The notes under the pieces were generated by a model, which saw only the letters and a program-made list of their open reading frames with translations, was not told the DNA's origin and searched no databases. DNA of 64,000 nucleotides. It comes from a virus. Below, piece by piece: positions 1 to 64,000 of this stretch (positions within the stretch are counted from its first letter, which is position 1; the number at the start of each line of letters is the position of its first letter). The DNA lies in IMG/VR virus record IMGVR_UViG_3300036945_000368, positions 16,031 through 80,030 of that record. One strand, given 5' to 3'. Both the position numbers and the translations under genes were made by a program.

Positions 1-680
1 TTACTTATGTTTTCAAATGCAGTTAATATTTGCAAATTCCAAGGGACATGTAAGCCGCAAACTGTTTCACCTCTGAGAGGTATGATGTGGTCTACATGAT
101 GCATTATACCTGTATCCAGAGTCAGTTGTTCGCAACGTTCGTAAATTAATCTAATTTGCTCTAAATGTTCTACAGTCAACCAAGAAGGAGTTGCTTTAAG
201 TTTGGAAGCCCTGTATTTAGCATGATTAGCATTACACCTATCTTTATTTTTCTTTTTCCATGTAGAAGCTTGTTCCTTAACTTTAGTAGGATTATTTTGC
301 CGATATTTTGCCGAACTTTGTTTATAATCTTCTGTAAAAATTGCATACTTAAGTTCATTCAATGCTCTTAGTATTTCTTTATTTTTCTCGTTATACTCAT
401 GCCGCGATTTTGCTCTACAAACTTTACAACAACTTCTGTACCCATCCGCACTGACCGATTCTTTAGAAAATTCAAAAATAGGCTTCTCTGTTAAACAATC
501 ATTACAAATCTTATATGTCAAAACAGGGTAATTTTTTTGTGATAGTTTTGCAGTAATCTTTGATTGAGATAGTCTACAAGACTTGCAGACATGTCGGTAA
601 CCAGTCTTACAGGAAGAACTTTTCGCAAATTGATTCAAAGGTTTTGTAAGATTACATTTTTTACAAATTTGTTCTAACAT
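1..680 (-). CDS. HNH homing endonuclease with two N-terminal CxxC zinc-ribbon repeats (runs off the window edge)
   Basis: Not in the ORF track. Manual translation from ATG 680: MLEQICKKC...CKSC...ICNDC...CKVC...KATPSWLT...HVDHIIPLRGETVCGLHVPWNLQILTAFENIS, open to base 1. Confidence 0.9.
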   Translation of the reverse strand, partial: MLEQICKKCNLTKPLNQFAKSSSCKTGYRHVCKSCRLSQSKITAKLSQKNYPVLTYKICNDCLTEKPIFEFSKESVSADGYRSCCKVCRAKSRHEYNEKNKEILRALNELKYAIFTEDYKQSSAKYRQNNPTKVKEQASTWKKKNKDRCNANHAKYRASKLKATPSWLTVEHLEQIRLIYERCEQLTLDTGIMHHVDHIIPLRGETVCGLHVPWNLQILTAFENIS

Positions 681-1126
681 AGTTGTGTCTCACTGTACTG
701 TTGAATTCTTACACCAGAACCTTCTAGCAAATCTAAGCCAGATGCATCACGGTAAGGTGTCTTGTAGACTATGCGTTTAACGCCAGCTTGAACCATCATA
801 GCGCTGCATTGTACGCAAGGTGCAAGTGTAACATACACAGTTGAATCAACACAGCTTACACCCTCTCGTGCAGCTTTCAAAATACAGTTCAACTCTGCAT
901 GAATTACTTCTGGTTTTGTAACTCGTGTAACAAACCAATCCTTATCGATAAGTTCTTCTTCACAGCAGTTATCACGCCCTTTAGCAGTGCCATTATAGCC
1001 AGTGAGGGTTACCCCGTGACTAGTGACTAAAACAGCTCCTACCTGCGCTCTAACAGCCTTTGAGAGCATTGCATGAGTTAGTGCTGTCTGCATGTAGACG
1101 CTATCAAGTTCTTTTTGACTAGCCAT
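674..1126 (-). CDS. dCMP deaminase
   Basis: VGAVLV...GYNG...HAELN...TLAPCVQC...AGVKRIVY motifs of the dCMP/ComEB deaminase family. Confidence 0.92.
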   Translation of the reverse strand: MASQKELDSVYMQTALTHAMLSKAVRAQVGAVLVTSHGVTLTGYNGTAKGRDNCCEEELIDKDWFVTRVTKPEVIHAELNCILKAAREGVSCVDSTVYVTLAPCVQCSAMMVQAGVKRIVYKTPYRDASGLDLLEGSGVRIQQYSETQLC

Positions 1127-1388
1127 GATACACCTTTACAATCGTTTTAGGTGTTAATTTATCTGGAGGTTGTTTCTCCATAACTTCAACAGCTCTTTCA
1201 AAAGTGTTTACCTTAGCATTGTCAATATAAGCGATAGTCCACCACATGATATCTTCAAAGAATCCACCCAACCATGCAGCGCGGTCCTTATATACCCACA
1301 TTAGACCACACCAGCCACGCTTACGTACAGCAAAATTACCATCGGCAAATTCCACAATATGTGGTTTAAAAATGTTATAGAACTTCAT
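1119..1388 (-). CDS. hypothetical protein
   Basis: ORF; ATG 1388 (MKFYNIF) follows an AAGGA SD, preferred over 1436. Confidence 0.7.
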   Translation of the reverse strand: MKFYNIFKPHIVEFADGNFAVRKRGWCGLMWVYKDRAAWLGGFFEDIMWWTIAYIDNAKVNTFERAVEVMEKQPPDKLTPKTIVKVYHG

Positions 1389-1722
1389 ATTCTTTAATTC
1401 CTTCTTCAGATGTATAACGAACAAACTTAACACCAAAACCTTTCAGCATTGCTTGACAAGTTGGACAAGGTTTGGCAATAGCCATATCACCATTGTCATG
1501 AAAACGCTGCACTAGAATGCTATGGATATCTTTACGTCCAGATTGTAGCACAGCTGATAACTCAGCATGCTGGTAAATCTTTTCATTAGACTCTCCAGCC
1601 TTAACTGCAAAGTGCTGCATCAAAGGATGAGACTTATTGTAGTTGTTAGTACCAGTTCCTAGTACCTTTCCTTTGCGATCAAAGCATGTAGCTACAATAG
1701 TGTAGCGTTTTCGTACTGACAT
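1375..1722 (-). CDS. second zinc-dependent cytidine/deoxycytidylate deaminase-fold protein
   Basis: HAE...KPCPTC zinc motif; ATG overlaps the upstream stop (TAATG). Confidence 0.8.
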   Translation of the reverse strand: MSVRKRYTIVATCFDRKGKVLGTGTNNYNKSHPLMQHFAVKAGESNEKIYQHAELSAVLQSGRKDIHSILVQRFHDNGDMAIAKPCPTCQAMLKGFGVKFVRYTSEEGIKEYEVL

Positions 1723-2171
1723 TAGCAACTGCCCTTAGCTTTCTTGAGTTTGCGTTGAATAGACGAGAGTTTGTTACTTTGAATTTTAAGTTTACGCTTC
1801 CAACTCTTGAGTTGATTCAGATACGCAAAATCTTCTAAAGTATTTGGATTATCAGGGTCACACAACAACCAGTGAACTTGGATATCACGGTTGATTAGTT
1901 TCTTGACCTCTTCCACCCTAGTTAGTGCAACACGGTTGATGCTGACAAGAAAATCAATGTCTTCGTTAGTAAGGGTTTCGATATTGTGCAAGATGACAGT
2001 GTTGCGTACCTCAAAGTTCACTGGTTCACCACCCAACAGTAAAGCCTCTTGCGTAGGTTTGCCTTGTACTGATTTCTCAGCACGTTTCCAGAAGATTTCG
2101 GCCAGTGTACGTTCATCTTCACCAAGACCCATACGCTCAACCAAGCTATCGAACTCAGATTTCATTTGCAT
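1722..2171 (-). CDS. hypothetical protein (C-terminal coiled coil)
   Basis: 149-aa ORF with AAGGAG SD. Confidence 0.7.
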   Translation of the reverse strand: MQMKSEFDSLVERMGLGEDERTLAEIFWKRAEKSVQGKPTQEALLLGGEPVNFEVRNTVILHNIETLTNEDIDFLVSINRVALTRVEEVKKLINRDIQVHWLLCDPDNPNTLEDFAYLNQLKSWKRKLKIQSNKLSSIQRKLKKAKGSC

Positions 2172-2200
2172 TGCAGCTCCTTTAAGTTATTGAAGCCTCT

Positions 2201-2290
2201 ACTTTACCACAACTTTTTGCTGTTTGCAACACTTATTTTGAAAATATTTCTAACATTGTGCTTGCCTTCTAACAAGAACTATGCTATAGT
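2201..2290. promoter_or_regulatory. divergent sigma70-type promoters
   Basis: Minus: TTGCAA-17-TAAAGT (2229-2201). Plus: TTGCCT-17-TATAGT with TG extension (2262-2290). Confidence 0.7.
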
Positions 2291-2319
2291 GTAGTTTTCA
2301 ACGTTACAAGGAGAACCCT

Positions 2320-2622
2320 ATGAATGACCCGTATAATCAGTTATCTGTAGCATCAGGTGTTACAGATGGTAGTACTAACAAACCAGAAGTTTACTATGAA
2401 GGTGAACCTAGGTTTTGGTTTTGGTACGATACTGTTCAAGAAGTAGCTAGTTTAGAAAGAGTGTGGAACCACCCTGTACTAGGTTTCTGTCGTGATGTAC
2501 GTACAAGCGCAGTCCTTCGAAAGTTTGATGGTGGTTTTGAGACACGTAACACCATCTACAAAGAACTTACACCACAGATTCGTGCAACTTTTGCACCTAA
2601 ATTTTTAACAGAGGTAGAATAA
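2320..2622 (+). CDS. hypothetical phage protein
   Basis: ORF with AGGAG SD, coupled to the next gene. Confidence 0.7.
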   Translation: MNDPYNQLSVASGVTDGSTNKPEVYYEGEPRFWFWYDTVQEVASLERVWNHPVLGFCRDVRTSAVLRKFDGGFETRNTIYKELTPQIRATFAPKFLTEVE

Positions 2623-3203
2623 TGTCACAGATTATTTATAATGCTATTCGTACACCCGATGGTACAGTTCTGCACAGTCGTCATCGTCATGACTACAAAG
2701 AACACTTAGATGCTATTACTGGTGAACTGTATATCAATGACGGTGGCAATGATTACCAGCGCCGTAGTGTAAATACAACACCAGCTGAAGAACTTTCTAT
2801 CACAATGGATGATTCTCATAGTGTCAAACGACAGTTTATTACATGGAAGACTTACGGTAAGGACGGAGAATTTCCAGAAGGTAAGTTGCTCAAATTGTGT
2901 GATATGGAGGTTGACCATATTCGTGCTATACTTGATACTCAACACCACATTCATGGTACGTATATTGAACAGTTGTTTGCAGATGAGTTAGAATGGAGAG
3001 AGGACAACTCTGTAGGCACTTTAGGTGATTTTTCTGAATGGCTTATGGCGGCTCAATCCGGTACAATCGGACCTTTCGGTAAACCTATGCCATTGATTAC
3101 AGAAATTCTTTATGGAGTTTGTAAGAACAACGAAGAACAATTTAAGCAAGTTTGTGATATGATGCAGGTTGCTTTCGAAGCAGGTCAAAAATTTAAGGAG
3201 TAA
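2622..3203 (+). CDS. conserved hypothetical phage protein
   Basis: 193-aa ORF, SRHRHDY...DGGNDY motif, TAATG coupling. Confidence 0.75.
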   Translation: MSQIIYNAIRTPDGTVLHSRHRHDYKEHLDAITGELYINDGGNDYQRRSVNTTPAEELSITMDDSHSVKRQFITWKTYGKDGEFPEGKLLKLCDMEVDHIRAILDTQHHIHGTYIEQLFADELEWREDNSVGTLGDFSEWLMAAQSGTIGPFGKPMPLITEILYGVCKNNEEQFKQVCDMMQVAFEAGQKFKE

Positions 3204-3205
3204 CT

Positions 3206-3343
3206 ATGTCAGAAACTGAAAAATTTTGGGTTGCAGTTGCAGCTAAGTTTGGTGATAACCGTCAGTGGCATCAATTGCAACCGCAGGAGCAACATCAGGT
3301 TATCATGGGTATCAACATGATTTTATCGGTGGTAGCGCGATGA
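3206..3343 (+). CDS. small hypothetical protein (45 aa)
   Basis: Below track cutoff: MSETEKFWVAVAAKFGDNRQW...; AAGGAG SD; ATGA overlap with the next gene. Confidence 0.65.
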   Translation: MSETEKFWVAVAAKFGDNRQWHQLQPQEQHQVIMGINMILSVVAR

Positions 3344-3624
3344 AATTCCAAAAGAAACCAGTAATCATTGATGCATATCAGTGGGATGGTAGTAGAGGCT
3401 GTGCTGAGGATATCTCTGCGCTATTTCCAAAGTTAGTTACTAACTCGTTTGAATATTATATGAATCTAGATGACAAACACCCTAACAGTTGGACCATCTA
3501 TACTCTTGAAGGTTTAATCACAGCAAAGCCAAACGATTGGATTATTAAAGGTGTACAAGGAGAGTTTTATCCTTGTAAGCCAGATATTTTTGAACAAACT
3601 TATACCCACTGGATTGAAGTATGA
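3340..3624 (+). CDS. conserved phage protein (PGDYG-like family)
   Basis: MKFQKKPVIIDAYQWDG...TLEG...DWIIKGVQGEFYPCKPDIFEQTY; true start 3340. Confidence 0.8.
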   Translation: MKFQKKPVIIDAYQWDGSRGCAEDISALFPKLVTNSFEYYMNLDDKHPNSWTIYTLEGLITAKPNDWIIKGVQGEFYPCKPDIFEQTYTHWIEV

Positions 3625-3731
3625 CATTTCCTAAGCTAATTTGGATGAGTCCAAAGATTTTTTATTACGCAGGTTTGTATCTTAAACTTGGTAACAAACG
3701 TTACCGCATATTGAAAGTAGGTCCACGATGA
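3621..3731 (+). CDS. small hypothetical protein (36 aa)
   Basis: ATGA overlaps at both ends; fills the gap exactly. Confidence 0.55.
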   Translation: MTFPKLIWMSPKIFYYAGLYLKLGNKRYRILKVGPR

Positions 3732-4630
3732 TTCCAGAAGGTTTTAAGCCAAGTCTCGCAATTGAACAAGCTAAGGTTAAGACACAACCAGCACTACGCT
3801 ATCTCAGTGAAAAGCTTGACGGTATTCGTTGTGTAATCTTTGGTGGTGTTGCGTATAGTCGCAGTCTTAAAAAGATTCCTAACCTATCAATTCAAGCATA
3901 TGTAGCGCATCACGCTACAGTACTCGAAGGTATGGATTGTGAAATTATTGTTGGTGACAAGAATGCACCAGATGTATTCACACAATCAACTTCTGGCGTT
4001 ATGCGTATTGAAGGTGAACCTGATTTTACTTTGTGGGTGTTCGACTATTACCATCCAGATAAAGTGTGGTTGGAGCGTTACAATCAGTTGCAAGATATGT
4101 ATGACCGTGGACGTTTCCCACAACGTGCCCAATTGCTTAAGCATACGTACATGCTTGATGATGAAGATATCGATGCAGCTGAAGCCTATTTCCTAGACTT
4201 AGGTGCTGAAGGTGTTATGTTGCGCGATGCACATGCTAAATATAAGTGTGGTCGCTCTGGTACAAAGAATCCAGAACTACAGAAGGTTAAGCGTTTCGTA
4301 GACAAGGAATTTGAAATCATTGGTTGGGAGCCAAAGTACCACAATACTAATGAAGCAAAGACCAATGAGTTAGGACGCACAGAACGCTCTACAGCTAAAG
4401 ATGGTATGGTAGCCCTAGATACTATGGGAACGCTCCTTCTACGTACCTCTGAGGGCTTAGAATTCGGTTGTGGTAGTGGATTCACTGACGCTTTACGTGC
4501 AGAGCTGTGGGAGATTCGTGATACACTAGCAGGTCAGCTTGCAAAGGTAAAATATTTCGATGTAGGAACTGGTTATAGCGTACCTCGCTTTCCAGTGTTT
4601 CAAGGTATTCGTCATAAAGACGACATGTAA
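3728..4630 (+). CDS. lig: ATP-dependent DNA ligase
   Basis: SEKLDGIR motif I, EGVMLR, KVKRF, CGSGF, PRFPVF. Confidence 0.95.
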   Translation: MIPEGFKPSLAIEQAKVKTQPALRYLSEKLDGIRCVIFGGVAYSRSLKKIPNLSIQAYVAHHATVLEGMDCEIIVGDKNAPDVFTQSTSGVMRIEGEPDFTLWVFDYYHPDKVWLERYNQLQDMYDRGRFPQRAQLLKHTYMLDDEDIDAAEAYFLDLGAEGVMLRDAHAKYKCGRSGTKNPELQKVKRFVDKEFEIIGWEPKYHNTNEAKTNELGRTERSTAKDGMVALDTMGTLLLRTSEGLEFGCGSGFTDALRAELWEIRDTLAGQLAKVKYFDVGTGYSVPRFPVFQGIRHKDDM

Positions 4631-4639
4631 GGAGTAAAT

Positions 4640-5674
4640 ATGTCAGAACGTCAATTAGCAACAATCCGTAAAATCGCTGCATTAGAACCTATTGAAGGCG
4701 CAGATGCAATCGAAGTAGCCGTAGTCGATGGTTGGAAAGTGGTAGTAAAAAAGGGGGAGTTTGCTGTAAATCAGTTAGCGGTATATTTCGAATTGGATGC
4801 GTGGATTCCAACAGAACTAGCGCCGTTCTTATCCAAAGGTAAAGAACCTCGTGCTTTCGAAGGTATCCGTGGTGAACGCCTACGTACAGTTAAACTACGT
4901 GGTCAAATCAGCCAAGGCTTGTTACTGCCTTATATTGAAACCTTAACTGTTGAACATGAAGGTAATACAGGCATTGGCGATTGGAAAGAAGGTGATGACG
5001 TTACAGAAGCCTTAGGTATTAAAAAGTGGGAGCGTCCTATGAATGCTCAACTTGCAGGTATGGCACGAGGCAATTTCCCTGCATTAGTACCAAAGACTGA
5101 CCAAGCACGTATTCAAAACCTTACTCGTGATTTTGAGAAGTTGCAGGAAGATACGTGGTCCATTACCGAAAAGCTTGATGGTTCGTCTTGCACTTTCTAT
5201 TTGGATTCAGAAGGTGAATTTCACGTATGCAGTCGCAATCTAGACTTGAAACCTGACGAGGTAAATACCTTTTGGAAACTTGCCTTGCAATTGGATATCG
5301 AAGCTGTTATGCGCCGACATAGCCTATTAGGTATGGCTATTCAAGGTGAAATGATCGGTGAAGGTATTCAAGGTAATCAGTACAAGACAAGGCTTGACTT
5401 TTACGTTTACGACATGTACAATACAAGTACTGGCGAGTACATCTTGCCAATTCAGCTTGAAGCTGCATGTAAACGTTTAGGTTTAAAGCACGTACCTATT
5501 ATTGCATCCAACACCGATATCAAAGAACAGACAATTGAATCTATTTTGCAATTTGCAGAAGGTAAGTCTCAATTGAATGGTAGTGAGAGGGAAGGTTTGG
5601 TCTTTAAGAGTAGTACTGTACATTACTTAAGTTTTAAAGCTGTGAGTAATCGTTGGCTCATGAAATATGAATAA
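4640..5674 (+). CDS. RNA ligase, DRB0094 family
   Basis: N-terminal OB-like module (PIEGADAIE...KLRGQISQGLL), TEKLDGSS, QGEMIG, EREGLVFK, FKAVSN. Confidence 0.9.
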   Translation: MSERQLATIRKIAALEPIEGADAIEVAVVDGWKVVVKKGEFAVNQLAVYFELDAWIPTELAPFLSKGKEPRAFEGIRGERLRTVKLRGQISQGLLLPYIETLTVEHEGNTGIGDWKEGDDVTEALGIKKWERPMNAQLAGMARGNFPALVPKTDQARIQNLTRDFEKLQEDTWSITEKLDGSSCTFYLDSEGEFHVCSRNLDLKPDEVNTFWKLALQLDIEAVMRRHSLLGMAIQGEMIGEGIQGNQYKTRLDFYVYDMYNTSTGEYILPIQLEAACKRLGLKHVPIIASNTDIKEQTIESILQFAEGKSQLNGSEREGLVFKSSTVHYLSFKAVSNRWLMKYE

Positions 5675-5682
5675 GGAGTAGA

Positions 5683-7416
5683 ATGGCATTATTCGTTAAG
5701 CATACGAATTGCGAAAAATGTGGAAGTTCTAATGGCAATGCTATCTATAACGATGGCAGTCATTATTGTTGGGTATGTCAAGATAAAACACTAAGCGAAG
5801 ATTATAAGGCCCAACTTGATTCTAAAAAGCGCAAGGGTAAAGTTAAAAAAGTAAAGGAAGTTGAAGATATGGAAGTTAAACCTAGCACTAAACCTGCTCT
5901 GACTAAAGAAGAAAACCAAGAGTTCAAATCAGAAACCTCTGCAACAGGCAAGGGTTTTAGAGGCATTCGTGACGAGTTTAATAAGCAGTTCGGTGTACGC
6001 TATTCCTTTTCAGAAGAGACAGGCGAAGTAGTTGAACAAGCTTACCCATGTACTCAAGCTGGTGAATTAGTTGGTTACAAGATTCGTGAAGTGCCAAAGA
6101 ATTTTTACTCTAAGGCTCGTACTGGTGCTGACTGTGATTTATTCATGCAGTTCAAGTTTAACCGTGGTGGGCGTTATGTTATTATTACTGAAGGTGAAGT
6201 AGATGCGTTATCTGCGTATCAAATGCTTTCTGATTATAATAAAGAACGTAAGAGTGAATATGAAATTGCCGTAGTAAGTCCAACGACAGGTGCTAGTTCA
6301 CACAAGCAAATCGCAGGACAGTATAAGTTCTTTGATACGTTTGAACAGATTGTTGTTTCATACGACAATGACAAAGCTGGTCAAGCTGCTATTGAGAATA
6401 TCGTCAAGGTTTTACCTAAGGGTAAAGTCAAGATTATGTCTATGCGTTTTAAGGATGCAAACGAGTACTTAGAGAAGGGTGAAGAGAAGGCTTTTATTAG
6501 TGACTTCTACAACGCTAAGACCTACGTACCAGTTGGTGTATTACCTTCTAGCGGTTTGTATGATCGTATCTTGAATCAATCTTCAATAGCTAAAATTCCA
6601 TTCCCACCTTTTATGGGGCAATTGAATGAGCTGTTTATTGGTGGTATGCCATTAGGACATATTATCAACATTGCTGCAGATACTGGCATCGGTAAAACTA
6701 CTCTGGTAAATGAAATGATTTACTATTGGGTATTTAATTCTCCACACATGATTGGTATTGTTTCTATGGAACTTGATGCTGGTCAATATGGTGAAGCTTT
6801 ATTATCTCGACATATTGAAAAGAAGTTAGCTCTTATTCCGACACAGGAAGAGAAATTAGCGTTCTTACAATCTGACCGAGTTAGAGCGCAAGCTGACGAA
6901 TTAATGCTCGATTCCAGTGGTAATTCACGCTTCTATTTGCTAGATAACCGTGATGGTTCAGTGGACGATATTAAAGATACTATCGAAGAGTTAGTTGTAG
7001 GTTGTGGTGCTAAGGTTATTGTCTTAGACCCGTTACAAGATATCTTAGATGGTTTAGGTAATGAAGAGCAAGCTGAGTTCATGAAGTGGGCTAAGGGCTT
7101 TATGAAAAGCCATAGCGTTACGTTCGTATTCATTAACCACATGCGTAAAACACCTGCTGGTCAAAATGGAGCCGATAGCGAACAAAACATTATGGGTTCA
7201 AGTACCATTATCAAATCTGCATCTGCTAACATCTTGTTGAAACGAGACAAAATGGCAGAAGACGAGTTGACACGTAATAGCACAGAAATCAGTGTAACTA
7301 AGAACCGTGTATGCGGTTTGACAGGTCCAGCTGGTTCTATCTACTACGACAACAACACGCATACATTGCACAACCTGAAAGATTGGATGCAAGCAAACGT
7401 AAGCGATGTCAGGTAA
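5683..7416 (+). CDS. T7 gp4-like DNA primase-helicase
   Basis: Zn finger CEKC...CWVC, TOPRIM ITEGEVDA/YDND, KDANE, Walker A ADTGIGKT, VLDPLQ, KNR. Confidence 0.95.
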   Translation: MALFVKHTNCEKCGSSNGNAIYNDGSHYCWVCQDKTLSEDYKAQLDSKKRKGKVKKVKEVEDMEVKPSTKPALTKEENQEFKSETSATGKGFRGIRDEFNKQFGVRYSFSEETGEVVEQAYPCTQAGELVGYKIREVPKNFYSKARTGADCDLFMQFKFNRGGRYVIITEGEVDALSAYQMLSDYNKERKSEYEIAVVSPTTGASSHKQIAGQYKFFDTFEQIVVSYDNDKAGQAAIENIVKVLPKGKVKIMSMRFKDANEYLEKGEEKAFISDFYNAKTYVPVGVLPSSGLYDRILNQSSIAKIPFPPFMGQLNELFIGGMPLGHIINIAADTGIGKTTLVNEMIYYWVFNSPHMIGIVSMELDAGQYGEALLSRHIEKKLALIPTQEEKLAFLQSDRVRAQADELMLDSSGNSRFYLLDNRDGSVDDIKDTIEELVVGCGAKVIVLDPLQDILDGLGNEEQAEFMKWAKGFMKSHSVTFVFINHMRKTPAGQNGADSEQNIMGSSTIIKSASANILLKRDKMAEDELTRNSTEISVTKNRVCGLTGPAGSIYYDNNTHTLHNLKDWMQANVSDVR

Positions 7417-7419
7417 CAG

Positions 7420-7448
7420 TTGACGTAAGCCCTAAGTTGTGATAGACT
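7420..7448 (+). promoter_or_regulatory. sigma70-type promoter of the DNA polymerase, overlapped by an inverted repeat
   Basis: TTGACG-17-TAGACT; AAGCCCTAAGT/ACTTGGGCTT imperfect inverted repeat. Confidence 0.6.
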
Positions 7449-7477
7449 TGGGGCTTATTGCATTTTGAAAGGAAGTT

Positions 7478-9769
7478 ATGCGTTTTATTATCGACATTGA
7501 GAGTACAAATCTTTTACAAAACGGTTTAGATTACTCTGTAATGCCTTATGCACTGAAGCCTGATTACAAGGTATGGTGTGTTGTCATCCGTAACCTAGAT
7601 ACTAAGGCCGTGATTTCATTGGTTAAAGAAGAGATCACTAAGGAACGTATTCAGCATATCCTACGCGACTGCACCGAAATTATCGGTCATAACATTGTGG
7701 CCTTCGACTTGCCAGTGCTTAAGCTGTATGGTGTTATGGAGTATCGTGTAGGTTATCCAGATCAACCATCTACAGTGTTCGGCATCCCTTGTAAGATTAC
7801 CGACACGCTATTATGGTCAAAATTGCTCAGTCCTGATCGTTTTGGTGGACATAGCCTTGATGCATGGGGTAAGCGTTTAGGTAACCACAAAACTCACTTT
7901 GAAGAATGGGACCGTTTTTCTCAGGAGATGCTGGATTACTGTATTCAAGATACAAGCGTCAACGAGACTGTGCATTATGAGTTGATTGAAGAGCAAGGCG
8001 ATCATCCTTGGGACCGCGCATACTCTGTTGAAGTTAAACTCACAGATTTAACACTACGTCAAGAGTTATTCGGCTTTGATTTTAACGTACAACTGGCAGA
8101 GCAAAACCTTGCAGAGCTTAACAAGATGATGCAAGATATCGCTGTAAAAGTTGACCCACTGTTGCCAAAGAAGCGCATGTCTAAGGTAGCTGCAAGCTTC
8201 TACGAGTTACCTAAGATTAGATTTAAAAAGAACGGTGATGTATCATCTAACTTGCTCAAGTTCTGTGAAAAGACCGGCGCTGTATTATCTGAGAATAAGG
8301 AAACGATTGTTCTCGAAGGGAAAACATTTCCGCTGAATACTGACGAACCATTAAAGACACACGTAGATGCTGACATTGAAGATATAGATGTAGTAAAGGG
8401 TTACTTGATTTCATTAGGTTGGGAACCAACAGAAGTTAAAGAACGTGACATTGTTAAGAAGACAGATAAATCAATTCGTACCTATGCGGAAATCTTAGTT
8501 GCTATTGAACGCTACGTTGCACAAACCGAAACGTCTGTATTCCGTGAGTTGCGCTTAGACTTGATTGGCTGCAGTATGAACAATCTAAAACGTTATTTAG
8601 AAGGTAAGATTGATGGTAGCAAGCCAATCTATCTACCCACTACACCGAAGCTGACAGTAGGCGTTGAAAAAGAAATCTGTCCTGCACTAATTCAGTTAGG
8701 TGAGAAAGCCGACTTCGTGAAAGATGTTGTGCATTACTACACGTACCGTCACCGCCGCAATTCAATTGCTGGTGGTGTACTGGATGAAGATGGCGACCCT
8801 GTAACTGGTTTCTTAAGTAACGTCCGTGAAGATGGTCGTATTCCTACGCCTGCAGATACTTTAGGCGCTAATACTGGTAGGTATCGTCACAAGATTGTAT
8901 GTAATGTTCCTCGTGTAACTTCGTTATATGGTGAGCAAATGCGTAACTTATTCGGCGCTGGTAAAGGGTTGTGGCAACTAGGCTATGACTTTGCATCACT
9001 AGAAGCTCGTGTAATGGGTCACTACGTATTGCCATACACTGATGGGGAAGCATTGGCTATTTCATTGATTGCAGAGAAGCCCAACGATATTCATAGTATC
9101 AACGCACGTAAATTAGGTATTGACCGTAACTCAGCGAAGTCATTTAGCTACGCTGCTATTTACGGTGCTCAACCTAAGAAGCTTGCAAAGATGCTAGGTA
9201 TTTCATTAGACGAAGCTAAGGTACTATTCAACAACTATTGGGATGCTGTACCTGCATTGAAGCAGTTAAAAGAAGACTTAGAGAAAGCATGGGTATCACG
9301 CGATAAGAAGCACATTAAAGGGTTGGATGGTCGTCTACTATCAACACGTAGTAAACACAGCCTTATTAACGTTCTATTTCAATCTGGCGGTGCTATTGCT
9401 GCTAAGTGGTCTGCTGTTCGTTTAGCTCAAGCTATGGAAGAGCGTGGTATCTTGGGTGACCCGTTTGTTAACGATAAAACCGAAGCTAAGGTGTGGTGGT
9501 TGATTCACATGCATGACGAACAACAAATGGCTTGTCACCCTTCATTGATGCAAGTTAAGAGTTTTGCTACCGATGATGAAGCTAAGGCTGCACTATGCGA
9601 AGGTTCTAGTGCAATTGGTCACGGTTCTAAGGGGGCATATGTTGGTTTTAAGACACAGCCAGTTGAGTGCATTGATATCGGTATCAAGCAAGCGGTTAAG
9701 GAGTTAGGTTTAAGAGTTGAGTTAGGCTTTGAGTGGATACCCGGTATGTCTTGGGGACAATGCCATTGA
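7478..9769 (+). CDS. polA: DNA polymerase family A (T7-like) with 3'-5' exonuclease
   Basis: ExoI DIES, ExoII GHNIVAFD, ExoIII YCIQD; motif A DFASLE, motif B RNSAKSFSYAAIYG, motif C HDE. Confidence 0.95.
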   Translation: MRFIIDIESTNLLQNGLDYSVMPYALKPDYKVWCVVIRNLDTKAVISLVKEEITKERIQHILRDCTEIIGHNIVAFDLPVLKLYGVMEYRVGYPDQPSTVFGIPCKITDTLLWSKLLSPDRFGGHSLDAWGKRLGNHKTHFEEWDRFSQEMLDYCIQDTSVNETVHYELIEEQGDHPWDRAYSVEVKLTDLTLRQELFGFDFNVQLAEQNLAELNKMMQDIAVKVDPLLPKKRMSKVAASFYELPKIRFKKNGDVSSNLLKFCEKTGAVLSENKETIVLEGKTFPLNTDEPLKTHVDADIEDIDVVKGYLISLGWEPTEVKERDIVKKTDKSIRTYAEILVAIERYVAQTETSVFRELRLDLIGCSMNNLKRYLEGKIDGSKPIYLPTTPKLTVGVEKEICPALIQLGEKADFVKDVVHYYTYRHRRNSIAGGVLDEDGDPVTGFLSNVREDGRIPTPADTLGANTGRYRHKIVCNVPRVTSLYGEQMRNLFGAGKGLWQLGYDFASLEARVMGHYVLPYTDGEALAISLIAEKPNDIHSINARKLGIDRNSAKSFSYAAIYGAQPKKLAKMLGISLDEAKVLFNNYWDAVPALKQLKEDLEKAWVSRDKKHIKGLDGRLLSTRSKHSLINVLFQSGGAIAAKWSAVRLAQAMEERGILGDPFVNDKTEAKVWWLIHMHDEQQMACHPSLMQVKSFATDDEAKAALCEGSSAIGHGSKGAYVGFKTQPVECIDIGIKQAVKELGLRVELGFEWIPGMSWGQCH

Positions 9770-9824
9770 TTGTTGCAAATGCTAATTTGTATGCTATACT
9801 GCATGCATCTTGAAAGGATTAGAA

Positions 9825-10028
9825 ATGTTGCGAGGAATATCACTTGACTATGAAACTGCAGACAGAATCACTGTGCTGGTTCTTAAAGAACAACTGAGCT
9901 TTATGCAAGAATCATTAAGAGCAAAACTGGAAGATGACAAGTACCTACACCCAACTGACTCAGAACTGTATACAGAAAAGTATATTCCATCAATAAAAAT
10001 GTTATTAGAATATTTTGGAGAACAGTGA
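9825..10028 (+). CDS. hypothetical protein
   Basis: ORF, SD AAGGA, promoter-like TTGCAA...TATACT upstream. Confidence 0.7.
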   Translation: MLRGISLDYETADRITVLVLKEQLSFMQESLRAKLEDDKYLHPTDSELYTEKYIPSIKMLLEYFGEQ

Positions 10029-10043
10029 ATTCTATGTTATAAT
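10015..10043 (+). promoter_or_regulatory. sigma70-type promoter for the tRNA-Arg operon
   Basis: TTGGAG-17-TATAAT with TG extension, ending 8 nt before the tRNA. Confidence 0.6.
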
Positions 10044-10051
10044 GCAATTAA

Positions 10052-10126
10052 GCGTTTGTAGTACAATGGAAAGTACAACAGGTTTCTACCCTGTGAATGG
10101 TGGTTCGATTCCATCCAGACGCACCA
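10052..10126 (+). tRNA. tRNA-Arg(TCT)
   Basis: Acceptor GCGTTTG/CAGACGC-A-CCA; anticodon arm ACAGG-TT TCT AC-CCTGT; T-loop TTCGATT. Confidence 0.92.
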
Positions 10127-10155
10127 GATAAGCCCCGCTATGCTTGTTACTCGTA

Positions 10156-10311
10156 TCCCTAGAGCCAGCAGCACACTTCAGCGCCATATGAGCATAAATC
10201 TTGCCGCATATGGGTAAAATACATGTTACAATTGGTCGTGTAACAGTACGGACCTCCAGACCTGCGGATTGTCGTCCAATAGGAAAAGACACTACAACAA
10301 CTGTTTAGGGA
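10156..10311 (+). ncRNA. putative multi-stem structured RNA (unknown class)
   Basis: Closing stem TCCCTAGA/TTTAGGGA enclosing hairpins CCATATG/CATATGG, TGTTACA/TGTAACA and TGTC.TCC/GGA..GACA. Confidence 0.55.
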
Positions 10312-10316
10312 CAGAG

Positions 10317-10431
10317 GTTATAGTTCAGTATATTTCAGGTTGGGTAAGTTAACGTGACTTACTATTTGGATATAATAGGCTAGATAATTACTAGTGCTTA
10401 TATTAAGATACGGAATATGCTGAACTATAAC
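10317..10431 (+). ncRNA. putative structured RNA closed by a 20-bp inverted repeat
   Basis: GTTATAGTTCAGTATATTTC / GGAATATGCTGAACTATAAC (only G.U deviations) enclosing two internal hairpins; ends just before the AAGGAGG SD. Confidence 0.65.
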
Positions 10432-10442
10432 TAAGGAGGGAT

Positions 10443-11246
10443 ATGAAAAATCTTTTGATTGGTTCACGAGCGTTAGCTAATTGGAAACCTGTGCCAATTA
10501 AACTAACAACCGATTGGGACATTATTAGTGCTGCTGATATTTCAACAGACAATATTGAGTGGCATGACAGATCATTCTTGAATAACTATGCCTTCGATAG
10601 TTTTGCTTCAGATGTAACTGGTGAAATTGATGGTGTAAAATTTCATGTAATGAATCCAGTTGGTTTGACGATTATTAAGCGTAGTCATTTATGGCGTGAC
10701 TTATCTTTTGGTAAGCATATTACGCACTACCACAAGTATTTAGCCACTTGGCGACAAACTTTTCATGCAAGCACTGAGCATTTATTGCAAGAGCGTACTA
10801 AGTTAACTATGGAAGCATACCCACAAGGTAATCCAAACTTAATGCAATCTGTTGAGGGTTTCTTTGATGACGCTGTAACTAAGAAATATAGTCATGATTG
10901 GTTGCATGAATTAGTTGCTTATCAATCAAAACCGATGTATACTCGGATGCAGCACAATCCAGATATGGCTTGGTGTGAAAAAGTACTATGGGATAAATTG
11001 TCCTACGAAGAACAGTTACAATGCGTAGCTGAAGAAACATATGTAATCGCTATGGAAAGATTTCTTGTACCTAAGCAATGGGATTTCCCATATCGATTAG
11101 CTTACACTAAATCTTTGGATAAAGTATGTACAACATTATGCTCAGGTTGGTTTAGAGATTTTGCTATCGATAATTACCCTAGTATTCTCGGTCTGTTTAA
11201 TGCAGACAAAATTAACGCTGTAAAAGCAATCATTGAAAAGGAGTGA
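10443..11246 (+). CDS. nucleotidyltransferase-like (Pol-beta superfamily motif) phage protein
   Basis: N-terminal LLIGSRA...DWDII resembles the hG[GS]...DhD signature; C-terminal helical domain with HDWLHE. Confidence 0.6.
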   Translation: MKNLLIGSRALANWKPVPIKLTTDWDIISAADISTDNIEWHDRSFLNNYAFDSFASDVTGEIDGVKFHVMNPVGLTIIKRSHLWRDLSFGKHITHYHKYLATWRQTFHASTEHLLQERTKLTMEAYPQGNPNLMQSVEGFFDDAVTKKYSHDWLHELVAYQSKPMYTRMQHNPDMAWCEKVLWDKLSYEEQLQCVAEETYVIAMERFLVPKQWDFPYRLAYTKSLDKVCTTLCSGWFRDFAIDNYPSILGLFNADKINAVKAIIEKE

Positions 11247-11249
11247 GTT

Positions 11250-11603
11250 ATGAGTTTACAAGATACAATCAAAGCTTTGTTTGATGAAACAAGCGATAGA
11301 ATTTTAGAGGAAGGTTTTTTCCACGAGGAAATTAGTCCTGATTATGAAGGCTATGAAGAAGACGAAGATTCTGTAGACGGTTTATCAAAAGCATTAACTA
11401 TTGCTCAGGTATCCTTTGAATGCGTAGAACAACACGGTGGCGAAGGTGAAGGTGAAGACTTTTATACTGTCTACAAATTCACTAAGGGCGATGAAACAGT
11501 ATTCGTTAAGTTTCAGGGTTGGTATCAGTCCTACAACGGGTCAGAAATGACTGGTTGGGCTTTCGTTACACCTAAGCAAGTAATGGTGACTGTATATGGT
11601 TAA
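11250..11603 (+). CDS. acidic hypothetical protein (paralogue A)
   Basis: EQHGGEGEGEDFYTVYKF...KFQGWYQSYNGSEM. Confidence 0.75.
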   Translation: MSLQDTIKALFDETSDRILEEGFFHEEISPDYEGYEEDEDSVDGLSKALTIAQVSFECVEQHGGEGEGEDFYTVYKFTKGDETVFVKFQGWYQSYNGSEMTGWAFVTPKQVMVTVYG

Positions 11604-12036
11604 AAAGACTTTACGTACTCAACTAAAAGAAGAGACTAAAACTCTTAAAGAACAAATTGCAGCCCTAATTGCTGAGAAGGAAGCAGAGCTAATTAAGAAT
11701 GCTTCTTTAGCAGATAAGGTTATCTACTTTTTTGAGGACATGCCTCGCTCTGAGGTAGAGGAAGCCATGTTTCGCGGTTATGGGACTTTACTTATTAACA
11801 ACATTAAGGCCCGTTTAAAACCACATAACATTGATTATCATCTAGTTGAAGAACTTGGCGGTGATGAAGTGGAAAGTGGAAATGAATACTGGAAGGTATA
11901 TTCATTCTATGATGGTGTAGAGGACTGTCTTATCAAGTTTGATGGGCACTATTCTTCATATGATGGTGCTGAAATGCGAAACTTTTTCGTCGTCAAGTCA
12001 ACAACAAAACAAATCATAGTATTTGAAAAAGTTTAA
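11596..12036 (+). CDS. hypothetical protein (paralogue B, N-terminal coiled coil)
   Basis: EELGGDEVESGNEYWKVYSF...KFDGHYSSYDGAEM. Confidence 0.75.
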   Translation: MVKKTLRTQLKEETKTLKEQIAALIAEKEAELIKNASLADKVIYFFEDMPRSEVEEAMFRGYGTLLINNIKARLKPHNIDYHLVEELGGDEVESGNEYWKVYSFYDGVEDCLIKFDGHYSSYDGAEMRNFFVVKSTTKQIIVFEKV

Positions 12037-12043
12037 TCTATAA

Positions 12044-12118
12044 GTGAGTGAAGCCGAGAAGTCAGGCAGCGACCTCATAAGTCGTTGGAAGCAGGAGCGT
12101 TACCTGTCGCTCACACCA
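12044..12118 (+). tRNA. tRNA with CAT anticodon (Met or Ile2), non-canonical T-loop
   Basis: Acceptor GTGAGTG/CGCTCAC-A-CCA; GCGAC-CT CAT AA-GTCGT; T-arm GCAGG-AGCGTTA-CCTGT. Confidence 0.8.
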
Positions 12119-12119
12119 G

Positions 12120-12148
12120 TTGACAAGTTGTACCAAATCTGGTATAAT
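12120..12148 (+). promoter_or_regulatory. perfect-consensus sigma70 promoter of the SSB gene
   Basis: TTGACA-17-TATAAT with TG extension. Confidence 0.85.
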
Positions 12149-12225
12149 TTGTGCTTAGGTTGGCAGACCTTAAAACTGCCACACAATAGTCAATCCTAAA
12201 GTCAACCCTAAAGTAAGGAGTTTAT

Positions 12226-12879
12226 ATGAGTTTCAACAGAGAAAAAATTTCTGGTATGTTAGTTTACGTTTCCGTTAATGAGGCTAAGAAAGCACTGCAA
12301 AAAGCTGGCGCTCCAAAGAAGCCAGATGAATGGAAAGCAAGCGTAGTAATTACCGATGAAGATTATGCAGATGATTTAGAAGCATATGCAAAAGAACTAG
12401 ATACGATGATTTCCCTCAAGAAAGTCAAACGTACTGAGTTCGAAAATATCTACAAGGTAGCACCTCCTGAAGGTGATGGAAAGAACGTATGGGTCTTTAC
12501 ATTACGCAAGAGTACTGAGCTTGGTAAAACTGGTAAACCAGTACCTGAACTCTATCAACCAAAAGCATTCGAAAAAGTCGGTAAAACACTAGTCGATATT
12601 ACGCATTCTAAATTAGTCGGTAATGGTTCATACGGTTCTATTAGCGTAGATAAGTTTGAACGTCAAACTGGTGGTGCATCATTGTTCTTAAAGAACGTTT
12701 TAGTAACAGACTTAGTTGAGTACACTCAAGCTGAGAGTAATTACCAAGCTGGTTCTGAGTTTGATGATGAAGCTGATGGTGACGATACCCCTGCAGAGAA
12801 GCCAGCTAAAGCAGCTGCTAAACCTGCTAAGGCTAAAGTCGCTAAAGAAGCTGCAGAGGATGATGACACACCATTCTAA
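12226..12879 (+). CDS. ssb: single-stranded DNA-binding protein (T7 gp2.5-like)
   Basis: VGNGS motif; acidic tail ending EDDDTPF; lies in the replication module. Confidence 0.8.
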   Translation: MSFNREKISGMLVYVSVNEAKKALQKAGAPKKPDEWKASVVITDEDYADDLEAYAKELDTMISLKKVKRTEFENIYKVAPPEGDGKNVWVFTLRKSTELGKTGKPVPELYQPKAFEKVGKTLVDITHSKLVGNGSYGSISVDKFERQTGGASLFLKNVLVTDLVEYTQAESNYQAGSEFDDEADGDDTPAEKPAKAAAKPAKAKVAKEAAEDDDTPF

Positions 12880-12883
12880 GGTT

Positions 12884-12902
12884 AAGGGCTTCGGCCCTTT
12901 TC
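12884..12902 (+). terminator. rho-independent terminator
   Basis: AAGGGC-TTCG-GCCCTTTT. Confidence 0.8.
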
Positions 12903-12924
12903 CATAGATTACTAAAAGGAATTT

Positions 12925-13122
12925 ATGACAAAAGATATTATTACCATTATTACTATTTTTGTACTTGCTGTACTAGTTGTAATTTTTGCCCCTCTTGCTA
13001 CACTATGGGCAGTCAATGCACTGTTTCCAATGTTAGCTATTCCCTACAACTTTTACAGCTGGTTAGCTGTGATAGTTTTGAATCTAACATTACGCTCAAG
13101 CGTTTCATTTAAGAAGGATTAA
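12925..13122 (+). CDS. small membrane protein
   Basis: Two hydrophobic segments. Confidence 0.7.
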   Translation: MTKDIITIITIFVLAVLVVIFAPLATLWAVNALFPMLAIPYNFYSWLAVIVLNLTLRSSVSFKKD

Positions 13123-13123
13123 T

Positions 13124-13342
13124 ATGCAAAGTAAAGAAGCAATCGCAAAGCTGGTACGCTTATATACAGAAGAACAATCGCTTGCCGAAGACGTTAAAGC
13201 CGTTAAGGATGAAGCAAAAGATTCAGGCTTAGACCCTGCAATCTTAAGCGCAGTAGCCAAGGCTATTGTCAAGAATAAAGTAGACGACTTAATTGCCAAG
13301 TCTAACGAAGTTCTAAAAGCTATCGATATTTCACGTAGCTAA
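13124..13342 (+). CDS. DsbA/GapR (DUF2312)-like dsDNA-binding protein
   Basis: Helical ...EDVKAVKDEAKDSGLDPAIL... pattern. Confidence 0.6.
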   Translation: MQSKEAIAKLVRLYTEEQSLAEDVKAVKDEAKDSGLDPAILSAVAKAIVKNKVDDLIAKSNEVLKAIDISRS

Positions 13343-13348
13343 TATGAT

Positions 13349-13377
13349 ACCCGAAGGATAAAACCTTCGGGTTTTTT
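13349..13377 (+). terminator. rho-independent terminator
   Basis: ACCCGAAGG-ATAAAA-CCTTCGGGT-TTTTT. Confidence 0.85.
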
Positions 13378-13393
13378 GTTAGAAAGGAAGATA

Positions 13394-14374
13394 ATGACAG
13401 AGAGAGTTTTAATCATTGATGGCGACTTAATCGCTTACCGCTTTGCTGCAGCGGGTGAACAACGCAGTGTTTCAGTAAAACACATTAAATCAAATAAAGA
13501 ACGTATCTTCAAGAATCGTACGACCTTTAAAGAATTTCTAGTTGAAAAGAAGTATGAGTATAAACCTGAAGACTATCTGATTGAAGATATTCAGACAGTG
13601 GGTAGTAAAGATTTTACATTAGGCACTATTGAGAAATTCCTAACACGGATGAAAGAAGAGACTTGGGCTGACCGTATGGAAATCTATATCGGCTCTGGTG
13701 ATACCTTCAGACATAGATTAGCCTTACCTGTAGGGTACAAGAGTAATCGTGCTGATAACTTACGACCTTTACTTTTAGATGATACTCGCCACTACCTTAA
13801 AGTAAAATATCGTGCTCATGTAGTGCCTGCCTCTGGATTAGAAGTTGATGATGTTATCACCATTCGTTCATACGAAGAGCTTGCCAAAGGTAATGACCCT
13901 ATTCTTGTCAGTAATGATAAAGACGCACAACAAAGCTCAGGTATTCAAGTACTAAATTGGCAGAAGGACCCTTGGGAATTAAAGATGATTCCAACTGTCG
14001 GTTCGTTGTACAAGGAAAAAGCTGCGGTAAAAGGTGAAGGACTAATGTTCTTAGCTTTACAAACGTTGTCTGGCGATACAGCTGACTGCTACTGTGGCTA
14101 CGATTTGTCTCAAGTTAAGTACGGACCTACAAAAGCAATGAAAGCTCTAGAAGGCGCTAAAACAGAGCAGGAAGTACTGGAGATACTAATCAGTGAATTC
14201 AAGCGGTTATATCCTGCCGAATTTACATATACTGATTGTCACGGTGTAGAACATGCAGATGCAGATTGGCGTGATATGCTTCAGATGTATTGGGAGTGTG
14301 CTTACATGAAACGTAGTTGGGATGATGGAAGTAGTTTCGTACAATTTGCTGGTGAACGAGGTGTTTACTTATGA
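13394..14374 (+). CDS. 5'-3' exonuclease (T7 gp6/T5 exo-like)
   Basis: IIDGDLIAY, YKSNR, EVDD, SNDKD, GDTAD acidic motifs. Confidence 0.88.
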   Translation: MTERVLIIDGDLIAYRFAAAGEQRSVSVKHIKSNKERIFKNRTTFKEFLVEKKYEYKPEDYLIEDIQTVGSKDFTLGTIEKFLTRMKEETWADRMEIYIGSGDTFRHRLALPVGYKSNRADNLRPLLLDDTRHYLKVKYRAHVVPASGLEVDDVITIRSYEELAKGNDPILVSNDKDAQQSSGIQVLNWQKDPWELKMIPTVGSLYKEKAAVKGEGLMFLALQTLSGDTADCYCGYDLSQVKYGPTKAMKALEGAKTEQEVLEILISEFKRLYPAEFTYTDCHGVEHADADWRDMLQMYWECAYMKRSWDDGSSFVQFAGERGVYL

Positions 14375-14868
14375 CGATTGACCTTTACAACACAGCAGAT
14401 GTTAAGAAGGTAAGAGAGGCATTGACAGAAGAGCAGAACAATATTGATGCTCTTACTGGCTTGCCTATCCAATCTAAACAACACTGCCTCGACCACAATC
14501 ATTCTACAATGAAAGTAAGGGCAGTACTTTCCAGACAATCTAACGCAGCCTTAGGTAAGATTGAAAATATTTGGACTAGGTACTTAAGTTATTGGTATCC
14601 TCATGACTTACCTACATTCTTAGAACAATCTGCTGAATACTTACGTAGACCAGATGATGATAGATACCATCACCCACATTGGATAAAGAAGGCTAATACA
14701 GCTTTTAATAAGTTAAATGAATCTAATAAGGATAAGGTACTTACTGCATTGGGTTGTGATAAATGCAAGAATGGTGCAGAACGTAAAAAAGCATTTCAGA
14801 AGGCTATATTGACAAAACAGTTTAGTTATGATACACTGTGTGACTTTATTGACAATGCAAAGGAGTAA
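14371..14868 (+). CDS. recombination endonuclease VII (Holliday junction resolvase)
   Basis: EQNN.DALTG...LDHNH...VRAVL...N.ALGKIEN. Confidence 0.85.
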   Translation: MTIDLYNTADVKKVREALTEEQNNIDALTGLPIQSKQHCLDHNHSTMKVRAVLSRQSNAALGKIENIWTRYLSYWYPHDLPTFLEQSAEYLRRPDDDRYHHPHWIKKANTAFNKLNESNKDKVLTALGCDKCKNGAERKKAFQKAILTKQFSYDTLCDFIDNAKE

Positions 14869-14869
14869 T

Positions 14870-15043
14870 ATGTTTATTAAAGTAGTAAAATGCCATGATA
14901 AGATGCTATGGTACTCTAAGCATGTTGGTGAAATATTTGAAGTTCTACGTGAAGAGGAAGCTATCTATTGGGCTAGGGAACGAAACTTATGGAACTGTTT
15001 AAATTGGATTCGTAAACTAGATTGTGAGGTAGTAGATGGCTGA
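14870..15043 (+). CDS. hypothetical protein
   Basis: MFIKVVKC...WY..HVGEIFEV; AAGGAG SD. Confidence 0.65.
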   Translation: MFIKVVKCHDKMLWYSKHVGEIFEVLREEEAIYWARERNLWNCLNWIRKLDCEVVDG

Positions 15044-15566
15044 AGTGTTTTTAACTAGTGACACTCATTGGGGTCATGTTGGGGTTTGTAAGTTTCTTGC
15101 CGATGATGGCACAAAATGCAGACCTTGGGATGACCCTGAAAAGATGAATGAAGATATGATTGACATGTGGAATAAAACTGTCGGACCTAAGGATAAAGTT
15201 TATCATTTAGGTGACGTAGTTATTAACCGCAGATTTTTATCATTGCTTTCACGGTTAAACGGAAGTCAAGTTCTAATCAAAGGCAACCACGATATCTTTC
15301 GATTAGAAGAGTACTTACCATACTATCGTGATATTCGAGCTTATCACTACCTTGACAAGTACATGTTGACGCATATGCCTATTCATGAGGAATCATTAGG
15401 GCGATACGCTGGTAACATTCATGGACACTTGCATCAAAACAGAGTAATGAAGGATGGCAAAATTGACCCTCGTTACTTGTGTGTAAGTGTAGAACACACA
15501 GAATTTAAGCCTATTAACTTTGAAGAAGTTAAAAAGCGTTTTATAGCCCAACAGGAGAACGAATGA
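15036..15566 (+). CDS. calcineurin-like metallophosphoesterase
   Basis: SDTHWGH, HLGD, GNHD, THMP, HGHLH. Confidence 0.92.
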   Translation: MAEVFLTSDTHWGHVGVCKFLADDGTKCRPWDDPEKMNEDMIDMWNKTVGPKDKVYHLGDVVINRRFLSLLSRLNGSQVLIKGNHDIFRLEEYLPYYRDIRAYHYLDKYMLTHMPIHEESLGRYAGNIHGHLHQNRVMKDGKIDPRYLCVSVEHTEFKPINFEEVKKRFIAQQENE

Positions 15567-16510
15567 AATATACAGAAGAAGTAGTTAAAACAATCTTAGA
15601 CTTGCACTATGATGGTATGGCTTCACGACAAATTGCTAAACTTTTAGAGATTAGTAAGAGCGGTGTTAATTATGTTGTTCAACGTAATAATGAATTGCAG
15701 TATGACCCTAAAGATGCAGCTTTTAAGAAAGATGGGCCTCGTGTTTTAATCTTTGACACTGAAACAGCTGCAGCCACTGCCCTTACATTTGGACGATTCA
15801 AAGTTAACTTATCTCAAGACAATATCTTAGATAATGGTGGCTGGATTATTTGTGCATGCTGGCGCTGGTTGGGTGAACAGAAAGTCCATAAGATTTATCT
15901 CACACCAGAAGAGGTAGCAAATAAAGACGATAGCAGAATCGTAGCTCAATTGTTTGAGTTGTATGAAGAAGCTGATGCAGTACTAGCACATAACTCTCAA
16001 GGCTTTGACCATAAGGTTGTGCAAACTCGTGCGGTCTACAATGGATTTCCTCCATTACCACAAGTTAAAGTTTTAGATACATTATTACTCGTTAAGAAGT
16101 ATTTAAAATTGCCTAGCAATCGTTTAGATGCAATCGGTGAATTCTTTAACTTAGGCCGCAAGATTTCAACTGGTGGAATTATGCTCTGGAGACGAGTACA
16201 AGAAGGCGATGTAAAAGCTATGGAAGACATGGTTACTTATTGTGCCCAAGACGTTGACCTACTTTATGAGGTATACTTGCGTACTCGACAGTTAGGCCGA
16301 GCTGGTTCAGACTTTAATGCTGCTTTATATTACAACGATGATAAAGTTCGTTGTCGTGTTTGTGGTAGTGACGATGTTGAAGCCACTGGTCGTACTACAG
16401 AAACCTCTTTAAATAAGTTTGAAGAAATTCGTTGTAATAGTTGTGGTGCTGTCCACCGTGACCGTAAACCTATTACTACAAAAGAAAAGCGCAAATCGCT
16501 CTTGGCGTAA
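15563..16510 (+). CDS. DnaQ/RNase H-like exonuclease with N-terminal HTH and C-terminal zinc ribbon
   Basis: SRQIAKLL HTH; FDTET, HNSQGFD, YCAQDV (DEDDy); CRVC...CNSC. Confidence 0.8.
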   Translation: MKYTEEVVKTILDLHYDGMASRQIAKLLEISKSGVNYVVQRNNELQYDPKDAAFKKDGPRVLIFDTETAAATALTFGRFKVNLSQDNILDNGGWIICACWRWLGEQKVHKIYLTPEEVANKDDSRIVAQLFELYEEADAVLAHNSQGFDHKVVQTRAVYNGFPPLPQVKVLDTLLLVKKYLKLPSNRLDAIGEFFNLGRKISTGGIMLWRRVQEGDVKAMEDMVTYCAQDVDLLYEVYLRTRQLGRAGSDFNAALYYNDDKVRCRVCGSDDVEATGRTTETSLNKFEEIRCNSCGAVHRDRKPITTKEKRKSLLA

Positions 16511-16551
16511 TGTTCATTATGTGATATAATGCTTTAACAATTTGAAGTAAC

Positions 16552-16578
16552 ACCCCGCCTAAACAGCGGGGATTTTTT
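16552..16578 (+). terminator. rho-independent terminator downstream of a TTGGCG-17-TATAAT promoter
   Basis: CCCCGC-CTAAACA-GCGGGG-ATTTTTT. Confidence 0.7.
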
Positions 16579-16599
16579 GTCTCTTGAAAGGAGTCTTAT

Positions 16600-16761
16600 A
16601 TGCGTAGTTGGGTTAAATGGTGTATTAATCACCGAGTAAAGTTTCTTGTATACATGGTATGGTTTATTGTCTTACCTCTTTACTGGATTGTGTATTTTCA
16701 AAATGCAGTAGAAGATGCAGTTTACGATTTAAAAGATATTAACAAAATGAAAGGTGAATAA
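16600..16761 (+). CDS. small membrane protein (53 aa)
   Basis: Below track cutoff: MRSWVKW...FLVYMVWFIVLPLYWIVYF; AGGAG SD. Confidence 0.65.
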   Translation: MRSWVKWCINHRVKFLVYMVWFIVLPLYWIVYFQNAVEDAVYDLKDINKMKGE

Positions 16762-16762
16762 G

Positions 16763-17272
16763 ATGCCACATAACGGTTACACATTTGACGACTTTAAGAT
16801 TGACGTATATGCTTTCAATGAAATTGCAGGTAAAGATAAGGCTGCTACACATTTAGACTTGTGTAAACAGTTTGCACTAATTACAGAAGAACTAAAAGAA
16901 CTAGCTGACGGTCTTAGCGAGAATAATCCAGTTGAAGTACTGGACGGTGTAGTAGATGTGCTAGTTACAGGTTTAGGTTTACTACAGAAATTGGAAGCTT
17001 TAGGTTTTAATTCTCAGAAGGCTTTATTCGACACTGCAGAAAATAATCTAAGTAAGTACCCAACGGATGAAGCTGTAGCTATTGAATCAGCTAAGACGCT
17101 TGAAGGAAAAGGTGAAACTGTCAATGTTACTTATAATTCTACTTACGAAATGTTTGTAATCAAAGACTTACAAGACAAAGTTCGTAAACCTTTTAACTTT
17201 GTATCTAATGATTTATCTAACTGCATTCCGATGTATGTATTGAGTAATGGATTTGAAGGATATCCAAAATGA
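16763..17272 (+). CDS. MazG-like NTP pyrophosphohydrolase
   Basis: LITEELKEL...EVLDGVVDVLV...N.SK all-alpha NTP-PPase pattern. Confidence 0.75.
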   Translation: MPHNGYTFDDFKIDVYAFNEIAGKDKAATHLDLCKQFALITEELKELADGLSENNPVEVLDGVVDVLVTGLGLLQKLEALGFNSQKALFDTAENNLSKYPTDEAVAIESAKTLEGKGETVNVTYNSTYEMFVIKDLQDKVRKPFNFVSNDLSNCIPMYVLSNGFEGYPK

Positions 17273-17649
17273 TAATTAAAAATGAGGTTAATGATTGGTA
17301 TTTGGCAGGTATGCCTTCAGGTAGTGAAGAATCTGCTCAAATTGCAGGTACTAAATATGATGCTGGTAAAGTTCAATATACATTAGTACCTCCGTATGCA
17401 TTACAGGAAGTTGCACGTAATTTAACCGAAGGGTTAAAGAAGTACAAAGAACGTAATAACTGGCAAAAAGTAGAAGGTGCAGAACAGCGTTACATGGATG
17501 CGCTTATGAGGCATTTTGAGGCCATTAGAAGGGGTGAATTGTATGACCCCGATAGCTCCGTACCAGATATGCCCCACATGGCAGCAGTAGCCGTTAATGC
17601 GATGTTCCTGTTGGAGTTTATGCTCAATCCCGAATTGAAGAAAGGTTAA
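17269..17649 (+). CDS. dATP/dGTP diphosphohydrolase domain protein (DUF5664-like)
   Basis: GTKYDAGK...G.KKY..NNW...ALMRH...DPDS...H.A..AVNAMFL. Confidence 0.8.
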   Translation: MIIKNEVNDWYLAGMPSGSEESAQIAGTKYDAGKVQYTLVPPYALQEVARNLTEGLKKYKERNNWQKVEGAEQRYMDALMRHFEAIRRGELYDPDSSVPDMPHMAAVAVNAMFLLEFMLNPELKKG

Positions 17650-17650
17650 T

Positions 17651-17788
17651 ATGGAAGTATTAGTTTATTTAGCATTGGGCATATTAACTGCTCCATATAT
17701 TCTCATGGGCATAGCTGCACTAAAACTGCACTTAGCTGAGATTAAGAATCAAGGTGAAACAGCCCTTGATTTAACTAAATCTACATGA
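17651..17788 (+). CDS. small membrane protein (45 aa)
   Basis: MEVLVYLALGILTAPYILMGIAAL... Confidence 0.55.
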   Translation: MEVLVYLALGILTAPYILMGIAALKLHLAEIKNQGETALDLTKST

Positions 17789-17821
17789 TATAATCATTTC
17801 TCTCTCAATAAAGGGTAAACC

Positions 17822-18244
17822 ATGAATAAAAAATTAAAATTTCCACCCCGTCCTTCAGCCATTGTAGCCTTATGTATTGTGTCTGAATCAGAGATTGTAA
17901 GAGTAATGCCAAATTACTCGTTTGACTTTGAAAATAATACAGAAGCTTTTAATAAGTTTTTGCATTCATTAGGTATGGATATCGATAAACCTGTACTACG
18001 ACAAGATGGGTTACAGCACCGTAATCGCTTGAATGAAGTGGTCGTATGCAGTCGGTGGGTTGGAGAAGAGAGATTAGATGAAGCTTGGCTATATAGCGGT
18101 TACGCTAGTAGGGAAGCGCTCGATAAAGCCAGTGGCTCGAAGATTCTAGAAGACTTGTACCGTAGTCGTTATCTAACGCAAGACGCTCAAGATTCTTTAG
18201 AGGCTCGTGACCGCTACAATGTAGTAAAAGACGAAGAGGAATAA
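17822..18244 (+). CDS. hypothetical protein
   Basis: 140-aa ORF after a TTGATT-17-TATAAT promoter. Confidence 0.7.
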   Translation: MNKKLKFPPRPSAIVALCIVSESEIVRVMPNYSFDFENNTEAFNKFLHSLGMDIDKPVLRQDGLQHRNRLNEVVVCSRWVGEERLDEAWLYSGYASREALDKASGSKILEDLYRSRYLTQDAQDSLEARDRYNVVKDEEE

Positions 18245-18245
18245 A

Positions 18246-19229
18246 ATGCTAGAAAAATACCTGCTACCGATCAATGAACGACCAGAACCTGTCGAGTTTG
18301 CAGACCAACAATTAAAAGTATTCTGGTTACCTGACGAAATTAAGGTCGAAAAGGATGTCCAGGATGTGTTAGTTAACTTTACTGAAGCTGAAAAGCATGC
18401 AGTTATTACCACCCTTAAATTATTCAGTATCTATGAAACCCACGCAGGTTCTGAATATTGGGGTGGTCGCTTTAAGGATATGTTTGATAGTGCGGAATTT
18501 CACCGCATGGGGTCCGTATTCTCTATGTTTGAATTGGCAGTGCATGCACCGTTCTATAATAAGATTAATCAACTATTGCATATTGATACTCCAGAGTTCT
18601 ATATGTCGTATTTGGATAATGAAGTATTGAAAAGCCGTGTAGCACATATCGGTGAGATTATTGACCATCCTGATGATTTAATTTCGTTAGCTGCGTTTTC
18701 AATGGTAGAGGGTGTTATTCTGTACAGTTCATTTGCTTTCTTAAAGCATTACCAATCACAAGGTAAGAATAAGTTAATGAATATTGTACGTGGTATTAAC
18801 TTCTCTGTACGTGATGAGAATATGCATTCACAAGGTGGTGCATGGGCTTTCAAATATAAACTTGAACAGTTAAAGCAAGAGTTAACACCTGAAGCTTTTG
18901 AATTGCATAAATTAGCTATTGAATCTCAAGTTCGTGAAGTAGCTAAGAAAATTTATGAGCATGAGTGCCAGATTATCGCCATGCTATTTGAGAAGGGTGA
19001 AATTAAAGGTATTACTGCTCACCAACTAGAGAACTTCGTGCAGTCTCGTGTAAATGAATGCTTGAAGACTTTAGGTTTTGCTAAAGAGTACGATGTAAAA
19101 TACAATCCGATTTCTGAGTGGTTCTACAAAGGAATTAACGATTATACCTTCAACGACTTTTTCTCAGGGATGGGCAACCAGTATCACCGTAGTTGGGACA
19201 GTTCAGCGTTCGTATGGAATAAGGAATAA
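18246..19229 (+). CDS. nrdB: ribonucleotide reductase class I beta subunit
   Basis: FWLPDEI, E..VH...Y, VEGVILYSSF, RDENMH, C-terminal NDFF...Y. Confidence 0.93.
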   Translation: MLEKYLLPINERPEPVEFADQQLKVFWLPDEIKVEKDVQDVLVNFTEAEKHAVITTLKLFSIYETHAGSEYWGGRFKDMFDSAEFHRMGSVFSMFELAVHAPFYNKINQLLHIDTPEFYMSYLDNEVLKSRVAHIGEIIDHPDDLISLAAFSMVEGVILYSSFAFLKHYQSQGKNKLMNIVRGINFSVRDENMHSQGGAWAFKYKLEQLKQELTPEAFELHKLAIESQVREVAKKIYEHECQIIAMLFEKGEIKGITAHQLENFVQSRVNECLKTLGFAKEYDVKYNPISEWFYKGINDYTFNDFFSGMGNQYHRSWDSSAFVWNKE

Positions 19230-19230
19230 A

Positions 19231-20934
19231 ATGACAGATAATATTTATAAGAAGTTGAGTGAAGAGCGTAAGGAGTTACAAGAACAGGGCTTAGTCCCTG
19301 AATGGTACACTACAGCTGGTTATCAGATGTTCAAAGATAAGTACGAGTACCAAACTGAAGGCCGATCTGTTCGTGGTCAGTTTTTACGAATCGCTAAGAC
19401 TGCGGCTAAACACCTACCTGAAGATTTTAAAGTTAAGGCTGAAAATGAATTCTTTGATTTGTTTTGGAACGGATGGTTGAGTCCTTCTACACCCGTACTT
19501 GCTAATATGGGTACTACTCGTGGTATGCCAGTATCTTGTTCCGGTACAGTCGTAGGTGATTCGGTAGATGGTTTCTATACTAACCTACATGAAGTAGCTA
19601 CGTTAACTAAGCACGGTTTTGGTACTGCTAGTGATTTTTCTCATGTTCGCCCTCGCGGTTCTAAGATCAGTGTAGGTGGTAAAGCTTCTGGCGTTATTCC
19701 TGTAATTAAAGAACACGTTAATGCTATGCGTAATATCGCACAAGGTACTGCACGTAGAGGCGCATGGGCTTGTTACCTTGATATTGAACATGGTGATTTC
19801 CAAGAGGTAGTTGACCTGATTTCTTCAGAACCAGACGACTTAAATATCGGCTGGACCATTCGACAATCCTTTATTGATCGTTTAGATGCTGGCGATGCAG
19901 AAGCGTTAAATCGTTTCCAAGCTGCCATGAAGGTTAAGATGGTTACTGGTAAGGGTTACTTTTTCTTCATCGATAAGGCCAATGCTAAACGTCCAGTAAT
20001 GTACAAAGATTTAGGCTTGATGATTAATAACTCTCAGCTTTGCTCTGAGATTATGTTGTTCAATGATCTAGAGCATACTTACACTTGCGTATTATCTTCT
20101 ATGAATGCTTCTAAATGGTATGAATGGAAAGACACTCAAGCTGTATATTGGGCTACAGTATTCTTAGATTGCGTAGCTAGTGAGTTCATTACTCGTGCTA
20201 AGGATGTAAAAGGATTAGAAAAAGCTGTAAGATTTACTGAAAAGAGTCGAGCCTTAGGTTTAGGTTTATGCGGCATCCATACTTTGTTTATGCAGAATAT
20301 GTTGCCCTTTGAATCATTCGATGCCCATATGCTAAGTCAAGAGATTCAAGCACACATTGATGTTGAATCATTACGTGCAAGTAAAGATTTAGCTGGAATC
20401 TTAGGTGAACCAGAGTGGTGCAAAGGTTATGGTTTACGTAATACCCACCGTATTGCTATTGCACCTACAAAGTCTACAGCATTACTAATGGGTGGTATCT
20501 CCGAAGGTATTAACCCTGACCCCGCTATGAGTTACAATCAAATGACAGCAGCTGGTGAGATTGATCGTTTGAACCCTGTTTTACTTGATATCATGAAAGC
20601 TAAAGGTGTTTACACTAAGAAGCATGTGCAAGAGATTACAGATAAACAAGGCTCAGTACAGCATGTCGAATGGTTAACTGACGATGAAAAGCAAGTCTTT
20701 AAAACAGCTTTTGAGATTAATCAGAAGGCTGTGCTAAGGTTGGCTTCTGCGCGTAGCAAGTACATCGATCAATGGCAATCATTGAACCTGTTCTTTGCTG
20801 CTGATGAAGACCCTGCATGGATCGCTGAAGTTCACAAAGAGGCTTTCCACGATGAAAACATTTTAGCGTTATACTACATTTACACTCAGGCTGGCGTACA
20901 AGCTGCTAAAGGTGAATGTGAAGCTTGTCAATAA
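19231..20934 (+). CDS. nrdA: ribonucleotide reductase class I alpha subunit
   Basis: SPSTP, PVSC, RRGA, QLCSEI, CVLSS, APTKST, LYY, C-terminal CEAC. Confidence 0.95.
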   Translation: MTDNIYKKLSEERKELQEQGLVPEWYTTAGYQMFKDKYEYQTEGRSVRGQFLRIAKTAAKHLPEDFKVKAENEFFDLFWNGWLSPSTPVLANMGTTRGMPVSCSGTVVGDSVDGFYTNLHEVATLTKHGFGTASDFSHVRPRGSKISVGGKASGVIPVIKEHVNAMRNIAQGTARRGAWACYLDIEHGDFQEVVDLISSEPDDLNIGWTIRQSFIDRLDAGDAEALNRFQAAMKVKMVTGKGYFFFIDKANAKRPVMYKDLGLMINNSQLCSEIMLFNDLEHTYTCVLSSMNASKWYEWKDTQAVYWATVFLDCVASEFITRAKDVKGLEKAVRFTEKSRALGLGLCGIHTLFMQNMLPFESFDAHMLSQEIQAHIDVESLRASKDLAGILGEPEWCKGYGLRNTHRIAIAPTKSTALLMGGISEGINPDPAMSYNQMTAAGEIDRLNPVLLDIMKAKGVYTKKHVQEITDKQGSVQHVEWLTDDEKQVFKTAFEINQKAVLRLASARSKYIDQWQSLNLFFAADEDPAWIAEVHKEAFHDENILALYYIYTQAGVQAAKGECEACQ

Positions 20935-20945
20935 AGGAGAAGGTG

Positions 20946-21506
20946 ATGAATTGGGAGAATATTTTTTATTACGATGAAACATCTCCTACTTTTCTAAAGT
21001 GGAAATATACGCGCAGAAATTTTAAGTTTAATAATATTATTGTGCTGAAAGATGAGGTAGCAGGTTGTCTTAGATTTTATAAGAATGGTTTACCTAAAAA
21101 TTCAGCTGTTAGCTTGAATAATTGTTCATACTATATTCACAGAATTATATACGAGATGGCTTTCATGGTTAATTTAAAACAGTACGAGATAGTAGACCAT
21201 CTAGATGGTAATCCTCATAATAATAAATTGGAAAACTTGCGTTTAGTTTCCCTTAAGGATAATGCCCACAATGTTAAAAAAATGTCTCATAATACAACAG
21301 GAATAACTGGTGTTGTTTATTCAAAATCTATAAATTCTTGGAGGGCAGTATGGTACAATGGAAATGGTAAGCAGTTGAGTAAAAGCTTCTCAGTTAACAA
21401 GTATGGTTTTGATAAAGCTAAACAACTTGCTATAGAGCTGAGAGCCTTATCAATATCTAAACTAATTCAAAATGGTAATCTATACACAGAAAGGCACGGT
21501 AAATGA
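20946..21506 (+). CDS. HNH endonuclease with C-terminal AP2-like domain
   Basis: IHRIIY...VDHLDGNPHNNKLENLR...NTTGITGV...KSFSVNKYG; AT-rich. Confidence 0.9.
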   Translation: MNWENIFYYDETSPTFLKWKYTRRNFKFNNIIVLKDEVAGCLRFYKNGLPKNSAVSLNNCSYYIHRIIYEMAFMVNLKQYEIVDHLDGNPHNNKLENLRLVSLKDNAHNVKKMSHNTTGITGVVYSKSINSWRAVWYNGNGKQLSKSFSVNKYGFDKAKQLAIELRALSISKLIQNGNLYTERHGK

Positions 21507-21748
21507 AAAAGCTAGTTGTATTTTCAGCAGAGGGATGGTGTAGTAACTGTAAAGTACTTCATAAAAGTATTGAAGCAGCAAAATTAGAAATTCCTGTAAA
21601 TATTATCGATGTAGATAAAGACCCGCTTGCCGCTAAGGAGTTTTTAGTCCGTGGTGTACCTACGGTATTACTCATGGAAGATAATCAAGTTATCAAGCGT
21701 TCTAGTGGCTCTATGACAGCTTCTCAACTTGTAGAGTTCTGCCAATGA
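21503..21748 (+). CDS. thioredoxin
   Basis: WCSNC active site, DVD, VRGVPT. Confidence 0.88.
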   Translation: MKKLVVFSAEGWCSNCKVLHKSIEAAKLEIPVNIIDVDKDPLAAKEFLVRGVPTVLLMEDNQVIKRSSGSMTASQLVEFCQ

Positions 21749-22008
21749 AAGAAAACCAAAGAATTGACGAGAAATTTGAAGAATGGTTTTGGGAAACAGA
21801 GGACGGTTTCCAGTTTAGAGCCGAACGTTGTTTTCAATGGGCTCAACTGGCAGCTGAGAAACCTGAGTCACTTAACCGCTTCTTAACTGATTGGATTAAG
21901 GGCGCTTATGAAGCCGCATATAAGCAAGGTTACCGTGATGCACTCTCTAGTTTGCATTACAAACCTGAAAACAGTTCAGGTAATCCTGCAGTGATTCATT
22001 TACAATAG
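21745..22008 (+). CDS. hypothetical protein
   Basis: ORF coupled by ATGA. Confidence 0.7.
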   Translation: MKENQRIDEKFEEWFWETEDGFQFRAERCFQWAQLAAEKPESLNRFLTDWIKGAYEAAYKQGYRDALSSLHYKPENSSGNPAVIHLQ

Positions 22009-22016
22009 TTTAGACG

Positions 22017-22063
22017 AAAAAATACCCCGTAGTACCTTAGTTGGTATTACGGGGTTTTTCTTT
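22017..22063. terminator. bidirectional terminator between the convergent arms
   Basis: A-tract, ACCCCGTAGTACC / GGTATTACGGGGT stem, T-tract. Confidence 0.85.
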
Positions 22064-22553
22064 ATGGTTTCCAAGCTGCGTATTCAGCAGCAGTTAAGAC
22101 ACCAGCAACATACATTTTATGTGAATTAGCTGGACGCATAACAGTTAAGTTTTGACGCTTTAAGGCAGGGTCAAATGAAATATGTACCCAACCTTTATCA
22201 GGTGTCATACTATACTCATGGATTAGTTGGTCATATTTAATACCGGATGCAGCGATTGCTTTACAGATATCGTGTGGTGAACCAAAGCCATTACAACGAA
22301 AATCGATAGCAAAACCATCCATATGTGCTGACTTTTCTGAACCGCCTACCGCTACATTAACTTTTGGTAAACGTAGCCAAGACTGTACGCTAATGGGTTT
22401 GCCAAGTAGTGCGCGTACTTGTTCCATACCTTGTGCTGCAATTTGCATATTTGCAAGCTGGAGAGTAGATGGTGTATTGTCTACACCTAGCTCAATTGCT
22501 TTAGCTGAGTACGTACCCTCTTTGTACGTAAAATGCTCTGATAAATTTGTCAT
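22062..22553 (-). CDS. endolysin, peptidase M15 family
   Basis: LSEHFT..E, SWLR...N.AVGG...SAH..G.AID, DQLI.E...WVHIS. Confidence 0.9.
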   Translation of the reverse strand: MTNLSEHFTYKEGTYSAKAIELGVDNTPSTLQLANMQIAAQGMEQVRALLGKPISVQSWLRLPKVNVAVGGSEKSAHMDGFAIDFRCNGFGSPHDICKAIAASGIKYDQLIHEYSMTPDKGWVHISFDPALKRQNLTVMRPANSHKMYVAGVLTAAEYAAWKP

Positions 22554-23041
22554 TATTTAATACCTTTAATCATTGCTTGGGTTTTATCTGCACTTGACTT
22601 AGAAGAGCCATAGAAGAAATTAAAAATTGAAGCAATCGCTGTACCTAATAGGAAACCTAAAATAATATTAGCGAAGTCTCTTGAACCTTCTGGCATAGTA
22701 AGAAAAGTTACACAAAAGAAGTATAGTGCTGAGACTACGGACCAAAACCATGCGAAGCGATACACGAAATTTTTACTTTCAGAATCACCTTGAGCTAATG
22801 CAGCTTGTTGCATCTCTCTAGCGCTTGACCTGTCTTTTACTTCTTGCTCAAACATAAACTCGTCATGTTTCATTGCAGCTTCTTGTACAGCTGCTAATTT
22901 TTCAGGTGACATATTAGGTTCTAATTTAACACCTAATTTATCCTCCACATAGTCTAAACCTTTTGAGGTAACAGCTTCTGCAACTTTACCTAAACCGTTT
23001 GAGACTAGCGAACTTATAATTCCTGCTAATAATGGTAACAT
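22553..23041 (-). CDS. holin-like membrane protein
   Basis: DR.SAREMQ, two TM helices, FFYGSS; adjacent to the endolysin. Confidence 0.75.
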   Translation of the reverse strand: MLPLLAGIISSLVSNGLGKVAEAVTSKGLDYVEDKLGVKLEPNMSPEKLAAVQEAAMKHDEFMFEQEVKDRSSAREMQQAALAQGDSESKNFVYRFAWFWSVVSALYFFCVTFLTMPEGSRDFANIILGFLLGTAIASIFNFFYGSSKSSADKTQAMIKGIK

Positions 23042-23079
23042 AATATTCCTTAAGAAGTCCCGCCGAAGCGGGACATTGT

Positions 23080-23307
23080 TTACATACCTACAACTAATTT
23101 AAGCACATTTGTAATTCCAATCGATTGAGAGAGAATGACAAGTACTGCACCAGTAGCTAAATACTTAATCTGATTAAGAGTCTTTTCAATACTTGATAAT
23201 GAAGCACTTAATACTGAAGAAATATCTTGTAACTTCTTTAATTCATTTGCATGGTCATCAACTTTTAACTCAAGTTTAATAACTCTATGTTCAATTTGTT
23301 CTTGCAC
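23080..23307 (-). CDS. XhlA-like coiled-coil plus TM lysis protein (holin/antiholin candidate)
   Basis: N-terminal coiled coil, C-terminal hydrophobic helix; in the lysis cassette. Confidence 0.6.
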   Translation of the reverse strand: MQEQIEHRVIKLELKVDDHANELKKLQDISSVLSASLSSIEKTLNQIKYLATGAVLVILSQSIGITNVLKLVVGM

Positions 23308-23308
23308 G

Positions 23309-24544
23309 TTACTCTCCGATTAATTTTGCTATTAGTCTCTCTAATTGAGAAATTCGTTTATCTTGCTCTACAACTCTTTCGGCTAACTTAACAGCAGATA
23401 CCATAGCAGCATTACCATAAGCAACAGATAATTTGCCATCAGCTCCCTCGATAATGGCATTCGGCAGAAAAGTTCGTAAGGATTGAGCCCCAACTCCAAC
23501 CTGTGTTTTATTTTCACAGTCTAGCCGATCATAAATTCCATGCTTTACTTTAGCTAGTTGCTCAATATAATCTACTGGAAGTTCACGCCAATTAGTTTTT
23601 AAAGTCTCGTCTGAGAATGCTGTAATGTCACCACCTGATATAAAGTTAGCATTATTATATGTCCTAACATTACCAGCTTCAGTTGCATGAATACCTACGG
23701 CATAAGTTTCATTATACCAGCCAGTATCACCTGTTGATCTGTGCCAGTTAGGGCAACTAAAGGAACCTGCATATAACCAGTCAGAAGATGGGTTACAGTA
23801 AATTCCTCCTGTAGCATATACACCATTACCAGAGCCCCAAAGCATTTGGTAAGTGCTATTAGAGTCATTACTATAGTTGATAACTACGCTACCAGCCGTG
23901 CCACTAATAGAGCCTTGAATCTGATTATTAAAAGTTTTAGTGCCTCCAATAGTTTGATCACCGGATGTGTACACTCCATTAGTAACGCTACCAGCGTTAC
24001 CTGAAATACTACCTGTAATTTGATTACTAAAAGTTTTAGTGCCTCCAATAGTTTGATCACCAACTGTGTAGACACCGTTAGTAACACTACCAGCATTACC
24101 TGAAATAGTACCGGTAATTTGACTACTAAAAGTTTTTGCACCTCCAATAGTCTGAGTACCTGTAGTATATACACCATTAGTGACAGTACCAGCATTACCT
24201 GAAATATCCCCACTAATCTGGCTACTGAAGGTTTTTACACCTCCAATAGTTTGAGTACCAGTGGTATATACACCATTGGTTACAGTTGCAGCATTACCTG
24301 AAATGTTAATACCGTATAAGTCATTTGTAACTAAGTCAACCCAAGTTGAACCGTTCCATTTACGCCACTTATTATTTTGGCTACTCCACCCAATAGAATC
24401 TACCGGAAGGTTACTAATAGTTGGGTCGCCTGATGGAGATTTAGCAGGGTCCAAACCTCTTGCTAAATCATCAAAGCGATTATCCAACTCTTGTACGAAA
24501 TTTATATACCCACTCGTTTGAGTAGGTAAACTATGATTTGCCAT
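23309..24544 (-). CDS. tail fibre with C-terminal intramolecular chaperone (peptidase S74)
   Basis: 33-aa repeats; FSDETLK autocleavage motif; GVGAQ; terminal coiled coil. Confidence 0.85.
   Translation of the reverse strand: MANHSLPTQTSGYINFVQELDNRFDDLARGLDPAKSPSGDPTISNLPVDSIGWSSQNNKWRKWNGSTWVDLVTNDLYGINISGNAATVTNGVYTTGTQTIGGVKTFSSQISGDISGNAGTVTNGVYTTGTQTIGGAKTFSSQITGTISGNAGSVTNGVYTVGDQTIGGTKTFSNQITGSISGNAGSVTNGVYTSGDQTIGGTKTFNNQIQGSISGTAGSVVINYSNDSNSTYQMLWGSGNGVYATGGIYCNPSSDWLYAGSFSCPNWHRSTGDTGWYNETYAVGIHATEAGNVRTYNNANFISGGDITAFSDETLKTNWRELPVDYIEQLAKVKHGIYDRLDCENKTQVGVGAQSLRTFLPNAIIEGADGKLSVAYGNAAMVSAVKLAERVVEQDKRISQLERLIAKLIGE
23890..24306 (-). repeat. 99-bp tandem repeat (4 copies plus partial) in the tail fibre
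   Basis: CAGC(A/G)TTACCTGAAAT recurs at ~23992, 24091, 24190, 24289; unit ISGNAGxVTNGVYTxGxQTIGGxKTFxxQIxGx. Confidence 0.9.
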
Positions 24545-24546
24545 TA

Positions 24547-27500
24547 TTAATATCCTTTAATAGACCAACCGACTCGGGCATCTTGCCTTACACCGGACGT
24601 TGAGTTAAAAACATAAACTCGCATTGATTGCGCATATGTGACTACAGCACCAGATGTACTAGATTGACCAGTAGCTACAGCCGTATATTGGTTATCATTT
24701 ATCTTAGTTATTATATATACACCACTAGTGCCTGAACCACTAGAAAATGCTAGTCTAACTGCTTGACCTGTAATCAAACCGTGCGCAGTAGCGTTAACTG
24801 TAATAGTACCTGAACTAATTGCATAGGTACCTGAGATAGTTTCCTCATTAAAATCATAAACAGCTGTTAATGGGGTAGTACCAGCAGCTGTTAGATTGAT
24901 ACTTTGAACCGCGATAAACTCTTTATTAAAGTTTACAATAGTTCCTAAACTGTCTGCAAGTAAACAAGTAGCACTATCAGAATCTGATATCTGCTTATTA
25001 TCTAAACGAACTATTAATTTATCTAACTTATATAAATCTGCAGTTGTATTAGCTAATGCATTAATAGTAACCCTAATATATTGAAAGTTAGTTGCAAATA
25101 TGGCATCAAGTTTTTGAGGAGGTGTCCATGTTGTACCGTTAAGGCTAGTTTCAATTTCTGTATAAACAGAAGGTGTACCACTTACTACAGAACCTGTAAA
25201 CTCTACGGTAATACTGCTACTAGCTAATAACTGATTATAATTAAACACTTCTTGATAATACGCAGGAGCAGTATTGGGTTGTGAGTAAATAGGGTAGTTT
25301 GCAGCAACTTGATCTTCAGGTGTATTCCATGACCTATTAGAAAAATGCTGTGCCCAAGTCTCAGAGTTATTTACTAACATCAACAGTGATGTTGAGTTTG
25401 TAATATTACTTACATTGCTTTTTGTAGCTTGTAATGTACTAATGTATTCAGCATTAAATACGAAGTCAGGTGGTTGAGAAACTGTTAGTGCAATAGGAAT
25501 AGGTGTAGATTCTCTATCATCAGTATCAACTACTGCTAACCAATAAGTATAGTTACCACCAGCTAATTCAAAGATAGAAGTAAAAGTACCACTCTTTTCA
25601 CCAATAATCTTATCTGCATCTTCCCAAGATACTCCACGCTTAATTAAGATATGTGAAATTGGTAAGCTAGTCTTATTAGGTAAAACCCAACGAAGCAATA
25701 CGTTATTATCCACAACGTCTGCATTGAAAGATACAATAGGTGCTGGAACATACTTAGGTACAGTTAGTGTAGCCGCTGGACTTACGTTACCGCTGATATC
25801 TATTACTTCGATTGAAATAACGGCATTACCTACCCAATCAGCATTACTGATGTACTTAGTGCTTGCAGTTGTTAAAACTTCTGTAGGTTTATCTGGCTTA
25901 GTAATAGTCAGTTTATATTCTCTAATAGTAAAGTTAATCTGGCTAGGAGGTTCCCAACTAAATGTAACTGTAGAATGAGTATTACTAGAGCTACCATACA
26001 CATATGATAAGTTTGTAGGCTTATCAGGTAATGGGGCAGTGTAAATAATACTTGCACTAGTTGCACTATAATTATTTCCATAGTCATAGGCTCTAATATA
26101 GTATGTTGTACTGTGGGCTGAATCTTCTGCTAAGGTAGAGCAGGTATTAGTTGAACCACTAAACACTCTATTTGCAGATGTACCCCAACCAGTATTTGCA
26201 GTTCTTACTTCATAACCTTTAATATCAATCTCGGAATTATTATCCCAACTTAATCTTAAACGTCCAGTGTTGAGTTCTGCTTCATAATTAAAGTTAGTGA
26301 CTTGACTAGGTAGAGATGTTTTACCAACAATAGTATTGTTAGCCCATTCAGTCCATTTACCAAAGCGTCCGTCTGAAGTTACATAACGTAATCTTACCTT
26401 ATAAGTTTCACCTTCAACAACATTAGGCACTAGAATAGAACCAGAAGTATAATCTGTGCTGTTAATATTATAATTTAAACTATCAGTAGAAGCTGCATAA
26501 TCATATTGAATTTGAACAGATGCTATAGTAGCTGGAAGTTTAATATCATTAGTGTAAGATACTTTTAAGTTATATTTGAAAGCACCATCAGAGATTTTCT
26601 CCATTACTGACTCATCGCTGACAAGTTTAGTAATAGTTGGAATACTATCACCAAGACCTGCTAATGTTAACTTAGGAGGTAAAGTAATTTGAGATTCAAA
26701 AACTGTACTTGCTGTTAATGTTAAATAATCAGTAAAGATGTTATAGGTATCTGTTACACCATAATCAACTAAAGTAATTCTAGCTGATTTATTAGTTGTA
26801 GGTTCAATACTCAGTACAATTAAATCCTGAGCTTCAGAATCAAGTTCACCAAACATAAATAAATCAGATGCATTAACTTCAGTACTTGTTGTAGAACTTG
26901 TAAGAGTTATCTGAGAGTAGTATCCATCGATACCTACGCTTTGAACATTTCGTACAACTGAGCTACCATTAGAAGAACGAACTCGAATAGTATAATTCAG
27001 ACCGGACTGCATAGGAACTTCTTCGTCAAGTTCAAATACTGTGCTAGAGATTCTATTCTTAATCCTACCTGATGCTAAACCCCACATAGGGATATCATGA
27101 GATACTTTTACACGGTCACCGCGATTACAAACAAGGTATTCAATATCTACGTTAAGAGTATAAATCTCTGGTCTTAGTTTAGATTGCGCCATATGCCACT
27201 TAGCATGATCGATTACGCTGGACTTTTTAGTAACACCGGGGAGTTGAATCGCTTCAAACAATTCAGCATTATTTTCATTTTTACCAATTGCATATACAAT
27301 AATTTCACTCTCTTGATAGTTATTATCTTCATCAAAGTATGTTACTCTTAAACCATCTGGTAATTTAGGTAATGCTTTTGTTGATTCAAATCCCCAACTA
27401 TTGTGTGGTGTAAAATGCTGAATAATATTTTCTTTAGCTTCATCAATAGTAACTGTCCACTTACCATCGATTAAAGCAGGACTTGCTCTACCTGCAGCAC

Positions 27501-29466
27501 AAATATCTCTTAATACTTCTAGTACGCTGCGTTGTGAACCAAGTACTGCGTTATATTGGAAACCTTTTGTATTGCAGTATGTAGCCCAATGTTGTAATTG
27601 AACAAGATCAAACTTAGCAGAAGGGTTTGTAATCTTTTGTGAATTAGCAGGATGCTCTAAAACATATCTGAATAAATCTGCAGGGTTACTTGTTGATGCA
27701 TCCACCCAAGCAGAACCATTCCAAGATTTACAGTATGTTTGTACGATTGCATTTAAGCCTTCAATAGAACCGTTAAGTTGATCTGTAGCTTTAATCTTAA
27801 AAGCTGATTTCGCAATCTTAGCTCCAACAGGGTCTAAAGCCGGTGTTGAATTTCTAAAGAATGTTACTGCATGTAAAATGCTTGTATGGTAATATCTGTA
27901 CTCAGGATTATCTTCTACATTATCACCAGTTGTACGTCTAATGCGTATAGAGATGCCATTATTAACTGGAATAATACTATCGTAGATAGAAAAAGTCTTA
28001 GTATAAGTAAATGCATCCTTCTTAGGAGCATCATCACCAATAGTAATTGAGCCTAATGAAATCCAACTTGTATTATAAAACTCAATATCAAAACTTACAG
28101 GAGCAGTTGAACTATCACCAGCGCCACTACCTTTGGCTTTAATCTTACGCAAGCCTTGAGGGAAGTGTAAAGCTATTGTTACACTATCTACTGCTTCAGT
28201 TGAAATAGATGTAGCCCAAGGTCCAGCTGTTACAACAGTCTCTGGATTACCATCACAACCTAATTCAAGATTAGGGTTAGTTGGTGTAACATCCTTACCA
28301 TAAATCGCATTGAACTTATCTAATTGTAATTGAGTAGGTTCTGTTTTTCTATCTAATGTTTCTAAAACATAATCTGTGTAGTTACTGATCGGTTGTTCAC
28401 CAATTTTTAAAGTGGCCTGATCAATTGTTAAAGGTCCATAACCCCAAGTTAAGAGCATAGATAAATAACTATCTCTATCATTCTCATAGGTTAAATAGTT
28501 ATATGAACCTAAAGGAGGTGTCATTTTAACTTTACCTAAGACTACAGGAATAGCCCCATAAGGTGTAGCTTGATTTGATGCACCATCTACCATTAACTGC
28601 CGTTCACTGCTACCGGCATCCCTTGGCCCTGCAGGGACTCTGATTGGGGCGATGTAATTTACTAATGCCATACCAACCATACTAACTGCTACACTACCCA
28701 TTGCAGCAGCGCCAGCAGACCATCCAGCACCTGTTGCACCACCCGCTGTTGCTGCTACTTCAGGTGCAGCTAAGTATGCTCCAGTTTGTACAGCAATATA
28801 CATTACAGCTAAAGATAGTACAAGTCTAGTTGTATCACCACCAGTAGGTACTGAACGGTACTCTACCTTATCATTGTCATTTAAGGTAACCTCTGACCAA
28901 TTAGCTTGATCAATAATCTTACCGTTAACAATAATATTGACCTTACTTTGAATCTCTTCAGGTACGGCATACTCTTTTAAAATCCAGTTAGCTAATACAT
29001 CCAGTTTTGTACCATTAGGTACTGGCATAGTGTAGCGCTCAGTTCGAAGGGGATGAGGAACTACGTTTAAGGTTGTACTATTAGCATTATATTTAAAGTA
29101 ACCAACAATGCGTTTTTTCCAGTAAGGAGAAGCAAAAGCTTCGATAGCTGAATCATAACCATCTCGTGCATGAATAAAATGCGTAGCTGATACTGCAACA
29201 CCGATATGTGAAGCAGACCCCATGATCTTAAATAATACTAGATCACCTTCAGAAGGTACTTCAGTGGATTCCCAACCTTCTTTATATTGAGCGATCAGAT
29301 CAGAAATTCTTTCGATATCGCTGTCTTCATACTCTGAGCTAAAGGATGGAAGCGTAATGGCATACTCATTCTTATAGACTAGTCGGGCTAATCCCCAACA
29401 GTCTACGCCTTCTTCAGTTCTACCTTTGTATTTAAAAGGAATACCGATATAATTATTTGACCACAT
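24547..29466 (-). CDS. central tail tip/host-specificity protein (J-like) fused to an N-terminal NlpC/P60 domain
   Basis: DCWGL...HIGV NlpC/P60; YGAIPVVLG, TSNPA, RGDRVKV J-like motifs; FN3-like repeats. Confidence 0.88.
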   Translation of the reverse strand: MWSNNYIGIPFKYKGRTEEGVDCWGLARLVYKNEYAITLPSFSSEYEDSDIERISDLIAQYKEGWESTEVPSEGDLVLFKIMGSASHIGVAVSATHFIHARDGYDSAIEAFASPYWKKRIVGYFKYNANSTTLNVVPHPLRTERYTMPVPNGTKLDVLANWILKEYAVPEEIQSKVNIIVNGKIIDQANWSEVTLNDNDKVEYRSVPTGGDTTRLVLSLAVMYIAVQTGAYLAAPEVAATAGGATGAGWSAGAAAMGSVAVSMVGMALVNYIAPIRVPAGPRDAGSSERQLMVDGASNQATPYGAIPVVLGKVKMTPPLGSYNYLTYENDRDSYLSMLLTWGYGPLTIDQATLKIGEQPISNYTDYVLETLDRKTEPTQLQLDKFNAIYGKDVTPTNPNLELGCDGNPETVVTAGPWATSISTEAVDSVTIALHFPQGLRKIKAKGSGAGDSSTAPVSFDIEFYNTSWISLGSITIGDDAPKKDAFTYTKTFSIYDSIIPVNNGISIRIRRTTGDNVEDNPEYRYYHTSILHAVTFFRNSTPALDPVGAKIAKSAFKIKATDQLNGSIEGLNAIVQTYCKSWNGSAWVDASTSNPADLFRYVLEHPANSQKITNPSAKFDLVQLQHWATYCNTKGFQYNAVLGSQRSVLEVLRDICAAGRASPALIDGKWTVTIDEAKENIIQHFTPHNSWGFESTKALPKLPDGLRVTYFDEDNNYQESEIIVYAIGKNENNAELFEAIQLPGVTKKSSVIDHAKWHMAQSKLRPEIYTLNVDIEYLVCNRGDRVKVSHDIPMWGLASGRIKNRISSTVFELDEEVPMQSGLNYTIRVRSSNGSSVVRNVQSVGIDGYYSQITLTSSTTSTEVNASDLFMFGELDSEAQDLIVLSIEPTTNKSARITLVDYGVTDTYNIFTDYLTLTASTVFESQITLPPKLTLAGLGDSIPTITKLVSDESVMEKISDGAFKYNLKVSYTNDIKLPATIASVQIQYDYAASTDSLNYNINSTDYTSGSILVPNVVEGETYKVRLRYVTSDGRFGKWTEWANNTIVGKTSLPSQVTNFNYEAELNTGRLRLSWDNNSEIDIKGYEVRTANTGWGTSANRVFSGSTNTCSTLAEDSAHSTTYYIRAYDYGNNYSATSASIIYTAPLPDKPTNLSYVYGSSSNTHSTVTFSWEPPSQINFTIREYKLTITKPDKPTEVLTTASTKYISNADWVGNAVISIEVIDISGNVSPAATLTVPKYVPAPIVSFNADVVDNNVLLRWVLPNKTSLPISHILIKRGVSWEDADKIIGEKSGTFTSIFELAGGNYTYWLAVVDTDDRESTPIPIALTVSQPPDFVFNAEYISTLQATKSNVSNITNSTSLLMLVNNSETWAQHFSNRSWNTPEDQVAANYPIYSQPNTAPAYYQEVFNYNQLLASSSITVEFTGSVVSGTPSVYTEIETSLNGTTWTPPQKLDAIFATNFQYIRVTINALANTTADLYKLDKLIVRLDNKQISDSDSATCLLADSLGTIVNFNKEFIAVQSINLTAAGTTPLTAVYDFNEETISGTYAISSGTITVNATAHGLITGQAVRLAFSSGSGTSGVYIITKINDNQYTAVATGQSSTSGAVVTYAQSMRVYVFNSTSGVRQDARVGWSIKGY

Positions 29467-29509
29467 TAAAATACCTCATAAGAATAGGTTGCTATTAAAT
29501 TATGCTTAC

Positions 29510-30031
29510 TCAGAACATACCGGGGAAATATCTCGGACTGAATGAATGCATTGGAAAAGGTTCTCGTTCTAAATCTACCATTGCTAAATTAGTCGTAACC
29601 GTATTTGCATTATATGTAAAACTGTTAATATAAAAACCTTCAAAAGATACTTCCACTACGTTAGGTGTCTTAGATAAAACTAGTTCCATCTTAATAGAAG
29701 GTGGAGATGTAATTGACCTAATAATAGGTGTAATTAATCTCGTCACATCGTGCAATGTAATTGAGCATCTAGGAGCTTGTGCTTCATCTTCACTAGGCAG
29801 ACCAATTTCCATAGGTAAGAATATATAATCCTGCCCATTACTTTTTACACCGTATACAATCTCAGTATCTGTTTCACTAAGCCGTTGAGTATATCCGTCA
29901 GCTAATCTTGCAATTACATTTGACGGATTTTCAGGGTCATAGATAGTTAGTAAAAAGATTAAATCAGAGTCAGCTTCTGGAGAGAAAACTGCTCTGAGTG
30001 CTTCTGGTGACATGGTAGTTAAACGACTCAT
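29510..30031 (-). CDS. minor tail protein (DUF1833-like)
   Basis: Position after TMP; C-terminal FSPRYFPGMF. Confidence 0.75.
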   Translation of the reverse strand: MSRLTTMSPEALRAVFSPEADSDLIFLLTIYDPENPSNVIARLADGYTQRLSETDTEIVYGVKSNGQDYIFLPMEIGLPSEDEAQAPRCSITLHDVTRLITPIIRSITSPPSIKMELVLSKTPNVVEVSFEGFYINSFTYNANTVTTNLAMVDLEREPFPMHSFSPRYFPGMF

Positions 30032-30393
30032 GGTAGAATCTCTAGCTGCAATGAAACTGAGTAAAGTTCGGGCATAATATAACTAGTTGAATATAATGCG
30101 CCATCGCCTTGAGCTACTACTCTTACTTCTACTGTTTGATTAGTCCTCGGATGTACAAAACCAAATCTAGCTGTACCTTGCAAAGTATCCTTTAGGAATG
30201 TTTCAAGGGTTGCTACTTGAGTAGTTGATAGATCGTATGATACTTGCATAGTATCTGGTCTTGTACCTCTTCTGCGTATCTTCGCAGGTCCAGCATCCAT
30301 AGGAGTTCTAAGTAATAAAACTCCACTGGACTCTGAATAGTTTGTTTTAGGTTTCTGCGGTAATGTTAAAGGCCAGATAAAACTGTAAGCCAT
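30028..30393 (-). CDS. distal/minor tail protein
   Basis: WP.TLP...RTPMDAGPAKIRRR; directly after TMP. Confidence 0.8.
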   Translation of the reverse strand: MAYSFIWPLTLPQKPKTNYSESSGVLLLRTPMDAGPAKIRRRGTRPDTMQVSYDLSTTQVATLETFLKDTLQGTARFGFVHPRTNQTVEVRVVAQGDGALYSTSYIMPELYSVSLQLEILP

Positions 30394-30395
30394 AA

Positions 30396-33300
30396 TTATC
30401 TCCTAATAAGAGCTGGTTGAATACCATATGTTGATTTCATAGCTTTCTGTGAAGAGCTACCACTGCGAGTTACTTCGCCAGCTGTCATATCGCCAATAAT
30501 AACTTCTACCTTTCTATTTCCTCTTGAGTCCGTAGTCTCTTGGGTTGTAGCTTGTGCATTTGTGTTATTGATAATACTGACAGAAACATTACTGCCGCCA
30601 CCTTGTGATTGAACACCTAAGGAACCATCCGGACCTCTACGTAGTGGCATAATAGCTTCTGGACCAGCTTCACCCATTAAACCAGTGCCCTTAGCAAACT
30701 TAAATAAAGTAGGACTATCTACGATTGAATTCGTGAATGAACCACCTTTAGCGAAGGCTTGTACTCCGTTGTTCCATGCACCACCTAATGCTTGTGGCAT
30801 TGGGCCTACAAAGTTCTCAGAGCCCGGTGTGTACTGTCCACCAGTCATTCCACTATAAACCCCTTTGATTGTATTTAATATACCTAAGGAGCCACCTGTA
30901 GTTTGATACAATGAAGACATTTGTGCTTGCAACTCAAAACGAATTAAGTTACTAAGCATAGAATCAATCAAACCTTTAAAACTAAATTCACCTGTTTTAA
31001 CAAAGTTTAGAATTGCATCTCCCATACCTTGAAACACATTTGAAAAAGCATCGTTATAAGCATTTAAACGCTTTAAGGACATATCATTATATCTAGCTTC
31101 AGCATCATCAGCAGCTTTAGCAGCAGCTATTTTAGCAGCAGCTAAAGTGTTAGTTGAATCAAGTCTAGTCTGATCTAAAGCCTTTTGCGCTAATGCAGCT
31201 TGCTCAGTATCTTTAGGAGAACCTTCTAAGTTTTTCTCAGCTTGTTTAATGCGCTGTTCAGCAGCGGTAATAGCTGGAATCAACTTATTATACTCATCAC
31301 GATAAGCTTTAATACGTTCAGCTGAAGCGCCATAAGCACCAGCCAATTCCTTCTCAGCTTCGTATGAAGCACTACGTTGATTAGCAGAAGATGCAACAGT
31401 TTTACTAAAATCTATGTAAGCATCCTTGGATTGTTTAATAACTTCTCCAATAGCTCTCATGTTTTCAATAGAGCGGGTAGTAACAGTGTCGGCAATACCT
31501 TTTTTAGTGTTCTCTAAGCTTTTATTTAACTCTTCAAAAGTAGCAGTTAAGTTCTTTACGTCCTGAGAACCAGCACCAGATTTGGCAGATAATGCCTTAT
31601 ACTGAATAGCATAAGCGTCTGCGAATTGCTTCTGAAACTTTTCAACAACAGCCAATTGAGAAGATTCAGACTGTTCTAAGAGTTTAGTATCTTCAGTTAC
31701 ATATTCTGAGCGATCTTTCAAACCGATATCATAGTAGAACTTAAGAACTTTGCGCTTATTATCGTTCATAGATTGAGCCATTTTTAACTCTTCACTATAA
31801 CCTTTTTGAGCGATCTCTAAATTGTTTGGTAATGCAGCTTCACCGAAGATTTCTTTACGAATTCCAGCTAATATTTTAGCTTGTTCAGCTTCACCTATAC
31901 CAGCCTTAAGAGCAGCCTCCTGAAGTTTCAATCTTTCAGCTTCAAATCTTGCTTGTTTAGATAAGGATGCTTCAGCATATTTTCCGTATTTAATTCCAAA
32001 TTCAGCAAAAGCGTTAGATTTATCTTTTGCTTGAGCTACTTTTTCTTCGTTCTCAACCTGTGCTTTCAAACCATCTACAATTGCTTGTTGCTTAGTTAAC
32101 TCTGCTGCTATGAGAGGTCTATCTTTATTACTGGCAAATTGTAATTTATTTAGTTCATCGGTTGCAGCATTTAATTGGCTTGTTAAATCTCCCTTTCGAC
32201 CTGCATTCGCAATTCGGTCCCACATTGAAGAAGCAGCCCTACCTACAGTGTCGAAAAAGGATTCTAAATAACTCATGTCTTTTTGAATATCAGAAGAAGC
32301 TTTTTTCATGGCATCAGAATAAGAATTAATAGCCAATGTCGCGGCTTCTGTTTTCTTACCTTGTTTTTCTAAGCCATCCACGGCTTTCATAATCTCTGGC
32401 GAAATTAAACCAGTGCTTTTAGCTAATTCACGAATAGCTTCAGTTGGTTTCTCGCCTAATTTACTAAATTGCTTAATTGTATCTTCAATTGGTATACCAG
32501 CTGCCTTATTTAAATCGATAGCAGCAGAAGTTACAGCCTGCAAATTATCTGCAGAAATATTTCCAGCTTTAGCTGATGCGGCAATAGCTTGAGCAAACGC
32601 TCCAACGTTGCCTTTAGCTCCTGCATATGTCTTAGATAGAGCTATTGCTTGATCATTGGTAATACCTAAAGCACCTCCTGAAAGGGTTACAGCTCTAGAC
32701 AGTTCACCTTCTTGCTTAATTACTTCTTTTAGACTTACTGCCATTGCAATAAGCGTAGCAATAGCAGCTACAACTATACCACCAGTAAAAACCTGAATAG
32801 CTACACTGATGCCATTTAACACCGAAGATAATCCAGTTTTACCTGTAATAGCTTCCTTAAAAATTAAAGATTCTTTAAGTTTATCAAGAATAAAAGTAGC
32901 TCCAGTAATATCGGAACCAAATTTAATAACAGCTTTACCAGCACTAGCTAAGGAGTTGACAACTAAGCCACCAACAGCGATGCCTACGTCTTTTACACTA
33001 CCTACCATACCTGCAGCAGCGTCTTGAAGTGCTTTACCCATGTCCTTACCTGCGATACCAGCTAAAGCAAGCTGATCTCTTAACTGACCACCCTGTTGTA
33101 GAAGAACAGTCAAAGGGTTTTGACCTGTCATTAAGCCAACACCAATATCGGTAATCTGTGGTCCTAATGCACGAGCTAAGTAATCTACTTGACGGTTACC
33201 ACTCTGTTTATTTGTTTCAGCTAATTTCTTTTTAAATTCGTCTAATTTAACGGTCTGCTCTGCTAAGGTCATACCTGATTGTTTCAAAGCATTCTCAAAA

Positions 33301-34097
33301 CGAATTAGAGCGTTAACAGAACCAGAACCTAAATCTTTATTAGTTTCTTGTAAAGCCGTATCTAAACGATACATTTCTTTTTCAAGATAAGCATTAGCTT
33401 TAGCTGTTTGGTTAATCCACTTCTCTTGGTCCTTGACACTATTAGTAACAGAATTAATAGTAGTAGCTGTCTGTGAAGCAACCTTAACTAATTTCTCGTA
33501 TTCGATATTAGCAGCGCCTACACCCTTATCTTTAAACAGTTCATTTAGGCGTAGCTTATCACGCGCTAACTCTTCCATCTGACCTTTAGTTAAACCAAGA
33601 TTACGGTTATAAAGGTTTTGTACTTCGTTAGCAACTTTTAATCTGTTAGTCCATGCTTCTAATGTACCAATGCTTTTGTCAAAGGGGTCTGTACCCATTA
33701 GAGTACGTTGAGTCTTTAGGGTAGCACCAATGAGGGTTAATTCATCGTTTAAAGCACCAGAGGCTTTAGCGTAAGCTAATACAGAAGATTGACCTTTAGA
33801 ATAACCTTCAGTCATGAAAGCTAAGATATCTTGCTGGCGCTGAAGTACAGATACACTTTCCTTGAGTGGCTTATTACTGTCTTCCTGAGCCTTGGCTAAT
33901 TTAATAGTAGCCATCTCTGCTTTAGCATTAGCTGTAGTAGTTTTAGCTTGTGACTGTGCTAACTTCTCAGAAGCAACAGCTGCATCGGAGACTGGTTTGT
34001 TAAGCTTAGAAACCTCTGTAGTAAGGTTCTTAATAGCTGTTACAGCAGAGACTAATTCACTAGTCTCTACTTTAAATTTTAGCGTTTGTAAGTCCAT
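30396..34097 (-). CDS. tail tape measure protein
   Basis: 1233 aa, Ala-rich helical; PQITDI...GQNPLTVLLQQGGQL; FAKGG...MGEAGPEAIMPL. Confidence 0.95.
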   Translation of the reverse strand: MDLQTLKFKVETSELVSAVTAIKNLTTEVSKLNKPVSDAAVASEKLAQSQAKTTTANAKAEMATIKLAKAQEDSNKPLKESVSVLQRQQDILAFMTEGYSKGQSSVLAYAKASGALNDELTLIGATLKTQRTLMGTDPFDKSIGTLEAWTNRLKVANEVQNLYNRNLGLTKGQMEELARDKLRLNELFKDKGVGAANIEYEKLVKVASQTATTINSVTNSVKDQEKWINQTAKANAYLEKEMYRLDTALQETNKDLGSGSVNALIRFENALKQSGMTLAEQTVKLDEFKKKLAETNKQSGNRQVDYLARALGPQITDIGVGLMTGQNPLTVLLQQGGQLRDQLALAGIAGKDMGKALQDAAAGMVGSVKDVGIAVGGLVVNSLASAGKAVIKFGSDITGATFILDKLKESLIFKEAITGKTGLSSVLNGISVAIQVFTGGIVVAAIATLIAMAVSLKEVIKQEGELSRAVTLSGGALGITNDQAIALSKTYAGAKGNVGAFAQAIAASAKAGNISADNLQAVTSAAIDLNKAAGIPIEDTIKQFSKLGEKPTEAIRELAKSTGLISPEIMKAVDGLEKQGKKTEAATLAINSYSDAMKKASSDIQKDMSYLESFFDTVGRAASSMWDRIANAGRKGDLTSQLNAATDELNKLQFASNKDRPLIAAELTKQQAIVDGLKAQVENEEKVAQAKDKSNAFAEFGIKYGKYAEASLSKQARFEAERLKLQEAALKAGIGEAEQAKILAGIRKEIFGEAALPNNLEIAQKGYSEELKMAQSMNDNKRKVLKFYYDIGLKDRSEYVTEDTKLLEQSESSQLAVVEKFQKQFADAYAIQYKALSAKSGAGSQDVKNLTATFEELNKSLENTKKGIADTVTTRSIENMRAIGEVIKQSKDAYIDFSKTVASSANQRSASYEAEKELAGAYGASAERIKAYRDEYNKLIPAITAAEQRIKQAEKNLEGSPKDTEQAALAQKALDQTRLDSTNTLAAAKIAAAKAADDAEARYNDMSLKRLNAYNDAFSNVFQGMGDAILNFVKTGEFSFKGLIDSMLSNLIRFELQAQMSSLYQTTGGSLGILNTIKGVYSGMTGGQYTPGSENFVGPMPQALGGAWNNGVQAFAKGGSFTNSIVDSPTLFKFAKGTGLMGEAGPEAIMPLRRGPDGSLGVQSQGGGSNVSVSIINNTNAQATTQETTDSRGNRKVEVIIGDMTAGEVTRSGSSSQKAMKSTYGIQPALIRR

Positions 34098-34178
34098 GAT
34101 TTTTCCTATCTATTTGGAATTTTATCTTTAATAACTATGTAATTACTAAAGATAAAAGCCCTCGTTAGAGGGCAGTTA

Positions 34179-34556
34179 TTATTTACCTTTAGAGTTCTTT
34201 TCCTGAGCTTTAGCAAATGTATCTAAGGCTAGGTTATCAAATTTGCGTAGTAAAGTCAGTTCCCATTCTTCGGGGTCTACTTGCAACAAATCGAAATAAG
34301 CTTTCATTTCAGTGAATGTAATAGGTGAAGCACCAAAACCGTTTCCAGTTCTGGTTGTATGTAAGTCTTTAAAGTAACCCCATACATATAAACAACTATC
34401 AGGGATAGTAAGAAGATCAGACAATTCTTTAGGCTTATGCCCTGTCTGTCTCCATACACTTTCCAGATGTTGTTTTACTGTAGCCCCATTCTTATCCTGA
34501 GTATTAAGCTTGAACTCTTGTTCGGCAAAAGCTAGAGCTTGTTCAATTTCCTGTGG
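34179..34556 (-). CDS. tail assembly chaperone GT extension (reached by frameshift)
   Basis: Open +1 frame from the end of G (PQEIEQALAFAEQEFKL...) continuing into track ORF 34424-34179 (WGYF..L...R..GFG.SPI). Confidence 0.8.
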   Translation of the reverse strand, partial: PQEIEQALAFAEQEFKLNTQDKNGATVKQHLESVWRQTGHKPKELSDLLTIPDSCLYVWGYFKDLHTTRTGNGFGASPITFTEMKAYFDLLQVDPEEWELTLLRKFDNLALDTFAKAQEKNSKGK

Positions 34557-34962
34557 GTCGAAAATTGAGAATCTGTGAAGATTCCTCCATCACTTGTTCA
34601 CGAATCCATGAGTGTTCTTTAAAGATTTTAGCTGCAGTTTCTGGAGAGAATTTAACTTCTTCACCGTTATCTGTAATGCCTCGCCAACCTAATACTCGAA
34701 CAACAGCGGTTTCAATAGAAAGTTCTTCGGCATCTTCTAAGGTCATATCCTCTACGTCCTTACCTCTGCGTTTAGCTTGTGTTTGCTTCTGTTGAAATTC
34801 CTTGAACTTGTTTCTACCGAAAGCTTTTACAGTCTTTGATTCTTCACCACGTACTGTAATAAAAGCTCCTGTACCTTCACTCGTAGTTGGTAACCGTACT
34901 TCAAATTCAAAACCAATATCAGCAGCTACGCTTAAGTTATTCTTTGCTAAATCTAATGCCAT
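34543..34962 (-). CDS. tail assembly chaperone G
   Basis: Between tail tube and TMP; GWRGI...FSPE...WIREQV. Confidence 0.85.
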   Translation of the reverse strand: MALDLAKNNLSVAADIGFEFEVRLPTTSEGTGAFITVRGEESKTVKAFGRNKFKEFQQKQTQAKRRGKDVEDMTLEDAEELSIETAVVRVLGWRGITDNGEEVKFSPETAAKIFKEHSWIREQVMEESSQILNFRPTGN

Positions 34963-35015
34963 ATATGTCCTTTCAAGACGTTGATAAGATGAGATAATCT
35001 CGCTATACAGATAAG

Positions 35016-35044
35016 ATTATAGCATAATTTTACTTGAAAAGCAA
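35016..35044 (-). promoter_or_regulatory. sigma70-type promoter
   Basis: TTGCTT-17-TATAAT with TG. Confidence 0.7.
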
Positions 35045-35115
35045 GATGCAGACGTAAAAAAACCCCAAGGCTGTTACACCAAGGGGTTTAATTATGTGGC
35101 CTCTAAGGGCAACTA

Positions 35116-36324
35116 TTAGGCTGCAGAATCTTGTACAGCGATTGTAGTAGCTGGAAGACCTGCGCTGATATCAGCATTAGATAAAGCTTGGAAGCTCGTA
35201 GCAGCTACAATACCAAGTTCACCGTCATCCTTTGTAAAGCTACCTAATTTTACCTTAGGGATAGTAAAGGTAATAAAATCAGAGTTCTTGTTTGAGTCAC
35301 TAGTTAATACTAAGACTAAGGAGACAGGTACTTCGTCATTGAAATATGTACGGAAGGCAGCATCTTGGAAGTAAACACTTAAGTTACCGCTAACACGAAT
35401 ACGACCTGTGAAAATATCTGCAACAGAATTAGAACCGACTGTTGTAGCATTTTCTGTAGCACGATCAATAGTAAAATCTGCAGAAGTAACTAAAGCTACT
35501 GGAGCGCCATCAACTAACATTACACCGTTTACAGCAGCAAAAATACCGTTAGTACCTTGAGCAGTCGGGTTTGAGAAATACTGAGTAGTACCAGTTTGTG
35601 CCATATCCTTACCAGCAAAACCTACGTCAATAGTAGTTAAACCAGTTGCAGGTAATTGAACAGCAACACTGTTTACTTTCATACCTGTGAATACTTCAGA
35701 CTGTGCAATATCGCTGTACCATTCTTCAATATTGTAAGACTGGTCAGTATGGCCTGTTGCGGGAACAAAAGTTGTCTTACCAACTGTTGCAATATCTACA
35801 CTAGCGATTGGACCTTGTGGTACAAGAGTAGAACCATTAATTGTAGTAACAGTTAAAACTGTATCAGTTACATTAGTGATTAGTAAGTTATTATCTACGT
35901 TAGCAGCGTTCAAATTAACGCCTGTCAAACGAACAACAGTACCTACCTTGTAACCTTGAGTTAAGTAGTCACCAGCTGCGCGGGTTACTGTAAAAACATT
36001 ACCAGATGCGGCGATTGTAACTGAAACACTAGTGGATGTAACACCAGCGCTGAAATCACGAGCAACAACTGAACCGATAAAATCGGAGTATGAAGCTGGA
36101 GATAACTCACCATTTAAGCTACCTGTTGCGCTACGGACACCGTGGCGAAAGTCAGCAATTTGACGGTCTGTACGAATCTCACCGGATTCATAAGTTTCTT
36201 TTGTTAGGTTAAAGTTAGCAGTAACACGGCGTAATAGTTTAGCACCTGTTGCGCCAGCTAGTGTACCAAAGGCGCTTTCCTTTTTGTAGCCGACTTGTTT
36301 AGCCGTACCTTTTGCGATTGTCAT
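35116..36324 (-). CDS. major tail tube protein
   Basis: KES.FG...SGEIR.DRQ..D.RHG; position; followed by a terminator at 35056-35089. Confidence 0.88.
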   Translation of the reverse strand: MTIAKGTAKQVGYKKESAFGTLAGATGAKLLRRVTANFNLTKETYESGEIRTDRQIADFRHGVRSATGSLNGELSPASYSDFIGSVVARDFSAGVTSTSVSVTIAASGNVFTVTRAAGDYLTQGYKVGTVVRLTGVNLNAANVDNNLLITNVTDTVLTVTTINGSTLVPQGPIASVDIATVGKTTFVPATGHTDQSYNIEEWYSDIAQSEVFTGMKVNSVAVQLPATGLTTIDVGFAGKDMAQTGTTQYFSNPTAQGTNGIFAAVNGVMLVDGAPVALVTSADFTIDRATENATTVGSNSVADIFTGRIRVSGNLSVYFQDAAFRTYFNDEVPVSLVLVLTSDSNKNSDFITFTIPKVKLGSFTKDDGELGIVAATSFQALSNADISAGLPATTIAVQDSAA

Positions 36325-36387
36325 ATTATTTTCTCCAATTAAATTTCATTTGCAAATGAACTGATTTTAGGGTATCAGCAAACCAGA

Positions 36388-36795
36388 TTAGTACGAATAT
36401 ACTTCAGCTACCAATTCGATTAAAACAGGGCAGATTACCTTGTCTGATACTGTAGATGTTCCAGCTACCTGAGGGGTAGAAAGTACATGAATTTTTACAT
36501 TACCTTCTACAAATACGGTACCTTTTTTAAAGTGGTTTCTGACAAGTTCAGCACGAGCTAAAACTTCAGATGTACCCTTATTGGTTGACCCTAAACAGAA
36601 TACTTGCATAGTTAGGCGTTCTCTATGAAAGCCGGTTCCAAGTACAGGGTCTTCTGGAGGTTGTATTGTAAATTGAACTCTTTCGTATAGCCCAACTGGA
36701 GGAGTAAAACTAACACCCTCCCAAGCGATTGGGACTGTAGGTGTTAATGTATTAAGATGCCTTTCAGCAGCTTTTTTAATTTCGATTATTGCCAT
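36388..36795 (-). CDS. tail terminator protein
   Basis: IAWEGV.F.PP...; A..VR.HF.KG; position. Confidence 0.75.
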   Translation of the reverse strand: MAIIEIKKAAERHLNTLTPTVPIAWEGVSFTPPVGLYERVQFTIQPPEDPVLGTGFHRERLTMQVFCLGSTNKGTSEVLARAELVRNHFKKGTVFVEGNVKIHVLSTPQVAGTSTVSDKVICPVLIELVAEVYSY

Positions 36796-37313
36796 GATGT
36801 TGTGCTCCAATCATTATCTGAATTATAGTAATCATCAAGCTTAAGTTGGTAAAAGGCCATAACCTTCTCGGTAGTAGGTTTCATAATACCTTGTGGAGCC
36901 TTCTTAGAAGATGGTACTCCATCTAAACCTTCTAGATTACCGATGTAATGTGCAGGGTTACCAACTATAATATCTTCGCCTAGTTTATAATTCATAAGAT
37001 GAGTGTTAACAGCACCTAATGCAGTGTTACCAGAACTTGCTCCATATAAGGCTTGCTTTTCTAGAGTTCCATCTAAAGCTATTTGCCATGAACCTCTTGC
37101 ATAACCTTCTTCAGGATTTAATCCCCAAACTTGTTCACGCATCGCATATAATGCTGGATACTGATCTGCATCGCCTAATGGGGTATAACCTATAGCTGCT
37201 TCAGCAACACCAACAGAAAATTTTCTAACCATTCTTGCTAGTCTTTGCTCAACATCTGTTGTTAGCTCTTCTAGTTGTTTAGTCAGTTCGTCAGCATTAC
37301 AAGTTACTTTCAT
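36786..37313 (-). CDS. neck/tail completion protein (HK97 gp10-like)
   Basis: TPLGD...G.ARGSW...N...Y...LE...S.KAP.G. Confidence 0.75.
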   Translation of the reverse strand: MKVTCNADELTKQLEELTTDVEQRLARMVRKFSVGVAEAAIGYTPLGDADQYPALYAMREQVWGLNPEEGYARGSWQIALDGTLEKQALYGASSGNTALGAVNTHLMNYKLGEDIIVGNPAHYIGNLEGLDGVPSSKKAPQGIMKPTTEKVMAFYQLKLDDYYNSDNDWSTTSWQ

Positions 37314-37314
37314 A

Positions 37315-37674
37315 TCAACCCTTTGTAGCAATAAGTTTGTACAAGGTTAATTCACCGTATGCTCTGTGTTCAATTAAGCTCTGCACTTCGAATGTTTCAC
37401 TACCTACTGTAATCTTATCTCTAACCGCAGGTACAAAACTTAAGGCATGATTAGCTAGATAAAATACTGCAGCACTTCTTCCAATTAAATCTGGAAAATT
37501 GTACTGATCAGTTTTTAAATGCTTCTTATACATTGTTACAGTATGTTCTGTAGTAGTATTTACTGTAGAACCAGTTTCAATATTATAAGTACCTTCGGTA
37601 ACTTGAAAGTATTGCATGGATTGACCATGCGTTTTTATCATCTTAACACTTGAAAGTAGAAACGGATTTGCCAT
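37315..37674 (-). CDS. head closure protein
   Basis: Position; G.YN.ETG motif. Confidence 0.7.
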   Translation of the reverse strand: MANPFLLSSVKMIKTHGQSMQYFQVTEGTYNIETGSTVNTTTEHTVTMYKKHLKTDQYNFPDLIGRSAAVFYLANHALSFVPAVRDKITVGSETFEVQSLIEHRAYGELTLYKLIATKG

Positions 37675-37682
37675 AATCAACC

Positions 37683-38087
37683 TCAAATATTAAATTGTAA
37701 TGAAGGCAAACCTGTAGTGTCTTGTGAAGGAACTGCCACAATATTATTGTCAGCGTTAGCATCATTAGCTGCCATATCTGATTTACTAATACCACCAGCA
37801 TAAGGCATAGCGTTAGTATAGATAGGGTTTAAATCTGGATTGCTAATATACATCTGCAAAGCTTGCATGAATTGTTTAGCGGATGAACTACCCTTAATAC
37901 TGAAGATATCTACAGTTTCATCTGGACGTAATGATAATTTCATTAACATGGATTTAGCAGCATCTAAAGATGATCTGCGAATAGACCATTCGTTTTTATC
38001 CAGAAAATAGCGATATTCTTCGTCAGACATTATAGGGAAGTTTACATCGGTATCACCGAGTTCTATGCGTAATGCTCGAATTGTCAT
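37683..38087 (-). CDS. head-tail adaptor
   Basis: LRIELGDT...MSDEEY..FL; directly after the capsid gene. Confidence 0.75.
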   Translation of the reverse strand: MTIRALRIELGDTDVNFPIMSDEEYRYFLDKNEWSIRRSSLDAAKSMLMKLSLRPDETVDIFSIKGSSSAKQFMQALQMYISNPDLNPIYTNAMPYAGGISKSDMAANDANADNNIVAVPSQDTTGLPSLQFNI

Positions 38088-38179
38088 GATGTATCCTTTA
38101 TAATAATTTCTTCTAATAGCCCATGTAGAATGAACCATTAGAAGAAAGCCTCCCGAAGGAGGCAATCTCGTATCTAATT

Positions 38180-39193
38180 TTAGTTAGATGTAGTGACCTT
38201 AACCACAGCGGCAGGGCGGCGAATCAAGTTTAAGAAATTGCTCTCTGTTTGAATTTGAATTTCGACATCCTTTGGATCTCTATAGGTAAATGCGTATGCT
38301 TCTTCACCTAAGGTGTTAACGTGACTGAAACGGTTAGCAGGAGAGAAATATGTCTTGAACATATCGCTTGTACCTGTAGGTAACATTACGCCTTCGCCAG
38401 CAGGGATGAGGGCTGAACCGTTGTAAGAACCACGGTATTCAATGTAAGTTACACCACCGTGTACGAAACGGCGGTATAAACCTGAACCGAGGCGTTGACG
38501 TAATGGCTCTTGTGTGCTAGTGTAATACTTGTAAGCCTCTTTAACAGTAGCGTGAGCGATTAACTTAGCGAAGAATGCTGGTGAGCAAAGAACGATTACT
38601 TCATTTACGACTTCACCAGTTAAGATGTTGTCTTGAATGTGAGCAATACCTTCTTCTGACTTAACTAAGAGGTCAGTTGTAGTAGTACCTAATACGAAGT
38701 CGATAGACTTTTGTGTAACACCGAAGTCAGTGAAGAAGTTACCAGAAACTGTACCGTTAGGAGCGTAGATAGCGCCAGTGGTAAGAGCATAGGCACGAGC
38801 AGCTTCAAGGGTGATAGCGTGGCTAGAACGGATACGCTCTAACTTACGTGCAGTAACAGCAGCTTCGGTTTCAGCAGCGTCTGCAGAACCGTAGGCACGT
38901 TTACCTTGGATATCTTGAGGCTTAATTGCGTCATCCAATGGGAAGTGAGGGATTGGGAATGAACGGAGGTTACGTGTGTCATCACTGTTCATAGTGTTAC
39001 GGGCACCGCGAACTTGGTCAGTAACGATACCTAATGTACCTTGTGTAGATTCAACTGTAACAGAGTGTTGTGAAACTGGCTCTGAAGAGAAGATGCCTAA
39101 TTCATTGATTAGACCCCATTTGTTAGGAACTAGTAAAAGTTCTTGCGTGTAGTCTACTAATTCAAATGGTTTGTCAAAACTGCGTACTTGCAT
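38180..39193 (-). CDS. major capsid protein (lambda gpE-like)
   Basis: 337 aa; F.IPHFP.DD.I...DIQG.R; TESN.L..IRRP; strongly biased codons. Confidence 0.92.
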   Translation of the reverse strand: MQVRSFDKPFELVDYTQELLLVPNKWGLINELGIFSSEPVSQHSVTVESTQGTLGIVTDQVRGARNTMNSDDTRNLRSFPIPHFPLDDAIKPQDIQGKRAYGSADAAETEAAVTARKLERIRSSHAITLEAARAYALTTGAIYAPNGTVSGNFFTDFGVTQKSIDFVLGTTTTDLLVKSEEGIAHIQDNILTGEVVNEVIVLCSPAFFAKLIAHATVKEAYKYYTSTQEPLRQRLGSGLYRRFVHGGVTYIEYRGSYNGSALIPAGEGVMLPTGTSDMFKTYFSPANRFSHVNTLGEEAYAFTYRDPKDVEIQIQTESNFLNLIRRPAAVVKVTTSN

Positions 39194-39227
39194 GTTATAT
39201 TTTCCTTATTATTTGTTAAGAGTTAGA

Positions 39228-39629
39228 TTAGATTGCATCGTTGCAATTGATACCTTTAACTTCGAGAGCAGCGTATACAGCGTTCTTCTCAGCAGTTAAA
39301 TCGTATGAAGCATCTAATACTAAACCAGCCTTAGATACGATAGCTGGACCTTTGATAAGGACAAGTACTTTAGTATCTGTAGCAGCGGCGATTGATTGCT
39401 CATCAATTACAATAGCGTCAGCTACTTGTGAACCGTCTGTAGCAGTTTGTACAGCGATTTTGTACTTGCCATCGGCAGTTACTTTACCGACTACGGTGCC
39501 GGGTACATATGACTTAGCAGCAGCTTCGTTAACAGTTACAACTGCACGAGTGTAACCAGTCTCTGCCCATAATTCTTGCTTAACTACGTTTGATAGACGT
39601 TTAGCTTCTGTTGCGAATGGATTTGCCAT
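39228..39629 (-). CDS. head decoration protein
   Basis: GTVVGKVT..GKY...DGSQ.A; upstream of the capsid gene. Confidence 0.85.
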   Translation of the reverse strand: MANPFATEAKRLSNVVKQELWAETGYTRAVVTVNEAAAKSYVPGTVVGKVTADGKYKIAVQTATDGSQVADAIVIDEQSIAAATDTKVLVLIKGPAIVSKAGLVLDASYDLTAEKNAVYAALEVKGINCNDAI

Positions 39630-39650
39630 TTTATTTTTCCTTTAAATATA

Positions 39651-40868
39651 TTATTTAGTATTTAGCTTGGCTTTTAATACTTTCGCCACAGCAGATTCTT
39701 GAACTTTAGGTTCTTCTTCTTGAGTTGAAGCACCCTTTTCAACAAACATCTCAGAGGTTTCTACAGTGGTCATCATAGCTTGCATAGCAGCTAAGAAGGC
39801 TGTGAAATCATCTTCAGATTCTAATGATAGAGCAGCCTTAGCGATTGCCTCTACTTTGCTTTCGTCTTTAACGATAGCTTTAACTTGTTCAGTCTTTGCT
39901 TTAGCGATAGCTTCTTTTTTAGCAGCTTCGTATTCAGCAATAACTTCTAAAGCTTTTTGTAACTCAACCTTTTGCTCTTCTAGGGCCTTCTGGATAAGTT
40001 CAAATTGAGCTTTTTCTACGGTTTCGATTTTTACATCTTCGTCCATCTTAGATTTCTCCAATTCTTCTTTGTTAACAGAGGTAGATACCTCTTCTTTAAT
40101 AACCTCGCATGCGGGTGAGGTATCAGTACCAGCTGCAGAAGCAGTAGGTTCGGATTCTTGAGTTAGAGACTTTTGTACTTTACTGAGAGTACCAGCTTTG
40201 TGACCAACGACTACATCAGTAGGTTCACCATCTCTATATAGCTTAATCATTACGGCAGGATTTTCTTCAGTGCCGTTTAGAATGAATTCTGTATCAGGAA
40301 CAGACATAGTGCCGTTACTTACAATTTTAGTAACTTTGCCTGTAGCTTGACCACCGCTAGAATTCCATTTCACCATATCACCAACTTTAGGTTTATAGGC
40401 TTTCTCAAGATTAGCAAAAGCTTTCTCAAGAGATTCTTGGTCATTCAGCATGGCTAGATATTCGGTTTCATCTAATTCTGCTAATACTGTAGCTAAACTT
40501 TCTGAATCATTGGCTGATTTTAAAATCTCAAATGCTTCGAGTTTAGATTGAATATAATCTTCATAATCTGCAGTCTTAGGTTCATCAGTAGCTTCTGGCT
40601 TTTCATAGCCCATCATACGGGCAAGAACTTCTGCATCTTCATAATATACGGAAAAGAACTTACGTAGAAAATCTGGCAACTCCATAGTTACTCGAACTTG
40701 TTGCATCTTCTGGATAAATTCTTCGCTAAATTTATTTGCTTTTAGAACCAGAGCATAATCATGGTTATTAGCAGGACCACCTTGTGACTTAGCAGTAAGG
40801 GCTACGTGAGCGCCTTCTTTTTCAAAGCTAATGTCAGAAAGTTTACGCTTTGCTTTACGTTGTGTCAT
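39651..40868 (-). CDS. capsid scaffold/assembly protein with internal Tudor-like (DUF2945-like) insert
   Basis: Acidic coiled coil; insert KVGDMVKWNSSGGQATGKVTKI. Confidence 0.7.
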   Translation of the reverse strand: MTQRKAKRKLSDISFEKEGAHVALTAKSQGGPANNHDYALVLKANKFSEEFIQKMQQVRVTMELPDFLRKFFSVYYEDAEVLARMMGYEKPEATDEPKTADYEDYIQSKLEAFEILKSANDSESLATVLAELDETEYLAMLNDQESLEKAFANLEKAYKPKVGDMVKWNSSGGQATGKVTKIVSNGTMSVPDTEFILNGTEENPAVMIKLYRDGEPTDVVVGHKAGTLSKVQKSLTQESEPTASAAGTDTSPACEVIKEEVSTSVNKEELEKSKMDEDVKIETVEKAQFELIQKALEEQKVELQKALEVIAEYEAAKKEAIAKAKTEQVKAIVKDESKVEAIAKAALSLESEDDFTAFLAAMQAMMTTVETSEMFVEKGASTQEEEPKVQESAVAKVLKAKLNTK

Positions 40869-41662
40869 TATTCTTCCTCTTCAATTGTTTCGACTGATGC
40901 TAAAGCACCAATACTTAAACCGTTAATATCACCGGACTTGATTAATTCCCATAGACCATCATCAAGGGATTGCACTGTAGCTAACCAAGTGCCTTTCTTA
41001 ACGAATTTATCGCCAAGAACAAAATCAGTAGGACAGCAATAACTTTCACAGAACTCAAAAGTACTTGTCTCAACTAAGTGAAACAAATTAGCCTTCATAG
41101 AATATTTATTAAAGTTATGACAGGCTTTACGAACTTCCGCTTCTGTAGTGGTATCACCGTGGGCATCAACCTCATCAGGAACCATGACAATAAAAGTTGC
41201 TTGTTTTAATTCTTCATCAACAGATTTAGTGATACTTAATTTTTCACCTAAGATTTCGTCTTCTGAATTTAATTCTGCTTCTGTAATTTCTTTAGTATAA
41301 GATTTTACAATCTCTTCCTTCTTCAGGATAGATCGTGCCCATGCTAAACCTGCAGAACCACCCCAAAGTAACCAAGCGACAGTTCCAGCTGTAGGACCGC
41401 CATCAGGCATTTTCTTTTTAGGTGCATAGTTGTTCTCATGGCGACTAAAGAATGAATACATGCGTTTGACGGATTCTAGCGAAAGATTACCATTGATAAT
41501 ATCTCTAGCTCTGGCTACACCAGAACCTACACCAGCATCACTAGCTTGAGAGGAACTTAATCCACCTCTGTTCCATTTTTCACGTAAGGCTAAACCTCTC
41601 CGTGCATTATTTCGCATTGCATCTGTGGGAGCAAAGCTTTTAGCTTTATTAATTGTTTCCAT
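40868..41662 (-). CDS. prohead serine protease (XkdF-like) with extra N-terminal domain
   Basis: VMVPDEVDAHGD...H...KGTW...W..IKSG.INGLSIG. Confidence 0.85.
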   Translation of the reverse strand: METINKAKSFAPTDAMRNNARRGLALREKWNRGGLSSSQASDAGVGSGVARARDIINGNLSLESVKRMYSFFSRHENNYAPKKKMPDGGPTAGTVAWLLWGGSAGLAWARSILKKEEIVKSYTKEITEAELNSEDEILGEKLSITKSVDEELKQATFIVMVPDEVDAHGDTTTEAEVRKACHNFNKYSMKANLFHLVETSTFEFCESYCCPTDFVLGDKFVKKGTWLATVQSLDDGLWELIKSGDINGLSIGALASVETIEEEE

Positions 41663-41690
41663 GCTCACCTCTTATAAGTATATAAACATA

Positions 41691-41719
41691 ATTATATCAC
41701 ATTTTTATTAAAAAATCAA
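41691..41719 (-). promoter_or_regulatory. sigma70-type promoter for head genes
   Basis: TTGATT-17-TATAAT with TG. Confidence 0.7.
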
Positions 41720-41760
41720 GAGGAATTTATTATAATACCTCCTGATTTGATATAAAAGAG

Positions 41761-42156
41761 TTAAATAGTACTTGCTTCAGCTTCAGGTTCTACTACAGGC
41801 TCTTCAACTGCCCAAGGCATCTTAGTAACTTCTAGATTAGCTTTAGCAACTTCTTTATCTAATACTAACTGAATATGAGCCTTAATACCTAAGATACGAG
41901 TATCAGTATTTTCAATCCAAGTTTGTACTTCAGTTTCTGTTAGAGAAGTGATAGGAATAAATAGCTTAGATGTAGGGTCAGGTAATTGGGTAGTTTGAGG
42001 TAATTCAAAAGTCTGACCTTTTTCCTTACCTATCATAACCCACTCAACTTCTTTAACTACGTTAGTCTGTTTACCTAAGGTTGTAGTCCGTAATCCAGTT
42101 ACTTTAACAGTAAAGTCTGCTGTAAAATCTGTAGGTTGTGCGGCTGCTTCAATCAT
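41761..42156 (-). CDS. fibre-associated/assembly protein
   Basis: NVVKEVEW...FIP...LTE.EV..WIE...PW; follows a fibre gene. Confidence 0.6.
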   Translation of the reverse strand: MIEAAAQPTDFTADFTVKVTGLRTTTLGKQTNVVKEVEWVMIGKEKGQTFELPQTTQLPDPTSKLFIPITSLTETEVQTWIENTDTRILGIKAHIQLVLDKEVAKANLEVTKMPWAVEEPVVEPEAEASTI

Positions 42157-45100
42157 TTGTTATCTCCAATAAGGGTTTCAATAAGGGCTTCAAGTCTTTC
42201 AATTCGACTGCGAAGTTCTACGTTATCTTTAGCTAATTCTACGGTAGAAGCAAGAGCCGCACCGCCATAATTAACCGCAAGTGTTTGCATATCATCTTTA
42301 GCAGTTGTAATTGCCTCAGGTAATAAGTTCTGGAAGGACTGTGCGCCTACACCAACTTGTGTAATTTGATCACAATCAGTTCTATCATAAATACCTACCT
42401 TTACCTTAGCTAATCTGGCTACGTAATTTTTTGGCATATCTCGCCAATTAGTTTTTAAACGTTCGTCAGAATATGCTGTGACGTTTCCAGATGCACGGAT
42501 ATCTGTCGATAAAGCGCACATGAATCCACCGTTTTGTAATAGGAGTAAACCGTGAGATGAGAGGTTTCCAGCAGCACCGCCAGCGTTAGGATGTGACCAA
42601 GCCATACCATATAGGTTACCAGTAGTAGTTCCATCTGCAGGAAGTTTGTAGCTATCACCCATTGCAAACACGCCTTGGTAACGATACGAACTATATGCAC
42701 CAACTACACCATTACCGTAGTTGTCGTCAATATACATGTTACCGTTAGCTCTTTGCGAACGAGCAGCATATGCTACAGATTGAGAACTAATATTTTGACT
42801 TGAAATAGCATAAGCCCAAGATTGGAAGGTTCCACTACCTTGATAACTTCTAAACCATAAGTTGTTATCATAATAGCTCATAGCTACTTGAAAACCGTGG
42901 TAGTTTCCTTGGTTACTATGTCGAACGTTAATTGAGTTGTACCAAGTAGCACTAGGCCAGTTTGACCCGCCGCCATCATTCTCATAGAAACCACTATTTT
43001 GCCAAGAGTTAGCGTTGTTGTGGCTCGCAATAAAACTGCCACCATTAAACCAAGATGGTCTGTCTGACAGTGTAGTCACACTCTGTGTATGGCTTGCAGA
43101 GGCAGCGTAGCTCGTGTAATTTCCTGCATGTAACACTTGGTTACCGTTGTCGTAAATTCCAACAGCACGTAAAGGTTTACTACCATTTGCTCCCGTGCCA
43201 ATTCTCACTTCGGAACCTCTTACATAAACCAATTCAAGAGGGTCGTTAGCATCTCCGCTATTCAAGGTGTCAAAGTAACCGTTGTTACCCTGAATACCAT
43301 ATGCAGTATTGCCACTTGGGTAAAGATTGGTAAAGTTGAGGTTTCCGCTTAGCGTTCCTCCGCTCAAAGGCAGTGCATAAGAGCTGTAATTCTGGTTAGT
43401 TAGTACTCGGTTCCACGTTTGCCACGAAGCACCGTTCCAGCCACCACGGAAGATTAAATCATTGCCTGCATGACTGATATAAACTTGCGCTTGCGCAGAA
43501 GATTGTGCTGAGAGATTTAATAATAGTCCGTACTGATAACCTGCCGCAGTAGGGCCACTAGTAGTAGAAGCAAAATTAGATGTATCTATCTGCTCGACTG
43601 TGTTTGGATATGAATTACCAAGACTATTCCAGTCAGCACTGCCAGAGGCATAACCAATGGAGCGCAGGTACGTGTTATTTAAATAACCTGCGTAGTTGTC
43701 ACTAGCAAGCAGCGTTTTCCAACCAGTCCAAGCATTTCCACTGGACACGTTGTAGTTACCAAATCTAACCTGTAAGCTGTCGCCACCGTTACTTGGGCCA
43801 TAGGGGACATACATCTGCAAAGACCCGCCACCACCTGAGTAGGTACGCATAGTCATTACAGAACCGTAATTCTGCCAAGCTCCTTCACCAGCCGCAGGTC
43901 CAACAAACGCAGCCTGAAGCCCCGCGCTGTAACTTGTCGGTAGTGTGCTTTGAGACCAGACGTAGCTACCCAATGCCGCAAGCAATGGAGTAGAAGTTGC
44001 AGTTGTAGCTGCTCCAGCAGTTAAACTAGCCGCTGTACCTGTAAGCCCTGTGCCGGGTCCAATGTGGTTAGTCGCTGTTATTGACCCGCTCAACGTGCCA
44101 CCACTTAAAGGTAAGGCGTAGGAGCTGTAGTTGCCCGCGTGCAGAATTGCGTTACCGCCCAGCTCACCAGATGAGCTACCCGTCAGCCTCAAACCGCCTT
44201 GGCTCGTGTAGCCTCCACGCCAAGTCAGGACAAAAGGAACTTTAGCCCCACCAGCAGCGTCTGACGTCAGTGGAGCTTCCCAGCTATTGATTGAGCTGTC
44301 TGAGAAAATCCAACCCGTGTTGTACGTTCCAGAACCAGCGCCTCTGAAGTTAATTGCCGACGCATTGTTAAGGCCGATATAACTGGCATTGCCGCCACTC
44401 AAAGGCAGGTAGCTAGATAAAGCAGCACTAGTAATATATCCATTAGGATTACCACTGCTATAAGGAGTATAACCTAATGCTGTGGTAATCTGACTTGAAG
44501 TAATGCCAGTTAAATAAGTGCTAGTGTCTAATGTCCATGTATCAGCAGCTGTTTTCTTTAAGAAACCAGAAGTACCACCAAGACCTGCAATAGCAGTTAA
44601 ATCGCCATCTTGAGGTTGGTAGCTAGTTGTATCTAAAGCCCAAGTATTTAAGGCTGTTTTCTTTAAGATACCTGCTGTGCCACTTAGTCCAGCGATAGAA
44701 GTTAAGTCAGCGTCTACTGGTTGATAAGTAGATGCAGCATTTGTTGTAGTAAGATAAGTATTTGTATCTAAGGACCATGTATTAGCAGCTGTTTTAGTCA
44801 AGATACCAGACGTACCTGTAAGCCCACCAATGGCTGTTAAGTCAGCGTCAATAGGTTGGTAGCCACTTAGATTAATAGCTCCCCATGAAGCCGTAGAACC
44901 ATCTGTAGTGAGGTATTTACCTGTGTTACCTGTCTGATCTGGTAAACCGCTGGCGCTACCATTTGCAACGGATGTAATGCGACCATCAGCACCTACAGTA
45001 ATGTTTGCATTAGTATAACTGCCTGCAGTAGCTCCTGTAGAGCTAAGAGTAGTCGTAATATTACCTGTACCAGAACCAGTAATAGCTCCAGTCAGATTAA

Positions 45101-45263
45101 TAGTTTGTAAACCTGATTGGAAATAATCAATAGTGTTATCTACTTTTTTGTAGAAGAGTTTACCATCGTTGTAGTTAAGCGCTAACTCACCGTAGTCAAC
45201 ATCACCCGCGACAGGAACCTTGCTAGGTACTGATGAGCGTTTTAGGGAAATCTTATTTGCCAT
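42153..45263 (-). CDS. long tail/virion fibre with C-terminal S74 chaperone
   Basis: LKRS...GELALN..DGKLF N-terminus; DADLTAI repeats; LPLSGG modules; YSDERLK. Confidence 0.85.
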   Translation of the reverse strand: MANKISLKRSSVPSKVPVAGDVDYGELALNYNDGKLFYKKVDNTIDYFQSGLQTINLTGAITGSGTGNITTTLSSTGATAGSYTNANITVGADGRITSVANGSASGLPDQTGNTGKYLTTDGSTASWGAINLSGYQPIDADLTAIGGLTGTSGILTKTAANTWSLDTNTYLTTTNAASTYQPVDADLTSIAGLSGTAGILKKTALNTWALDTTSYQPQDGDLTAIAGLGGTSGFLKKTAADTWTLDTSTYLTGITSSQITTALGYTPYSSGNPNGYITSAALSSYLPLSGGNASYIGLNNASAINFRGAGSGTYNTGWIFSDSSINSWEAPLTSDAAGGAKVPFVLTWRGGYTSQGGLRLTGSSSGELGGNAILHAGNYSSYALPLSGGTLSGSITATNHIGPGTGLTGTAASLTAGAATTATSTPLLAALGSYVWSQSTLPTSYSAGLQAAFVGPAAGEGAWQNYGSVMTMRTYSGGGGSLQMYVPYGPSNGGDSLQVRFGNYNVSSGNAWTGWKTLLASDNYAGYLNNTYLRSIGYASGSADWNSLGNSYPNTVEQIDTSNFASTTSGPTAAGYQYGLLLNLSAQSSAQAQVYISHAGNDLIFRGGWNGASWQTWNRVLTNQNYSSYALPLSGGTLSGNLNFTNLYPSGNTAYGIQGNNGYFDTLNSGDANDPLELVYVRGSEVRIGTGANGSKPLRAVGIYDNGNQVLHAGNYTSYAASASHTQSVTTLSDRPSWFNGGSFIASHNNANSWQNSGFYENDGGGSNWPSATWYNSINVRHSNQGNYHGFQVAMSYYDNNLWFRSYQGSGTFQSWAYAISSQNISSQSVAYAARSQRANGNMYIDDNYGNGVVGAYSSYRYQGVFAMGDSYKLPADGTTTGNLYGMAWSHPNAGGAAGNLSSHGLLLLQNGGFMCALSTDIRASGNVTAYSDERLKTNWRDMPKNYVARLAKVKVGIYDRTDCDQITQVGVGAQSFQNLLPEAITTAKDDMQTLAVNYGGAALASTVELAKDNVELRSRIERLEALIETLIGDNK

Positions 45264-45312
45264 TTTGATCCTTAATAAAGGTAATAAGGGCGGTAAAAAC
45301 CGCCCTGTTTAA

Positions 45313-47676
45313 TTAGTATGTACCACCGTCTAAGTCTGCCCAAACTGGCAAACCACTTCCATTAATTTGCAGCACTTTACCATTTGTGCCTGCTGAAAGT
45401 TTTGCTAAAGTATTGCTACCTGAAGCATAGATTATATCACCAATCGAATAACTTGTCAACCCTGTACCGCCTTTAGCGGTTGCAATAGTATCAGCAGACC
45501 AAGTACCTGTAGTAACGACACCTAATGTAGTAATGCTTGTCTGACCTGCATAGTTACTGGCAATATCAATTGCATCAGCTCCTACTGTGATTCTGTTAGC
45601 AGTACCAACCGCATTAATTACTCCACCAGTAAAGGTTAAACCGTTACCAGCAATGCCTGTATGCAATTGTAGTGCGTTAGCTCCTGAGAACTCTAATCCA
45701 CCGCTTACAGCAAGCTTAGTTGAAAAGGTAGTACCTGTTAAATCTAGACCAGCACCAGCATTGTATGTACCAGCACCAGAGAACTGAGTCCATACAAGAG
45801 GGTCTGTACCAATTACATCTACTGTAGCAGTTTGAACCCAACCTGTACTACCATTAGTTCCACCGCCAACTACGAATACGAAATCACCGCCTTGAATGTC
45901 TAAATCAGAGTCGAAAAGTGAATCACGAGTGAGTACAGTACTACTAGTTAAAACATAAATACCATTATGAGCAGCGTTAGCTTGATTCTTAACTAAGACT
46001 CGTGCAACACCGTAACCTAAACCAGCACCTAATAGATCAACTCCGTCAAATGGATAGCCAGTTACATAAGAACCTGTAGTTGTTAATGTAGCGCCTACTC
46101 CAGAAGCTCCGTTATTATACGTAACAGTACCACCAGACATAATAGCCAAAGTATTTGTTGTGGCGGCATCTACACCGTCTTGTACATGCAAACCTTGAGC
46201 AGAAACAGTATCTACATAAAGCTTAGTTGCTGCATCTGTATCAGCCGTCGGTTCGGCAAGACCTGTAATGCGTTTATTGCTTACATCAACTGTACCTGTA
46301 CCTGTTGGAGCTAATACTACGTTTCCGTTAGTATCTGTAGCACCAATAGTATTACCATTAATGTTAATATTATCAACTTGTAATTCTGTTAAGCCAGCTA
46401 GACTTGTAATAGTGCTACCTAAGGTAACGCTGCTTGAGCCAATAGTAACACCAGAATAAACTAACTTATCATTAGTAATACCTGCATCTTTAATGATTAC
46501 GTCACCAGCAGTTACAGCAAAGTTTGCTGCGTTAAAAGTAGCAACACCTTTATTGGTAGTTGATGCATCTTCTGCAGAGATAGTAATACGGTTATTTACG
46601 CCGCTGATGATTGTGTCAATACCTTCACCACCGATGAAGCTTAATGTCTCACCGTTATTAAATACGTCCGGTGTGCCAGTATCAGCCGCTAATGTAAATG
46701 ATGTTGAGATAGCTGCTGTAGCTACGTTAGTTACAAGACCTTTGGCATTTACTGTAACTACAGGTACATTAGTTGTTGAGCCAAATGTACCGACTGTACT
46801 ATTAACAGTGTCTAAGACTACGGAAATACTTGTATTGCCTAAGTTAGTCATAGTAGCAGAACCGTCTGCATCGCCAGTAATAGTGATTGTAGGACTATTG
46901 ACTGCGAAATCTAACTTACCATTTGTGTCATCATAAGATACTGTAATACCAGCTTCGGTATTAGTAGACACCATTGCGCCTACGATATCTTGGATTGATT
47001 CGTGATTTAAACTTACAGCACCAGCATTGATTGTGAAATCAGTACTGTCAAATGAAGCTGCACCTTTTTGTGTAGCAGTAGCATTCTTGATGGAAAGTGT
47101 TACAGTATCTGTAGTGATAGCTGTATCTAAGGCATCGACACCAACGAACGTTAATGTTGAACCTGTACTAAAAGATTCAGAACCAGTGTCACCAGCAATC
47201 GTAAAATCACTAGGTGGTAGACTAGACCATGAGGTTACACCTGCACCATCTGTTTTTAAATATTGTCCATTAGTACCAGTAATATTAGGAAATGATTGAC
47301 CACTTAAAAATACATGACCTGAACCATTTGGCACTAAATTCACATTACCATTAGCGTCTAAGGCTGAGATAGTGTTACCATTGATATCGATATTATCGAT
47401 TTTGATGTTATCTAGTCTACCATTGGAATCGGTAATTAAAGCTGAACTTACAGCTAACGTACCTTTCGTATGATCTAACATATCGGTAAAATACTTACCA
47501 CCGATAACTACGTGATTAACCGCATTACCGTTAGTTTCTGTACCCATACCAATATATAATCGGTCACCACCGTTACTACCGTTATCTATTAAGGCTGAAT
47601 ATGCTAATTCACCTTGTGCAAGCACAGAAGGATTACCAGAAACCTCTGAGCGCTTAATTCTTACAATTGATGCCAT
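45313..47676 (-). CDS. fibre-like virion structural protein
   Basis: IKRS...QGELAY N-terminus; Gly/Thr-rich; DAATKLYVD; ends DGGTY. Confidence 0.75.
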   Translation of the reverse strand: MASIVRIKRSEVSGNPSVLAQGELAYSALIDNGSNGGDRLYIGMGTETNGNAVNHVVIGGKYFTDMLDHTKGTLAVSSALITDSNGRLDNIKIDNIDINGNTISALDANGNVNLVPNGSGHVFLSGQSFPNITGTNGQYLKTDGAGVTSWSSLPPSDFTIAGDTGSESFSTGSTLTFVGVDALDTAITTDTVTLSIKNATATQKGAASFDSTDFTINAGAVSLNHESIQDIVGAMVSTNTEAGITVSYDDTNGKLDFAVNSPTITITGDADGSATMTNLGNTSISVVLDTVNSTVGTFGSTTNVPVVTVNAKGLVTNVATAAISTSFTLAADTGTPDVFNNGETLSFIGGEGIDTIISGVNNRITISAEDASTTNKGVATFNAANFAVTAGDVIIKDAGITNDKLVYSGVTIGSSSVTLGSTITSLAGLTELQVDNININGNTIGATDTNGNVVLAPTGTGTVDVSNKRITGLAEPTADTDAATKLYVDTVSAQGLHVQDGVDAATTNTLAIMSGGTVTYNNGASGVGATLTTTGSYVTGYPFDGVDLLGAGLGYGVARVLVKNQANAAHNGIYVLTSSTVLTRDSLFDSDLDIQGGDFVFVVGGGTNGSTGWVQTATVDVIGTDPLVWTQFSGAGTYNAGAGLDLTGTTFSTKLAVSGGLEFSGANALQLHTGIAGNGLTFTGGVINAVGTANRITVGADAIDIASNYAGQTSITTLGVVTTGTWSADTIATAKGGTGLTSYSIGDIIYASGSNTLAKLSAGTNGKVLQINGSGLPVWADLDGGTY

Positions 47677-47686
47677 ATCTTATCCT

Positions 47687-48076
47687 TTAATAGTGGCCTG
47701 ATTCTAGGCTCTGATTTGTTAGCTGAGTGTTGGCTACCCACTTCTGCTGCTGACTTGAAAAAATTAATAACGAACCGTCTTGAAGGTATGAAACGTCCAC
47801 ATCAGGTGCAGCACTAATGCTCATTGACTCTCCAGTATCACCTTTTGGACCCGTAGGCCCAATCGGTCCTTGAGCGCCTTGAGTAATTACTTGTGTTTCT
47901 TGTTCAATTGTTAAAATTGTATCTACTTGACTATCATCTACAAGAATAGTCTCTGCTTCTGTAACGACTACAATATCTGGTGTAGAAGTGTCATCTTGTG
48001 TAATGATAACACTAATAGGTGTATTATCTACAACTACAGTTTCTAGGTCGTTGACGATAATAACATCAGTTGTCAT
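47687..48076 (-). CDS. virion protein with short collagen-like (GxY) repeat
   Basis: QGAQGPIGPTGPKGDTG. Confidence 0.65.
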   Translation of the reverse strand: MTTDVIIVNDLETVVVDNTPISVIITQDDTSTPDIVVVTEAETILVDDSQVDTILTIEQETQVITQGAQGPIGPTGPKGDTGESMSISAAPDVDVSYLQDGSLLIFSSQQQKWVANTQLTNQSLESGHY

Positions 48077-48429
48077 CTAGTTACCTCTGGAACTGTTGTA
48101 ACAGCACCCTCTATAATTCTAAAAACAGTACCGTCAATAAATACTACTTCTAAATCATATACACCTCTTTCAAAAGTGTAAGCTGAAGATACAGCGGCTG
48201 CGATTTTAATTTTAATCTTACCTTCAGTTGCATTTGAAATTTCTAACTTACCGTTCTCTGAAGTAAGGGTATCAAGTATAACGGCATCATTAGCAGTTTT
48301 ACGTATTTGCATCCGTAGTGTACAATCTGTTAAATTAACAGGTACAGCTGGTGAGCCTGTCTTCCACTGGATTGCTTTAATAAAGGTAGAACCTTTGTAA
48401 ATTGTCAGTTCAATATTAGCTGGTTGCAT
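48073..48429 (-). CDS. fibre-attachment/adaptor-like structural protein
   Basis: IYKGSTF...NLT....MQIR...GVYDLE...EG......EVTR. Confidence 0.65.
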   Translation of the reverse strand: MQPANIELTIYKGSTFIKAIQWKTGSPAVPVNLTDCTLRMQIRKTANDAVILDTLTSENGKLEISNATEGKIKIKIAAAVSSAYTFERGVYDLEVVFIDGTVFRIIEGAVTTVPEVTR

Positions 48430-48437
48430 ATGCATCC

Positions 48438-49910
48438 TTAGTTTTGATAAATACCACCATCGATATTTTGAGTTTGATCGATCACAACTGAAGAACCAGT
48501 TGACCATATGTTTGTTCTGCGATAATCTACGTAATCTTCACCTTCGTCTGTACTTACAATTTTAGCTTTGGGATGATTTGCATAAGAGTTTGCTGTCTGG
48601 TAGATTACAGTACCAATCTTAACAAATTCTGCAAAAGGTAGACCCGTCATTTCTGCAAACTCTATATTAGCTCCAGCTTTAGCTTTAGCTTTAGAATTAT
48701 AAGTATTTCCTAAAATAGACACAATAGGATTATCTATATCATTTGTTGCTGCTAGATGAACAAGAACGAATTCATTATTTGGAACTTCATCTAATCGCCA
48801 CACACCCTCTAATTGATGATTGTATGCTGGTCTTGTTCCAGTGTTATAATATGGAATATCGTGAGGCAGTATTAATGGATATTCACTCATAGGTGTCTTA
48901 CACCAATTAGCTGCAGTGCTACCATACCTATAGTAAATAGGGCAATGTAATACTTGAGAAAGTATCTGACTCTCTCCATCAATAATATCTATTAATAAAT
49001 CTTCATCAGCTATTTGACCAGAATCACATGCAAATTGAGCATGAGAATTTAAACTACCATTACCATCTACAATAAAGTTATAAAGTCCTAGACCTTTTCT
49101 ATACTGAGCCCCAAAAGATAAATGCATATGTTGGTGAGTAGCACCGTCCATAATAATACCGTGGCGTTCGTCTGCAAAATATACGTGATCTTGTGTCTCT
49201 GATTTCCAGTACACAATAGAAACTAAGGCATTCTCTAAAAATAAATCGGATGTTGGTGTGTTTGAATAACTTAGCTGACAGTCAGGAAAACTGTAATATA
49301 TAAAATATAATCCTGAAATATTAGGTAGTTGAATAGAGTCTGCAGAGCGGGTAAATTCTTTAGCGTGTAACCAAACGGTAAAACTCTCGTCTATTGCTGA
49401 TATAGTTAATGTGCGATTAGCATTATTAAATGAAAGATTACTGGTGTCTCTTGTAGAAAAACCTGTAGGCTCCTTCATGGACTCTAAGGCAGTATTATTG
49501 CTTGGGCTACTTATAGATACGTTCTGAGTTACAACCTCTTTAGGTATTGGACTTTTGGTAGTTACTCTAGTACCATCAGACATTACCAATACTAAATGAC
49601 CAGTAGGGTTAATATCTGCACCAATTACGCTATTAGCTACCTGAACTTCTTTAAACTTCTCAACAGGTTCTGCTTGCTTACTTGCGATATCTTTAAGTAC
49701 TTGCAAATGCGCGGGTATTTTCGGAGCTATTACTTTCTGAACTTGATGCTTCTTTTCTTCTATTTTTATAGCACCTAAACCTGCAAAAATCGCTTCTTCT
49801 TCTGTTTGTCCTTTAGTGAGTGCAGCATTGGCTACTTTTGCAAATAACTCTCTCAACTTAAGGGATTTCCCCTCTACAGCGGGAATTGTTTTGCTTGCGC
49901 TCCACGGCAT
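48438..49910 (-). CDS. putative virion protein with ChaB-like N-terminus
   Basis: MPWS...LFAKVANAAL..G..EEEAI; ends IDGG.Y like the neighbouring fibre. Confidence 0.55.
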   Translation of the reverse strand: MPWSASKTIPAVEGKSLKLRELFAKVANAALTKGQTEEEAIFAGLGAIKIEEKKHQVQKVIAPKIPAHLQVLKDIASKQAEPVEKFKEVQVANSVIGADINPTGHLVLVMSDGTRVTTKSPIPKEVVTQNVSISSPSNNTALESMKEPTGFSTRDTSNLSFNNANRTLTISAIDESFTVWLHAKEFTRSADSIQLPNISGLYFIYYSFPDCQLSYSNTPTSDLFLENALVSIVYWKSETQDHVYFADERHGIIMDGATHQHMHLSFGAQYRKGLGLYNFIVDGNGSLNSHAQFACDSGQIADEDLLIDIIDGESQILSQVLHCPIYYRYGSTAANWCKTPMSEYPLILPHDIPYYNTGTRPAYNHQLEGVWRLDEVPNNEFVLVHLAATNDIDNPIVSILGNTYNSKAKAKAGANIEFAEMTGLPFAEFVKIGTVIYQTANSYANHPKAKIVSTDEGEDYVDYRRTNIWSTGSSVVIDQTQNIDGGIYQN

Positions 49911-49966
49911 ACTGGCTCCTTATAAACAAGAATAACCCCGCTGGTTAGGCGGGGTGTAATAAAACT

Positions 49967-49995
49967 ATTATATCACATAAATAGTTATATTTCAA
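49967..49995 (-). promoter_or_regulatory. sigma70-type promoter
   Basis: TTGAAA-17-TATAAT with TG. Confidence 0.65.
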
Positions 49996-50007
49996 GAGTA
50001 AATCAGA

Positions 50008-51486
50008 TTATCCTGCGTTTTCTAAATTATTACTAGAAGTATCAGTACCAGATGGATTAGTTGCAGTACCTTCACCAGCTGTCGCAAAACCATCTCCACT
50101 CCGTGAAGTATTAGCTGGCATTGTAGCTAAGTTAGGTTCTTCGTCTTCTGGTTTGGCGTCAATACCTACAGACTCACGAACACGGTTTAGAACATCACGA
50201 TCAATCTCAAGCATACCTGTACTAGCATACCGCTGAACGGCTTTACTAAATGATTCTAAGTCTTCAGTCTGGATGTTATCAAAGTCCATATAACCCATAC
50301 GAGATGTATCCCATCCGTTAAGTTCATAGGTCTGTCGAATTAAATCGTCATTAATAACCTGAGTAATTTTCTTAAGCATGGCTTCAGCAGCATTACCAGA
50401 TAAAGAACTCTTAATCTGACCTAGTGCAAAAGAACCACCGCCAGTTTGTCCCATAGTTAGCAAATCTGCAAATAAAGAAGTAAGGATTAAGTTCTTGTAG
50501 TATTCTTTAATCTTACTAGTATCCATTGCCTTACTGCCATTCAAGCTAAGTAGCTCTAAACTGAATAAAGGCTGGCGCGTATCTTGATCGTAAGCTTGAG
50601 GTAAGATTAAGGCAGATTGCTGATTAATCTGTAAGTTACGCATTACGTTTTCATAGTAAGCTCGAATAGCCTTCTGATCTGGAGAAGCATCTGCAGCCAG
50701 ATATTGAGGTGGTAATTTTAGAACAGGCAAACCAGCTAAGTCTTTAGCTACACCGTTTGCTTCAATCTCTTCAATAACAGAAAGGAATCGCCATGCTAAG
50801 TATGCATCACGTAACGGAGATTTACCATAAGGGTCACCTTTATGTTTACCTGCGCGGAATAGCATGATCTTGCTACGTGGCAGCACGACTGCTAGATTTG
50901 AGCGTTGTGTATAACGATTATATGGGTCGCTCACTTGTGTTAGGTCTTGACGTACACCTAAAATTTCATTACCGTCATCTGAGAATACAAAGCGTTGAAT
51001 TGTTTCTTGGTTACGGATAGGTAATTTTTTCCAGCCAATTAAACCGTCATTATATTTTGAACCATTTTCTTTAGTGCGTCTACGATAAACTTTCTCGTGT
51101 ACGGAAAAACCGTAAACATTTGAACTTAATGCTTCACTAATGAAATCTGCCCATGTCTGACCAGAGAGGTCTTGCATCATTTCATTAATAACCCTAGCTT
51201 GATCAATTTCAGCAGGAGTAGCATCTTTAGGTGCTTTAAATTTCCAATCAGCTTTACTAATTAGCGTATCAAATAAAGATAGTGCCGAATTAATAGTCCC
51301 ATGATAAGACATTTGCTTGTAAGTTTGGATGCTATTTGGAAAGTTTAATTCTTTCTTAATTTCATCTTGAGTTACACCAGCGTAGACATTCAAACCTAGG
51401 TAACCAGCTTCCGACATTTTAAATCGTTCTGGTGTATCACCCATTGTGGCTTTCTCGATAGTCTCTTGTTTCTTTGGTCGTGCCAT
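50008..51486 (-). CDS. portal protein
   Basis: After terL; YGFSVHEKVY, PYGKSPLR.AY..W, GSFALG. Confidence 0.9.
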   Translation of the reverse strand: MARPKKQETIEKATMGDTPERFKMSEAGYLGLNVYAGVTQDEIKKELNFPNSIQTYKQMSYHGTINSALSLFDTLISKADWKFKAPKDATPAEIDQARVINEMMQDLSGQTWADFISEALSSNVYGFSVHEKVYRRRTKENGSKYNDGLIGWKKLPIRNQETIQRFVFSDDGNEILGVRQDLTQVSDPYNRYTQRSNLAVVLPRSKIMLFRAGKHKGDPYGKSPLRDAYLAWRFLSVIEEIEANGVAKDLAGLPVLKLPPQYLAADASPDQKAIRAYYENVMRNLQINQQSALILPQAYDQDTRQPLFSLELLSLNGSKAMDTSKIKEYYKNLILTSLFADLLTMGQTGGGSFALGQIKSSLSGNAAEAMLKKITQVINDDLIRQTYELNGWDTSRMGYMDFDNIQTEDLESFSKAVQRYASTGMLEIDRDVLNRVRESVGIDAKPEDEEPNLATMPANTSRSGDGFATAGEGTATNPSGTDTSSNNLENAG

Positions 51487-51501
51487 TCAAAGGCTCCTTA
51501 G

Positions 51502-52971
51502 TTAAAGTCCGATAGTTGTAAATTGAGGTAATGCTACATTCATCTGTGGCATACTGTCAAAAGGGTTCCTGCCTGTTAAATCAGGAAGTGAAAATATTGG
51601 TAAGGAATGTTCCTTATTAAGAAGTAACATACAGTCACTACAGCAGTCAACTTGGTCATCCTTTTTCTTAGGGTCACCATCAAAAACTTCTAATTCATCG
51701 AAGAAATCTTTGTTCCAGTTCGCTTTTACAATGTTAACGAATCCAGCTTGAGCTAAACTTGAGAATGGAGCAAAACGAGTGATCTTAGATTTAACTGGTT
51801 TAGTTAATCTGCAGACAAAACCCATCTCAGCTAATTTACGTTGCAAGTCTTTTGCATAAGCACCAGCGGCAGCGGCAGGGTCTAATGGAATTGAAATAAT
51901 AACGCCTTGACCATCATGCAGTGCAGTCTGGAAGATTAATTTTTCTACTTCGTGTACTCTATCGCGCATAGATACTACATCTTCTACTGTATAAACTTTA
52001 GCATCATCTTTTGAGACTAAGACGCCACGAGTCCAGTCTGGATTAGGGTATTGTTCAGAAGGCTTGCTAAAGGCGAAATCCCACGCTCTAACGCGCTGCT
52101 TTGCCCTACCATTAGGTAGATCAACTAAACCGCACCATTCTCGTTTAAACAAGCCTGAGGACTCCATACGAGCGTACCATGAGCCATCTAGCAATCTTTC
52201 CTTCTCTACACGAGGTAAGGACATTAAGCGGCTGATATAATCTGGTTGAGCTTTTAAGAGTGGAGGGTTATCTCGACAAGTAGCGCCAATGAATGTGAAC
52301 GAACTAATACCGGATTCATTACCTTTACCATGAACTGCTTCAGCTTCATCTAAGCTGTTATACCAAATCATAGTATTACCTTGACGGAAGAAGAAACGCT
52401 TGTGCCCAGTTTTTTCTGGAATAGGTATACCAGTTTGAGGGTCTAAGTAGTAATCTTCAATCCACGAACGTAGGAATGAATTATAATCAGGGTTGGTCAT
52501 AGCAAATAGCTGTGGCTTATAATCCACATACGCATTACGCATACGCGAGAGTAAATAGACCAACATATCTTCTTCAAAGTCTGTTGCTTCATCGAAGATA
52601 ACTAAACTGTATTGTGCGCCCTTATGGTCGAGAGCGTTATTTGCATGTTGCATGTGCGAGAATTTTAATAGTGCTCCGTTAGGGAATACTAGTTCTAAGT
52701 CTCTGGACCTAATTCTAAGGTCTGGGTATATACTTGTGTAGAGGTTAATGGCTTCATGCCAAATAGAGCCCGGTGCAGTTAACATCTTAGATGTTCTACG
52801 AAAAATCACACCTGTTGCCCTAGGATGTTGCATAAATTTTAATGCAATTAGGAGAGCTGTATAAGTTTTACCAGAGCCAGCTGCACCACCTGCTAATGTA
52901 ATAGTTGCATCACTATTTAAAAACATCTCCTGTTTCTTAGATGCTGGCGCAATTGTCAATTGATTACTCAT
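51502..52971 (-). CDS. terL: terminase large subunit
   Basis: GGAAGSGKT Walker A, FDEA Walker B, TNP, RAWD, DDQVD. Confidence 0.95.
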   Translation of the reverse strand: MSNQLTIAPASKKQEMFLNSDATITLAGGAAGSGKTYTALLIALKFMQHPRATGVIFRRTSKMLTAPGSIWHEAINLYTSIYPDLRIRSRDLELVFPNGALLKFSHMQHANNALDHKGAQYSLVIFDEATDFEEDMLVYLLSRMRNAYVDYKPQLFAMTNPDYNSFLRSWIEDYYLDPQTGIPIPEKTGHKRFFFRQGNTMIWYNSLDEAEAVHGKGNESGISSFTFIGATCRDNPPLLKAQPDYISRLMSLPRVEKERLLDGSWYARMESSGLFKREWCGLVDLPNGRAKQRVRAWDFAFSKPSEQYPNPDWTRGVLVSKDDAKVYTVEDVVSMRDRVHEVEKLIFQTALHDGQGVIISIPLDPAAAAGAYAKDLQRKLAEMGFVCRLTKPVKSKITRFAPFSSLAQAGFVNIVKANWNKDFFDELEVFDGDPKKKDDQVDCCSDCMLLLNKEHSLPIFSLPDLTGRNPFDSMPQMNVALPQFTTIGL

Positions 52972-53452
52972 ATTTATTACTCTTCCTTAAATTCTCTTCC
53001 GCTGTAAGTATTTGCAAATTCCAAGGTACATGCAAACCACACACATTTCCACCTTGAATTGGAATTATATGGTCTACATGGTATTCAATAGTAGTAGATT
53101 CAGATAATTCTTGTCTTCTTTTATAAATTAATTTAATTTCTTGTAACATCTCATTAGTTAACCAACTAGGCGTTGCAAGTTTTAATCTATCTTCTCTTTT
53201 GTAGTAATTAAATAAATACGTAGATTTATTATTTCTATAATGGCTTCTTCTGTTTTCTTTCTCTACTTCATGATTTTCATGATAGTAATTAGACAACCTT
53301 TTACGATTTTCTTCATGATTTTCATAATATTTTTTACTATTGTATTTACTGTGGCAGTCTTTACAATGAGACTGAAGACCATCTTTTGCTGTTTTAGTTT
53401 TATAGAAATTATCGAAAGATTTTTCAGTATTACACCACTTACAAGTTTTCAT
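52964..53452 (-). CDS. HNH homing endonuclease
   Basis: CKWC...CKDC; ATPSWLT; HVDHIIPIQGGNVCGLHVPWNLQIL. Confidence 0.9.
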   Translation of the reverse strand: MKTCKWCNTEKSFDNFYKTKTAKDGLQSHCKDCHSKYNSKKYYENHEENRKRLSNYYHENHEVEKENRRSHYRNNKSTYLFNYYKREDRLKLATPSWLTNEMLQEIKLIYKRRQELSESTTIEYHVDHIIPIQGGNVCGLHVPWNLQILTAEENLRKSNKYE

Positions 53453-53484
53453 TTATTCTCCTCAGAATAACCTCAATAAATAAC

Positions 53485-53529
53485 TGGCAGGTAAGTGAGG
53501 AACTTACTTTTCAGGAGCTACCCTAGCCA
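53485..53529 (-). ncRNA. putative small structured leader RNA upstream of the HNH gene
   Basis: TGGCTAG/CTGCCA closing stem, GG-TAGCT-CC mini-hairpin, GTAAGT/ACTTAC hairpin. Confidence 0.45.
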
Positions 53530-53537
53530 ATTCATAA

Positions 53538-53882
53538 TTATTCTTCTCCAACAACCTTTAAGCTAAAGATTGGAGCATTTTGTTGCTGAATTTCAGTGCC
53601 CTCTACATCTTCAGCATCTTCGCTATCGTATACATCTAATGTAAGTCTACGGTAGTTGTCAAGTAAAATAGTAGCTGCTTTTAGTTGGTTCTGATGACTC
53701 GCTTCTTTATTCTGCATAATTTCAGCAGCTGAAGTGATAGCTTTAGCAACGTGTGGCTTAATCTTACGAAGAAGCATAATTAATTCACGTTCTTTTAAAT
53801 CACGATTAGTTGGTTTATCTAATGCACTGACCTTTTTAGGACGACCATTGGGATTACCCGATTTACCTTTTTCAAATGCCAT
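53538..53882 (-). CDS. terminase small subunit (DUF5681-like)
   Basis: FEKGKSGNPNGRPK; upstream of terL. Confidence 0.75.
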   Translation of the reverse strand: MAFEKGKSGNPNGRPKKVSALDKPTNRDLKERELIMLLRKIKPHVAKAITSAAEIMQNKEASHQNQLKAATILLDNYRRLTLDVYDSEDAEDVEGTEIQQQNAPIFSLKVVGEE

Positions 53883-53883
53883 A

Positions 53884-54168
53884 TTAGACCTCTTTATTTT
53901 CTTCAGCTAGTTTCTCTGCAACAGCACCAGCGGCTTTACGACCAGAGATACCACCTAATGTACCAACACCCATAAAAGCAATGGCTTTAAGAATTTCTAA
54001 GAAGATGGCATCAATTGGTGCTAATACTGCAGATTGGTCTTCAAAGGCAATAGCCCACATAACACCCATCGCAATTAAGAAAACCATTGAAGTAATAGCT
54101 TTAACTACGAAAGCCCATACACGTACTTCAATTTGGTCGGCAGTCATACCTTTATAACTATCTAACAT
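53884..54168 (-). CDS. two-TM membrane protein
   Basis: Two hydrophobic helices; VGTLGGI. Confidence 0.7.
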   Translation of the reverse strand: MLDSYKGMTADQIEVRVWAFVVKAITSMVFLIAMGVMWAIAFEDQSAVLAPIDAIFLEILKAIAFMGVGTLGGISGRKAAGAVAEKLAEENKEV

Positions 54169-54169
54169 G

Positions 54170-54403
54170 TTATTCCTTTTTATTTTTCTCAAGCTCAATG
54201 AGAAGTTTTTCGTTATACTTAATCATGTCGTCAAGTTTCTCGATTTTTATATCGACTTGTTTAGATTTAGATTCCATGACATAATTATTTTTATTTGTAT
54301 CCATATACATACCTAACATAATAGGCACTGAAATGAATATCGCTATTACCACTGTTGCGGCGGCAATTAAAGTTATTAGCGATGAATTATTAGACTTATC
54401 CAT
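54170..54403 (-). CDS. membrane-anchored coiled-coil protein
   Basis: N-terminal TM then coiled coil; start MDKSNN. Confidence 0.65.
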   Translation of the reverse strand: MDKSNNSSLITLIAAATVVIAIFISVPIMLGMYMDTNKNNYVMESKSKQVDIKIEKLDDMIKYNEKLLIELEKNKKE

Positions 54404-55098
54404 ACTGCCCACAGTTCTATTAGAAACACTGCTACTAGAAACACTGTAACCAGTTCCAGCTTTATTTGGTTTTGAAATTGCTCTTGTAACCATCTTGTCT
54501 CCGCAGCCTTTTTATTTTGTTCTATACGGTCTAACTCTTGTTGCTCTTGTATTACACCTACGCGCTTAACAACTTTAGTATATAAGTCACCCAATTCCTT
54601 AGGGCTTTGATAAACCATAGTCTCTCGTATAGTTACTTGTAACTTCTGAATCTCTATCATTGCATATTCAATATCAATAGCAGAACTCATTAATTCTTCG
54701 TACCCTTTTGAGCCCATAGACTTAGCTTCAGATTCGGCTAATTTAGCTTGTAATTGCGACATACAACCAAAGAATATTTTTAACTGCTCTATCAATTCAA
54801 TAGTAATTGAAAGTTCGTCCATCTGAGCATAGTCAGGTTGTTTTCGTTCTTTTGTTGTCTTACTTCCCACTTTGGCTAAGGCTAAATCTGCTATCTTAGG
54901 TTGTTCTTTCTTTTTATTTGGAAATATTTTATTCCACAGGAACTTCCAAATACTTGTAACTTCTTTAGATATACCTTTTACTTCATCAAAGGTTTTCTTT
55001 GCCTTCATTACTGTGCCTTTATATTCTTTATAAAGTTCACAGCCTTGCTGAATAGCTGATACTGCGGCATTAGCAGCAGCTAAAATAGCTAACGGCAT
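54376..55098 (-). CDS. helical protein with C-terminal TM anchor
   Basis: 240 aa, AAGGAGG SD, C-terminal hydrophobic helix. Confidence 0.75.
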   Translation of the reverse strand: MPLAILAAANAAVSAIQQGCELYKEYKGTVMKAKKTFDEVKGISKEVTSIWKFLWNKIFPNKKKEQPKIADLALAKVGSKTTKERKQPDYAQMDELSITIELIEQLKIFFGCMSQLQAKLAESEAKSMGSKGYEELMSSAIDIEYAMIEIQKLQVTIRETMVYQSPKELGDLYTKVVKRVGVIQEQQELDRIEQNKKAAETRWLQEQFQNQIKLELVTVFLVAVFLIELWAVWISLIIHR

Positions 55099-55117
55099 AA
55101 AGCCTCCTTAAATTAGT

Positions 55118-55296
55118 TCTGGTTACGATTCCAGAGTGCGCTTTTCGTAGCACCGCCGATTAATACGCTTACTTTTACAACTAGTTTTGGCAAACTAGCC
55201 TAGAGGTTATCCGACCTCTTGTTACCTCGTAGAAAGAACCGAGGGACGCCCTCTACATAGTAGATAACCGTTAGCGACAACGGACCCTAAGGTAGG
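55118..55296 (-). ncRNA. putative multi-hairpin structured RNA/leader
   Basis: At least 7 consecutive hairpins fill the entire intergenic gap. Confidence 0.6.
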
Positions 55297-55761
55297 TTAG
55301 TTAAATGAAGCCAAACCATTTAAGTTAATATTATCCGTTAATTGCTCTAGTTCAACTACAGTGCTTGCGCCATCAATAGCAATTTGCAACTCAGCGTTAG
55401 CAATTCGAATACTTTCACGATTCGCTTCAATTTCAGCAAGTTTAGTAGGATTACTAATATTATAATTGACTAATGTATCTAATGGGTTTAAAGCTTTCTC
55501 CCTAGCCCATCTACGCATTTGGTGAGCAACCTCTTTTGCTTTAACAAAATCTACTACAACTCCTGTTAAATCTGGTGTTGATACCCAAGCTTGTCTAAAT
55601 TTACCGCTTGCAGGTAAAACTGTATTTTCTACAATCCGATATTCAAACTCTTTTGGAATATCTTTTTGTGCGATTTCTTCTACTGTAAGTCCACACTCTA
55701 AAGCTGGATAAACAATATTTAAACCAACATTGTCGTTATAAAGAATAATTTGTGTTGTCAT
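55297..55761 (-). CDS. fibre assembly/chaperone-like protein
   Basis: IAQKDIP...Y.IV....LP...FR.AW...VDF.KAK...RR.AR...LD. Confidence 0.65.
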   Translation of the reverse strand: MTTQIILYNDNVGLNIVYPALECGLTVEEIAQKDIPKEFEYRIVENTVLPASGKFRQAWVSTPDLTGVVVDFVKAKEVAHQMRRWAREKALNPLDTLVNYNISNPTKLAEIEANRESIRIANAELQIAIDGASTVVELEQLTDNINLNGLASFN

Positions 55762-55776
55762 AACTTCTTTCTATAA

Positions 55777-56217
55777 TTATCTAAAAATTGATACATTGAT
55801 TGAACCTCCCCACGCAAGACCATATGAGCCGCTTAATGGTAGTATTGGTACGCTCGTAATGCCACCCTTTCTAACAGGTGTTCCACCAACTTGAGTTAAA
55901 GATTCAATAACTTGAATTGCTTGATAAGCACCGTACCCGTTAATTGTAGCACCCTGTAGTCCCAAAACATATAAGGAATCTGGCATGTTATTTGTAAAAT
56001 TTATATTTATTTCACCTGTTGCTGTACCATTGGTGATCGAAGAAATGCCAGATGAACCATAAATCTCAAGACCACCACCCGAAGATGAACCATTAACAGA
56101 GTAAGATGAAAAATTAATCCACGCTCTTGGCATCATATACGGTGGAGTACCTGAAGGCGCTTGGATTACTGCACCTGAATTTAATGTAATTGTTGAAGAA
56201 CCGACTGTAATTGACAT
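55777..56217 (-). CDS. adhesin/fibre-tip-like protein, paralogue 3
   Basis: RAWINF...GISSI...G...INF...MPD..Y. Confidence 0.7.
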   Translation of the reverse strand: MSITVGSSTITLNSGAVIQAPSGTPPYMMPRAWINFSSYSVNGSSSGGGLEIYGSSGISSITNGTATGEININFTNNMPDSLYVLGLQGATINGYGAYQAIQVIESLTQVGGTPVRKGGITSVPILPLSGSYGLAWGGSINVSIFR

Positions 56218-56226
56218 ATTTTACTT

Positions 56227-56637
56227 TCAACAAACAAAATGCATGTTCATAATCCCACCATATCTATATGTTGTGCTATTTAGGCCCATAAAAGGCCATG
56301 AAGATGTAGTACGCAAATAACTTGCAGGACTACCTGAAGTTTCTTCAATAACCCACATAGCTTCGTTTGCACCATTGCCTAATTGAGTACCACCACAAGA
56401 AATTGCTGCGTATCCGATTGTCGGCATAGCATTTGAAAAATTACAAGTGAATGTTCCAGCCGTAGCTCTTGCAACAACTGAACTGATATTATTGGAAGAT
56501 TTTATACTGATGACTCCTCCCCATGTTGAAAGCAACAGCGAAGCTCGAATACCATAGACAGGTATATTACCTACTGCATCTTGTAGTACTGCTCCAGAAT
56601 TTAATGTAATTGTTGAGCTATTTAAAGTTATTGACAT
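56227..56637 (-). CDS. adhesin/fibre-tip-like protein, paralogue 2
   Basis: IRA...NISSV....G.F..NF..AMP...Y. Confidence 0.7.
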   Translation of the reverse strand: MSITLNSSTITLNSGAVLQDAVGNIPVYGIRASLLLSTWGGVISIKSSNNISSVVARATAGTFTCNFSNAMPTIGYAAISCGGTQLGNGANEAMWVIEETSGSPASYLRTTSSWPFMGLNSTTYRYGGIMNMHFVC

Positions 56638-56640
56638 ATT

Positions 56641-57084
56641 TTACCTATAAATTACAAAATTAATTGATGCACCATACGCAGCAGAACCTCCACCAGTCAC
56701 ATTGACAACTTGTACACTGGAAGTTGTTCTATTTCTTACGGGATAAGCATTACCGGGACCGCCGAAAACTAGTTGCTCGAAAGAGTACCATGCTTGGCTT
56801 CCACCAAAACCTTGAGAAACGGCTCCTGTCTGAACTACACTATAATTTATATCTGGCATAGCTGAAGAAAAGTTTAAAGAGTAGAAGCCGCCATTAGTGC
56901 GAAGCGTTACAGAAGAAATACCTCCTGAACCATTGATAGCAATTGCACCGCCAACACCACCAGAAACTGTTGTATAATTCACCCAAGCTCGTACACTTGG
57001 GTAATAAGGTGCTGTGCCTACGGAGGCAGGTGTTACAGCACCACTATTCCAATTAATTGTAGACCCACCTATTGTAACTGACAT
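56641..57084 (-). CDS. adhesin/fibre-tip-like protein, paralogue 1
   Basis: VRAWVNY...GISSVT....G.Y.LNFS.AMPD.NY. Confidence 0.7.
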   Translation of the reverse strand: MSVTIGGSTINWNSGAVTPASVGTAPYYPSVRAWVNYTTVSGGVGGAIAINGSGGISSVTLRTNGGFYSLNFSSAMPDINYSVVQTGAVSQGFGGSQAWYSFEQLVFGGPGNAYPVRNRTTSSVQVVNVTGGGSAAYGASINFVIYR

Positions 57085-57133
57085 TTTATTTCCTTAATTT
57101 ACTTTTATATAACTATGTAAGTATGTAGTAATT

Positions 57134-57211
57134 TGGTCCGTTCTGTAGGATTCGAACCTACGATATCTTGGCCCCAAACCAAGTGACTTAACCAGACTAG
57201 CCTAAAAACGG
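57134..57211 (-). tRNA. tRNA-Pro(TGG)
   Basis: CTTGG-TT TGG GG-CCAAG; TTCGAAT T-loop; CCA. Confidence 0.9.
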
Positions 57212-57219
57212 AATTGTAT

Positions 57220-57309
57220 TGGCGGGTAGTGTAGGATTTGAACCTACGGGTCACGTAAGTAACCTAAGGGTTAGCAACCCTCTGCAATCGGCCTCTCTGC
57301 CAACCACCC
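57220..57309 (-). tRNA. tRNA-Ser(GCT)
   Basis: GAGGG-TT GCT AA-CCCTT; long variable arm; G-CCA. Confidence 0.92.
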
Positions 57310-57313
57310 TTAT

Positions 57314-57353
57314 TGGTGGACAACAATGGCTTAGTAGCAGCCTATCATCGCCC
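57314..57353 (-). ncRNA. CCA-terminated tRNA-Ala-like minihelix
   Basis: GGGCGATGAT-A-GGCT-GCTACTA-AGCC-ATTGTTGTCC-ACCA. Confidence 0.6.
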
Positions 57354-57358
57354 ATAAC

Positions 57359-57434
57359 TTGCTGACCTACGTGGCCTCGAACCACGGGCATCGAAATTAA
57401 CAGTTTCGCGCTCTACCGACTGAGCTATATGCCA
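57359..57434 (-). tRNA. tRNA-Asn(GTT) (ends G-CAA; one acceptor-stem mismatch)
   Basis: CGAAA-CT GTT AA-TTTCG; canonical D and T arms. Confidence 0.85.
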
Positions 57435-57442
57435 ATATTTAA

Positions 57443-57543
57443 TTGTAGCAGGCTGCACACAAGCATTAAAGTTGCGCTTCGATATTTAACGGCATTTAAG
57501 CTTCCGCAACACCCTTTACCCTAGCTCCAGTCTACGGCTACAA
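57443..57543 (-). ncRNA. putative rod-shaped RNA within the tRNA cluster
   Basis: TTGTAGC/GCTACAA terminal stem; GTTGCG/CGCAAC inner stem; internal loops. Confidence 0.45.
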
Positions 57544-57546
57544 AAT

Positions 57547-57632
57547 TGGTGGACACCCTAGGTAACGCTCCTAGCGAGTGCATAGACAACGGTTTTACAG
57601 ACCGCTTCGCCTCTTTAACGAAATATGTGTCC
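57547..57632 (-). tRNA. tRNA-Tyr(GTA), non-canonical T-loop
   Basis: GCGGT-CT GTA AA-ACCGT; long variable region; CTAGG-AGCGTTA-CCTAG; A-CCA. Confidence 0.8.
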
Positions 57633-57637
57633 TTGTT

Positions 57638-57712
57638 TGGTACTGCATGGGAGAATCGAACTCCCCTTGCTCGGATGAAAACCGAGTGTCCTAACCGATG
57701 GACGAATGCAGT
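57638..57712 (-). tRNA. tRNA-Glu(TTC)
   Basis: CTCGG-TT TTC AT-CCGAG; ACTGCAT/ATGCAGT-A-CCA. Confidence 0.92.
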
Positions 57713-57717
57713 ATTTT

Positions 57718-57793
57718 TGGTACGGAGAACTGGGCTTGAACCAGTGACATTTGCCTTATCAAGACAACGCTCTACCAACTGAGCTATCTCCGC
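57718..57793 (-). tRNA. tRNA-Ile(GAT)
   Basis: TTGTC-TT GAT AA-GGCAA; CCA. Confidence 0.92.
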
Positions 57794-57794
57794 A

Positions 57795-58100
57795 TTATTT
57801 TGAGTAGTGCTCAATAGCGTGGCAATTTGCACACAAGATTTCGCATTTATCTATCTCTTCTTTTAATTTTTTCAAAGACCACGATCTTGCAACAGTAGCA
57901 ATAGTTGCCTCTTTTGTTGTTGGGTCAGTGTGATGAAACTGTAAGGCAGCTGGATGTGAAAAACCGCACCTAGTACATTTTAATGTTTTCTTAAATTCTA
58001 GATACTCCGCTTGACGTTTGTCCTTCCATGCTTTGTTTAAAGCATTGCGTTTCTCTCTATTATTTTGTGCCCATTCTCTGTGGTACTCTTTTGTTGTCAT
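57795..58100 (-). CDS. HNH endonuclease inside the tRNA cluster
   Basis: CTRCG...LQFHH.DP..K...EIDKCEILCANCH..EH. Confidence 0.88.
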   Translation of the reverse strand: MTTKEYHREWAQNNREKRNALNKAWKDKRQAEYLEFKKTLKCTRCGFSHPAALQFHHTDPTTKEATIATVARSWSLKKLKEEIDKCEILCANCHAIEHYSK

Positions 58101-58137
58101 ATATTACCATAAATAAAGATTACAAAGTTTATTGTAT

Positions 58138-58211
58138 TGGTGCTGGATGAATGAATCGAACACTCATCACTGGACTACAAAACCAGTATTCTACCATTGA
58201 ACTAATCCAGC
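58138..58211 (-). tRNA. tRNA-Thr(TGT)
   Basis: GCTGGAT/ATCCAGC-A-CCA; CTGGT-TT TGT AG-TCCAG (U.U at 31-39). Confidence 0.88.
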
Positions 58212-58323
58212 AATTTAGTAGACTTCTGACTTTTGGTGTCTACGACCTCAGTAGCGTTAGATTAAGCTACGAGCCTTCGGCTTATGCCTGTTGTGTTCGC
58301 TATTCGGAAATAGCCAACGAATA

Positions 58324-58397
58324 TGGATGCGGGTGACAGATTCGAACTGCCGATGCTCCGAGCTTATGAGACTGGAGTGGTGACCGCCCTACCCGCA
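58324..58397 (-). tRNA. tRNA-Met(CAT)-like, shortened D-arm
   Basis: TGCGGGT/ACCCGCA-T-CCA; CT CAT AA loop; GGCAG-TTCGAAT-CTGTC. Confidence 0.75.
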
Positions 58398-58510
58398 ATA
58401 TGTCTAGAAAGGATTTAAACCTATCTTAAAGCACTTTTTATCGTAAGTTGATACCTGAGTAGCTTATAAGAATAAAACCTCTTAAAACCCTCAGATTCTT
58501 CATATAAAGT

Positions 58511-58705
58511 TCAGAACCCGTGAGATTCATCCCAATCATAGTGAATCTGCGCTGCAGTCTTTCCACTAGGGTTCCTTAGAATCTCGAAATCTACTTCGGA
58601 CTCTGAATCTACTTCATTCAATACTATACTATTGCAATCTTCGCATTCATAACTTTGGTTAAATACGTTTTGCTTAAAATATTGATTACAAATTACACAT
58701 TTCAT
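58511..58705 (-). CDS. small zinc-ribbon protein
   Basis: CVIC...CEDC. Confidence 0.65.
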   Translation of the reverse strand: MKCVICNQYFKQNVFNQSYECEDCNSIVLNEVDSESEVDFEILRNPSGKTAAQIHYDWDESHGF

Positions 58706-58903
58706 AGTTTCTCTCTAATTATTAGTGCTGGTTACTTATCCAGCTTCTAGCTAGGTAACCTTGAAAGGAGTTACAAAGAGGTTACGAACCTAGAAAGGTT
58801 ACATCGTAATAGTCTTGCAATATTTTTACAATTTAGCAGGTTACGGACTTTTAATGCGCGTATTTACTAAAACTTGAAGTTGCAATTTGATACGATAATG
58901 TAA

Positions 58904-58932
58904 TTATATCATAGTTTACTGTAAATATCAAG
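58904..58932 (-). promoter_or_regulatory. sigma70-type promoter for the tRNA cluster transcript
   Basis: TTGATA-17-TATAAT with TG. Confidence 0.7.
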
Positions 58933-58997
58933 AGCAATTCAATAAAATTTGCAGAAAGTAGCTCGGTCTACTACCGTAGCCCTCCCCTTGTGCTATA

Positions 58998-59477
58998 TTA
59001 GTCGAACACACAGTACTTACTGAGTATCTTAGCGTACTTTAATTGTAGCTTATTATATAACCTACGTACAACTACGATATCTTGTACGACTAGCACTCTA
59101 TCCTTACCATCTTCTCTCCAGCTTAGGGTATAACTGAACATATCTTGATAGTGCGGTACTATCCGTAAAGCACCGCCTAAGTTACGTTGTGCTTCCTTGA
59201 TAGTGTTAAAAGTTTTCCTAGTGACTAAACGTAAGTTCTGCAACCTATAGTCATTGTAATCAAGATTACGGTGCAGCACTACTTTATCTTTTGGCACAAT
59301 CAAGTCATTACCCAACTCTATAGCTACCCTGTTAGCTTTCATCTTGTACTTCTTACCCTTCTTGTAGAATATCAGGTAACCATCTTCGTCTGGAAATAAC
59401 CTACGATAAGGTTTAGCATCTTTCAAGATATGGAACTCACCCTCTAATGCACAGTATAGCAATAGTTCTTTTAACAT
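58998..59477 (-). CDS. degenerate HNH-like protein
   Basis: DGYL...ANRVA...VVLHRNLDYNDYRLQNLRLV resembles HNH_3 with substituted residues. Confidence 0.55.
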   Translation of the reverse strand: MLKELLLYCALEGEFHILKDAKPYRRLFPDEDGYLIFYKKGKKYKMKANRVAIELGNDLIVPKDKVVLHRNLDYNDYRLQNLRLVTRKTFNTIKEAQRNLGGALRIVPHYQDMFSYTLSWREDGKDRVLVVQDIVVVRRLYNKLQLKYAKILSKYCVFD

Positions 59478-59723
59478 ATCATCCTTGTCGTTAGTAATTG
59501 ATTAGCACAACTTAATTGTTAGCACAATCTATTAGTTCTATGTGCTAGATAGATAAAGTTCATACGTAGGATTGTACTGTTGTTTTTATACAACAAACCA
59601 GTGTAAGTTTCTACAGTGAGGGAGTAAAGAGGCTGAAAGCCTAACGTACGTAGCTAACGTACATTTCCCTTACGTACGTTATACTCAGTATTATTATTTC
59701 AGTATTGCTTTCTTTCTTAATAG

Positions 59724-59787
59724 TGTGCGTTTTTCGCCATAGCTATGTGCGTTTTTCGCCATAGTACGTGTGCGTTTTTCGCCATAG
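59724..59787. repeat. three 19-bp direct repeats (iteron-like)
   Basis: TGTGCGTTTTTCGCCATAG at 59724, 59746 and 59769. Confidence 0.9.
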
Positions 59788-59803
59788 TTCGAAAGTATTC
59801 ATA

Positions 59804-60208
59804 TCAGAATGGAGTGTCAGAAACAGGCAGTTCTGGCTCTGGTTTAGAGGTGTAAATGCCGTACATATCTCGCACATGATAGCTGTGAGAAATTACGGAC
59901 CTTTCTGTAGCGTAAACCTTCTTCTTAAACACGCGAAGCATGCCTAGTTCTTCTAAAGTCTTGATGCTATCACCTACGGTTCGTCTTTGCATACCTAAAG
60001 CATCTGCAATCTCTTGCATATTCTCGAAGTACTCCTTACCTAAGCCGTAAAAGAACATGTAACGGTCAAGCATAAATGAATATACTGCTTTAGCATTAGC
60101 TGTCAGGTCTTTACGTTTCATCAGTTCGTGAGAAGTCCTTACCCACGTATTTTGAGGGCGTTGTCTCTTCTCCAGCTTAACGATGTTGGTTGATTGACCT
60201 TGTTGCAC
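59804..60208 (-). CDS. winged-HTH DNA-binding protein (replication initiator-like)
   Basis: DLTANAKAVYSFM...QEIADALGMQRRTVGDSIKTLEELG; ends DTPF. GTG 60208 follows an AAGGAG SD; the track's TTG at 60262 is the -35 box of TTGACA-17-TAGGAT. Confidence 0.75.
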   Translation of the reverse strand: MQQGQSTNIVKLEKRQRPQNTWVRTSHELMKRKDLTANAKAVYSFMLDRYMFFYGLGKEYFENMQEIADALGMQRRTVGDSIKTLEELGMLRVFKKKVYATERSVISHSYHVRDMYGIYTSKPEPELPVSDTPF

Positions 60209-60299
60209 AAAAACTCCTTTATTCGACTCCACAATCCTAGCACGAGTTTCTGCGTTTGTCAAGCATATACAGCAAATAATTGCAGTTATCTCTTTGGCA

Positions 60300-60328
60300 T
60301 TGCTTTTGGAAGTATTCTATGCTATAAT
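60300..60328 (+). promoter_or_regulatory. sigma70-type promoter (divergent from the HTH gene)
   Basis: TTGCTT-17-TATAAT with TG. Confidence 0.75.
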
Positions 60329-60357
60329 CTAGTTTTACAACAACACAAAGGAGTGAT

Positions 60358-60705
60358 ATGACAGATGTTAAACGAATCGAAACTTACGGCTTATATGAAT
60401 TTTGCCAAGAGGTTCAGTCAGCAATTCAAGATGGGTATTCTTTCGATTTTGAAAGTAGCGAAAACTTCCCTACGGCTTTTGGTTCTCTGCTTGTTTGTGG
60501 TCTTATTAAGGCTAGGAAGGAAGTAGAAGCTACAGACGATGTAGCGGTAGTTGCTCCAACCGTTAATGAAGTTGAAGCTGAAACTGTTGCTGAAACTAGT
60601 CAAACTGCAGAAGTTGTACAGGATGAGGTACAAACAGAAGTAGAAGCAGAAGGAAATGCTGAAGCTACTCCTGCAAAGCGCGGCCCTAAACCTAAAGCTA
60701 AGTAA
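60358..60705 (+). CDS. hypothetical protein with acidic low-complexity tail
   Basis: ORF with AAGGAG SD; ends AKRGPKPKAK. Confidence 0.75.
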   Translation: MTDVKRIETYGLYEFCQEVQSAIQDGYSFDFESSENFPTAFGSLLVCGLIKARKEVEATDDVAVVAPTVNEVEAETVAETSQTAEVVQDEVQTEVEAEGNAEATPAKRGPKPKAK

Positions 60706-60752
60706 TTAGTATAGCAGCCCTCTACGGAGGGCTTATTTATTTCAGGAGGTCT

Positions 60753-61538
60753 ATGAAAAGAAATCAAAAAGTTGCATCCCAACGTATTCAAAAGGAAAAG
60801 TTCCAGCGTCAGCAATTCCCTGCGTTGTTACCAATGAATGCAAAGCAGTCTGAGTTACTAGAGGCTCTAAAGTATAATACCTTAGTTGTAGCTAGAGGTA
60901 GTGCTGGTACGGGTAAGACGTTGTTGGCAGTTTGGCATGCAGCGAAGAAGTTGCACTATGCGGATATTAAGAAGGTTGTGCTGATTCGTGCTTATCAGCC
61001 GTTGGCGGGTCGGAGCATTGGATTCCTCCCCGGCACCGCAGAGGAGAAGTTACTCCCCTTCTACCAACAAATGATTGATTACTTTGAAGACTACCTCGGT
61101 AAAGCCACCACTGAGATTCATCTCAAGAATAAGACCATTGAAATCTGTAGCTTAGAAACTATCCGTGGTCGTAGCTGGAATGACAGCATTATTATCGTAG
61201 ATGAAAGCCAGAACTTATACGTTCCAGAGATTCAAGCTCTCACTACTCGTGTAGGCACAAGTTCACAAATCATCTTCTGTGGTGATAACACTGGACCTCA
61301 GACCGATGTAAAGAAGGGTATGGATGGCTTAACCTATCTTGAGAAGATTTGTAAGAAATACAATATTGATGAAACTAGTTTTACTACTTTCGATAGAGCA
61401 GATGTAGTACGTAGTGGTTTAACTAAAGAATTCGTTATCGCTTTTGAAGACGAACTAGATGCCGAAGCTGAAGGTACTGCTGTTACTCAAGAAAAACCAA
61501 AGGAGAAGGCTAATGTTAAAGCACCTAGAAAAATTTAA
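60753..61538 (+). CDS. phoH: PhoH-family ATPase
   Basis: GSAGTGKT, GFLPG..EEK, IRGRS, DESQN, TRVG, GD..Q.D, VVRS. Confidence 0.93.
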   Translation: MKRNQKVASQRIQKEKFQRQQFPALLPMNAKQSELLEALKYNTLVVARGSAGTGKTLLAVWHAAKKLHYADIKKVVLIRAYQPLAGRSIGFLPGTAEEKLLPFYQQMIDYFEDYLGKATTEIHLKNKTIEICSLETIRGRSWNDSIIIVDESQNLYVPEIQALTTRVGTSSQIIFCGDNTGPQTDVKKGMDGLTYLEKICKKYNIDETSFTTFDRADVVRSGLTKEFVIAFEDELDAEAEGTAVTQEKPKEKANVKAPRKI

Positions 61539-62301
61539 AAAATTTACCCAACCTTTTAATAAACCAAATAAACTGGATGATGAAGATGACGATAATTCTA
61601 ACCCTATGTCTGTTAATCAGCATTTGCCTTATTTTCAAAGTACTCAAGTTAATCGATGTATCAAAGCATTCATTGACGAAGGTGTACGAGAAGCAAAGTA
61701 CTACCGTAATCTGATTCATACTATCGATAGTCTAGCTGAGAATGATATTCTTTGGTTAAGTATTAATACTTATGGTGGGCACTTAGATGGTGCTATCGCT
61801 ATCATTAATGCTATCCAAAATACTGACGCTAGTGTGCATTGTCATATTGACGGTATGGCTGCTAGTGCTGGTTCTCTTCTCGCTCTTGCTAGTCCTTCAG
61901 TAAGTGTAAGCCCTTATGCGACCATGATGATTCATGCAGCTACGTTTGGTACATTCGGTAAGCAATCGGATGTAATTTCTCACGCTAGTTTCGTAGATAA
62001 GCAGGTTAAGGGTTTAATGAATGACGTATATAAAGATTTCTTAACCGATAAAGAACTTGCAGAAGTTATCATGGGTAAGGAGATGTGGTTCAACTCTGAT
62101 GAAATCGTAGAAAGACTACAACGCAGAGAGCAGTTAGTTAGTGCCAGAGTAAAGAAGGAACAAGCTGACCTTAAGAAAGCCGAAAAAGCTCTCATTAAGC
62201 AGATCGAAGCTATGACCCCTACAGAAGTCGAGAAAGCACTCGAACAATTAGACGAAGCAGCTGAACCTAAAGCTGTTAAATCTACAAAAAATAAAAAATA
62301 A
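61513..62301 (+). CDS. clpP: ClpP-like protease subunit
   Basis: INTYGG, GMAASAGS (catalytic Ser), MMIH. Confidence 0.85.
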   Translation: MLKHLEKFKKFTQPFNKPNKLDDEDDDNSNPMSVNQHLPYFQSTQVNRCIKAFIDEGVREAKYYRNLIHTIDSLAENDILWLSINTYGGHLDGAIAIINAIQNTDASVHCHIDGMAASAGSLLALASPSVSVSPYATMMIHAATFGTFGKQSDVISHASFVDKQVKGLMNDVYKDFLTDKELAEVIMGKEMWFNSDEIVERLQRREQLVSARVKKEQADLKKAEKALIKQIEAMTPTEVEKALEQLDEAAEPKAVKSTKNKK

Positions 62302-62306
62302 ATTTA

Positions 62307-62340
62307 CGCCCTTCGGATTAACGTCCTTAGGGCTATTTTT
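62307..62340 (+). terminator. rho-independent terminator
   Basis: GCCCT.CGGA...TCC.TAGGGC followed by TATTTTT. Confidence 0.6.
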
Positions 62341-62936
62341 ACGCCTAAAGGCGACAGCCTTGGGGCTTTAGCGCCTGAATATATCAGATCGATTTAAACG
62401 ACCTATAGCGAGTTATATGTGTTTAGGCTACATTGCATCGTCCGTTCGATTATAAGCTGCTACAGAGCGTTCTGGTTCGTTACAATAGGCAATAAGCTAC
62501 CTTTTATGTTCGTTTACTCAGCTTTAGGGCTGTTATTTGAGCTGTTAATACTTTGATTGTAGTGTATGAAATTTTATTGCATGAATGAAGGGTAAATGGA
62601 ATATTATTGCAGGTAGTCATGGGTGCTTGCTGGACCCCGCCTCTATGTTTACCATATGATTTACGATTCTAAAATATCTGTATGTATGTTTGTTATATGT
62701 TCGTTATAACATCAAGCTAGTAATAATGAAGGGTAATTTGGCGAGCGTAGCGAGTCGATTTTTATTTTGGCGTTATAACGTGCTGTAAATTGTGAAATTA
62801 TCGGCGTTTTATGCTGTTCTGGTTGCCCTGTATAACATTCCGTGCGGTTTGTTAAGCACAACTCTATATTTTGCTTAATAAATACCCGTTATTTCGTCCG
62901 ATAATTGCCCGTTATACCTGCCAAAAAGTATAGTCG

Positions 62937-62967
62937 AAAAGAAACCCGCGTTTTTAGGGCGGGTTTT
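62937..62967 (-). terminator. rho-independent terminator of the leftward gene at 63105
   Basis: Minus strand AAACCCGC...GCGGGTTT-CTTTT. Confidence 0.7.
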
Positions 62968-63104
62968 ATAAGTATATCGGCGGGTTATCGGCGGATATAT
63001 AGGCGGTATTTATGCACCGATATTGCACCGATATATAGGGCGGCGCATACTATCCATAATGAAAGGTAAGTGGCGAGAATTACGGCGATAAAATCGCGCA
63101 TAAT

Positions 63105-63965
63105 TTAAATCCCTGCCTTCGCTGTACCGTGGGCGACAATTGCGACACTCTTAGCGCTGATCGCTGACCCGCTGCATAGCTTGCATTGTAGGCATGTGAC
63201 GCGCTGGCCTGCCTCCTTTGAGGCGGGGCACAATATTTCATTATTTAATAGGGAGGCTTTACCTTGCGTGTTGTACTCTGTGACGGGTATTACGCGAAAA
63301 GTTCGGCGGTTTGCTCTGTGTGCCTGCAATGCTTCGGCCTTAGTGTCTGCGCTGTGCATCATTCGTGAATAATCGGGGCTTTTGTCGTGCTGGTGCGTGT
63401 AGCCTGTATGCCCTGCGGCTTCTTTTAGTAGATTGTCCCATATGTGGGCCGGTACTGCTGCGGGGTCGCCATATGTGCCTAATCTAACCATACGGGCGCG
63501 GCCTAGCTCTTGGGTTTGCTCTGCTGTCGCTGTAGGGTAGCTGTTAGCCCCTTTGAGGCGCTTATAAACTTGGGTTGGTCCTTGGCCTAGGTTTACGTAA
63601 CATGTGCGCCCCTGTGCTTGTTTGCGGGTGCTGTCGGTGGTAGCTGTGCCCCTGTGCTTACAATTGCCGCATATGCTGAAATCTGCCCCTGATTTGCTGG
63701 CCTGTAATGGGTCCATATCGGCGCGGAGAATGTGGGTCTGCAACATATCGCCGGTCTTGCTGTTGCTGCTACTGACGATAACAACGCATACAATCGGGCT
63801 TCCGTCAATCAGGCTTGGGCCGCTGTAGATAATCGCGCTTTTGGGTTTTGGTGTTCGTGCTGGTTTTGTCATGGTTTTGGCTTTGGTTGGTTGTGCTGGT
63901 TCAAATTGTCCAGATATCTGCATTGTCGCTCTGTCGTTTTTCGTCCTGTGTGAATGATTCTTCAA
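63105..63965 (-). CDS. Cys-rich conserved phage protein (Gp88/Fe-S-like); start uncertain, possibly 63872
   Basis: NSKTG, ICGNC.HRG, CYV, RLGTYGDP, GYTHQ, CPAS...C..C.LC.G, AHG; GC-richer than the rest. Confidence 0.65.
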   Translation of the reverse strand: MKNHSHRTKNDRATMQISGQFEPAQPTKAKTMTKPARTPKPKSAIIYSGPSLIDGSPIVCVVIVSSSNSKTGDMLQTHILRADMDPLQASKSGADFSICGNCKHRGTATTDSTRKQAQGRTCYVNLGQGPTQVYKRLKGANSYPTATAEQTQELGRARMVRLGTYGDPAAVPAHIWDNLLKEAAGHTGYTHQHDKSPDYSRMMHSADTKAEALQAHRANRRTFRVIPVTEYNTQGKASLLNNEILCPASKEAGQRVTCLQCKLCSGSAISAKSVAIVAHGTAKAGI

Positions 63966-64000
63966 TCAAGGCGCTCAAGGCGTGAAAATCGGCGCTGTGC

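Follow-up and report, generated by a model that had tools for sequence, protein, structure and literature searches.

A tRNA-bracketed phage operon with two structured RNAs, a predicted nucleotidyltransferase and small acidic partner proteins

Introduction

Two tRNA-type genes, two folded small RNAs, the gene of a nucleotidyltransferase (NTase)-like enzyme and two genes for small acidic partner proteins lie within ~2 kb of one phage genome. Are these the parts of a single system, or are they unrelated cargo that travels on one transcript? The locus lies in a window of 64,000 nucleotides, the whole stretch of viral DNA that was analyzed, and all positions below are those of the window. The features that an earlier note on this DNA had listed were all recovered where that note placed them, the one qualification being a tRNA(CAT) that is non-canonical. 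The answer that is favored, with moderate confidence, is that the locus forms one tRNA-punctuated polycistronic unit of a freshwater-type phage of ~80 kb and that its cargo types are independent of each other. Separating components that appear linked (the enzyme and its partners) from those that appear merely syntenic (the RNAs and the enzyme) tells experimenters which pairs to test. The RB69 relatives and Limnohabitans phage DC31 are tractable laboratory phages for such tests.

Operon layout

The operon is preceded by a sigma-70-like promoter on the + strand (10016-10043; TGGAGA-16-TATAAT with TG, 10/12 matches), whose -35 element is weak and whose -10 element is extended (TGnTATAAT). The earlier note had a promoter firing into tRNA-Arg, and the site is present; relatives carry a TTGAC-type promoter (TTGACT...TATAAT) at the equivalent place before their tRNA-Arg. 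The region holds no excess of promoter-like sites overall (11 found vs 11.6 expected), and a further site within the second RNA domain (10349-10376) was taken as chance. The promoter of the next unit (12120-12148, + strand) is a consensus sigma-70 promoter (TTGACA-17-TATAAT, 12/12 with TG). It begins 1 nt past the CCA of the tRNA(CAT)-like gene, just as the earlier note had described, and it is kept in relatives. No terminator-like site was found on the + strand between these two promoters; transcription would start at the first of them and meet no terminator before the second, at 12120. The frame of promoter, tRNA-Arg, tRNA-Met and promoter recurs in relatives. This layout fits a single tRNA-punctuated transcript, in agreement with the role as processing punctuation that had been assigned to the tRNAs.

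The first gene is a canonical tRNA-Arg(UCU) (10052-10126, + strand) that encodes its own CCA (10124-10126). Both ARAGORN and Rfam (RF00005, 65 bits) confirm its earlier identification, and a tRNA-Arg(TCT) lies upstream of the NTase-like gene in most related loci.

Structured RNAs of the tRNA array

Between tRNA-Arg and the NTase-like gene lies a gap of ~310 nt (10127-10442), in which the sole ORF of the + strand has 35 codons and a TTG start. The stretch has a predicted minimum free energy (MFE) of -90.9 kcal/mol (z -2.9), and nhmmer found it in 32 related loci. Its description as non-coding DNA folded into two domains is thus upheld by fold z, conservation and covariation. Both RNAs are genuine, conserved and structured.

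Domain 1 (10128-10333, + strand, ~190-205 nt; nhmmer 10129-10332, E 2e-43) consists of helices P1-P6, and its loops UCCCUA (10157-10162) and UAGGGA (10306-10311) may form a kissing pair. In 39 sequences, 90.4% of the cells are paired, whereas slid controls reach 35-43%; compensatory changes were counted at 30 pairs. Domain 2 (type 2A, 10317-10431, + strand, ~115 nt) is a three-way junction made up of a closing stem, one covarying hairpin and one variable hairpin. The closing stem comprises 19-21 bp (10317-10336 with 10412-10431), is nearly invariant and has G.U pairs on the + strand only. Compensatory change is seen in 11 of the 38 predicted pairs of this domain. The Shine-Dalgarno sequence of the NTase-like gene, read from the sequence as AAGGAGG (10433-10439, + strand), lies 1 nt past the closing stem.

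Rfam 15 has no match to either domain, neither in the window (E<=10) nor in nine related loci (E<=1). They represent two structured RNA families of phage tRNA arrays without an Rfam entry. For domain 1, a mini RNase P RNA, tmRNA, Y RNA/YrlA and T-box were all rejected because Rfam gave no match; the weak YrlA matches (24-30 bits vs a threshold of 69) fall on T-arm/D-arm hairpins of relatives and not on the RNAs of the window. The T4 tRNA cluster encodes two small stable RNAs, rnaC and rnaD, which are co-processed with the tRNAs and whose function is not known. By description the RNAs here can be likened to them, but they are larger (~190 and ~115 nt) and have a predicted kissing loop and a shared strand. 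As with GOLLD (RF01998) and ROOL (RF03087), large ornate RNAs that are frequent neighbors of tRNAs in phages and prophages, they are complex, conserved, tRNA-associated RNAs in phage DNA; unlike these, they have no Rfam match at E<=10 and are three- to four-fold smaller. In the RNA-library run X22, contigs of relatives extend over tRNA-Arg, domain 1 and the genes, which is not evidence of transcription; as contigs, they give neither the ends nor the levels of transcripts.

The two domains overlap. The last helix of domain 1 is P6a, and its 3' strand doubles as the initial 7 nt of the stem that closes domain 2. The three strands involved (X, X' and X'') co-vary three ways in 39 loci, whether a Shine-Dalgarno sequence or a tRNA lies downstream. 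Because strand X' is common to both helices, domains 1 and 2 compete for it, and this competition suggests a refolding coupled to transcription or cleavage. Both domains are presumably freed by the RNase P / RNase E cuts that also release the tRNAs, and RNase III may cleave at the 21-bp stem of domain 2.

The nucleotidyltransferase-like enzyme

The gene downstream of the RNAs (10443-11246, + strand) encodes a 267-aa protein of DUF7277/DUF7275 (Pfam E 5.7e-56), predicted from its AF2 model and fold matches to be a minimal nucleotidyltransferase. The GS...DxD motif noticed earlier is present as LIGS(7-8)...D24-W-D26-I and follows the pattern hG[GS] and, after 9-15 residues, Dh[DE]h; G7 and S8 are kept in 58/60 homologues, and D24 and D26 in 60/60. 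The model also matches the NTase fold that such an assignment implies, with its alpha-beta-alpha-beta-alpha-beta core, and a candidate for the third acidic residue was found. This residue is E39, which is acidic in 59/60 homologues and is placed on strand 38-42 of the AF2 model (pLDDT 96). The nine best structural matches among 48,161 chains are all minimal NTases, with middling Z scores of 5.1-7.2. They include MenT1 (Z 7.2), MenT4, ANT(2''), MenT3/TglT and LnuA and span model residues 1 to about 123-245. Foldseek gave probabilities of 0.98 for 5uvd and 0.93 for MenT1. From sequence and model together, it is very probable that this is a Pol-beta-type nucleotidyltransferase whose acidic triad is complete. 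Further invariant residues are H82, H151, H155, E197, E198, E205 and R206. An HD-type phosphohydrolase site (H82/H151-D152/H155/E197-E198) was considered and dropped, the matches to SAMHD1 and HD-GYP reaching only Z 3.5-3.6.

Neither the protein nor the 60 homologues matched PF08843 (DUF1814/AbiEii) at E<=1 or PF01743 (CCA-adding/PAP) in Pfam. PDB sequence searches with the protein and its profile gave no matches, and no operon protein had a match in NCBIfam or PADLOC. The ESM Atlas search returned DUF7275 clusters only, and a Pfam scan of longer homologues DUF7275/7276/7277 only. A full-text literature search for DUF7275, DUF7277, PF23940 and PF23942 found no paper. The family comprises 1,289 clusters at 50% identity and occurs in 734 deposited phages, including RB69-like coliphages, and in giant viruses. 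The enzyme is very widespread among viruses, and it is nearly always accompanied by small acidic partners. As with class II CCA-adding enzymes and poly(A) polymerase (PF01743), it would belong to the Pol-beta superfamily and has a GS...DxD-type motif and a tRNA context. In contrast to them, it has no Pfam match to PF01743, is half the size and does not have them among its listed fold matches, and the phage tRNAs here encode their own CCA.

The small acidic partner proteins

Partner A (11250-11603, + strand; 117 aa, pI 4.1), which carries the motifs YGGEGxG and GWYxSYxGSE, is followed by its paralogue partner B (11596-12036, + strand; 146 aa). Both belong to phrog_8206 and align by BLASTP with E 4e-12 (33% over 76 aa), so that the paralogy suspected at first reading proved correct. 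Partner A starts after a 3-nt gap from the NTase gene and the first 8 nt of B lie within A, a spacing from which the three genes are read as translationally coupled. The family has two invariant motifs, GG-E and G-x-Y-x-S-x-x-G, and the AF2 model of partner A (pLDDT 92.5) has helices and a 4-stranded, NTF2/cystatin-like sheet.

A partner gene lies within 1.8 kb downstream of the enzyme gene, on the same strand, in 71/83 enzyme loci, and the linkage holds even on contigs that lack nearby tRNAs and whose enzymes are 35-50% identical. The homologues in RB69-like and Pseudomonas phages instead have, immediately upstream, small acidic ORFs that end GWxSSSxxC. Judged from these gene neighborhoods, it is the small acidic proteins, not the RNAs, that co-vary with the enzyme. 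One 383-aa BFVD protein is matched by the enzyme model and the partner model alike. Among the longer proteins, a partner profile search found no fused enzyme-partner forms at E<=0.001, and when the partner profile was aligned by hhalign with the C-terminal extensions of P0137 and P0179, the sole match covered 27 residues at 5.7% probability.

The cassette would thus consist of a catalytically intact minimal NTase, with a predicted MenT/AbiEii-like fold, and tandem acidic partners with an invariant G-x-Y-x-S-x-x-G turn. Two toxin systems offer analogies. In the MenT/AbiEii (DUF1814) family, NTase toxins are paired with MenA/AbiEi antitoxins (PDB 8an4, 6y56, 6j7n; PMC7450476, PMC10435456, PMC11375011). 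The likeness lies in the bi-lobed minimal NTase with an N-terminal Pol-beta-type fold and a helical C-terminal lobe (Z 6.0-7.2), in the GS...DxD motif with a further acidic residue, and in the two-gene module with a small partner. In contrast to that family, the partner gene here follows the enzyme gene, as 1-3 tandem copies, its product is not related to MenA or AbiEi, and the enzyme lacks sequence membership in PF08843. The cassette is, moreover, phage-borne, sits in the early/replication region and occurs also in giant viruses. In the MntA-HepT (MNT-HEPN) type VII toxin-antitoxin system, a minimal NTase nucleotidylylates the adjoining small protein on a hydroxyl side chain (PMC7641770). By this precedent, the invariant partner turn Y92/S94/Y95 is read as a putative acceptor site. 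Unlike HepT, the partner is no HEPN RNase (it has no Pfam match and an NTF2/cystatin-like sheet), and unlike MntA, the enzyme here, at 267 aa, includes a helical lobe that is large and conserved. By analogy with MntA-HepT and MenA-MenT, we infer that the enzyme transfers a nucleotide onto the partners or that the partners hold the enzyme in check; this is the most likely chemistry of the cassette, although our confidence in it falls somewhat short of even.

Relationship between the RNAs and the enzyme

The earlier note had proposed a self-contained RNA-plus-NTase module. This proposal was not supported by comparison with other loci, since the RNA occurs without the gene and the gene without the RNA. 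Domain 1 lies between tRNAs with no DUF7275 gene nearby in L090, L094, L106, L107, L122 and L137. The genome G002 (94% complete) contains domain 1 and lacks a DUF7275 homologue by the same search that gave 3e-110 and 1e-106 for the positive controls G000 and G006; it is the one near-complete genome of this kind. Conversely, the enzyme and partner are present and the RNA signature is absent in four complete phage genomes of 163-381 kb, and among deposited phages, 734 of which carry the enzyme, blastn detected the RNA only in Limnohabitans phage DC31. Elsewhere domain 2 is replaced by other hairpin modules or tRNA-Met with the gene unchanged, and in L014 the gene directly follows tRNA-Arg with no RNA between. 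The adjacency of RNA and gene is therefore a matter of synteny conserved in a single lineage. The co-occurrence of an upstream RNA with homologous genes was thus borne out in that the RNA is kept in the related loci, but the link is confined to that lineage. The RNAs are probably families resident in phage tRNA arrays and separable from the enzyme. The cargo would then comprise the tRNAs, the two tRNA-array RNAs and the NTase-partner cassette, each functionally independent of the others, and the enzyme would not have the RNAs as its dedicated substrate or template.

Within this lineage the RNA always adjoins the gene, which leaves room for a lineage-specific functional link. The RNAs could be substrate, template or inhibitor of the NTase in a single RNA-plus-enzyme system, for example through tailing of RNA 3' ends or as an RNA decoy loaded by the enzyme. 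The position of the RNA directly 5' of the gene in 32 related loci, their common promoter and the action of the nearest structural relatives, MenT1/3/4, on RNA 3' ends (PMC10435456, PMC7450476) argue for such a system. It is nevertheless improbable given the RNAs without gene in tRNA arrays and G002, the gene without RNA in the four complete genomes and L014, and the exchange of domain 2 for hairpin modules or tRNA-Met. A shade less probable again is that the operon is one ribonucleoprotein system. Here the NTase would tag either the Ser/Tyr turn of the partner or the 3' ends of the small RNAs, freed by cleavage of the 21-bp stem, to make decoys that neutralize a tRNA-targeting or nucleotide-sensing host defense. 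Were this true, novelty would extend to the RNA families, to the chemistry between enzyme and partner, and to the refolding switch. Least probable, and by a wide measure doubtful, is a cis-acting role for the ~310-nt region, as a riboswitch, attenuator or thermometer in the leader of the NTase gene that would govern its translation by means of the alternative helices X:X' and X':X'' beside the Shine-Dalgarno sequence. The alternative helices do co-vary, and the end of X'' lies 1-3 nt 5' of the Shine-Dalgarno sequence in gene-linked loci. However, in L019, L024, L035, L090, L106 and L107 what comes after domain 1 and the stem is a tRNA, the alternative helices being kept there too, and the Shine-Dalgarno sequence lies outside both helices. 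Neither a single gene family always 3' of the RNA nor a Shine-Dalgarno or terminator platform was found.

The alternative that carries more weight than these, while still unlikely, concerns the tRNAs. The enzyme could be a MenT-like tRNA 3'-end nucleotidyltransferase with antitoxin-like regulators as partners and a functional tRNA neighborhood, which either blocks host tRNAs or mends or marks those of the phage. The top fold matches, MenT1, MenT4 and MenT3/TglT, are consistent with this, and in DSS3_VP1 genes for RNA ligase 2 and a metallophosphoesterase lie ~1.2 kb from the homologue. In addition, tRNAs flank the cassette here and occur close to it in a number of moderately distant loci (L037, L039, L046-48 and L056), an association that could hint at a tRNA-related role. 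In contrast, the small-molecule modifiers ANT(2'') and LnuA score nearly as high, the Pfam DUF1814/AbiEii and PADLOC searches gave no match, and the phage tRNAs here already encode CCA. Moreover, no tRNA lies within 3-4 kb in most of the distant loci or beside the T4-like homologues.

The tRNA(CAT)-like gene

The unit that is favored here, a tRNA-punctuated one with independent cargo, closes with a non-canonical tRNA(CAU)-like gene (12044-12118, + strand; cloverleaf MFE -25.6 kcal/mol, z -2.2). The earlier note had called a second tRNA(CAT), and its coordinates, cloverleaf and CAU anticodon stood, but the gene is not a canonical tRNA. It has a 7-bp acceptor stem, a 7-nt anticodon loop CUCAUAA with U33, and the 3' end ACCA, so that CCA is encoded. 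In contrast, the T-loop AGCGUUA departs from UUCRANY and the D-loop lacks GG, and the gene received no ARAGORN call and no Rfam RF00005 match at E<=10. In close relatives a canonical tRNA-Met(CAT) occupies the position, and in L003 nothing does. By sequence and position, it is a degenerate tRNA(CAU)-like gene and the positional orthologue of the tRNA-Met that relatives carry. Genes of this type with an unusual T-loop escape standard finders and are counted among three undescribed things at this locus. The same T-loop, AGCGUUA, is shared with tRNA-like genes in L137 and at 57547-57629 on the - strand of the window.

Operon layout and genome setting

The window covers bases 16031-80030 of a virus record of 80,030 bases that is 98% complete. 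The locus at 10015-12118 is flanked by genes for a family-A DNA polymerase (7478-9769) and a flap exonuclease (13376-14374), and sits in the replication/early region. Limnohabitans phage DC31 is the nearest deposited relative and has the same local gene order. A more distant enzyme homologue in Bacteriophage DSS3_VP1 lies about 1.2 kb from genes for RNA ligase 2 and a metallophosphoesterase.

The operon layout is established, and every feature listed in an earlier note on this DNA was found where that note had placed it. On the plus strand, a promoter (10016-10043; 10/12 match with an extended -10) precedes a canonical tRNA-Arg(TCT) gene (10052-10126), recognized by both ARAGORN and Rfam. Relatives carry a better promoter, TTGACT...TATAAT, at the equivalent position. 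After a spacer containing two structured RNAs come the ORFs for a predicted nucleotidyltransferase (10443-11246) and two small proteins, A (11250-11603) and B (11596-12036), and then a tRNA(CAT)-like gene. The three ORFs are tightly coupled, with a gap of 3 nt followed by an overlap of 8 nt, and A and B are paralogous (E 4e-12). The next promoter (12120-12148, plus strand; 12/12 match) starts 1 nt past the CCA of the tRNA(CAT)-like gene, and no terminator-like site was found on the plus strand between the two promoters. The elements of the locus are real and are undescribed in the literature, Rfam and Pfam-level annotation.

Some related material was also noted. In Limnohabitans phage DC31 (2555-2839 of its locus, L001) and in the related locus L028, an HNH-type endonuclease ORF separates the operon's promoter from its first tRNA-like gene. 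A public shale-gas metagenome run covers 96% of 9800-12300 and probably represents the sample of origin, and one run of uncertain kind yielded an identical 194-nt contig across 10304-10497. In a freshwater metatranscriptome library, contigs of relatives cover tRNA-Arg and domain 1 at a depth of 10-30 and the protein genes at 2-6.

The structured RNAs

The RNA structures are established. The earlier note had described some 310 nt folded into two domains, and this is borne out by folding energy, conservation and covariation. The 316-nt spacer folds better than its shuffles (z -2.9) and is conserved immediately 5' of the homologous enzyme gene in 32 related viral contigs. For domain 1 (10128-10333), a structure derived by hand, with six nested helices and one loop-loop pairing, was scored on 39 distinct copies, six of them divergent and taken from other phages, against controls in which the partners were slid by 1-3 columns and against 500 shuffles. 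Among the 39 copies, 90.4% of cells were paired (35-43% in the slid controls), two-sided changes occurred in 30 of 50 pairs (controls, 14-18) and compensatory changes in 255 cells (controls, 28-43). The covariation score of 0.365, compared with 0.06-0.07, was reached by none of the 500 shuffles. Covariation is seen in helices P2, P3 and P4, in the inner part of P5 and in P6 along both its parts. The sequences of P1 (AGUCC/GGAUU) and of the loop-loop pair UCCCUA/UAGGGA hardly vary, so pairing at these two is compatible with the alignment but putative. Domain 2 of the type found here (type 2A, 10317-10431) is closed by a stem of about 21 bp that scarcely varies and has G.U pairs on the plus strand; it also has one hairpin with compensatory changes and one hypervariable hairpin. 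Neither domain matches an Rfam 15 family, whether in the window's copy or in those of nine related loci.

The two domains share a strand. X' (10317-10323) is both the 3' strand of domain 1 helix P6a and the first seven bases of the domain 2 closing stem, while X'' (10425-10431), on the far strand of that stem, is identical in sequence to X (10290-10296), the 5' strand of P6a. The three segments change together across 39 loci, in at least six sequence types, and their covariation is kept across three kinds of downstream module, whether a Shine-Dalgarno sequence comes next or a tRNA follows 2-4 nt later. Since the X:X' and X':X'' helices are mutually exclusive, the RNA must choose one. From the sequence pattern, this competition would make the RNA refold as it is transcribed or as the long stem is cut. 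A translational switch of the enzyme gene is ruled out, because the same arrangement precedes tRNAs.

Separation of the RNAs from the enzyme

The RNAs are not obligately tied to the enzyme and have been shown to be separable from it. In a pattern scan of viral contigs followed by a domain 1 profile filter, domain 1 was found between tRNAs in six loci (L090, L094, L106, L107, L122 and L137), and none of these loci as fetched contains an enzyme homologue. The enzyme profile also gives no match in the whole 99.9-kb, 94% complete record of L106 (G002), in a search whose positive controls, the window's own genome and the record of the related locus L003, scored 3e-110 and 1e-106. Conversely, four complete genomes of 163-381 kb encode both enzyme and partner and lack any copy of the RNA signature. 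The enzyme is present in 734 deposited phages, and the RNA is found by blastn only in Limnohabitans phage DC31. Within the lineage, domain 2 is swapped for other hairpin modules or for tRNA-Met itself (L019, L024 and L035), and in L014 the enzyme gene directly follows tRNA-Arg.

The earlier note had read the locus as a self-contained RNA-plus-nucleotidyltransferase module. That reading is supported in part: its RNAs and its enzyme fold are real, but a dedicated RNA-enzyme system is not supported, since each occurs without the other. Instead, the locus resolves into two separate units, a tRNA/sRNA array and a nucleotidyltransferase-partner cassette, joined on one transcript in one phage lineage.

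The nucleotidyltransferase and its acidic partners

The enzyme matches Pfam DUF7275 at 5.7e-56 and DUF7277 weakly, and belongs to a family of 1,289 clusters at 50% identity on which no literature was found. A model built from 60 homologues (pLDDT 96, pTM 0.91) was compared exhaustively with known structures, and the nine best chains were all minimal nucleotidyltransferases: MenT1 (Z 7.2), 6y8q_A (entry title 'AbiEi antitoxin'; Z 6.9), MenT4 (Z 6.8), ANT(2'') (Z 6.2) and TglT/MenT3 (Z 6.0), then 5uvd, 4ok0, LnuA and TM1012. Scores in this range are middling; the fold assignment is sound because the matches agree and the motif is present. The catalytic triad is complete: G7, S8, D24 and D26 hardly vary at all, and 59 of 60 homologues have an acidic residue at position 39. 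The fold that the earlier note had suspected and its third acidic residue were both found, and the predicted nucleotidyltransferase fold with a complete triad is considered established. The helical lobe contains further invariant residues (H82, H151, H155, E197, E198, E205 and R206). By sequence, the enzyme is not a member of DUF1814/AbiEii, the CCA-adding family or any PADLOC or NCBIfam family.

The enzyme's real partner is the acidic family to which A and B belong (pI 4.1 and 5.2), and this linkage is established. Six residues of this family never vary (G63, G64, G90, Y92, S94 and G97), and three more are almost constant (E65, G68 and Y95). In 71 of 83 loci its profile detects between one and three partner genes in tandem, no more than 1.8 kb 3' of the enzyme gene; four of the partner-less loci are truncated and the remainder are the most distant enzyme homologues. 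The pairing is kept at 35-50% enzyme identity and without a tRNA or sRNA nearby. Additionally, small acidic ORFs ending in GW[VN][SA]SSxxC, a motif that resembles the G-W-Y-x-S-Y turn of the window's partners, lie immediately 5' of DUF7275 homologues in an RB69-like coliphage and a Pseudomonas phage. Those in the cultured Escherichia phage JS09 (L187, 2544-3338) and Pseudomonas phage M5.1 (L188, 2251-3374) end in GAWVSSSALC, GGWVASSHTC, QGWVSSSYSC, VDWDSSSMYC and PGWNASSQSC. The model of partner A (pLDDT 92.5) has three helices on a four-stranded sheet, with weak structural matches to NTF2/cystatin-like proteins and IraD. A 383-aa protein of Alteromonas phage vB_AmeM_PT11-V22 (BFVD A0A6C0R1Z9) is matched by both the enzyme model (E 1e-11) and the partner model (E 6e-3) and may be a natural enzyme-partner fusion; sequence searches for such fusions gave no confirmation.

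A third, longer family member (158-165 aa, at about 3806-4303), which the window lacks, lies directly 3' of the enzyme gene in many relatives: L008, L013-L015, L018, L020-L022, L025, L028, L029, L034, L036 and L057. Its sequence begins MARTK... and retains the turn Y-S-S-Y-N-G-N-E-Y at the C-terminal end.

Proposed mechanism

A single transcript would be cut at the tRNAs by RNase P, together with RNase E at the AU-rich linker past the CCA, and perhaps further at the 21-bp stem. The products would be a pair of stable sRNAs and a message encoding all three proteins. The acidic partners may be either the target of the enzyme or its regulators. This is proposed by precedent, from the likeness to systems in which an enzyme stands beside a partner that it modifies or that controls it: MntA adenylylates HepT (PMC7641770), and MenT toxins are under MenA control (PMC11375011). 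A live alternative for this enzyme, several of whose structural matches are MenT proteins, is that it acts as they do on tRNA 3' ends (PMC7450476, PMC10435456). Use of the sRNAs by the enzyme, now as a lineage-specific trait of the phages in which both lie on one transcript, has low odds.

tRNA-like genes with an unusual T-loop

The gene that the earlier note called a tRNA(CAT) (12044-12118, plus strand) does have a cloverleaf fold, an anticodon loop CUCAUAA and an ACCA end, but it has AGCGUUA as its T-loop and no GG in the D-loop; it is not called by ARAGORN and matches no Rfam tRNA model at E<=10. Its place is taken by a canonical tRNA-Met(CAT) in L004, L005 and L007, and in L003 the gene has been lost. 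The AGCGUUA T-loop recurs at 57547-57629 (minus strand) and at L137:2771-2843. All three elements encode their CCA and share a T-stem of 5 bp and an acceptor stem of 7 bp, and none is called by ARAGORN or Rfam. The element at 57547-57629 lies within the window's tRNA cluster; its anticodon loop, CUGUAAA, contains a Tyr-like GUA, and its variable arm is long. At 58324-58397 (minus strand), ARAGORN calls a tRNA-Met with its anticodon at position 30, which falls short of E<=1 with the Rfam tRNA model.

In relatives, the interval from tRNA-Arg to domain 1 contains Rfam tRNA model matches of about 98 nt (42-50 bits) that have a long insert close to the anticodon arm (L003 2572-2670, L005 2530-2628, L012 2618-2715, L019 2449-2546 and L008 2428-2528); they are missing from the window and have no ARAGORN call. 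The hairpin modules at L005 2492-2556 and L008 2387-2456 and the domain 2 variant of L003 and L004 include a T-arm of the GGTTCGATTCC type with a D-arm-like hairpin after it, and give weak matches to YrlA (RF02553), at 24-30 bits against a threshold of 69.

Follow-up and report, generated by a model that had tools for sequence, protein, structure and literature searches.

An uncatalogued folded RNA cassette closed by a 20-bp helix downstream of a phage tRNA-Arg gene: a candidate processing stalk

A stretch of viral DNA of 64,000 nucleotides (positions 16,031 to 80,030 of IMG/VR record IMGVR_UViG_3300036945_000368), hereafter called the window, encodes a folded RNA cassette of ~115 bases that is closed by a 20-bp helix, P1, and that is real and uncatalogued. 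The cassette is the 3' module, the last 115 nt, of a non-coding RNA of ~305 nt located behind a tRNA-Arg(UCU) gene. P1 may be the processing-stalk helix of this three-way-junction cassette, here termed type A, in a tRNA-headed operon, a reading to which a probability of roughly 45% is assigned. The evidence comes from the predicted fold, from comparison with related phage loci, and from the arrangement of the neighboring genes.

The cassette and its closing helix

The 5' and 3' arms of P1 occupy positions 10317 to 10336 (GTTATAGTTCAGTATATTTC) and 10412 to 10431 (GGAATATGCTGAACTATAAC) of the + strand, as located in the sequence, by RNAfold, and by comparative pairing. An earlier sequence-only reading of this DNA had described the two arms as fully paired, and they are, at 20 of 20 positions: read directly, P1 consists of 20 consecutive pairs, of which 18 are Watson-Crick and two are wobbles, U10329.G10419 and U10335.G10413, which become A.C mismatches if the minus strand is read. 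The helix can be extended by G10316.U10432. Inside P1, on the same strand, the junction strand J1/2, AGGUUG (positions 10337 to 10342), leads into the P2 hairpin (positions 10343 to 10363), in which GTAAGTTA (10344 to 10351) pairs with TGACTTAC (10355 to 10362), and then into the P3 hairpin (positions 10364 to 10409), whose DNA has the form ATATAA..CTAG/CTAG..TTATAT, with the apical CTAG at 10380 to 10383 and 10391 to 10394. Both inner hairpins had been placed here by the sequence-only reading, in agreement with the sequence and with RNAfold. The base of P3 (AUUU-G-G/CU-AAGAU) is invariant among type A copies, and its upper portion is variable and covarying.

For positions 10300 to 10450, RNAfold predicts a three-way junction closed by P1 at -46.2 kcal/mol. 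Dinucleotide shuffles of the same segment gave -25.1 ± 2.8 kcal/mol (z = -7.4), and none of the 200 was as good. Among the inverted repeats listed for the 64-kb window with arms up to 200 nt apart, none matches P1 in length and complementarity together. No further similar long hairpins, such as would recall the multiple RNase III sites of T7-like phages, were found in the window, and the cassette DNA is single copy in the 80-kb phage genome (the IMG/VR record, estimated to be 98% complete). Inspection by eye of the P2 and P3 loops in type A and in a second cassette form, type B, gave no consistent kissing pairing.

Genomic context and domain 1

The genes upstream of the element encode a primase/helicase, a family-A DNA polymerase (PolA), and a small ORF. 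They are followed on the + strand by a predicted sigma-70-like promoter (TGGAGA-16-TGtTATAAT, positions 10016 to 10043, from a consensus scan), which presumably fires into the tRNA-Arg(UCU) gene (positions 10052 to 10126; ARAGORN; Rfam tRNA, 65 bits), in which CCA is encoded. The next 316 nt, positions 10127 to 10442, contain no credible ORF. A Shine-Dalgarno sequence, AAGGAGG (positions 10433 to 10439, + strand), begins 2 nt past P1, at the position already given by the sequence-only reading, and serves the DUF7275 gene, whose ATG lies at 10443. On its 3' side, this gene is followed by two small paralogous ORFs and, at 12043 to 12118, by an atypical tRNA-like(CAU) sequence. A scan of the + strand up to the next consensus promoter (12120 to 12148) found no terminator-like site, and the cassette has no U-tract. 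From this arrangement, we infer that the promoter, tRNA-Arg(UCU), domain 1 (described below), the cassette, and the DUF7275 mRNA probably form, in that order, a single + strand operon.

Two candidates for an internal promoter were rejected. One, TTAACG-16-TATAAT at 10349 to 10376, sits in a part of P2/P3 that is specific to the window. The other is a conserved -10-like sequence, ACUAUAAU, near the end of domain 1; the window reads TACAAC there, and relatives place a hairpin of ~45 nt between ACUAUAAU and any -35 element. A coding reading of the cassette was also rejected, since the differences among cassette lengths (103 to 120 nt) are not multiples of three and the substitutions compensate one another.

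The cassette forms a unit with a conserved, multi-helix non-coding RNA of ~190 nt, domain 1 (positions 10127 to 10316, + strand; delimited by nhmmer and RNAalifold), a point that the sequence-only reading had missed. Domain 1 ends in a hairpin at 10301 to 10314, CUG-UUUAGGGA-CAG, of which the family form is C-N-G-UUUAGGGA-C-N-G. An iterated nhmmer profile of 10127 to 10316 detected domain 1 in 31 of 67 DUF7275 loci and in 60 loci of an enlarged set, and all matches reported in the 67 loci lie on the gene (+) strand. In an RNAalifold consensus of 28 domain 1 sequences, at least five helices were predicted with 24 pairs, 15 of which show changes on both sides. Full-length domain 1 is in every case followed directly on its 3' side by a near-perfect stem, usually 1 nt past the terminal hairpin, and these stems comprise 14 to 24 pairs, with a median of about 21. 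An RNA-library contig of a relative spans the segment equivalent to 10128 to 10279 at a word depth of 30, versus 2 to 8 for neighboring gene contigs; metatranscriptome contigs rank no expression and show no ends, and the library may include DNA, so this observation was counted as no evidence. Shares of 0.06 to 0.14 in many freshwater runs apply to X2, X22, X23, and X24 alone and were not used for any claim about habitat.

Conservation of the type A cassette in related phages

A blastn search of GenBank phages returned one match, Limnohabitans phage DC31, with 74% identity over 10216 to 10460, in the non-coding part. This phage carries type A in an identical gene order, namely, tRNA, about 310 nt, and DUF7275 gene. 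It is a cultured phage of the host Limnohabitans sp. DCL3, and its genome paper mentions no non-coding RNA (PMC12195039). In IMG/VR, a protein-anchored scan recovered 65 loci with DUF7275 homologs, and tRNA-Arg(UCU) and tRNA-Met(CAU) genes accompany the homolog in most of these loci. An exact 25-mer covering the type A 5' arm and junction was present in 31 IMG/VR stretches, all 31 of which are ordered tRNA-Arg, domain 1, type A, followed by the Shine-Dalgarno sequence of the putative nucleotidyltransferase (NTase) encoded by the DUF7275 gene, by a second cassette, or by tRNA-Met and the NTase gene. A type A 25-mer had no match in 185,579 prokaryotic genomes.

Across 15 distinct type A copies, 99.3% of the cells are paired, compared with 35 to 44% when the 3' partner is slid by 1 to 3 columns. 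Changes on both sides of a pair affect ten pairs, all in P2 and P3 (five of seven pairs in P2 and five of ten scored pairs in P3), although the compared sequences are related and the counts therefore do not represent independent events. No variation occurs in the junction strands AGGUUG(G), UAUUUGG, and CUAAGAUAC, and J1/2 is identical in all 15 sequences of the alignment. P1 behaves in another way: within type A, 14 of its 20 pairs do not vary, six alternate between a Watson-Crick and a G.U form (G-C to G.U or U-A to U.G), and no pair has changed on both sides in the 15 copies. Covariation among homologs is found for P2 and P3, and between cassette types as shown below, but not for P1 within type A. 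The P1 arms average 96% identity, whereas the adjacent coding sequence averages 76% and its third codon positions 62%, which indicates that P1 is constrained in sequence beyond the requirement for pairing.

Exchangeable cassettes share a duplex motif

A near-perfect stem invariably occupies the slot behind domain 1, and the part on top of such a stem is exchangeable between related phages, a feature that the sequence-only reading had missed. The alternatives found in this slot are type A, type B, type C, plain hairpins, longer inserts, and tandem copies of A and B. Type B has the ends GUUAUAGUAAGAGAUA.../...UAUCUCUUACUAUAAC or GGUAUACU.../...AGUAUACC; type C encloses a T-arm-like hairpin, and a T-arm-like hairpin, GUCAGUUCGAUUCUGAC, is present in the sister cassettes of loci L003 and L004. 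The plain hairpin cassettes, which occur in L012 and L023 among others, have 18 to 19 bp and loops of 3 to 5 nt, and the apical part as a whole spans from a tetraloop up to 95 nt. In loci L008 and L022, a type A cassette is followed in tandem by one of type B. The two types also replace each other between phages with NTases at equal distance from that of the window.

A duplex with the sequence AUA-(G/C)-U (AUA-S-U) is common to all cassette types, and the chance of finding it in a 22-nt arm is about 5.5%. When 21 distinct stems of all types were anchored on AUA, a register that was chosen after the motif had been noticed and that aligns related sequences, 94% of the cells were canonical, versus 29 to 53% in slid alignments. 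The pair following AUA is G-C in 11 stems and C-G in 10, and each of the next five positions shows two to five pair types. The positions of the 21 stems that are not Watson-Crick on the + strand comprise about 22 G.U and 6 A.C. Two further stems are unrelated in sequence to the cassettes of the domain 1 slot, and both precede more distant DUF7275 genes. One (L033) has 23 pairs, encloses about 70 nt, carries AUAGU, and lies between tRNA-Arg and tRNA-Met without domain 1; the other (L053) has 22 pairs, encloses about 90 nt, also carries AUAGU, and lies behind a tRNA-like sequence upstream of DUF7275.

These comparisons show that selection at the RNA level maintains P1 as well as P2 and P3. The sequence-only reading had drawn this for the helix from the occurrence of G.U pairs on the + strand only, and it is supported by the wobble asymmetry, the compensatory changes between cassette types, and the covarying inner hairpins. 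An inverted repeat in a region of replication genes could instead be a DNA-level palindrome, that is, a protein-binding, origin, or recombination site, in which symmetric changes of the half-sites can mimic covariation. This is very improbable in view of the excess of G.U over A.C on the + strand, of inner hairpins that covary on that same strand, and of the location within a tRNA operon and always on the tRNA strand; moreover, inserts of 3 to 95 nt would space the half-sites very differently.

Position relative to the downstream gene

The stem ends 0 to 4 nt upstream of a Shine-Dalgarno sequence or 1 to 4 nt upstream of a tRNA-Met gene, the latter in loci L019, L024, L035, and L091. What comes next is an atypical tRNA-like sequence in L092 and L094 and a different ORF in L027, L029, and L030. 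In L014, the NTase gene starts 14 nt after tRNA-Arg with no RNA between them. In the window, both the Shine-Dalgarno sequence and the AUG of the DUF7275 gene are unpaired in the minimum free energy and centroid folds. The suggestion that the stem gates translation of the NTase gene, offered as a possibility from the sequence, is contradicted as an obligatory function, both by this unpaired ribosome-binding site and by the several lineages in which tRNA-Met, a second cassette, or another ORF intervenes. Nor was an expression platform of a riboswitch or operator kind found, as the Shine-Dalgarno sequence and start codon are free, there is no terminator, and the downstream partner varies.

A broader cis-acting role, in which the helix is part of the NTase mRNA leader and stabilizes its 5' end or tunes the access of ribosomes, is decidedly unlikely. 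The stem does end 0 to 4 nt before AAGGAG in most loci, the segment ACUAUAAC-UAAGGAG-UAAUAUG is highly conserved, and no terminator separates the RNA from the gene. However, such a leader is difficult to reconcile with a single-stranded Shine-Dalgarno sequence in the predicted fold, with the variety of elements that can follow the stem, with the bare NTase gene of L014, and with the NTase homologs of other phage groups that have no such leader; in addition, a simple stabilizer needs neither an invariant junction nor covarying inner hairpins.

The neighboring DUF7275 protein

The gene at 10443 to 11246 (+ strand) encodes a DUF7275 protein of 267 amino acids (Pfam PF23940, 5.7e-56) with features of a Pol-beta-type nucleotidyltransferase. 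In an alignment of 31 homologs, the residues G7, S8, D24, and D26 of the catalytic signature hG[GS]...D-x-[DE] are invariant or nearly so, and the AlphaFold model (pLDDT of 93) has a predicted NTase-like fold. "NTase" is a reasonable label on the basis of this signature and model, and the identification made from the sequence alone is upheld. The resemblance of the model to the MenT/AbiEii-like fold is weak: VIA-align gave Z scores of 7.5 for MenT1, 6.9 for MenT4, and 6.1 for TglT, and Foldseek gave an E value of 0.028, all in the middling range, and other near folds include the ANT(2'') aminoglycoside nucleotidyltransferase and a chain deposited as an AbiEi antitoxin (Z of 6 to 7.5). Neither PADLOC nor NCBIfam returned a match for the NTase or for the two small proteins encoded downstream of it, and the literature searched contained no mention of DUF7275. 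Homologs of DUF7275 are widespread among T4-like and other phages, with 734 records, and in RB69-like, Otagovirus, Shandongvirus, and Acj9 phages they are flanked by neither tRNA genes nor non-coding elements.

The cassette might be a dedicated RNA partner of this MenT/AbiEii-like NTase, either as a substrate that is extended at its processed 3' end or as an RNA that regulates the potentially toxic enzyme or acts as its antidote. A DUF7275 gene lies downstream of every type A or type B copy that was found in IMG/VR by sequence alone, unrelated long-stem cassettes with AUAGU precede DUF7275 in two further clades, and the nearest folds of the enzyme are those of toxins; MenT toxins modify tRNA 3' ends. 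The idea is nonetheless improbable, given that the adjacency may be mere synteny within one phage lineage, that the homologs in the four phage groups named above lack such neighbors, that L014 has the gene without the RNA, and that the fold match is middling (Z of 7.5; Foldseek E value of 0.03). Still more doubtful is the specific form in which the AUA-S-U duplex would be the docking site through which exchangeable cassettes partner the NTase, and the enzyme would extend their 3' ends or be restrained by them. If this form were true, RNA and NTase would together make up a phage module directed at the 3' ends of tRNAs in infected cells, with counter-defense or host shut-off as examples of its use.

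Proposed processing of the transcript

In the proposed mechanism, P1 would serve as a double-stranded stalk that is cut, most likely by host RNase III, an enzyme that is, to our knowledge, near-universal among bacteria; no gene for RNase III or for a dsRBD protein was found in the phage genome. Cleavage would detach the mRNA or tRNA-Met located downstream from the stable RNAs, would set the apical cassette free as a small stable RNA, and would leave the ribosome-binding site of the next gene on a short free leader. Such a release agrees with the excision of a ~115-nt sRNA that the sequence-only reading had put forward as a possibility. A processing stalk is the most economical reading of a helix whose length suits RNase III, whose position is exactly at the border between a stable RNA and the following gene or tRNA, and whose base carries a conserved duplex motif. 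Its tolerance of apical inserts of any size and the tandem cassettes fit a stalk with exchangeable cargo. The invariant junction nucleotides of type A suggest that the released RNA may bind a specific partner.

The length of the helix, 20 to 21 bp in the window and 14 to 24 pairs in relatives, fits an RNase III substrate, and the description of P1 as a helix of RNase III length holds against the idealized substrate of 22 bp, with cellular substrates often being shorter than 20 bp (PMC3867540). The polycistronic early transcript of T7 is likewise punctuated by RNase III processing (PMC3867540). The generic recognition by RNase III is degenerate (PMC3867540), which leaves the 96% identity of the arms and the AUA-S-U motif unexplained and suggests an additional, sequence-specific partner. 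We argue that such a partner may read the P1 duplex whether the stem is cut or stays intact, with the NTase as a candidate of low prior probability.

The main rival to a processing stalk is an uncut stem that forms the terminal clamp of a single stable RNA of ~300 nt, comprising domain 1 and the cassette, and both guards its 3' end from exonucleases and keeps the cassette in position. The upstream end of this RNA would be produced by 3' maturation of tRNA-Arg, and the downstream end would be produced by RNase P at tRNA-Met or by RNase E. Such a clamp is unlikely but has to be taken seriously: the spacing of about 1 nt between the terminal hairpin of domain 1 and P1 permits coaxial stacking, domain 1 and the stem always co-occur, and a role in structure or protein binding would suit the strong conservation of the arms. 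In the four loci with tRNA-Met directly behind the stem, cleavage by RNase P could suffice to form the 3' end, and the stem would then stay intact as that exact end. On the other hand, a 20-bp stem far exceeds what is needed for protection from exonucleases, the stem cassette of L033 occurs in the absence of domain 1, no tRNA follows in the window, so that the 3' end would need another nuclease there, and the swapped and tandem cassettes suggest independent units. Excision at the stalk is the reading preferred here.

Comparison with known systems

Neither the cassette nor domain 1 matches any family of Rfam 15. In scans at the gathering thresholds and at E values up to 10 (window region) or up to 5 (nine homologous loci), the accepted matches were tRNAs only. 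The sequence-only reading had likened the layout to the arms of retrons and to the stems of Y RNAs, while noting that the window holds no reverse transcriptase or Ro60 gene. That absence extends to the 98%-complete phage genome, in which a search with PF00078 (reverse transcriptase) gave no matches; a search of the 80-kb phage record with PF05731 (TROVE) also gave none, with positive controls. The element resembles YrlA Y RNAs (Rfam RF02553) in that its 5' and 3' ends pair into a terminal helix beneath a branched module, but the phage has no Ro60/Rsr gene and the YrlA model does not match the element at E values up to 10, with the weak YrlA matches in relatives falling on tRNA genes. The likeness to retrons and Y RNAs therefore fails on their defining features, and a Y RNA or an msr/msd-type element is the least probable of the readings considered, even though a long helix of the two ends encloses a branched domain here as well.

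The pRNA of phage phi29 has a similar size, about 120 nt, and likewise combines a helical domain of the 5' and 3' ends with a three-way junction bearing two hairpins. It differs from the cassette, which matches no Rfam family, pRNA included, lies in a tRNA operon near replication genes, and shows no convincing complementarity between the P2 and P3 loops. A further analogy is offered by the leader-trailer helices of 16S and 23S rRNA and by the five signals of the T7 early transcript, in which the sequences on either side of an RNA to be excised from a polycistronic precursor likewise form a helix of ~20 bp. The T7 processing signals are irregular hairpins with internal loops, whereas the stems described here are near perfect, conserve AUA-S-U, and have very high identity, and their cleavage is proposed by analogy. 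If the stems are processing signals only, they show how phages punctuate mixed tRNA-mRNA transcripts.

In genomic position, the nearest counterparts are two RNAs of phage T4, rnaD (species 2, 119 nt) and rnaC (species 1, 139 nt), which also lie directly 3' of tRNA-Arg(UCU) on the tRNA strand and also comprise two units of about 260 to 300 nt in total. They are not recognizable homologs at the sequence level: nhmmer searches of the T4 region with the domain 1 and type A profiles gave no match at E values up to 10, rnaC has a T-arm-like hairpin without a 20-bp terminal helix and is thus unlike the cassette of the window, and no DUF7275 gene follows. Although the sequences of both T4 RNAs date from the 1970s, no function has been assigned to either (PMC3014915, PMC9697503). 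The element described here belongs with these known but unexplained stable RNAs of phage tRNA operons and is itself uncatalogued. It adds a comparative series that the T4 RNAs lack, with dozens of globally distributed freshwater phages, several interchangeable cassettes in one slot, and a shared duplex motif. The family also suggests a well-defined structural model, in which a processing stalk bears exchangeable cargo, and the cultured phage-host pair DC31/DCL3 makes experiments feasible. If the cassettes are released as small RNAs with protein partners, they would represent a new class of phage-encoded regulatory or counter-defense RNA.

Noncoding RNAs around the type-A cassette

Immediately 3' of tRNA-Arg(UCU), the window carries domain 1 (positions 10127 to 10316), a conserved, multihelix RNA of ~190 nt. 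An invariant AUCCCUA is located in one of its hairpin loops, and an invariant UUAGGG occupies the loop of its terminal hairpin (10301 to 10314). Because both motifs sit in hairpin loops, they may form a loop-loop kissing pair. The GGGAC that would take part in this kissing pair has an alternative partner, a 5' GUCCC, and RNAalifold favors the GUCCC pairing.

In many relatives, a sequence of ~100 nt, which is absent from the window, separates tRNA-Arg from domain 1 (L024:2457-2554, L005:2530-2628, L012:2618-2715, L003:2572-2670, L008:2428-2528, and L027:2300-2411). These sequences score as tRNAs in Rfam, with 42 to 50 bits, and their anticodon arms are enlarged by 25 to 40 nt, which indicates that they are either intron-containing tRNAs or tRNA mimics.

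L053, from a more distant phage with a DUF7275 homolog, also has a tRNA-like sequence (L053:2720-2830), with a GCGGUG/CACCGC acceptor and a T-arm-like GAGGUUUGAUUCCUC, which was not called by ARAGORN. Directly 3' of it lies an element (L053:2833-2967) in which a perfect 22-bp stem encloses a branched RNA of ~90 nt (fold z = -6.05).

The DUF7275 gene and downstream elements

The DUF7275 gene (10443 to 11246) is followed by two paralogous small ORFs (11250 to 11603 and 11596 to 12036), with overlapping or adjoining stops and starts along this run. Both match phrog_8206, and neither has a match in Pfam, PADLOC, or NCBIfam. Farther downstream is a tRNA-like sequence (12043 to 12118). Its acceptor stem is 7 bp long, its anticodon loop carries CAU, and its CCA is encoded, but its T-loop, AGCGUUA, is noncanonical; it was neither called by ARAGORN nor matched by Rfam. 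At this operon position, relatives carry a normal tRNA-Met(CAU), and in two loci, L092 and L094, the same tRNA-like element comes after the type-A cassette, the three-way-junction RNA. The gene that follows is headed by a promoter with a perfect sigma-70 consensus (TTGACA-17-TGgTATAAT; 12120 to 12148), which starts 2 nt past the window's tRNA-like sequence.

Homologs of the DUF7275 protein, all annotated as hypothetical, are present in 734 GenBank phage records and include the RB69ORF134c-like genes of T4-like phages. The protein possesses an invariant GS...DxD and further invariant residues, H82, H151-D152, and H155, and its predicted fold is nearest to those of the MenT/AbiEii/TglT nucleotidyltransferase toxins.

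What the first reader, a model, noticed from the sequence alone, without database searches (positions are those of the whole stretch)
57314..57353. A 40-nt alanine-identity minihelix encoded like a tRNA gene
Seen: between tRNA-Asn and tRNA-Ser, with tRNA-like 4-5-nt spacers, the minus strand reads GGGCGAUGAU-A-GGCU-GCUACUA-AGCC-AUUGUUGUCC-ACCA. This is a 10-bp plus 4-bp helix with a 7-nt loop and an encoded ACCA end. The first pairs are G1-C, G2-C, G3.U with discriminator A. Four G.U pairs would be A.C mismatches on the other strand, which fixes the orientation. Established: G3.U70 with A73 is the AlaRS identity set and is sufficient for aminoacylation of minihelices. Inference: a chargeable but anticodon-less RNA, acting as a decoy for tRNA-targeting toxins or uncharged-tRNA sensors, an Ala donor, or a minimal tmRNA-like acceptor. 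tRNA scanners would probably miss it.
Basis: partly seen in the sequence, partly recalled or inferred. Interest (0 to 1): 0.8.

Follow-up and report, generated by a model that had tools for sequence, protein, structure and literature searches.

The report
Phage alanine-type tRNA minihelix gene
A freshwater phage carries, inside its row of tRNA genes, a 40-base hairpin that keeps only the alanine-marked, CCA-ended tip of a tRNA; related phages keep the same tip while the rest of the hairpin changes freely, so it is probably a working small RNA, although nobody has shown that it is made or loaded with alanine.

Summary
Minus strand 57353..57314 folds into a 10+4 bp hairpin (-17.8 kcal/mol, z -3.7; the opposite strand does not fold) with G3.U70, A73 and an encoded CCA. 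It sits in a tRNA-gene slot between tRNA-Asn and tRNA-Ser. ARAGORN and Rfam both miss it.

It is not an isolated remnant. I found 8 distinct versions (39-44 nt) on 10 viral contigs from two phage groups. Their ends are identical (GGGCG[A/G]...[U/C]UGUCC-ACCA) and their interiors cannot be aligned. Two versions differ by four double compensatory pair changes. The element occupies four different cluster slots, coexists with a full tRNA-Ala and a tmRNA in one group, and is absent from several complete relatives, so it is optional.

Close relatives hold a 68-nt anticodon-less tRNA-like RNA with the same alanine marks in the window's slot.

Best reading: a tRNA-Ala-derived acceptor-end mimic, matured like a tRNA and probably charged by host AlaRS. 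Its job is unknown. Expression and charging are untested, and no partner gene was found.

This scan has flagged the same family, and similar alanine mini-tRNAs in other phages, before on other DNA. The nearest things in print are synthetic minihelix-Ala and the TLD-only tmRNA of mycobacteriophage DS6A.

The parts
57314..57353 (-). The 40-nt alanine-type minihelix gene (class A). RNA nt 1 = 57353 and nt 40 = 57314.
   Evidence: Sequence. Fold -17.8 kcal/mol, z -3.74. Covariance model hit of 39.2 bits, E 1.6e-5.
57344..57353 (-). 5' strand of the long helix (nt 1-10, GGGCGAUGAU). G3 is at 57351. Nt 1-5 are invariant in all 8 family versions.
57328..57343 (-). Variable interior: bulged A (57343), 4-bp stem GGCU/AGCC and the 7-nt loop GCUACUA (57338..57332). 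It cannot be aligned between subtypes, and the loop is not a T-loop.
57318..57327 (-). 3' strand of the long helix (nt 27-36, AUUGUUGUCC). U70-equivalent is nt 34 = 57320. UGUCC is invariant in the family.
57314..57317 (-). Discriminator A73 plus the encoded CCA end.
57361..57434 (-). Upstream neighbour tRNA-Asn(GUU). The spacer AAGUUAU lies at 57354..57360.
57220..57309 (-). Downstream neighbour tRNA-Ser(GCU). The 4-nt spacer AUAA lies at 57310..57313. RNase P cleavage at the 5' end of tRNA-Ser would leave a 4-nt trailer on the minihelix.
   Evidence: The processing step is inferred.

Best explanation
This is a small RNA gene derived from a phage tRNA-Ala and reduced to a single hairpin that mimics only the acceptor end of the tRNA.

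Proposed path: it is co-transcribed with the tRNA cluster. RNase P cuts it free at G1, RNase P acting on tRNA-Ser cuts 4 nt after its CCA, and exonucleases trim it to the encoded CCA. That gives a stable RNA of about 40 nt whose first five pairs, discriminator and CCA carry the alanine identity set. Host AlaRS most likely binds and charges it. Because it has no anticodon it cannot decode. It would therefore act in trans as an acceptor-end mimic, either as a competitor or decoy for host proteins that read tRNA 3' ends (AlaRS itself, or defence enzymes that attack tRNA tails and acceptor stems), or as a carrier of activated alanine.

Shown here: the structure, its orientation, its tRNA-like placement, conservation of the ends while the interior varies under compensatory change, and the fact that it is an optional accessory element.

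Inferred: transcription, processing, alanylation and the trans-acting role.
For: (1) The fold is strong and strand-specific.

(2) Family: 8 distinct sequences on 10 contigs (window; L009; L010; L031=L213=L214; L081; L019=L178; L123=L208; L210). A covariance model separates them cleanly, scoring 34-47 bits against a next-best 16 bits in 1.08 Mb.

(3) Nt 1-5 and UGUCC-ACCA are invariant. Pair 6-67 switches between A-U (3 sequences) and G-C (5 sequences). The interior cannot be aligned.

(4) L123 and L210 differ at 12 of 39 positions. Eight of these form 4 double compensatory pairs and none breaks a pair, while the flanking tRNA-Ile is 100% identical and tRNA-Glu about 93% identical.

(5) The window and L019 hold the same slot (Asn-x-Ser) with the same ends and different interiors. 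Nearly the same element as in L019 sits in the Thr-x-Glu slot in L031, L213 and L081.

(6) The top four pairs GGGC/GUCC plus ACCA match those of the bona fide or reduced tRNA-Ala(UGC) of related phages L056, L057 and L072.

(7) A second anticodon-less type (class B, 68-69 nt, with acceptor and T-arm covariation) carries G3.U70, A73 and CCA on a different acceptor sequence. It occupies the window's slot in L008, L014 and L015, and no contig has both types.

(8) A scan for any NCCA-ended hairpin in these clusters, not restricted by identity, found no other recurrent type. The one other candidate is an unconserved insertion.

(9) L123 and L208 carry a full tRNA-Ala beside the minihelix, and L123 also a tmRNA, so the minihelix is not simply the wreck of the only alanine acceptor.

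(10) Established knowledge: G3.U70 governs alanine identity and works in minihelices (review PMC9976931, section 'Alanine identity', citing Francklyn and Schimmel 1989).
Against: There is no evidence of transcription, end maturation or charging. The RNA-library contigs I laid on the region do not cover 57314-57353.

The element is dispensable. Complete relatives G008, G009 and G010 lack it entirely, and the tRNA cluster of Limnohabitans phage DC31 (the only part of that genome I inspected) has no slot for it.

Pair 4-69 is C-G, not the G-C that serves as a minor determinant in E. coli (own knowledge).

No loop resembles a T-loop, so recognition by RNase P, EF-Tu or the CCA-adding enzyme is less certain than for a textbook minihelix.

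Ascertainment caveat: L123, L208, L210, L178 and L213 were retrieved with patterns that required GGGCG...TGTCCACCAAT, so for those sequences the invariance of these bases is partly by construction. Only the window, L009, L010, L031, L081 and L019 were found without fixing positions 4, 5, 68 and 69.

By a crude mapping, G3.U70 also appears in 8 of about 292 non-Ala tRNAs of these clusters.

No co-occurring protein partner was found.
Confidence: 0.55

Rival explanations
1. It is a pure RNA-processing or stability module. The hairpin with its RCCA end serves only as an extra RNase P and exonuclease landmark, or as a protective 3' or 5' cap, within the polycistronic tRNA precursor. It is never charged, and the alanine marks are inherited baggage.
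For: It lies inside a tightly packed cluster with no promoter or terminator of its own. Hairpins with a 3' RCCA are classical RNase P model substrates (own knowledge; see also PMC12710915 on the RCCA dependence). The stacked length of about 14-16 layers is kept in all versions.
Against: The flanking tRNAs carry their own RNase P sites, and many relatives join the same tRNAs directly with 4-8-nt spacers, so no punctuation is needed. RNase P does not need pairs 2-5 to be sequence-invariant, nor two fixed G.U pairs, yet these never vary while the rest of the helix covaries freely. A second family (class B) arrived at the same G3.U70/A73 marks on a different acceptor sequence.
Confidence: 0.15
2. 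It is a decaying tRNA-Ala pseudogene: a neutral leftover of internal deletions that persists because it is harmless.
For: It is optional and patchily distributed. L020 has a full tRNA-Ala in the slot where L031-type phages have the minihelix. The clusters are visibly fluid, with HNH endonuclease ORFs inserted among the tRNAs. An earlier follow-up of the 41-nt version (e1-5918013) leaned this way.
Against: Neutral decay would not keep 14 end positions identical across lineages whose interiors have diverged beyond alignment. It would also not produce four double compensatory changes with no broken pair. The element occurs in two phage groups and four slots, and beside an intact tRNA-Ala. The interior shows no residual similarity to any tRNA-Ala arm.
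Confidence: 0.12
3. It is a minimal tmRNA-like (TLD-only) RNA that interferes with, or substitutes in, host trans-translation, for example by titrating SmpB, as proposed for the TLD-only tmRNA of mycobacteriophage DS6A.
For: The acceptor end (G3.U70...UCCACCA) is the kind shared by tmRNA. [quoted passage not shown] The L123 phage group encodes a tmRNA as well. Class B in close relatives does have a T-arm.
Against: Class A has no T-loop consensus and no D-loop analogue, which are the parts of the TLD that SmpB and the ribosome use (own knowledge). Its loops are GCUACUA, ACGGUC, GCAA and AUCA. ARAGORN finds no tmRNA here, and Rfam shows no tmRNA-family match at E<=10.
Confidence: 0.1
4. It is a DNA-level element, such as a homing-endonuclease or recombination site, or a small palindrome, rather than an RNA gene.
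For: HNH endonuclease genes sit in these clusters (57795-58100 here), and the element appears in different slots, which suggests mobility.
Against: Four G.U pairs in the window version, and three in L123/L210, would be A-C mismatches on the other strand or in cruciform DNA. The compensatory changes preserve RNA pairing. The spacing and the encoded CCA match those of the tRNA genes.
Confidence: 0.03

Closest known systems
Synthetic minihelix-Ala and microhelix-Ala substrates of AlaRS (Francklyn and Schimmel 1989, as listed in review PMC9976931). [quoted passage not shown]
   Same: Both are a single hairpin with G1-C72, G2-C71, G3.U70, A73 and a free CCA, and no anticodon. The laboratory RNAs are charged by AlaRS. 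From memory of the 1995 paper, which I could not read here, their expression slows E. coli growth by competing with tRNA-Ala.
   Different: The laboratory minihelix is a 7-bp acceptor stem stacked on the 5-bp T-stem with a true T-loop. This natural one has a bulged or mismatched helix of 14-15 layers, no T-loop, C4-G69 and a second G.U at 5-68. It is a genome-encoded phage gene, and its charging is untested.
TLD-only (CDS-less) tmRNA of mycobacteriophage DS6A (Hudson, Lau and Williams 2014, PMC4131195)
   Same: Both are phage-encoded, alanine-type, anticodon-less acceptor RNAs with no coding function. Both suggest interference with a host system that reads tRNA-like ends.
   Different: DS6A keeps the whole tRNA-like domain with its T-arm and is recognised as tmRNA by the tmRNA tools. 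The element here is about half that size, lacks the T-loop and D-loop analogue, and is not detected by ARAGORN or Rfam.
[quoted passage not shown]
   Same: Both are non-tRNA RNAs encoded within a phage tRNA cluster, presumably released by the tRNA-processing machinery, with unknown function.
   Different: From memory, the T4 species are about 120-140 nt and are not known to carry alanine identity. I detected no sequence or model similarity, and Rfam gave nothing.
Acceptor-stem plus CCA hairpin substrates of tRNA-tail-cutting immunity (Cas12a3; PMC12851939)
   Same: That paper shows that a truncated tRNA-Ala hairpin with acceptor stem and CCA is still recognised and cleaved by a defence nuclease that targets tRNA 3' tails. 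An RNA of this shape could therefore compete for such enzymes.
   Different: Those hairpins are engineered reporters. No link between this phage, its host and any such defence system has been shown, and a generic decoy would not need G3.U70.

Membership tests
Canonical tRNA (Rfam RF00005; ARAGORN model) | Cloverleaf with D-arm, anticodon arm and T-arm | tested here: not met
   ARAGORN and cmscan at E<=10 report nothing at 57314-57353. The fold is a single hairpin.
AlaRS substrate (alanine identity set, minihelix-Ala type) | G3.U70 wobble pair | tested here: met
   G at 57351 pairs with U at 57320. The pair is invariant in all 8 class A versions and in classes B and C.
AlaRS substrate (alanine identity set, minihelix-Ala type) | Discriminator A73 and a single-stranded 3' CCA | tested here: met
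   ACCA at 57317-57314 is unpaired in the MFE structure and invariant in the family.
AlaRS substrate (alanine identity set, minihelix-Ala type) | G1-C72 and G2-C71, with no G1.U72 antideterminant | tested here: met
   The antideterminant is described in PMC9976931.
AlaRS substrate (alanine identity set, minihelix-Ala type) | G4-C69, a minor determinant in E. coli (own knowledge) | tested here: not met
   The pair is C4-G69. The tRNA-Ala(UGC) of related phage L056 and the reduced tRNA-Ala-like RNAs of L057 and L072 also have C4-G69, so this is probably tolerated in this host.
AlaRS substrate (alanine identity set, minihelix-Ala type) | Actual aminoacylation with alanine | not testable with these tools
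   This needs an in vitro charging assay or an in vivo acylation assay.
tmRNA tRNA-like domain / TLD-only tmRNA | T-arm with a conserved T-loop and a D-loop analogue (the SmpB-binding elbow), next to a G3.U70 acceptor stem | tested here: not met
   ARAGORN calls no tmRNA. There is no tmRNA-family match in Rfam. The loops differ between versions and none is T-loop-like.
RNase P minihelix-type substrate | A coaxial helix of roughly acceptor-plus-T-stem length, a 3' RCCA and a 5' leader | tested here: inconclusive
   The helix of 14-15 layers, the ACCA and the 5-8-nt leader are present. No T-loop is present, and cleavage cannot be tested here.
Phage tRNA-cluster stable RNAs (T4 RNAC/RNAD type) | A non-tRNA RNA encoded in the tRNA cluster and accumulating as a stable species | tested here: inconclusive
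   The location criterion is met. Accumulation is unknown, because the RNA contigs give no cover.

The most novel reading that the evidence does not exclude
Phages have repeatedly whittled tRNA-Ala down to anticodon-less, alanine-chargeable acceptor stubs: the 39-44-nt hairpin here, the 68-nt D-armless form in sister phages, and similar mini-tRNAs that this scan has noted in unrelated phages. On this reading the 40-mer is among the smallest natural substrates of an aminoacyl-tRNA synthetase, a living counterpart of Schimmel's minihelix. It would work as a weapon in the conflict over tRNA ends, either by soaking up host immune enzymes that cut or modify tRNA 3' tails and acceptor stems, or by throttling AlaRS.
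Probability: 0.3. Interest if true: 0.85.

Novelty: new variant of a known kind. Interest (0 to 1): 0.66.

Why it matters
Since 1989 the alanine minihelix has been a laboratory construct used to argue that an 'operational RNA code' in the acceptor stem predates the anticodon. A naturally encoded minihelix with the alanine marks, kept by selection in phage genomes, would show that biology uses this minimal substrate today.

It would also add a new kind of player to the fast-growing field of tRNA-centred phage-host conflict, which already includes anticodon nucleases, tRNA-tail nucleases, CCA-modifying toxins and phage replacement tRNAs.

Practically, tRNA scanners and Rfam miss these genes, so phage tRNA clusters are under-annotated. 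The family defined here gives a concrete and cheap test: one 40-mer, one enzyme and one G3-C70 control.

Tried and rejected
1. Remnant of tRNA-Trp. Many relatives have tRNA-Trp between Asn and Ser, but its sequence is unrelated to the hairpin. Rejected.

2. Expression. One run search and one read-laying were made. Only Logan contigs were available, the RNA-library contigs cover the neighbouring tRNAs (mostly from other organisms) and do not cover 57314-57353. This gives no evidence either way.

3. Known RNA families. Rfam at E<=10 was run on the window region and on three relatives. Nothing matches class A, class B or the 86-nt Tyr-like RNA.

4. Cultured phages. blastn in 'distant' mode with two versions against 50,697 phage records gave only chance hits. 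The closest cultured relative, Limnohabitans phage DC31 (TerL 86%), has no minihelix in its cluster.

5. Partner enzymes. No FemAB, CCA-adding (PolyA_pol) or AlaX/tRNA_SAD domain was found in the 80-kb genome. Pfam and PHROGs over about 60 ORFs show nothing that depends on aminoacyl-tRNA; an RNA ligase is present.

6. Gene co-occurrence. All 120 ORFs of this genome were run with tblastn against 7 whole relatives: 2 with class A, 1 with class B and 4 with neither. No ORF tracks the element; only tail modules vary in a similar way.

7. Wide pattern scans of IMG/VR. The two 18-base patterns gave 36 stretches, of which 3 added new contigs: L208, L210 and L213.

8. Other minihelix identities. A 35-nt ACCA-ended hairpin in L123 is an unconserved insertion that is absent from L210.

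9. More diverged family members. The covariance model found none in 1.08 Mb of related loci, nor in the 10 whole related records searched, beyond the copy already known in G006 (the L009 contig).

10. Promoter and terminator scan. It was uninformative.

Full report
WHAT IS THERE

The window is part of an 80-kb IMG/VR phage contig that CheckV estimates as 98% complete. The phage has a T7-type primase-helicase, PolA, ribonucleotide reductase and a TerL that is 86% identical to that of Limnohabitans phage DC31, a freshwater phage of a betaproteobacterial host.

On the minus strand a tRNA cluster runs in this order:
- Met, then Thr
- an HNH endonuclease ORF
- Ile, then Glu
- an 86-nt non-canonical tRNA-Tyr-like RNA
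- a rod-like RNA of about 100 nt
- Asn
- the 40-nt hairpin
- Ser, then Pro

It folds as a single structure of 10 bp, a bulged A, 4 bp and a 7-nt loop with a free ACCA. The energy is -17.8 kcal/mol, this structure takes 94% of the ensemble, and z = -3.74. The complementary strand is no better than shuffled sequence. Four G.U pairs fix the strand. The spacers are 5-8 nt upstream and 4 nt downstream, like those between the tRNAs, and nearly all tRNAs in these clusters encode their CCA. ARAGORN and Rfam do not report the element.

RELATIVES

A TerL search gave 80 related loci, about 45 of them with tRNA clusters. I inspected the inter-tRNA gaps, ran regex scans and ran three pattern scans of IMG/VR.

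These yielded a family I call class A: 8 distinct sequences of 39-44 nt on 10 contigs.
- Window: slot Asn-x-Ser.
- L019 (=L178): slot Asn-x-Ser, where the Asn is a non-canonical tRNA-Asn that ARAGORN misses.
- L009 and L010: slot Ser-x-Pro.
- L031 (=L213, =L214) and L081: slot Thr-x-Glu.
- L123 (=L208) and L210: slot Glu-x-Ile. These three contigs are fragments (CheckV 45-67% complete; I extrapolate roughly 105 kb) with no TerL match, which I take as a second, larger phage group.

All class A members share GGGCG[A/G] at the 5' end and [U/C]UGUCC-ACCA at the 3' end. That is G1-C72, G2-C71, G3.U70, C4-G69, G5.U68, R6-Y67, A73 and CCA. The interior of the hairpin cannot be aligned between subtypes. 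In the acceptor helix, pairs 1-5 never vary and pair 6-67 switches between A-U and G-C.

Within one subtype, L123 and L210 differ at 12 of 39 positions. Eight of those form four double compensatory pair changes, three lie in the loop and one lies at a mismatch. No pair is broken. Over the same stretch the flanking tRNA-Ile is identical and tRNA-Glu is about 93% identical. The interior therefore evolves fast under a pure pairing constraint, while the end is held constant in sequence.

A covariance model built from the eight sequences finds only these members in 1.08 Mb of related loci. They score 34-47 bits and the next hit scores 16 bits.

CAVEAT ON ASCERTAINMENT

L123, L208, L210, L178 and L213 were retrieved with patterns that fixed GGGCG...TGTCCACCAAT. 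Their end identity is therefore partly built in. The window, L009, L010, L031, L081 and L019 were found from TerL-anchored loci with at most GGG...TCCACCA fixed. For these, the identity at positions 4, 5, 68 and 69 is a real observation.

ORIGIN

The top of the helix (GGGC/GUCC-ACCA) is the same as in the tRNA-Ala(UGC) of related phage L056 and in the reduced 73-nt tRNA-Ala-like RNAs of L057 and L072. L020 carries a full tRNA-Ala(UGC) in the Thr-x-Glu slot, with a homologous upstream spacer, where L031, L213 and L081 carry the minihelix. Derivation from a phage tRNA-Ala is therefore likely. No residual similarity of the interior to any tRNA arm remains.

At the window's own slot, the close relatives L008, L014 and L015 carry a 68-nt RNA that I call class B; L057 has a 69-nt version in another slot. 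Its features are:
- acceptor stem GGGUAY/RUAUCC-ACCA, again with G3.U70 and A73
- a T-arm with compensatory changes and a UUUAAYU loop
- a variable central hairpin
- no D-arm and no conserved anticodon loop

No contig has both A and B. L063 and many other relatives have neither. Complete relatives G008-G010 lack class A anywhere in their genomes. L123 carries a full tRNA-Ala and a permuted tmRNA as well as the minihelix.

The element is therefore an optional accessory. It is not a replacement for tRNA-Ala, and it is not the only route these phages have taken to an anticodon-less alanine-type acceptor.

IS THE ALANINE MARK SPECIAL?

A scan that listed every NCCA-ended single hairpin (28-61 nt, at least 6 of 7 terminal pairs) in or next to these clusters, whatever its identity, found no other recurrent type. 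The best other candidate, a 35-nt hairpin in L123, is an insertion that is missing from L210.

By a crude end mapping, G3.U70 also appears in 8 of about 292 non-Ala tRNAs. Most of these are tRNA-Gln with G73. The pair is therefore rare in these clusters but not unique to the alanine types.

MECHANISM

Shown: the structure, its orientation, its tRNA-like placement, and selection on the end sequence and on interior pairing.

Inferred: co-transcription with the cluster (no separate promoter or terminator was detected); 5' cleavage by RNase P; 3' trimming to the encoded CCA; and recognition and charging by host AlaRS. The charging inference rests on G3.U70, A73 and the first two pairs being the established alanine identity set, which works in minihelices (PMC9976931).

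Sequence invariance of pairs 2-5, including two G.U pairs, points to a protein that reads the acceptor helix base-specifically. RNase P does not need this. AlaRS is the obvious reader. What the RNA does after that is open.

I found no phage-encoded partner:
- no Fem-type transferase, CCA-adding enzyme or AlaX
- nothing suggestive in Pfam or PHROGs
- no ORF whose presence tracks the element across seven whole relatives

The target is therefore probably a host factor. Two precedents make a competitor or decoy role plausible. First, laboratory alanine minihelices are listed in PMC9976931 as growth inhibitors (Hipps and Schimmel 1995; I know the paper's content only from memory). Second, a defence nuclease that cuts tRNA CCA tails accepts acceptor-stem-plus-CCA hairpins derived from tRNA-Ala (Cas12a3, PMC12851939). 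The phage also carries an RNA ligase. In T4 such an enzyme repairs cleaved tRNA (own knowledge), which is at least consistent with a host that attacks tRNAs.

RIVALS

- A processing-only module is possible. It does not explain the invariant alanine marks, nor why relatives do without it at the same junctions.
- A neutral pseudogene is contradicted by the conservation pattern.
- A TLD-only tmRNA mimic, with mycobacteriophage DS6A as precedent (PMC4131195), fits class B better than class A. Class A lacks the T-loop and D-loop analogue and is not detected by the tmRNA tools.
- A DNA-level site is contradicted by the G.U pairs.

PRIOR NOTES OF THIS SCAN

The 41-nt version (L009/L010 type) was flagged before as e1-5918013, and its follow-up thought it might be a leftover because it saw only one near-identical relative. 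The 44-nt version was flagged as e1-5899999. Similar anticodon-less alanine mini-tRNAs were noted in unrelated phages. I did not re-test those.

In the literature I could search, I found no description of a natural alanine minihelix gene. The nearest items in print are the synthetic minihelix-Ala, the DS6A TLD-only tmRNA, and the function-unknown T4 RNAC and RNAD (PMC3014915).

VERDICT

The feature is real, conserved and tRNA-Ala-derived. It is probably a functional acceptor-end mimic that AlaRS can charge. Its function is unknown and its expression is unproven. I class it as a new variant of a known kind (phage tRNA-like small RNAs and alanine acceptor mimics). It is of considerable interest because a single cheap experiment would decide the central claim.

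Noticed in passing
window 57547-57632 (-): An 86-nt non-canonical tRNA-Tyr-like RNA (GGACAC...GUGUCC-ACCA). It has the anticodon loop CUGUAAA (GUA), an unusual T-loop AGCGUUA, an odd D-arm and a 13-nt unpaired variable region. ARAGORN and the Rfam tRNA model both miss it. It is conserved in L008, L010 and L015, with 5 double compensatory pairs. In L014 and L063 a canonical tRNA-Tyr occupies the same slot.
   Followed up: partly
window 57440-57545 (-): A rod-like RNA of about 100 nt (ends UUGUAGC/GCUACAA) with no CCA, between the Tyr-like RNA and tRNA-Asn. It is conserved in L014 (inside the Tyr-Asn gap). An RNA-library contig (X21) covers it with 8 differences. The fold z-score is not significant (+0.3).
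   Followed up: partly
L008:4268-4335, L014:7211-7278, L015:624-691, L057:3656-3724: Class B: 68-69-nt D-armless, anticodon-less tRNA-like RNAs with G3.U70, A73 and CCA. They have a covarying T-arm with a UUUAAYU loop. In L008, L014 and L015 they sit in the slot where the window has the minihelix. They resemble a tmRNA TLD more than class A does.
   Followed up: partly
L057:5246-5318, L072:1207-1279: 73-nt reduced tRNA-Ala(UGC)-like genes with a 3-bp D-stem and the same odd T-loop AGCGUUA as the window's Tyr-like RNA. ARAGORN does not call them. This suggests a phage-specific, mitochondria-like reduced tRNA architecture.
   Followed up: no
L034:9326-9378, L080:8661-8713: 53-nt CCA-ended RNAs that keep an acceptor stem and a Tyr-type anticodon stem-loop (CUGUAAA) but lack D- and T-arms. 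They look like 'armless' mini tRNA-Tyr candidates.
   Followed up: no
L123:10-405 (-): ARAGORN calls a permuted (two-piece type) tmRNA with tag ANDTQFALAA in the second, larger phage group (my estimate roughly 105 kb). The same cluster holds tRNA-Ala(UGC) and the class A minihelix, so this phage has three alanine-type acceptors.
   Followed up: no
L020:8118-8193, L052:3317-3392: A phage tRNA-Ala(UGC) whose acceptor stem pairs only if one U in the 3' strand is bulged out (GGGUCAC / GUG-U-AUCC). It is conserved in two contigs.
   Followed up: no
L084:2205-2281; L010:4362-4435, L032:8862-8939, L123:1477-1550 (-): By a crude end mapping, a tRNA-Arg(UCU) carries G3.U70 with A73, and several tRNA-Gln(UUG) carry G3.U70 with G73 and a U1-U72 mismatch. 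These could be dual-identity or mischarging-prone phage tRNAs.
   Followed up: no
window 4640-5674 (+): An RNA ligase gene (PF09414 with a PHA02142 OB domain) lies next to an ATP-dependent DNA ligase. In T4 such an enzyme repairs cleaved tRNA (own knowledge), which hints that the host attacks tRNAs.
   Followed up: no
window 57795-58100 (-); gaps in L010, L017, L019, L028, L061: HNH endonuclease ORFs are inserted between tRNA genes in many of these clusters, and gene order differs even between phages whose TerL is about 90% identical. The clusters are recombination hot spots.
   Followed up: partly
L213:1842-1906 and 3170-3239: Rfam int-alpA RNA matches just downstream of the tRNA cluster: 40 bits, above the gathering score of 35.8, and a second match at 34 bits.
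   Followed up: no
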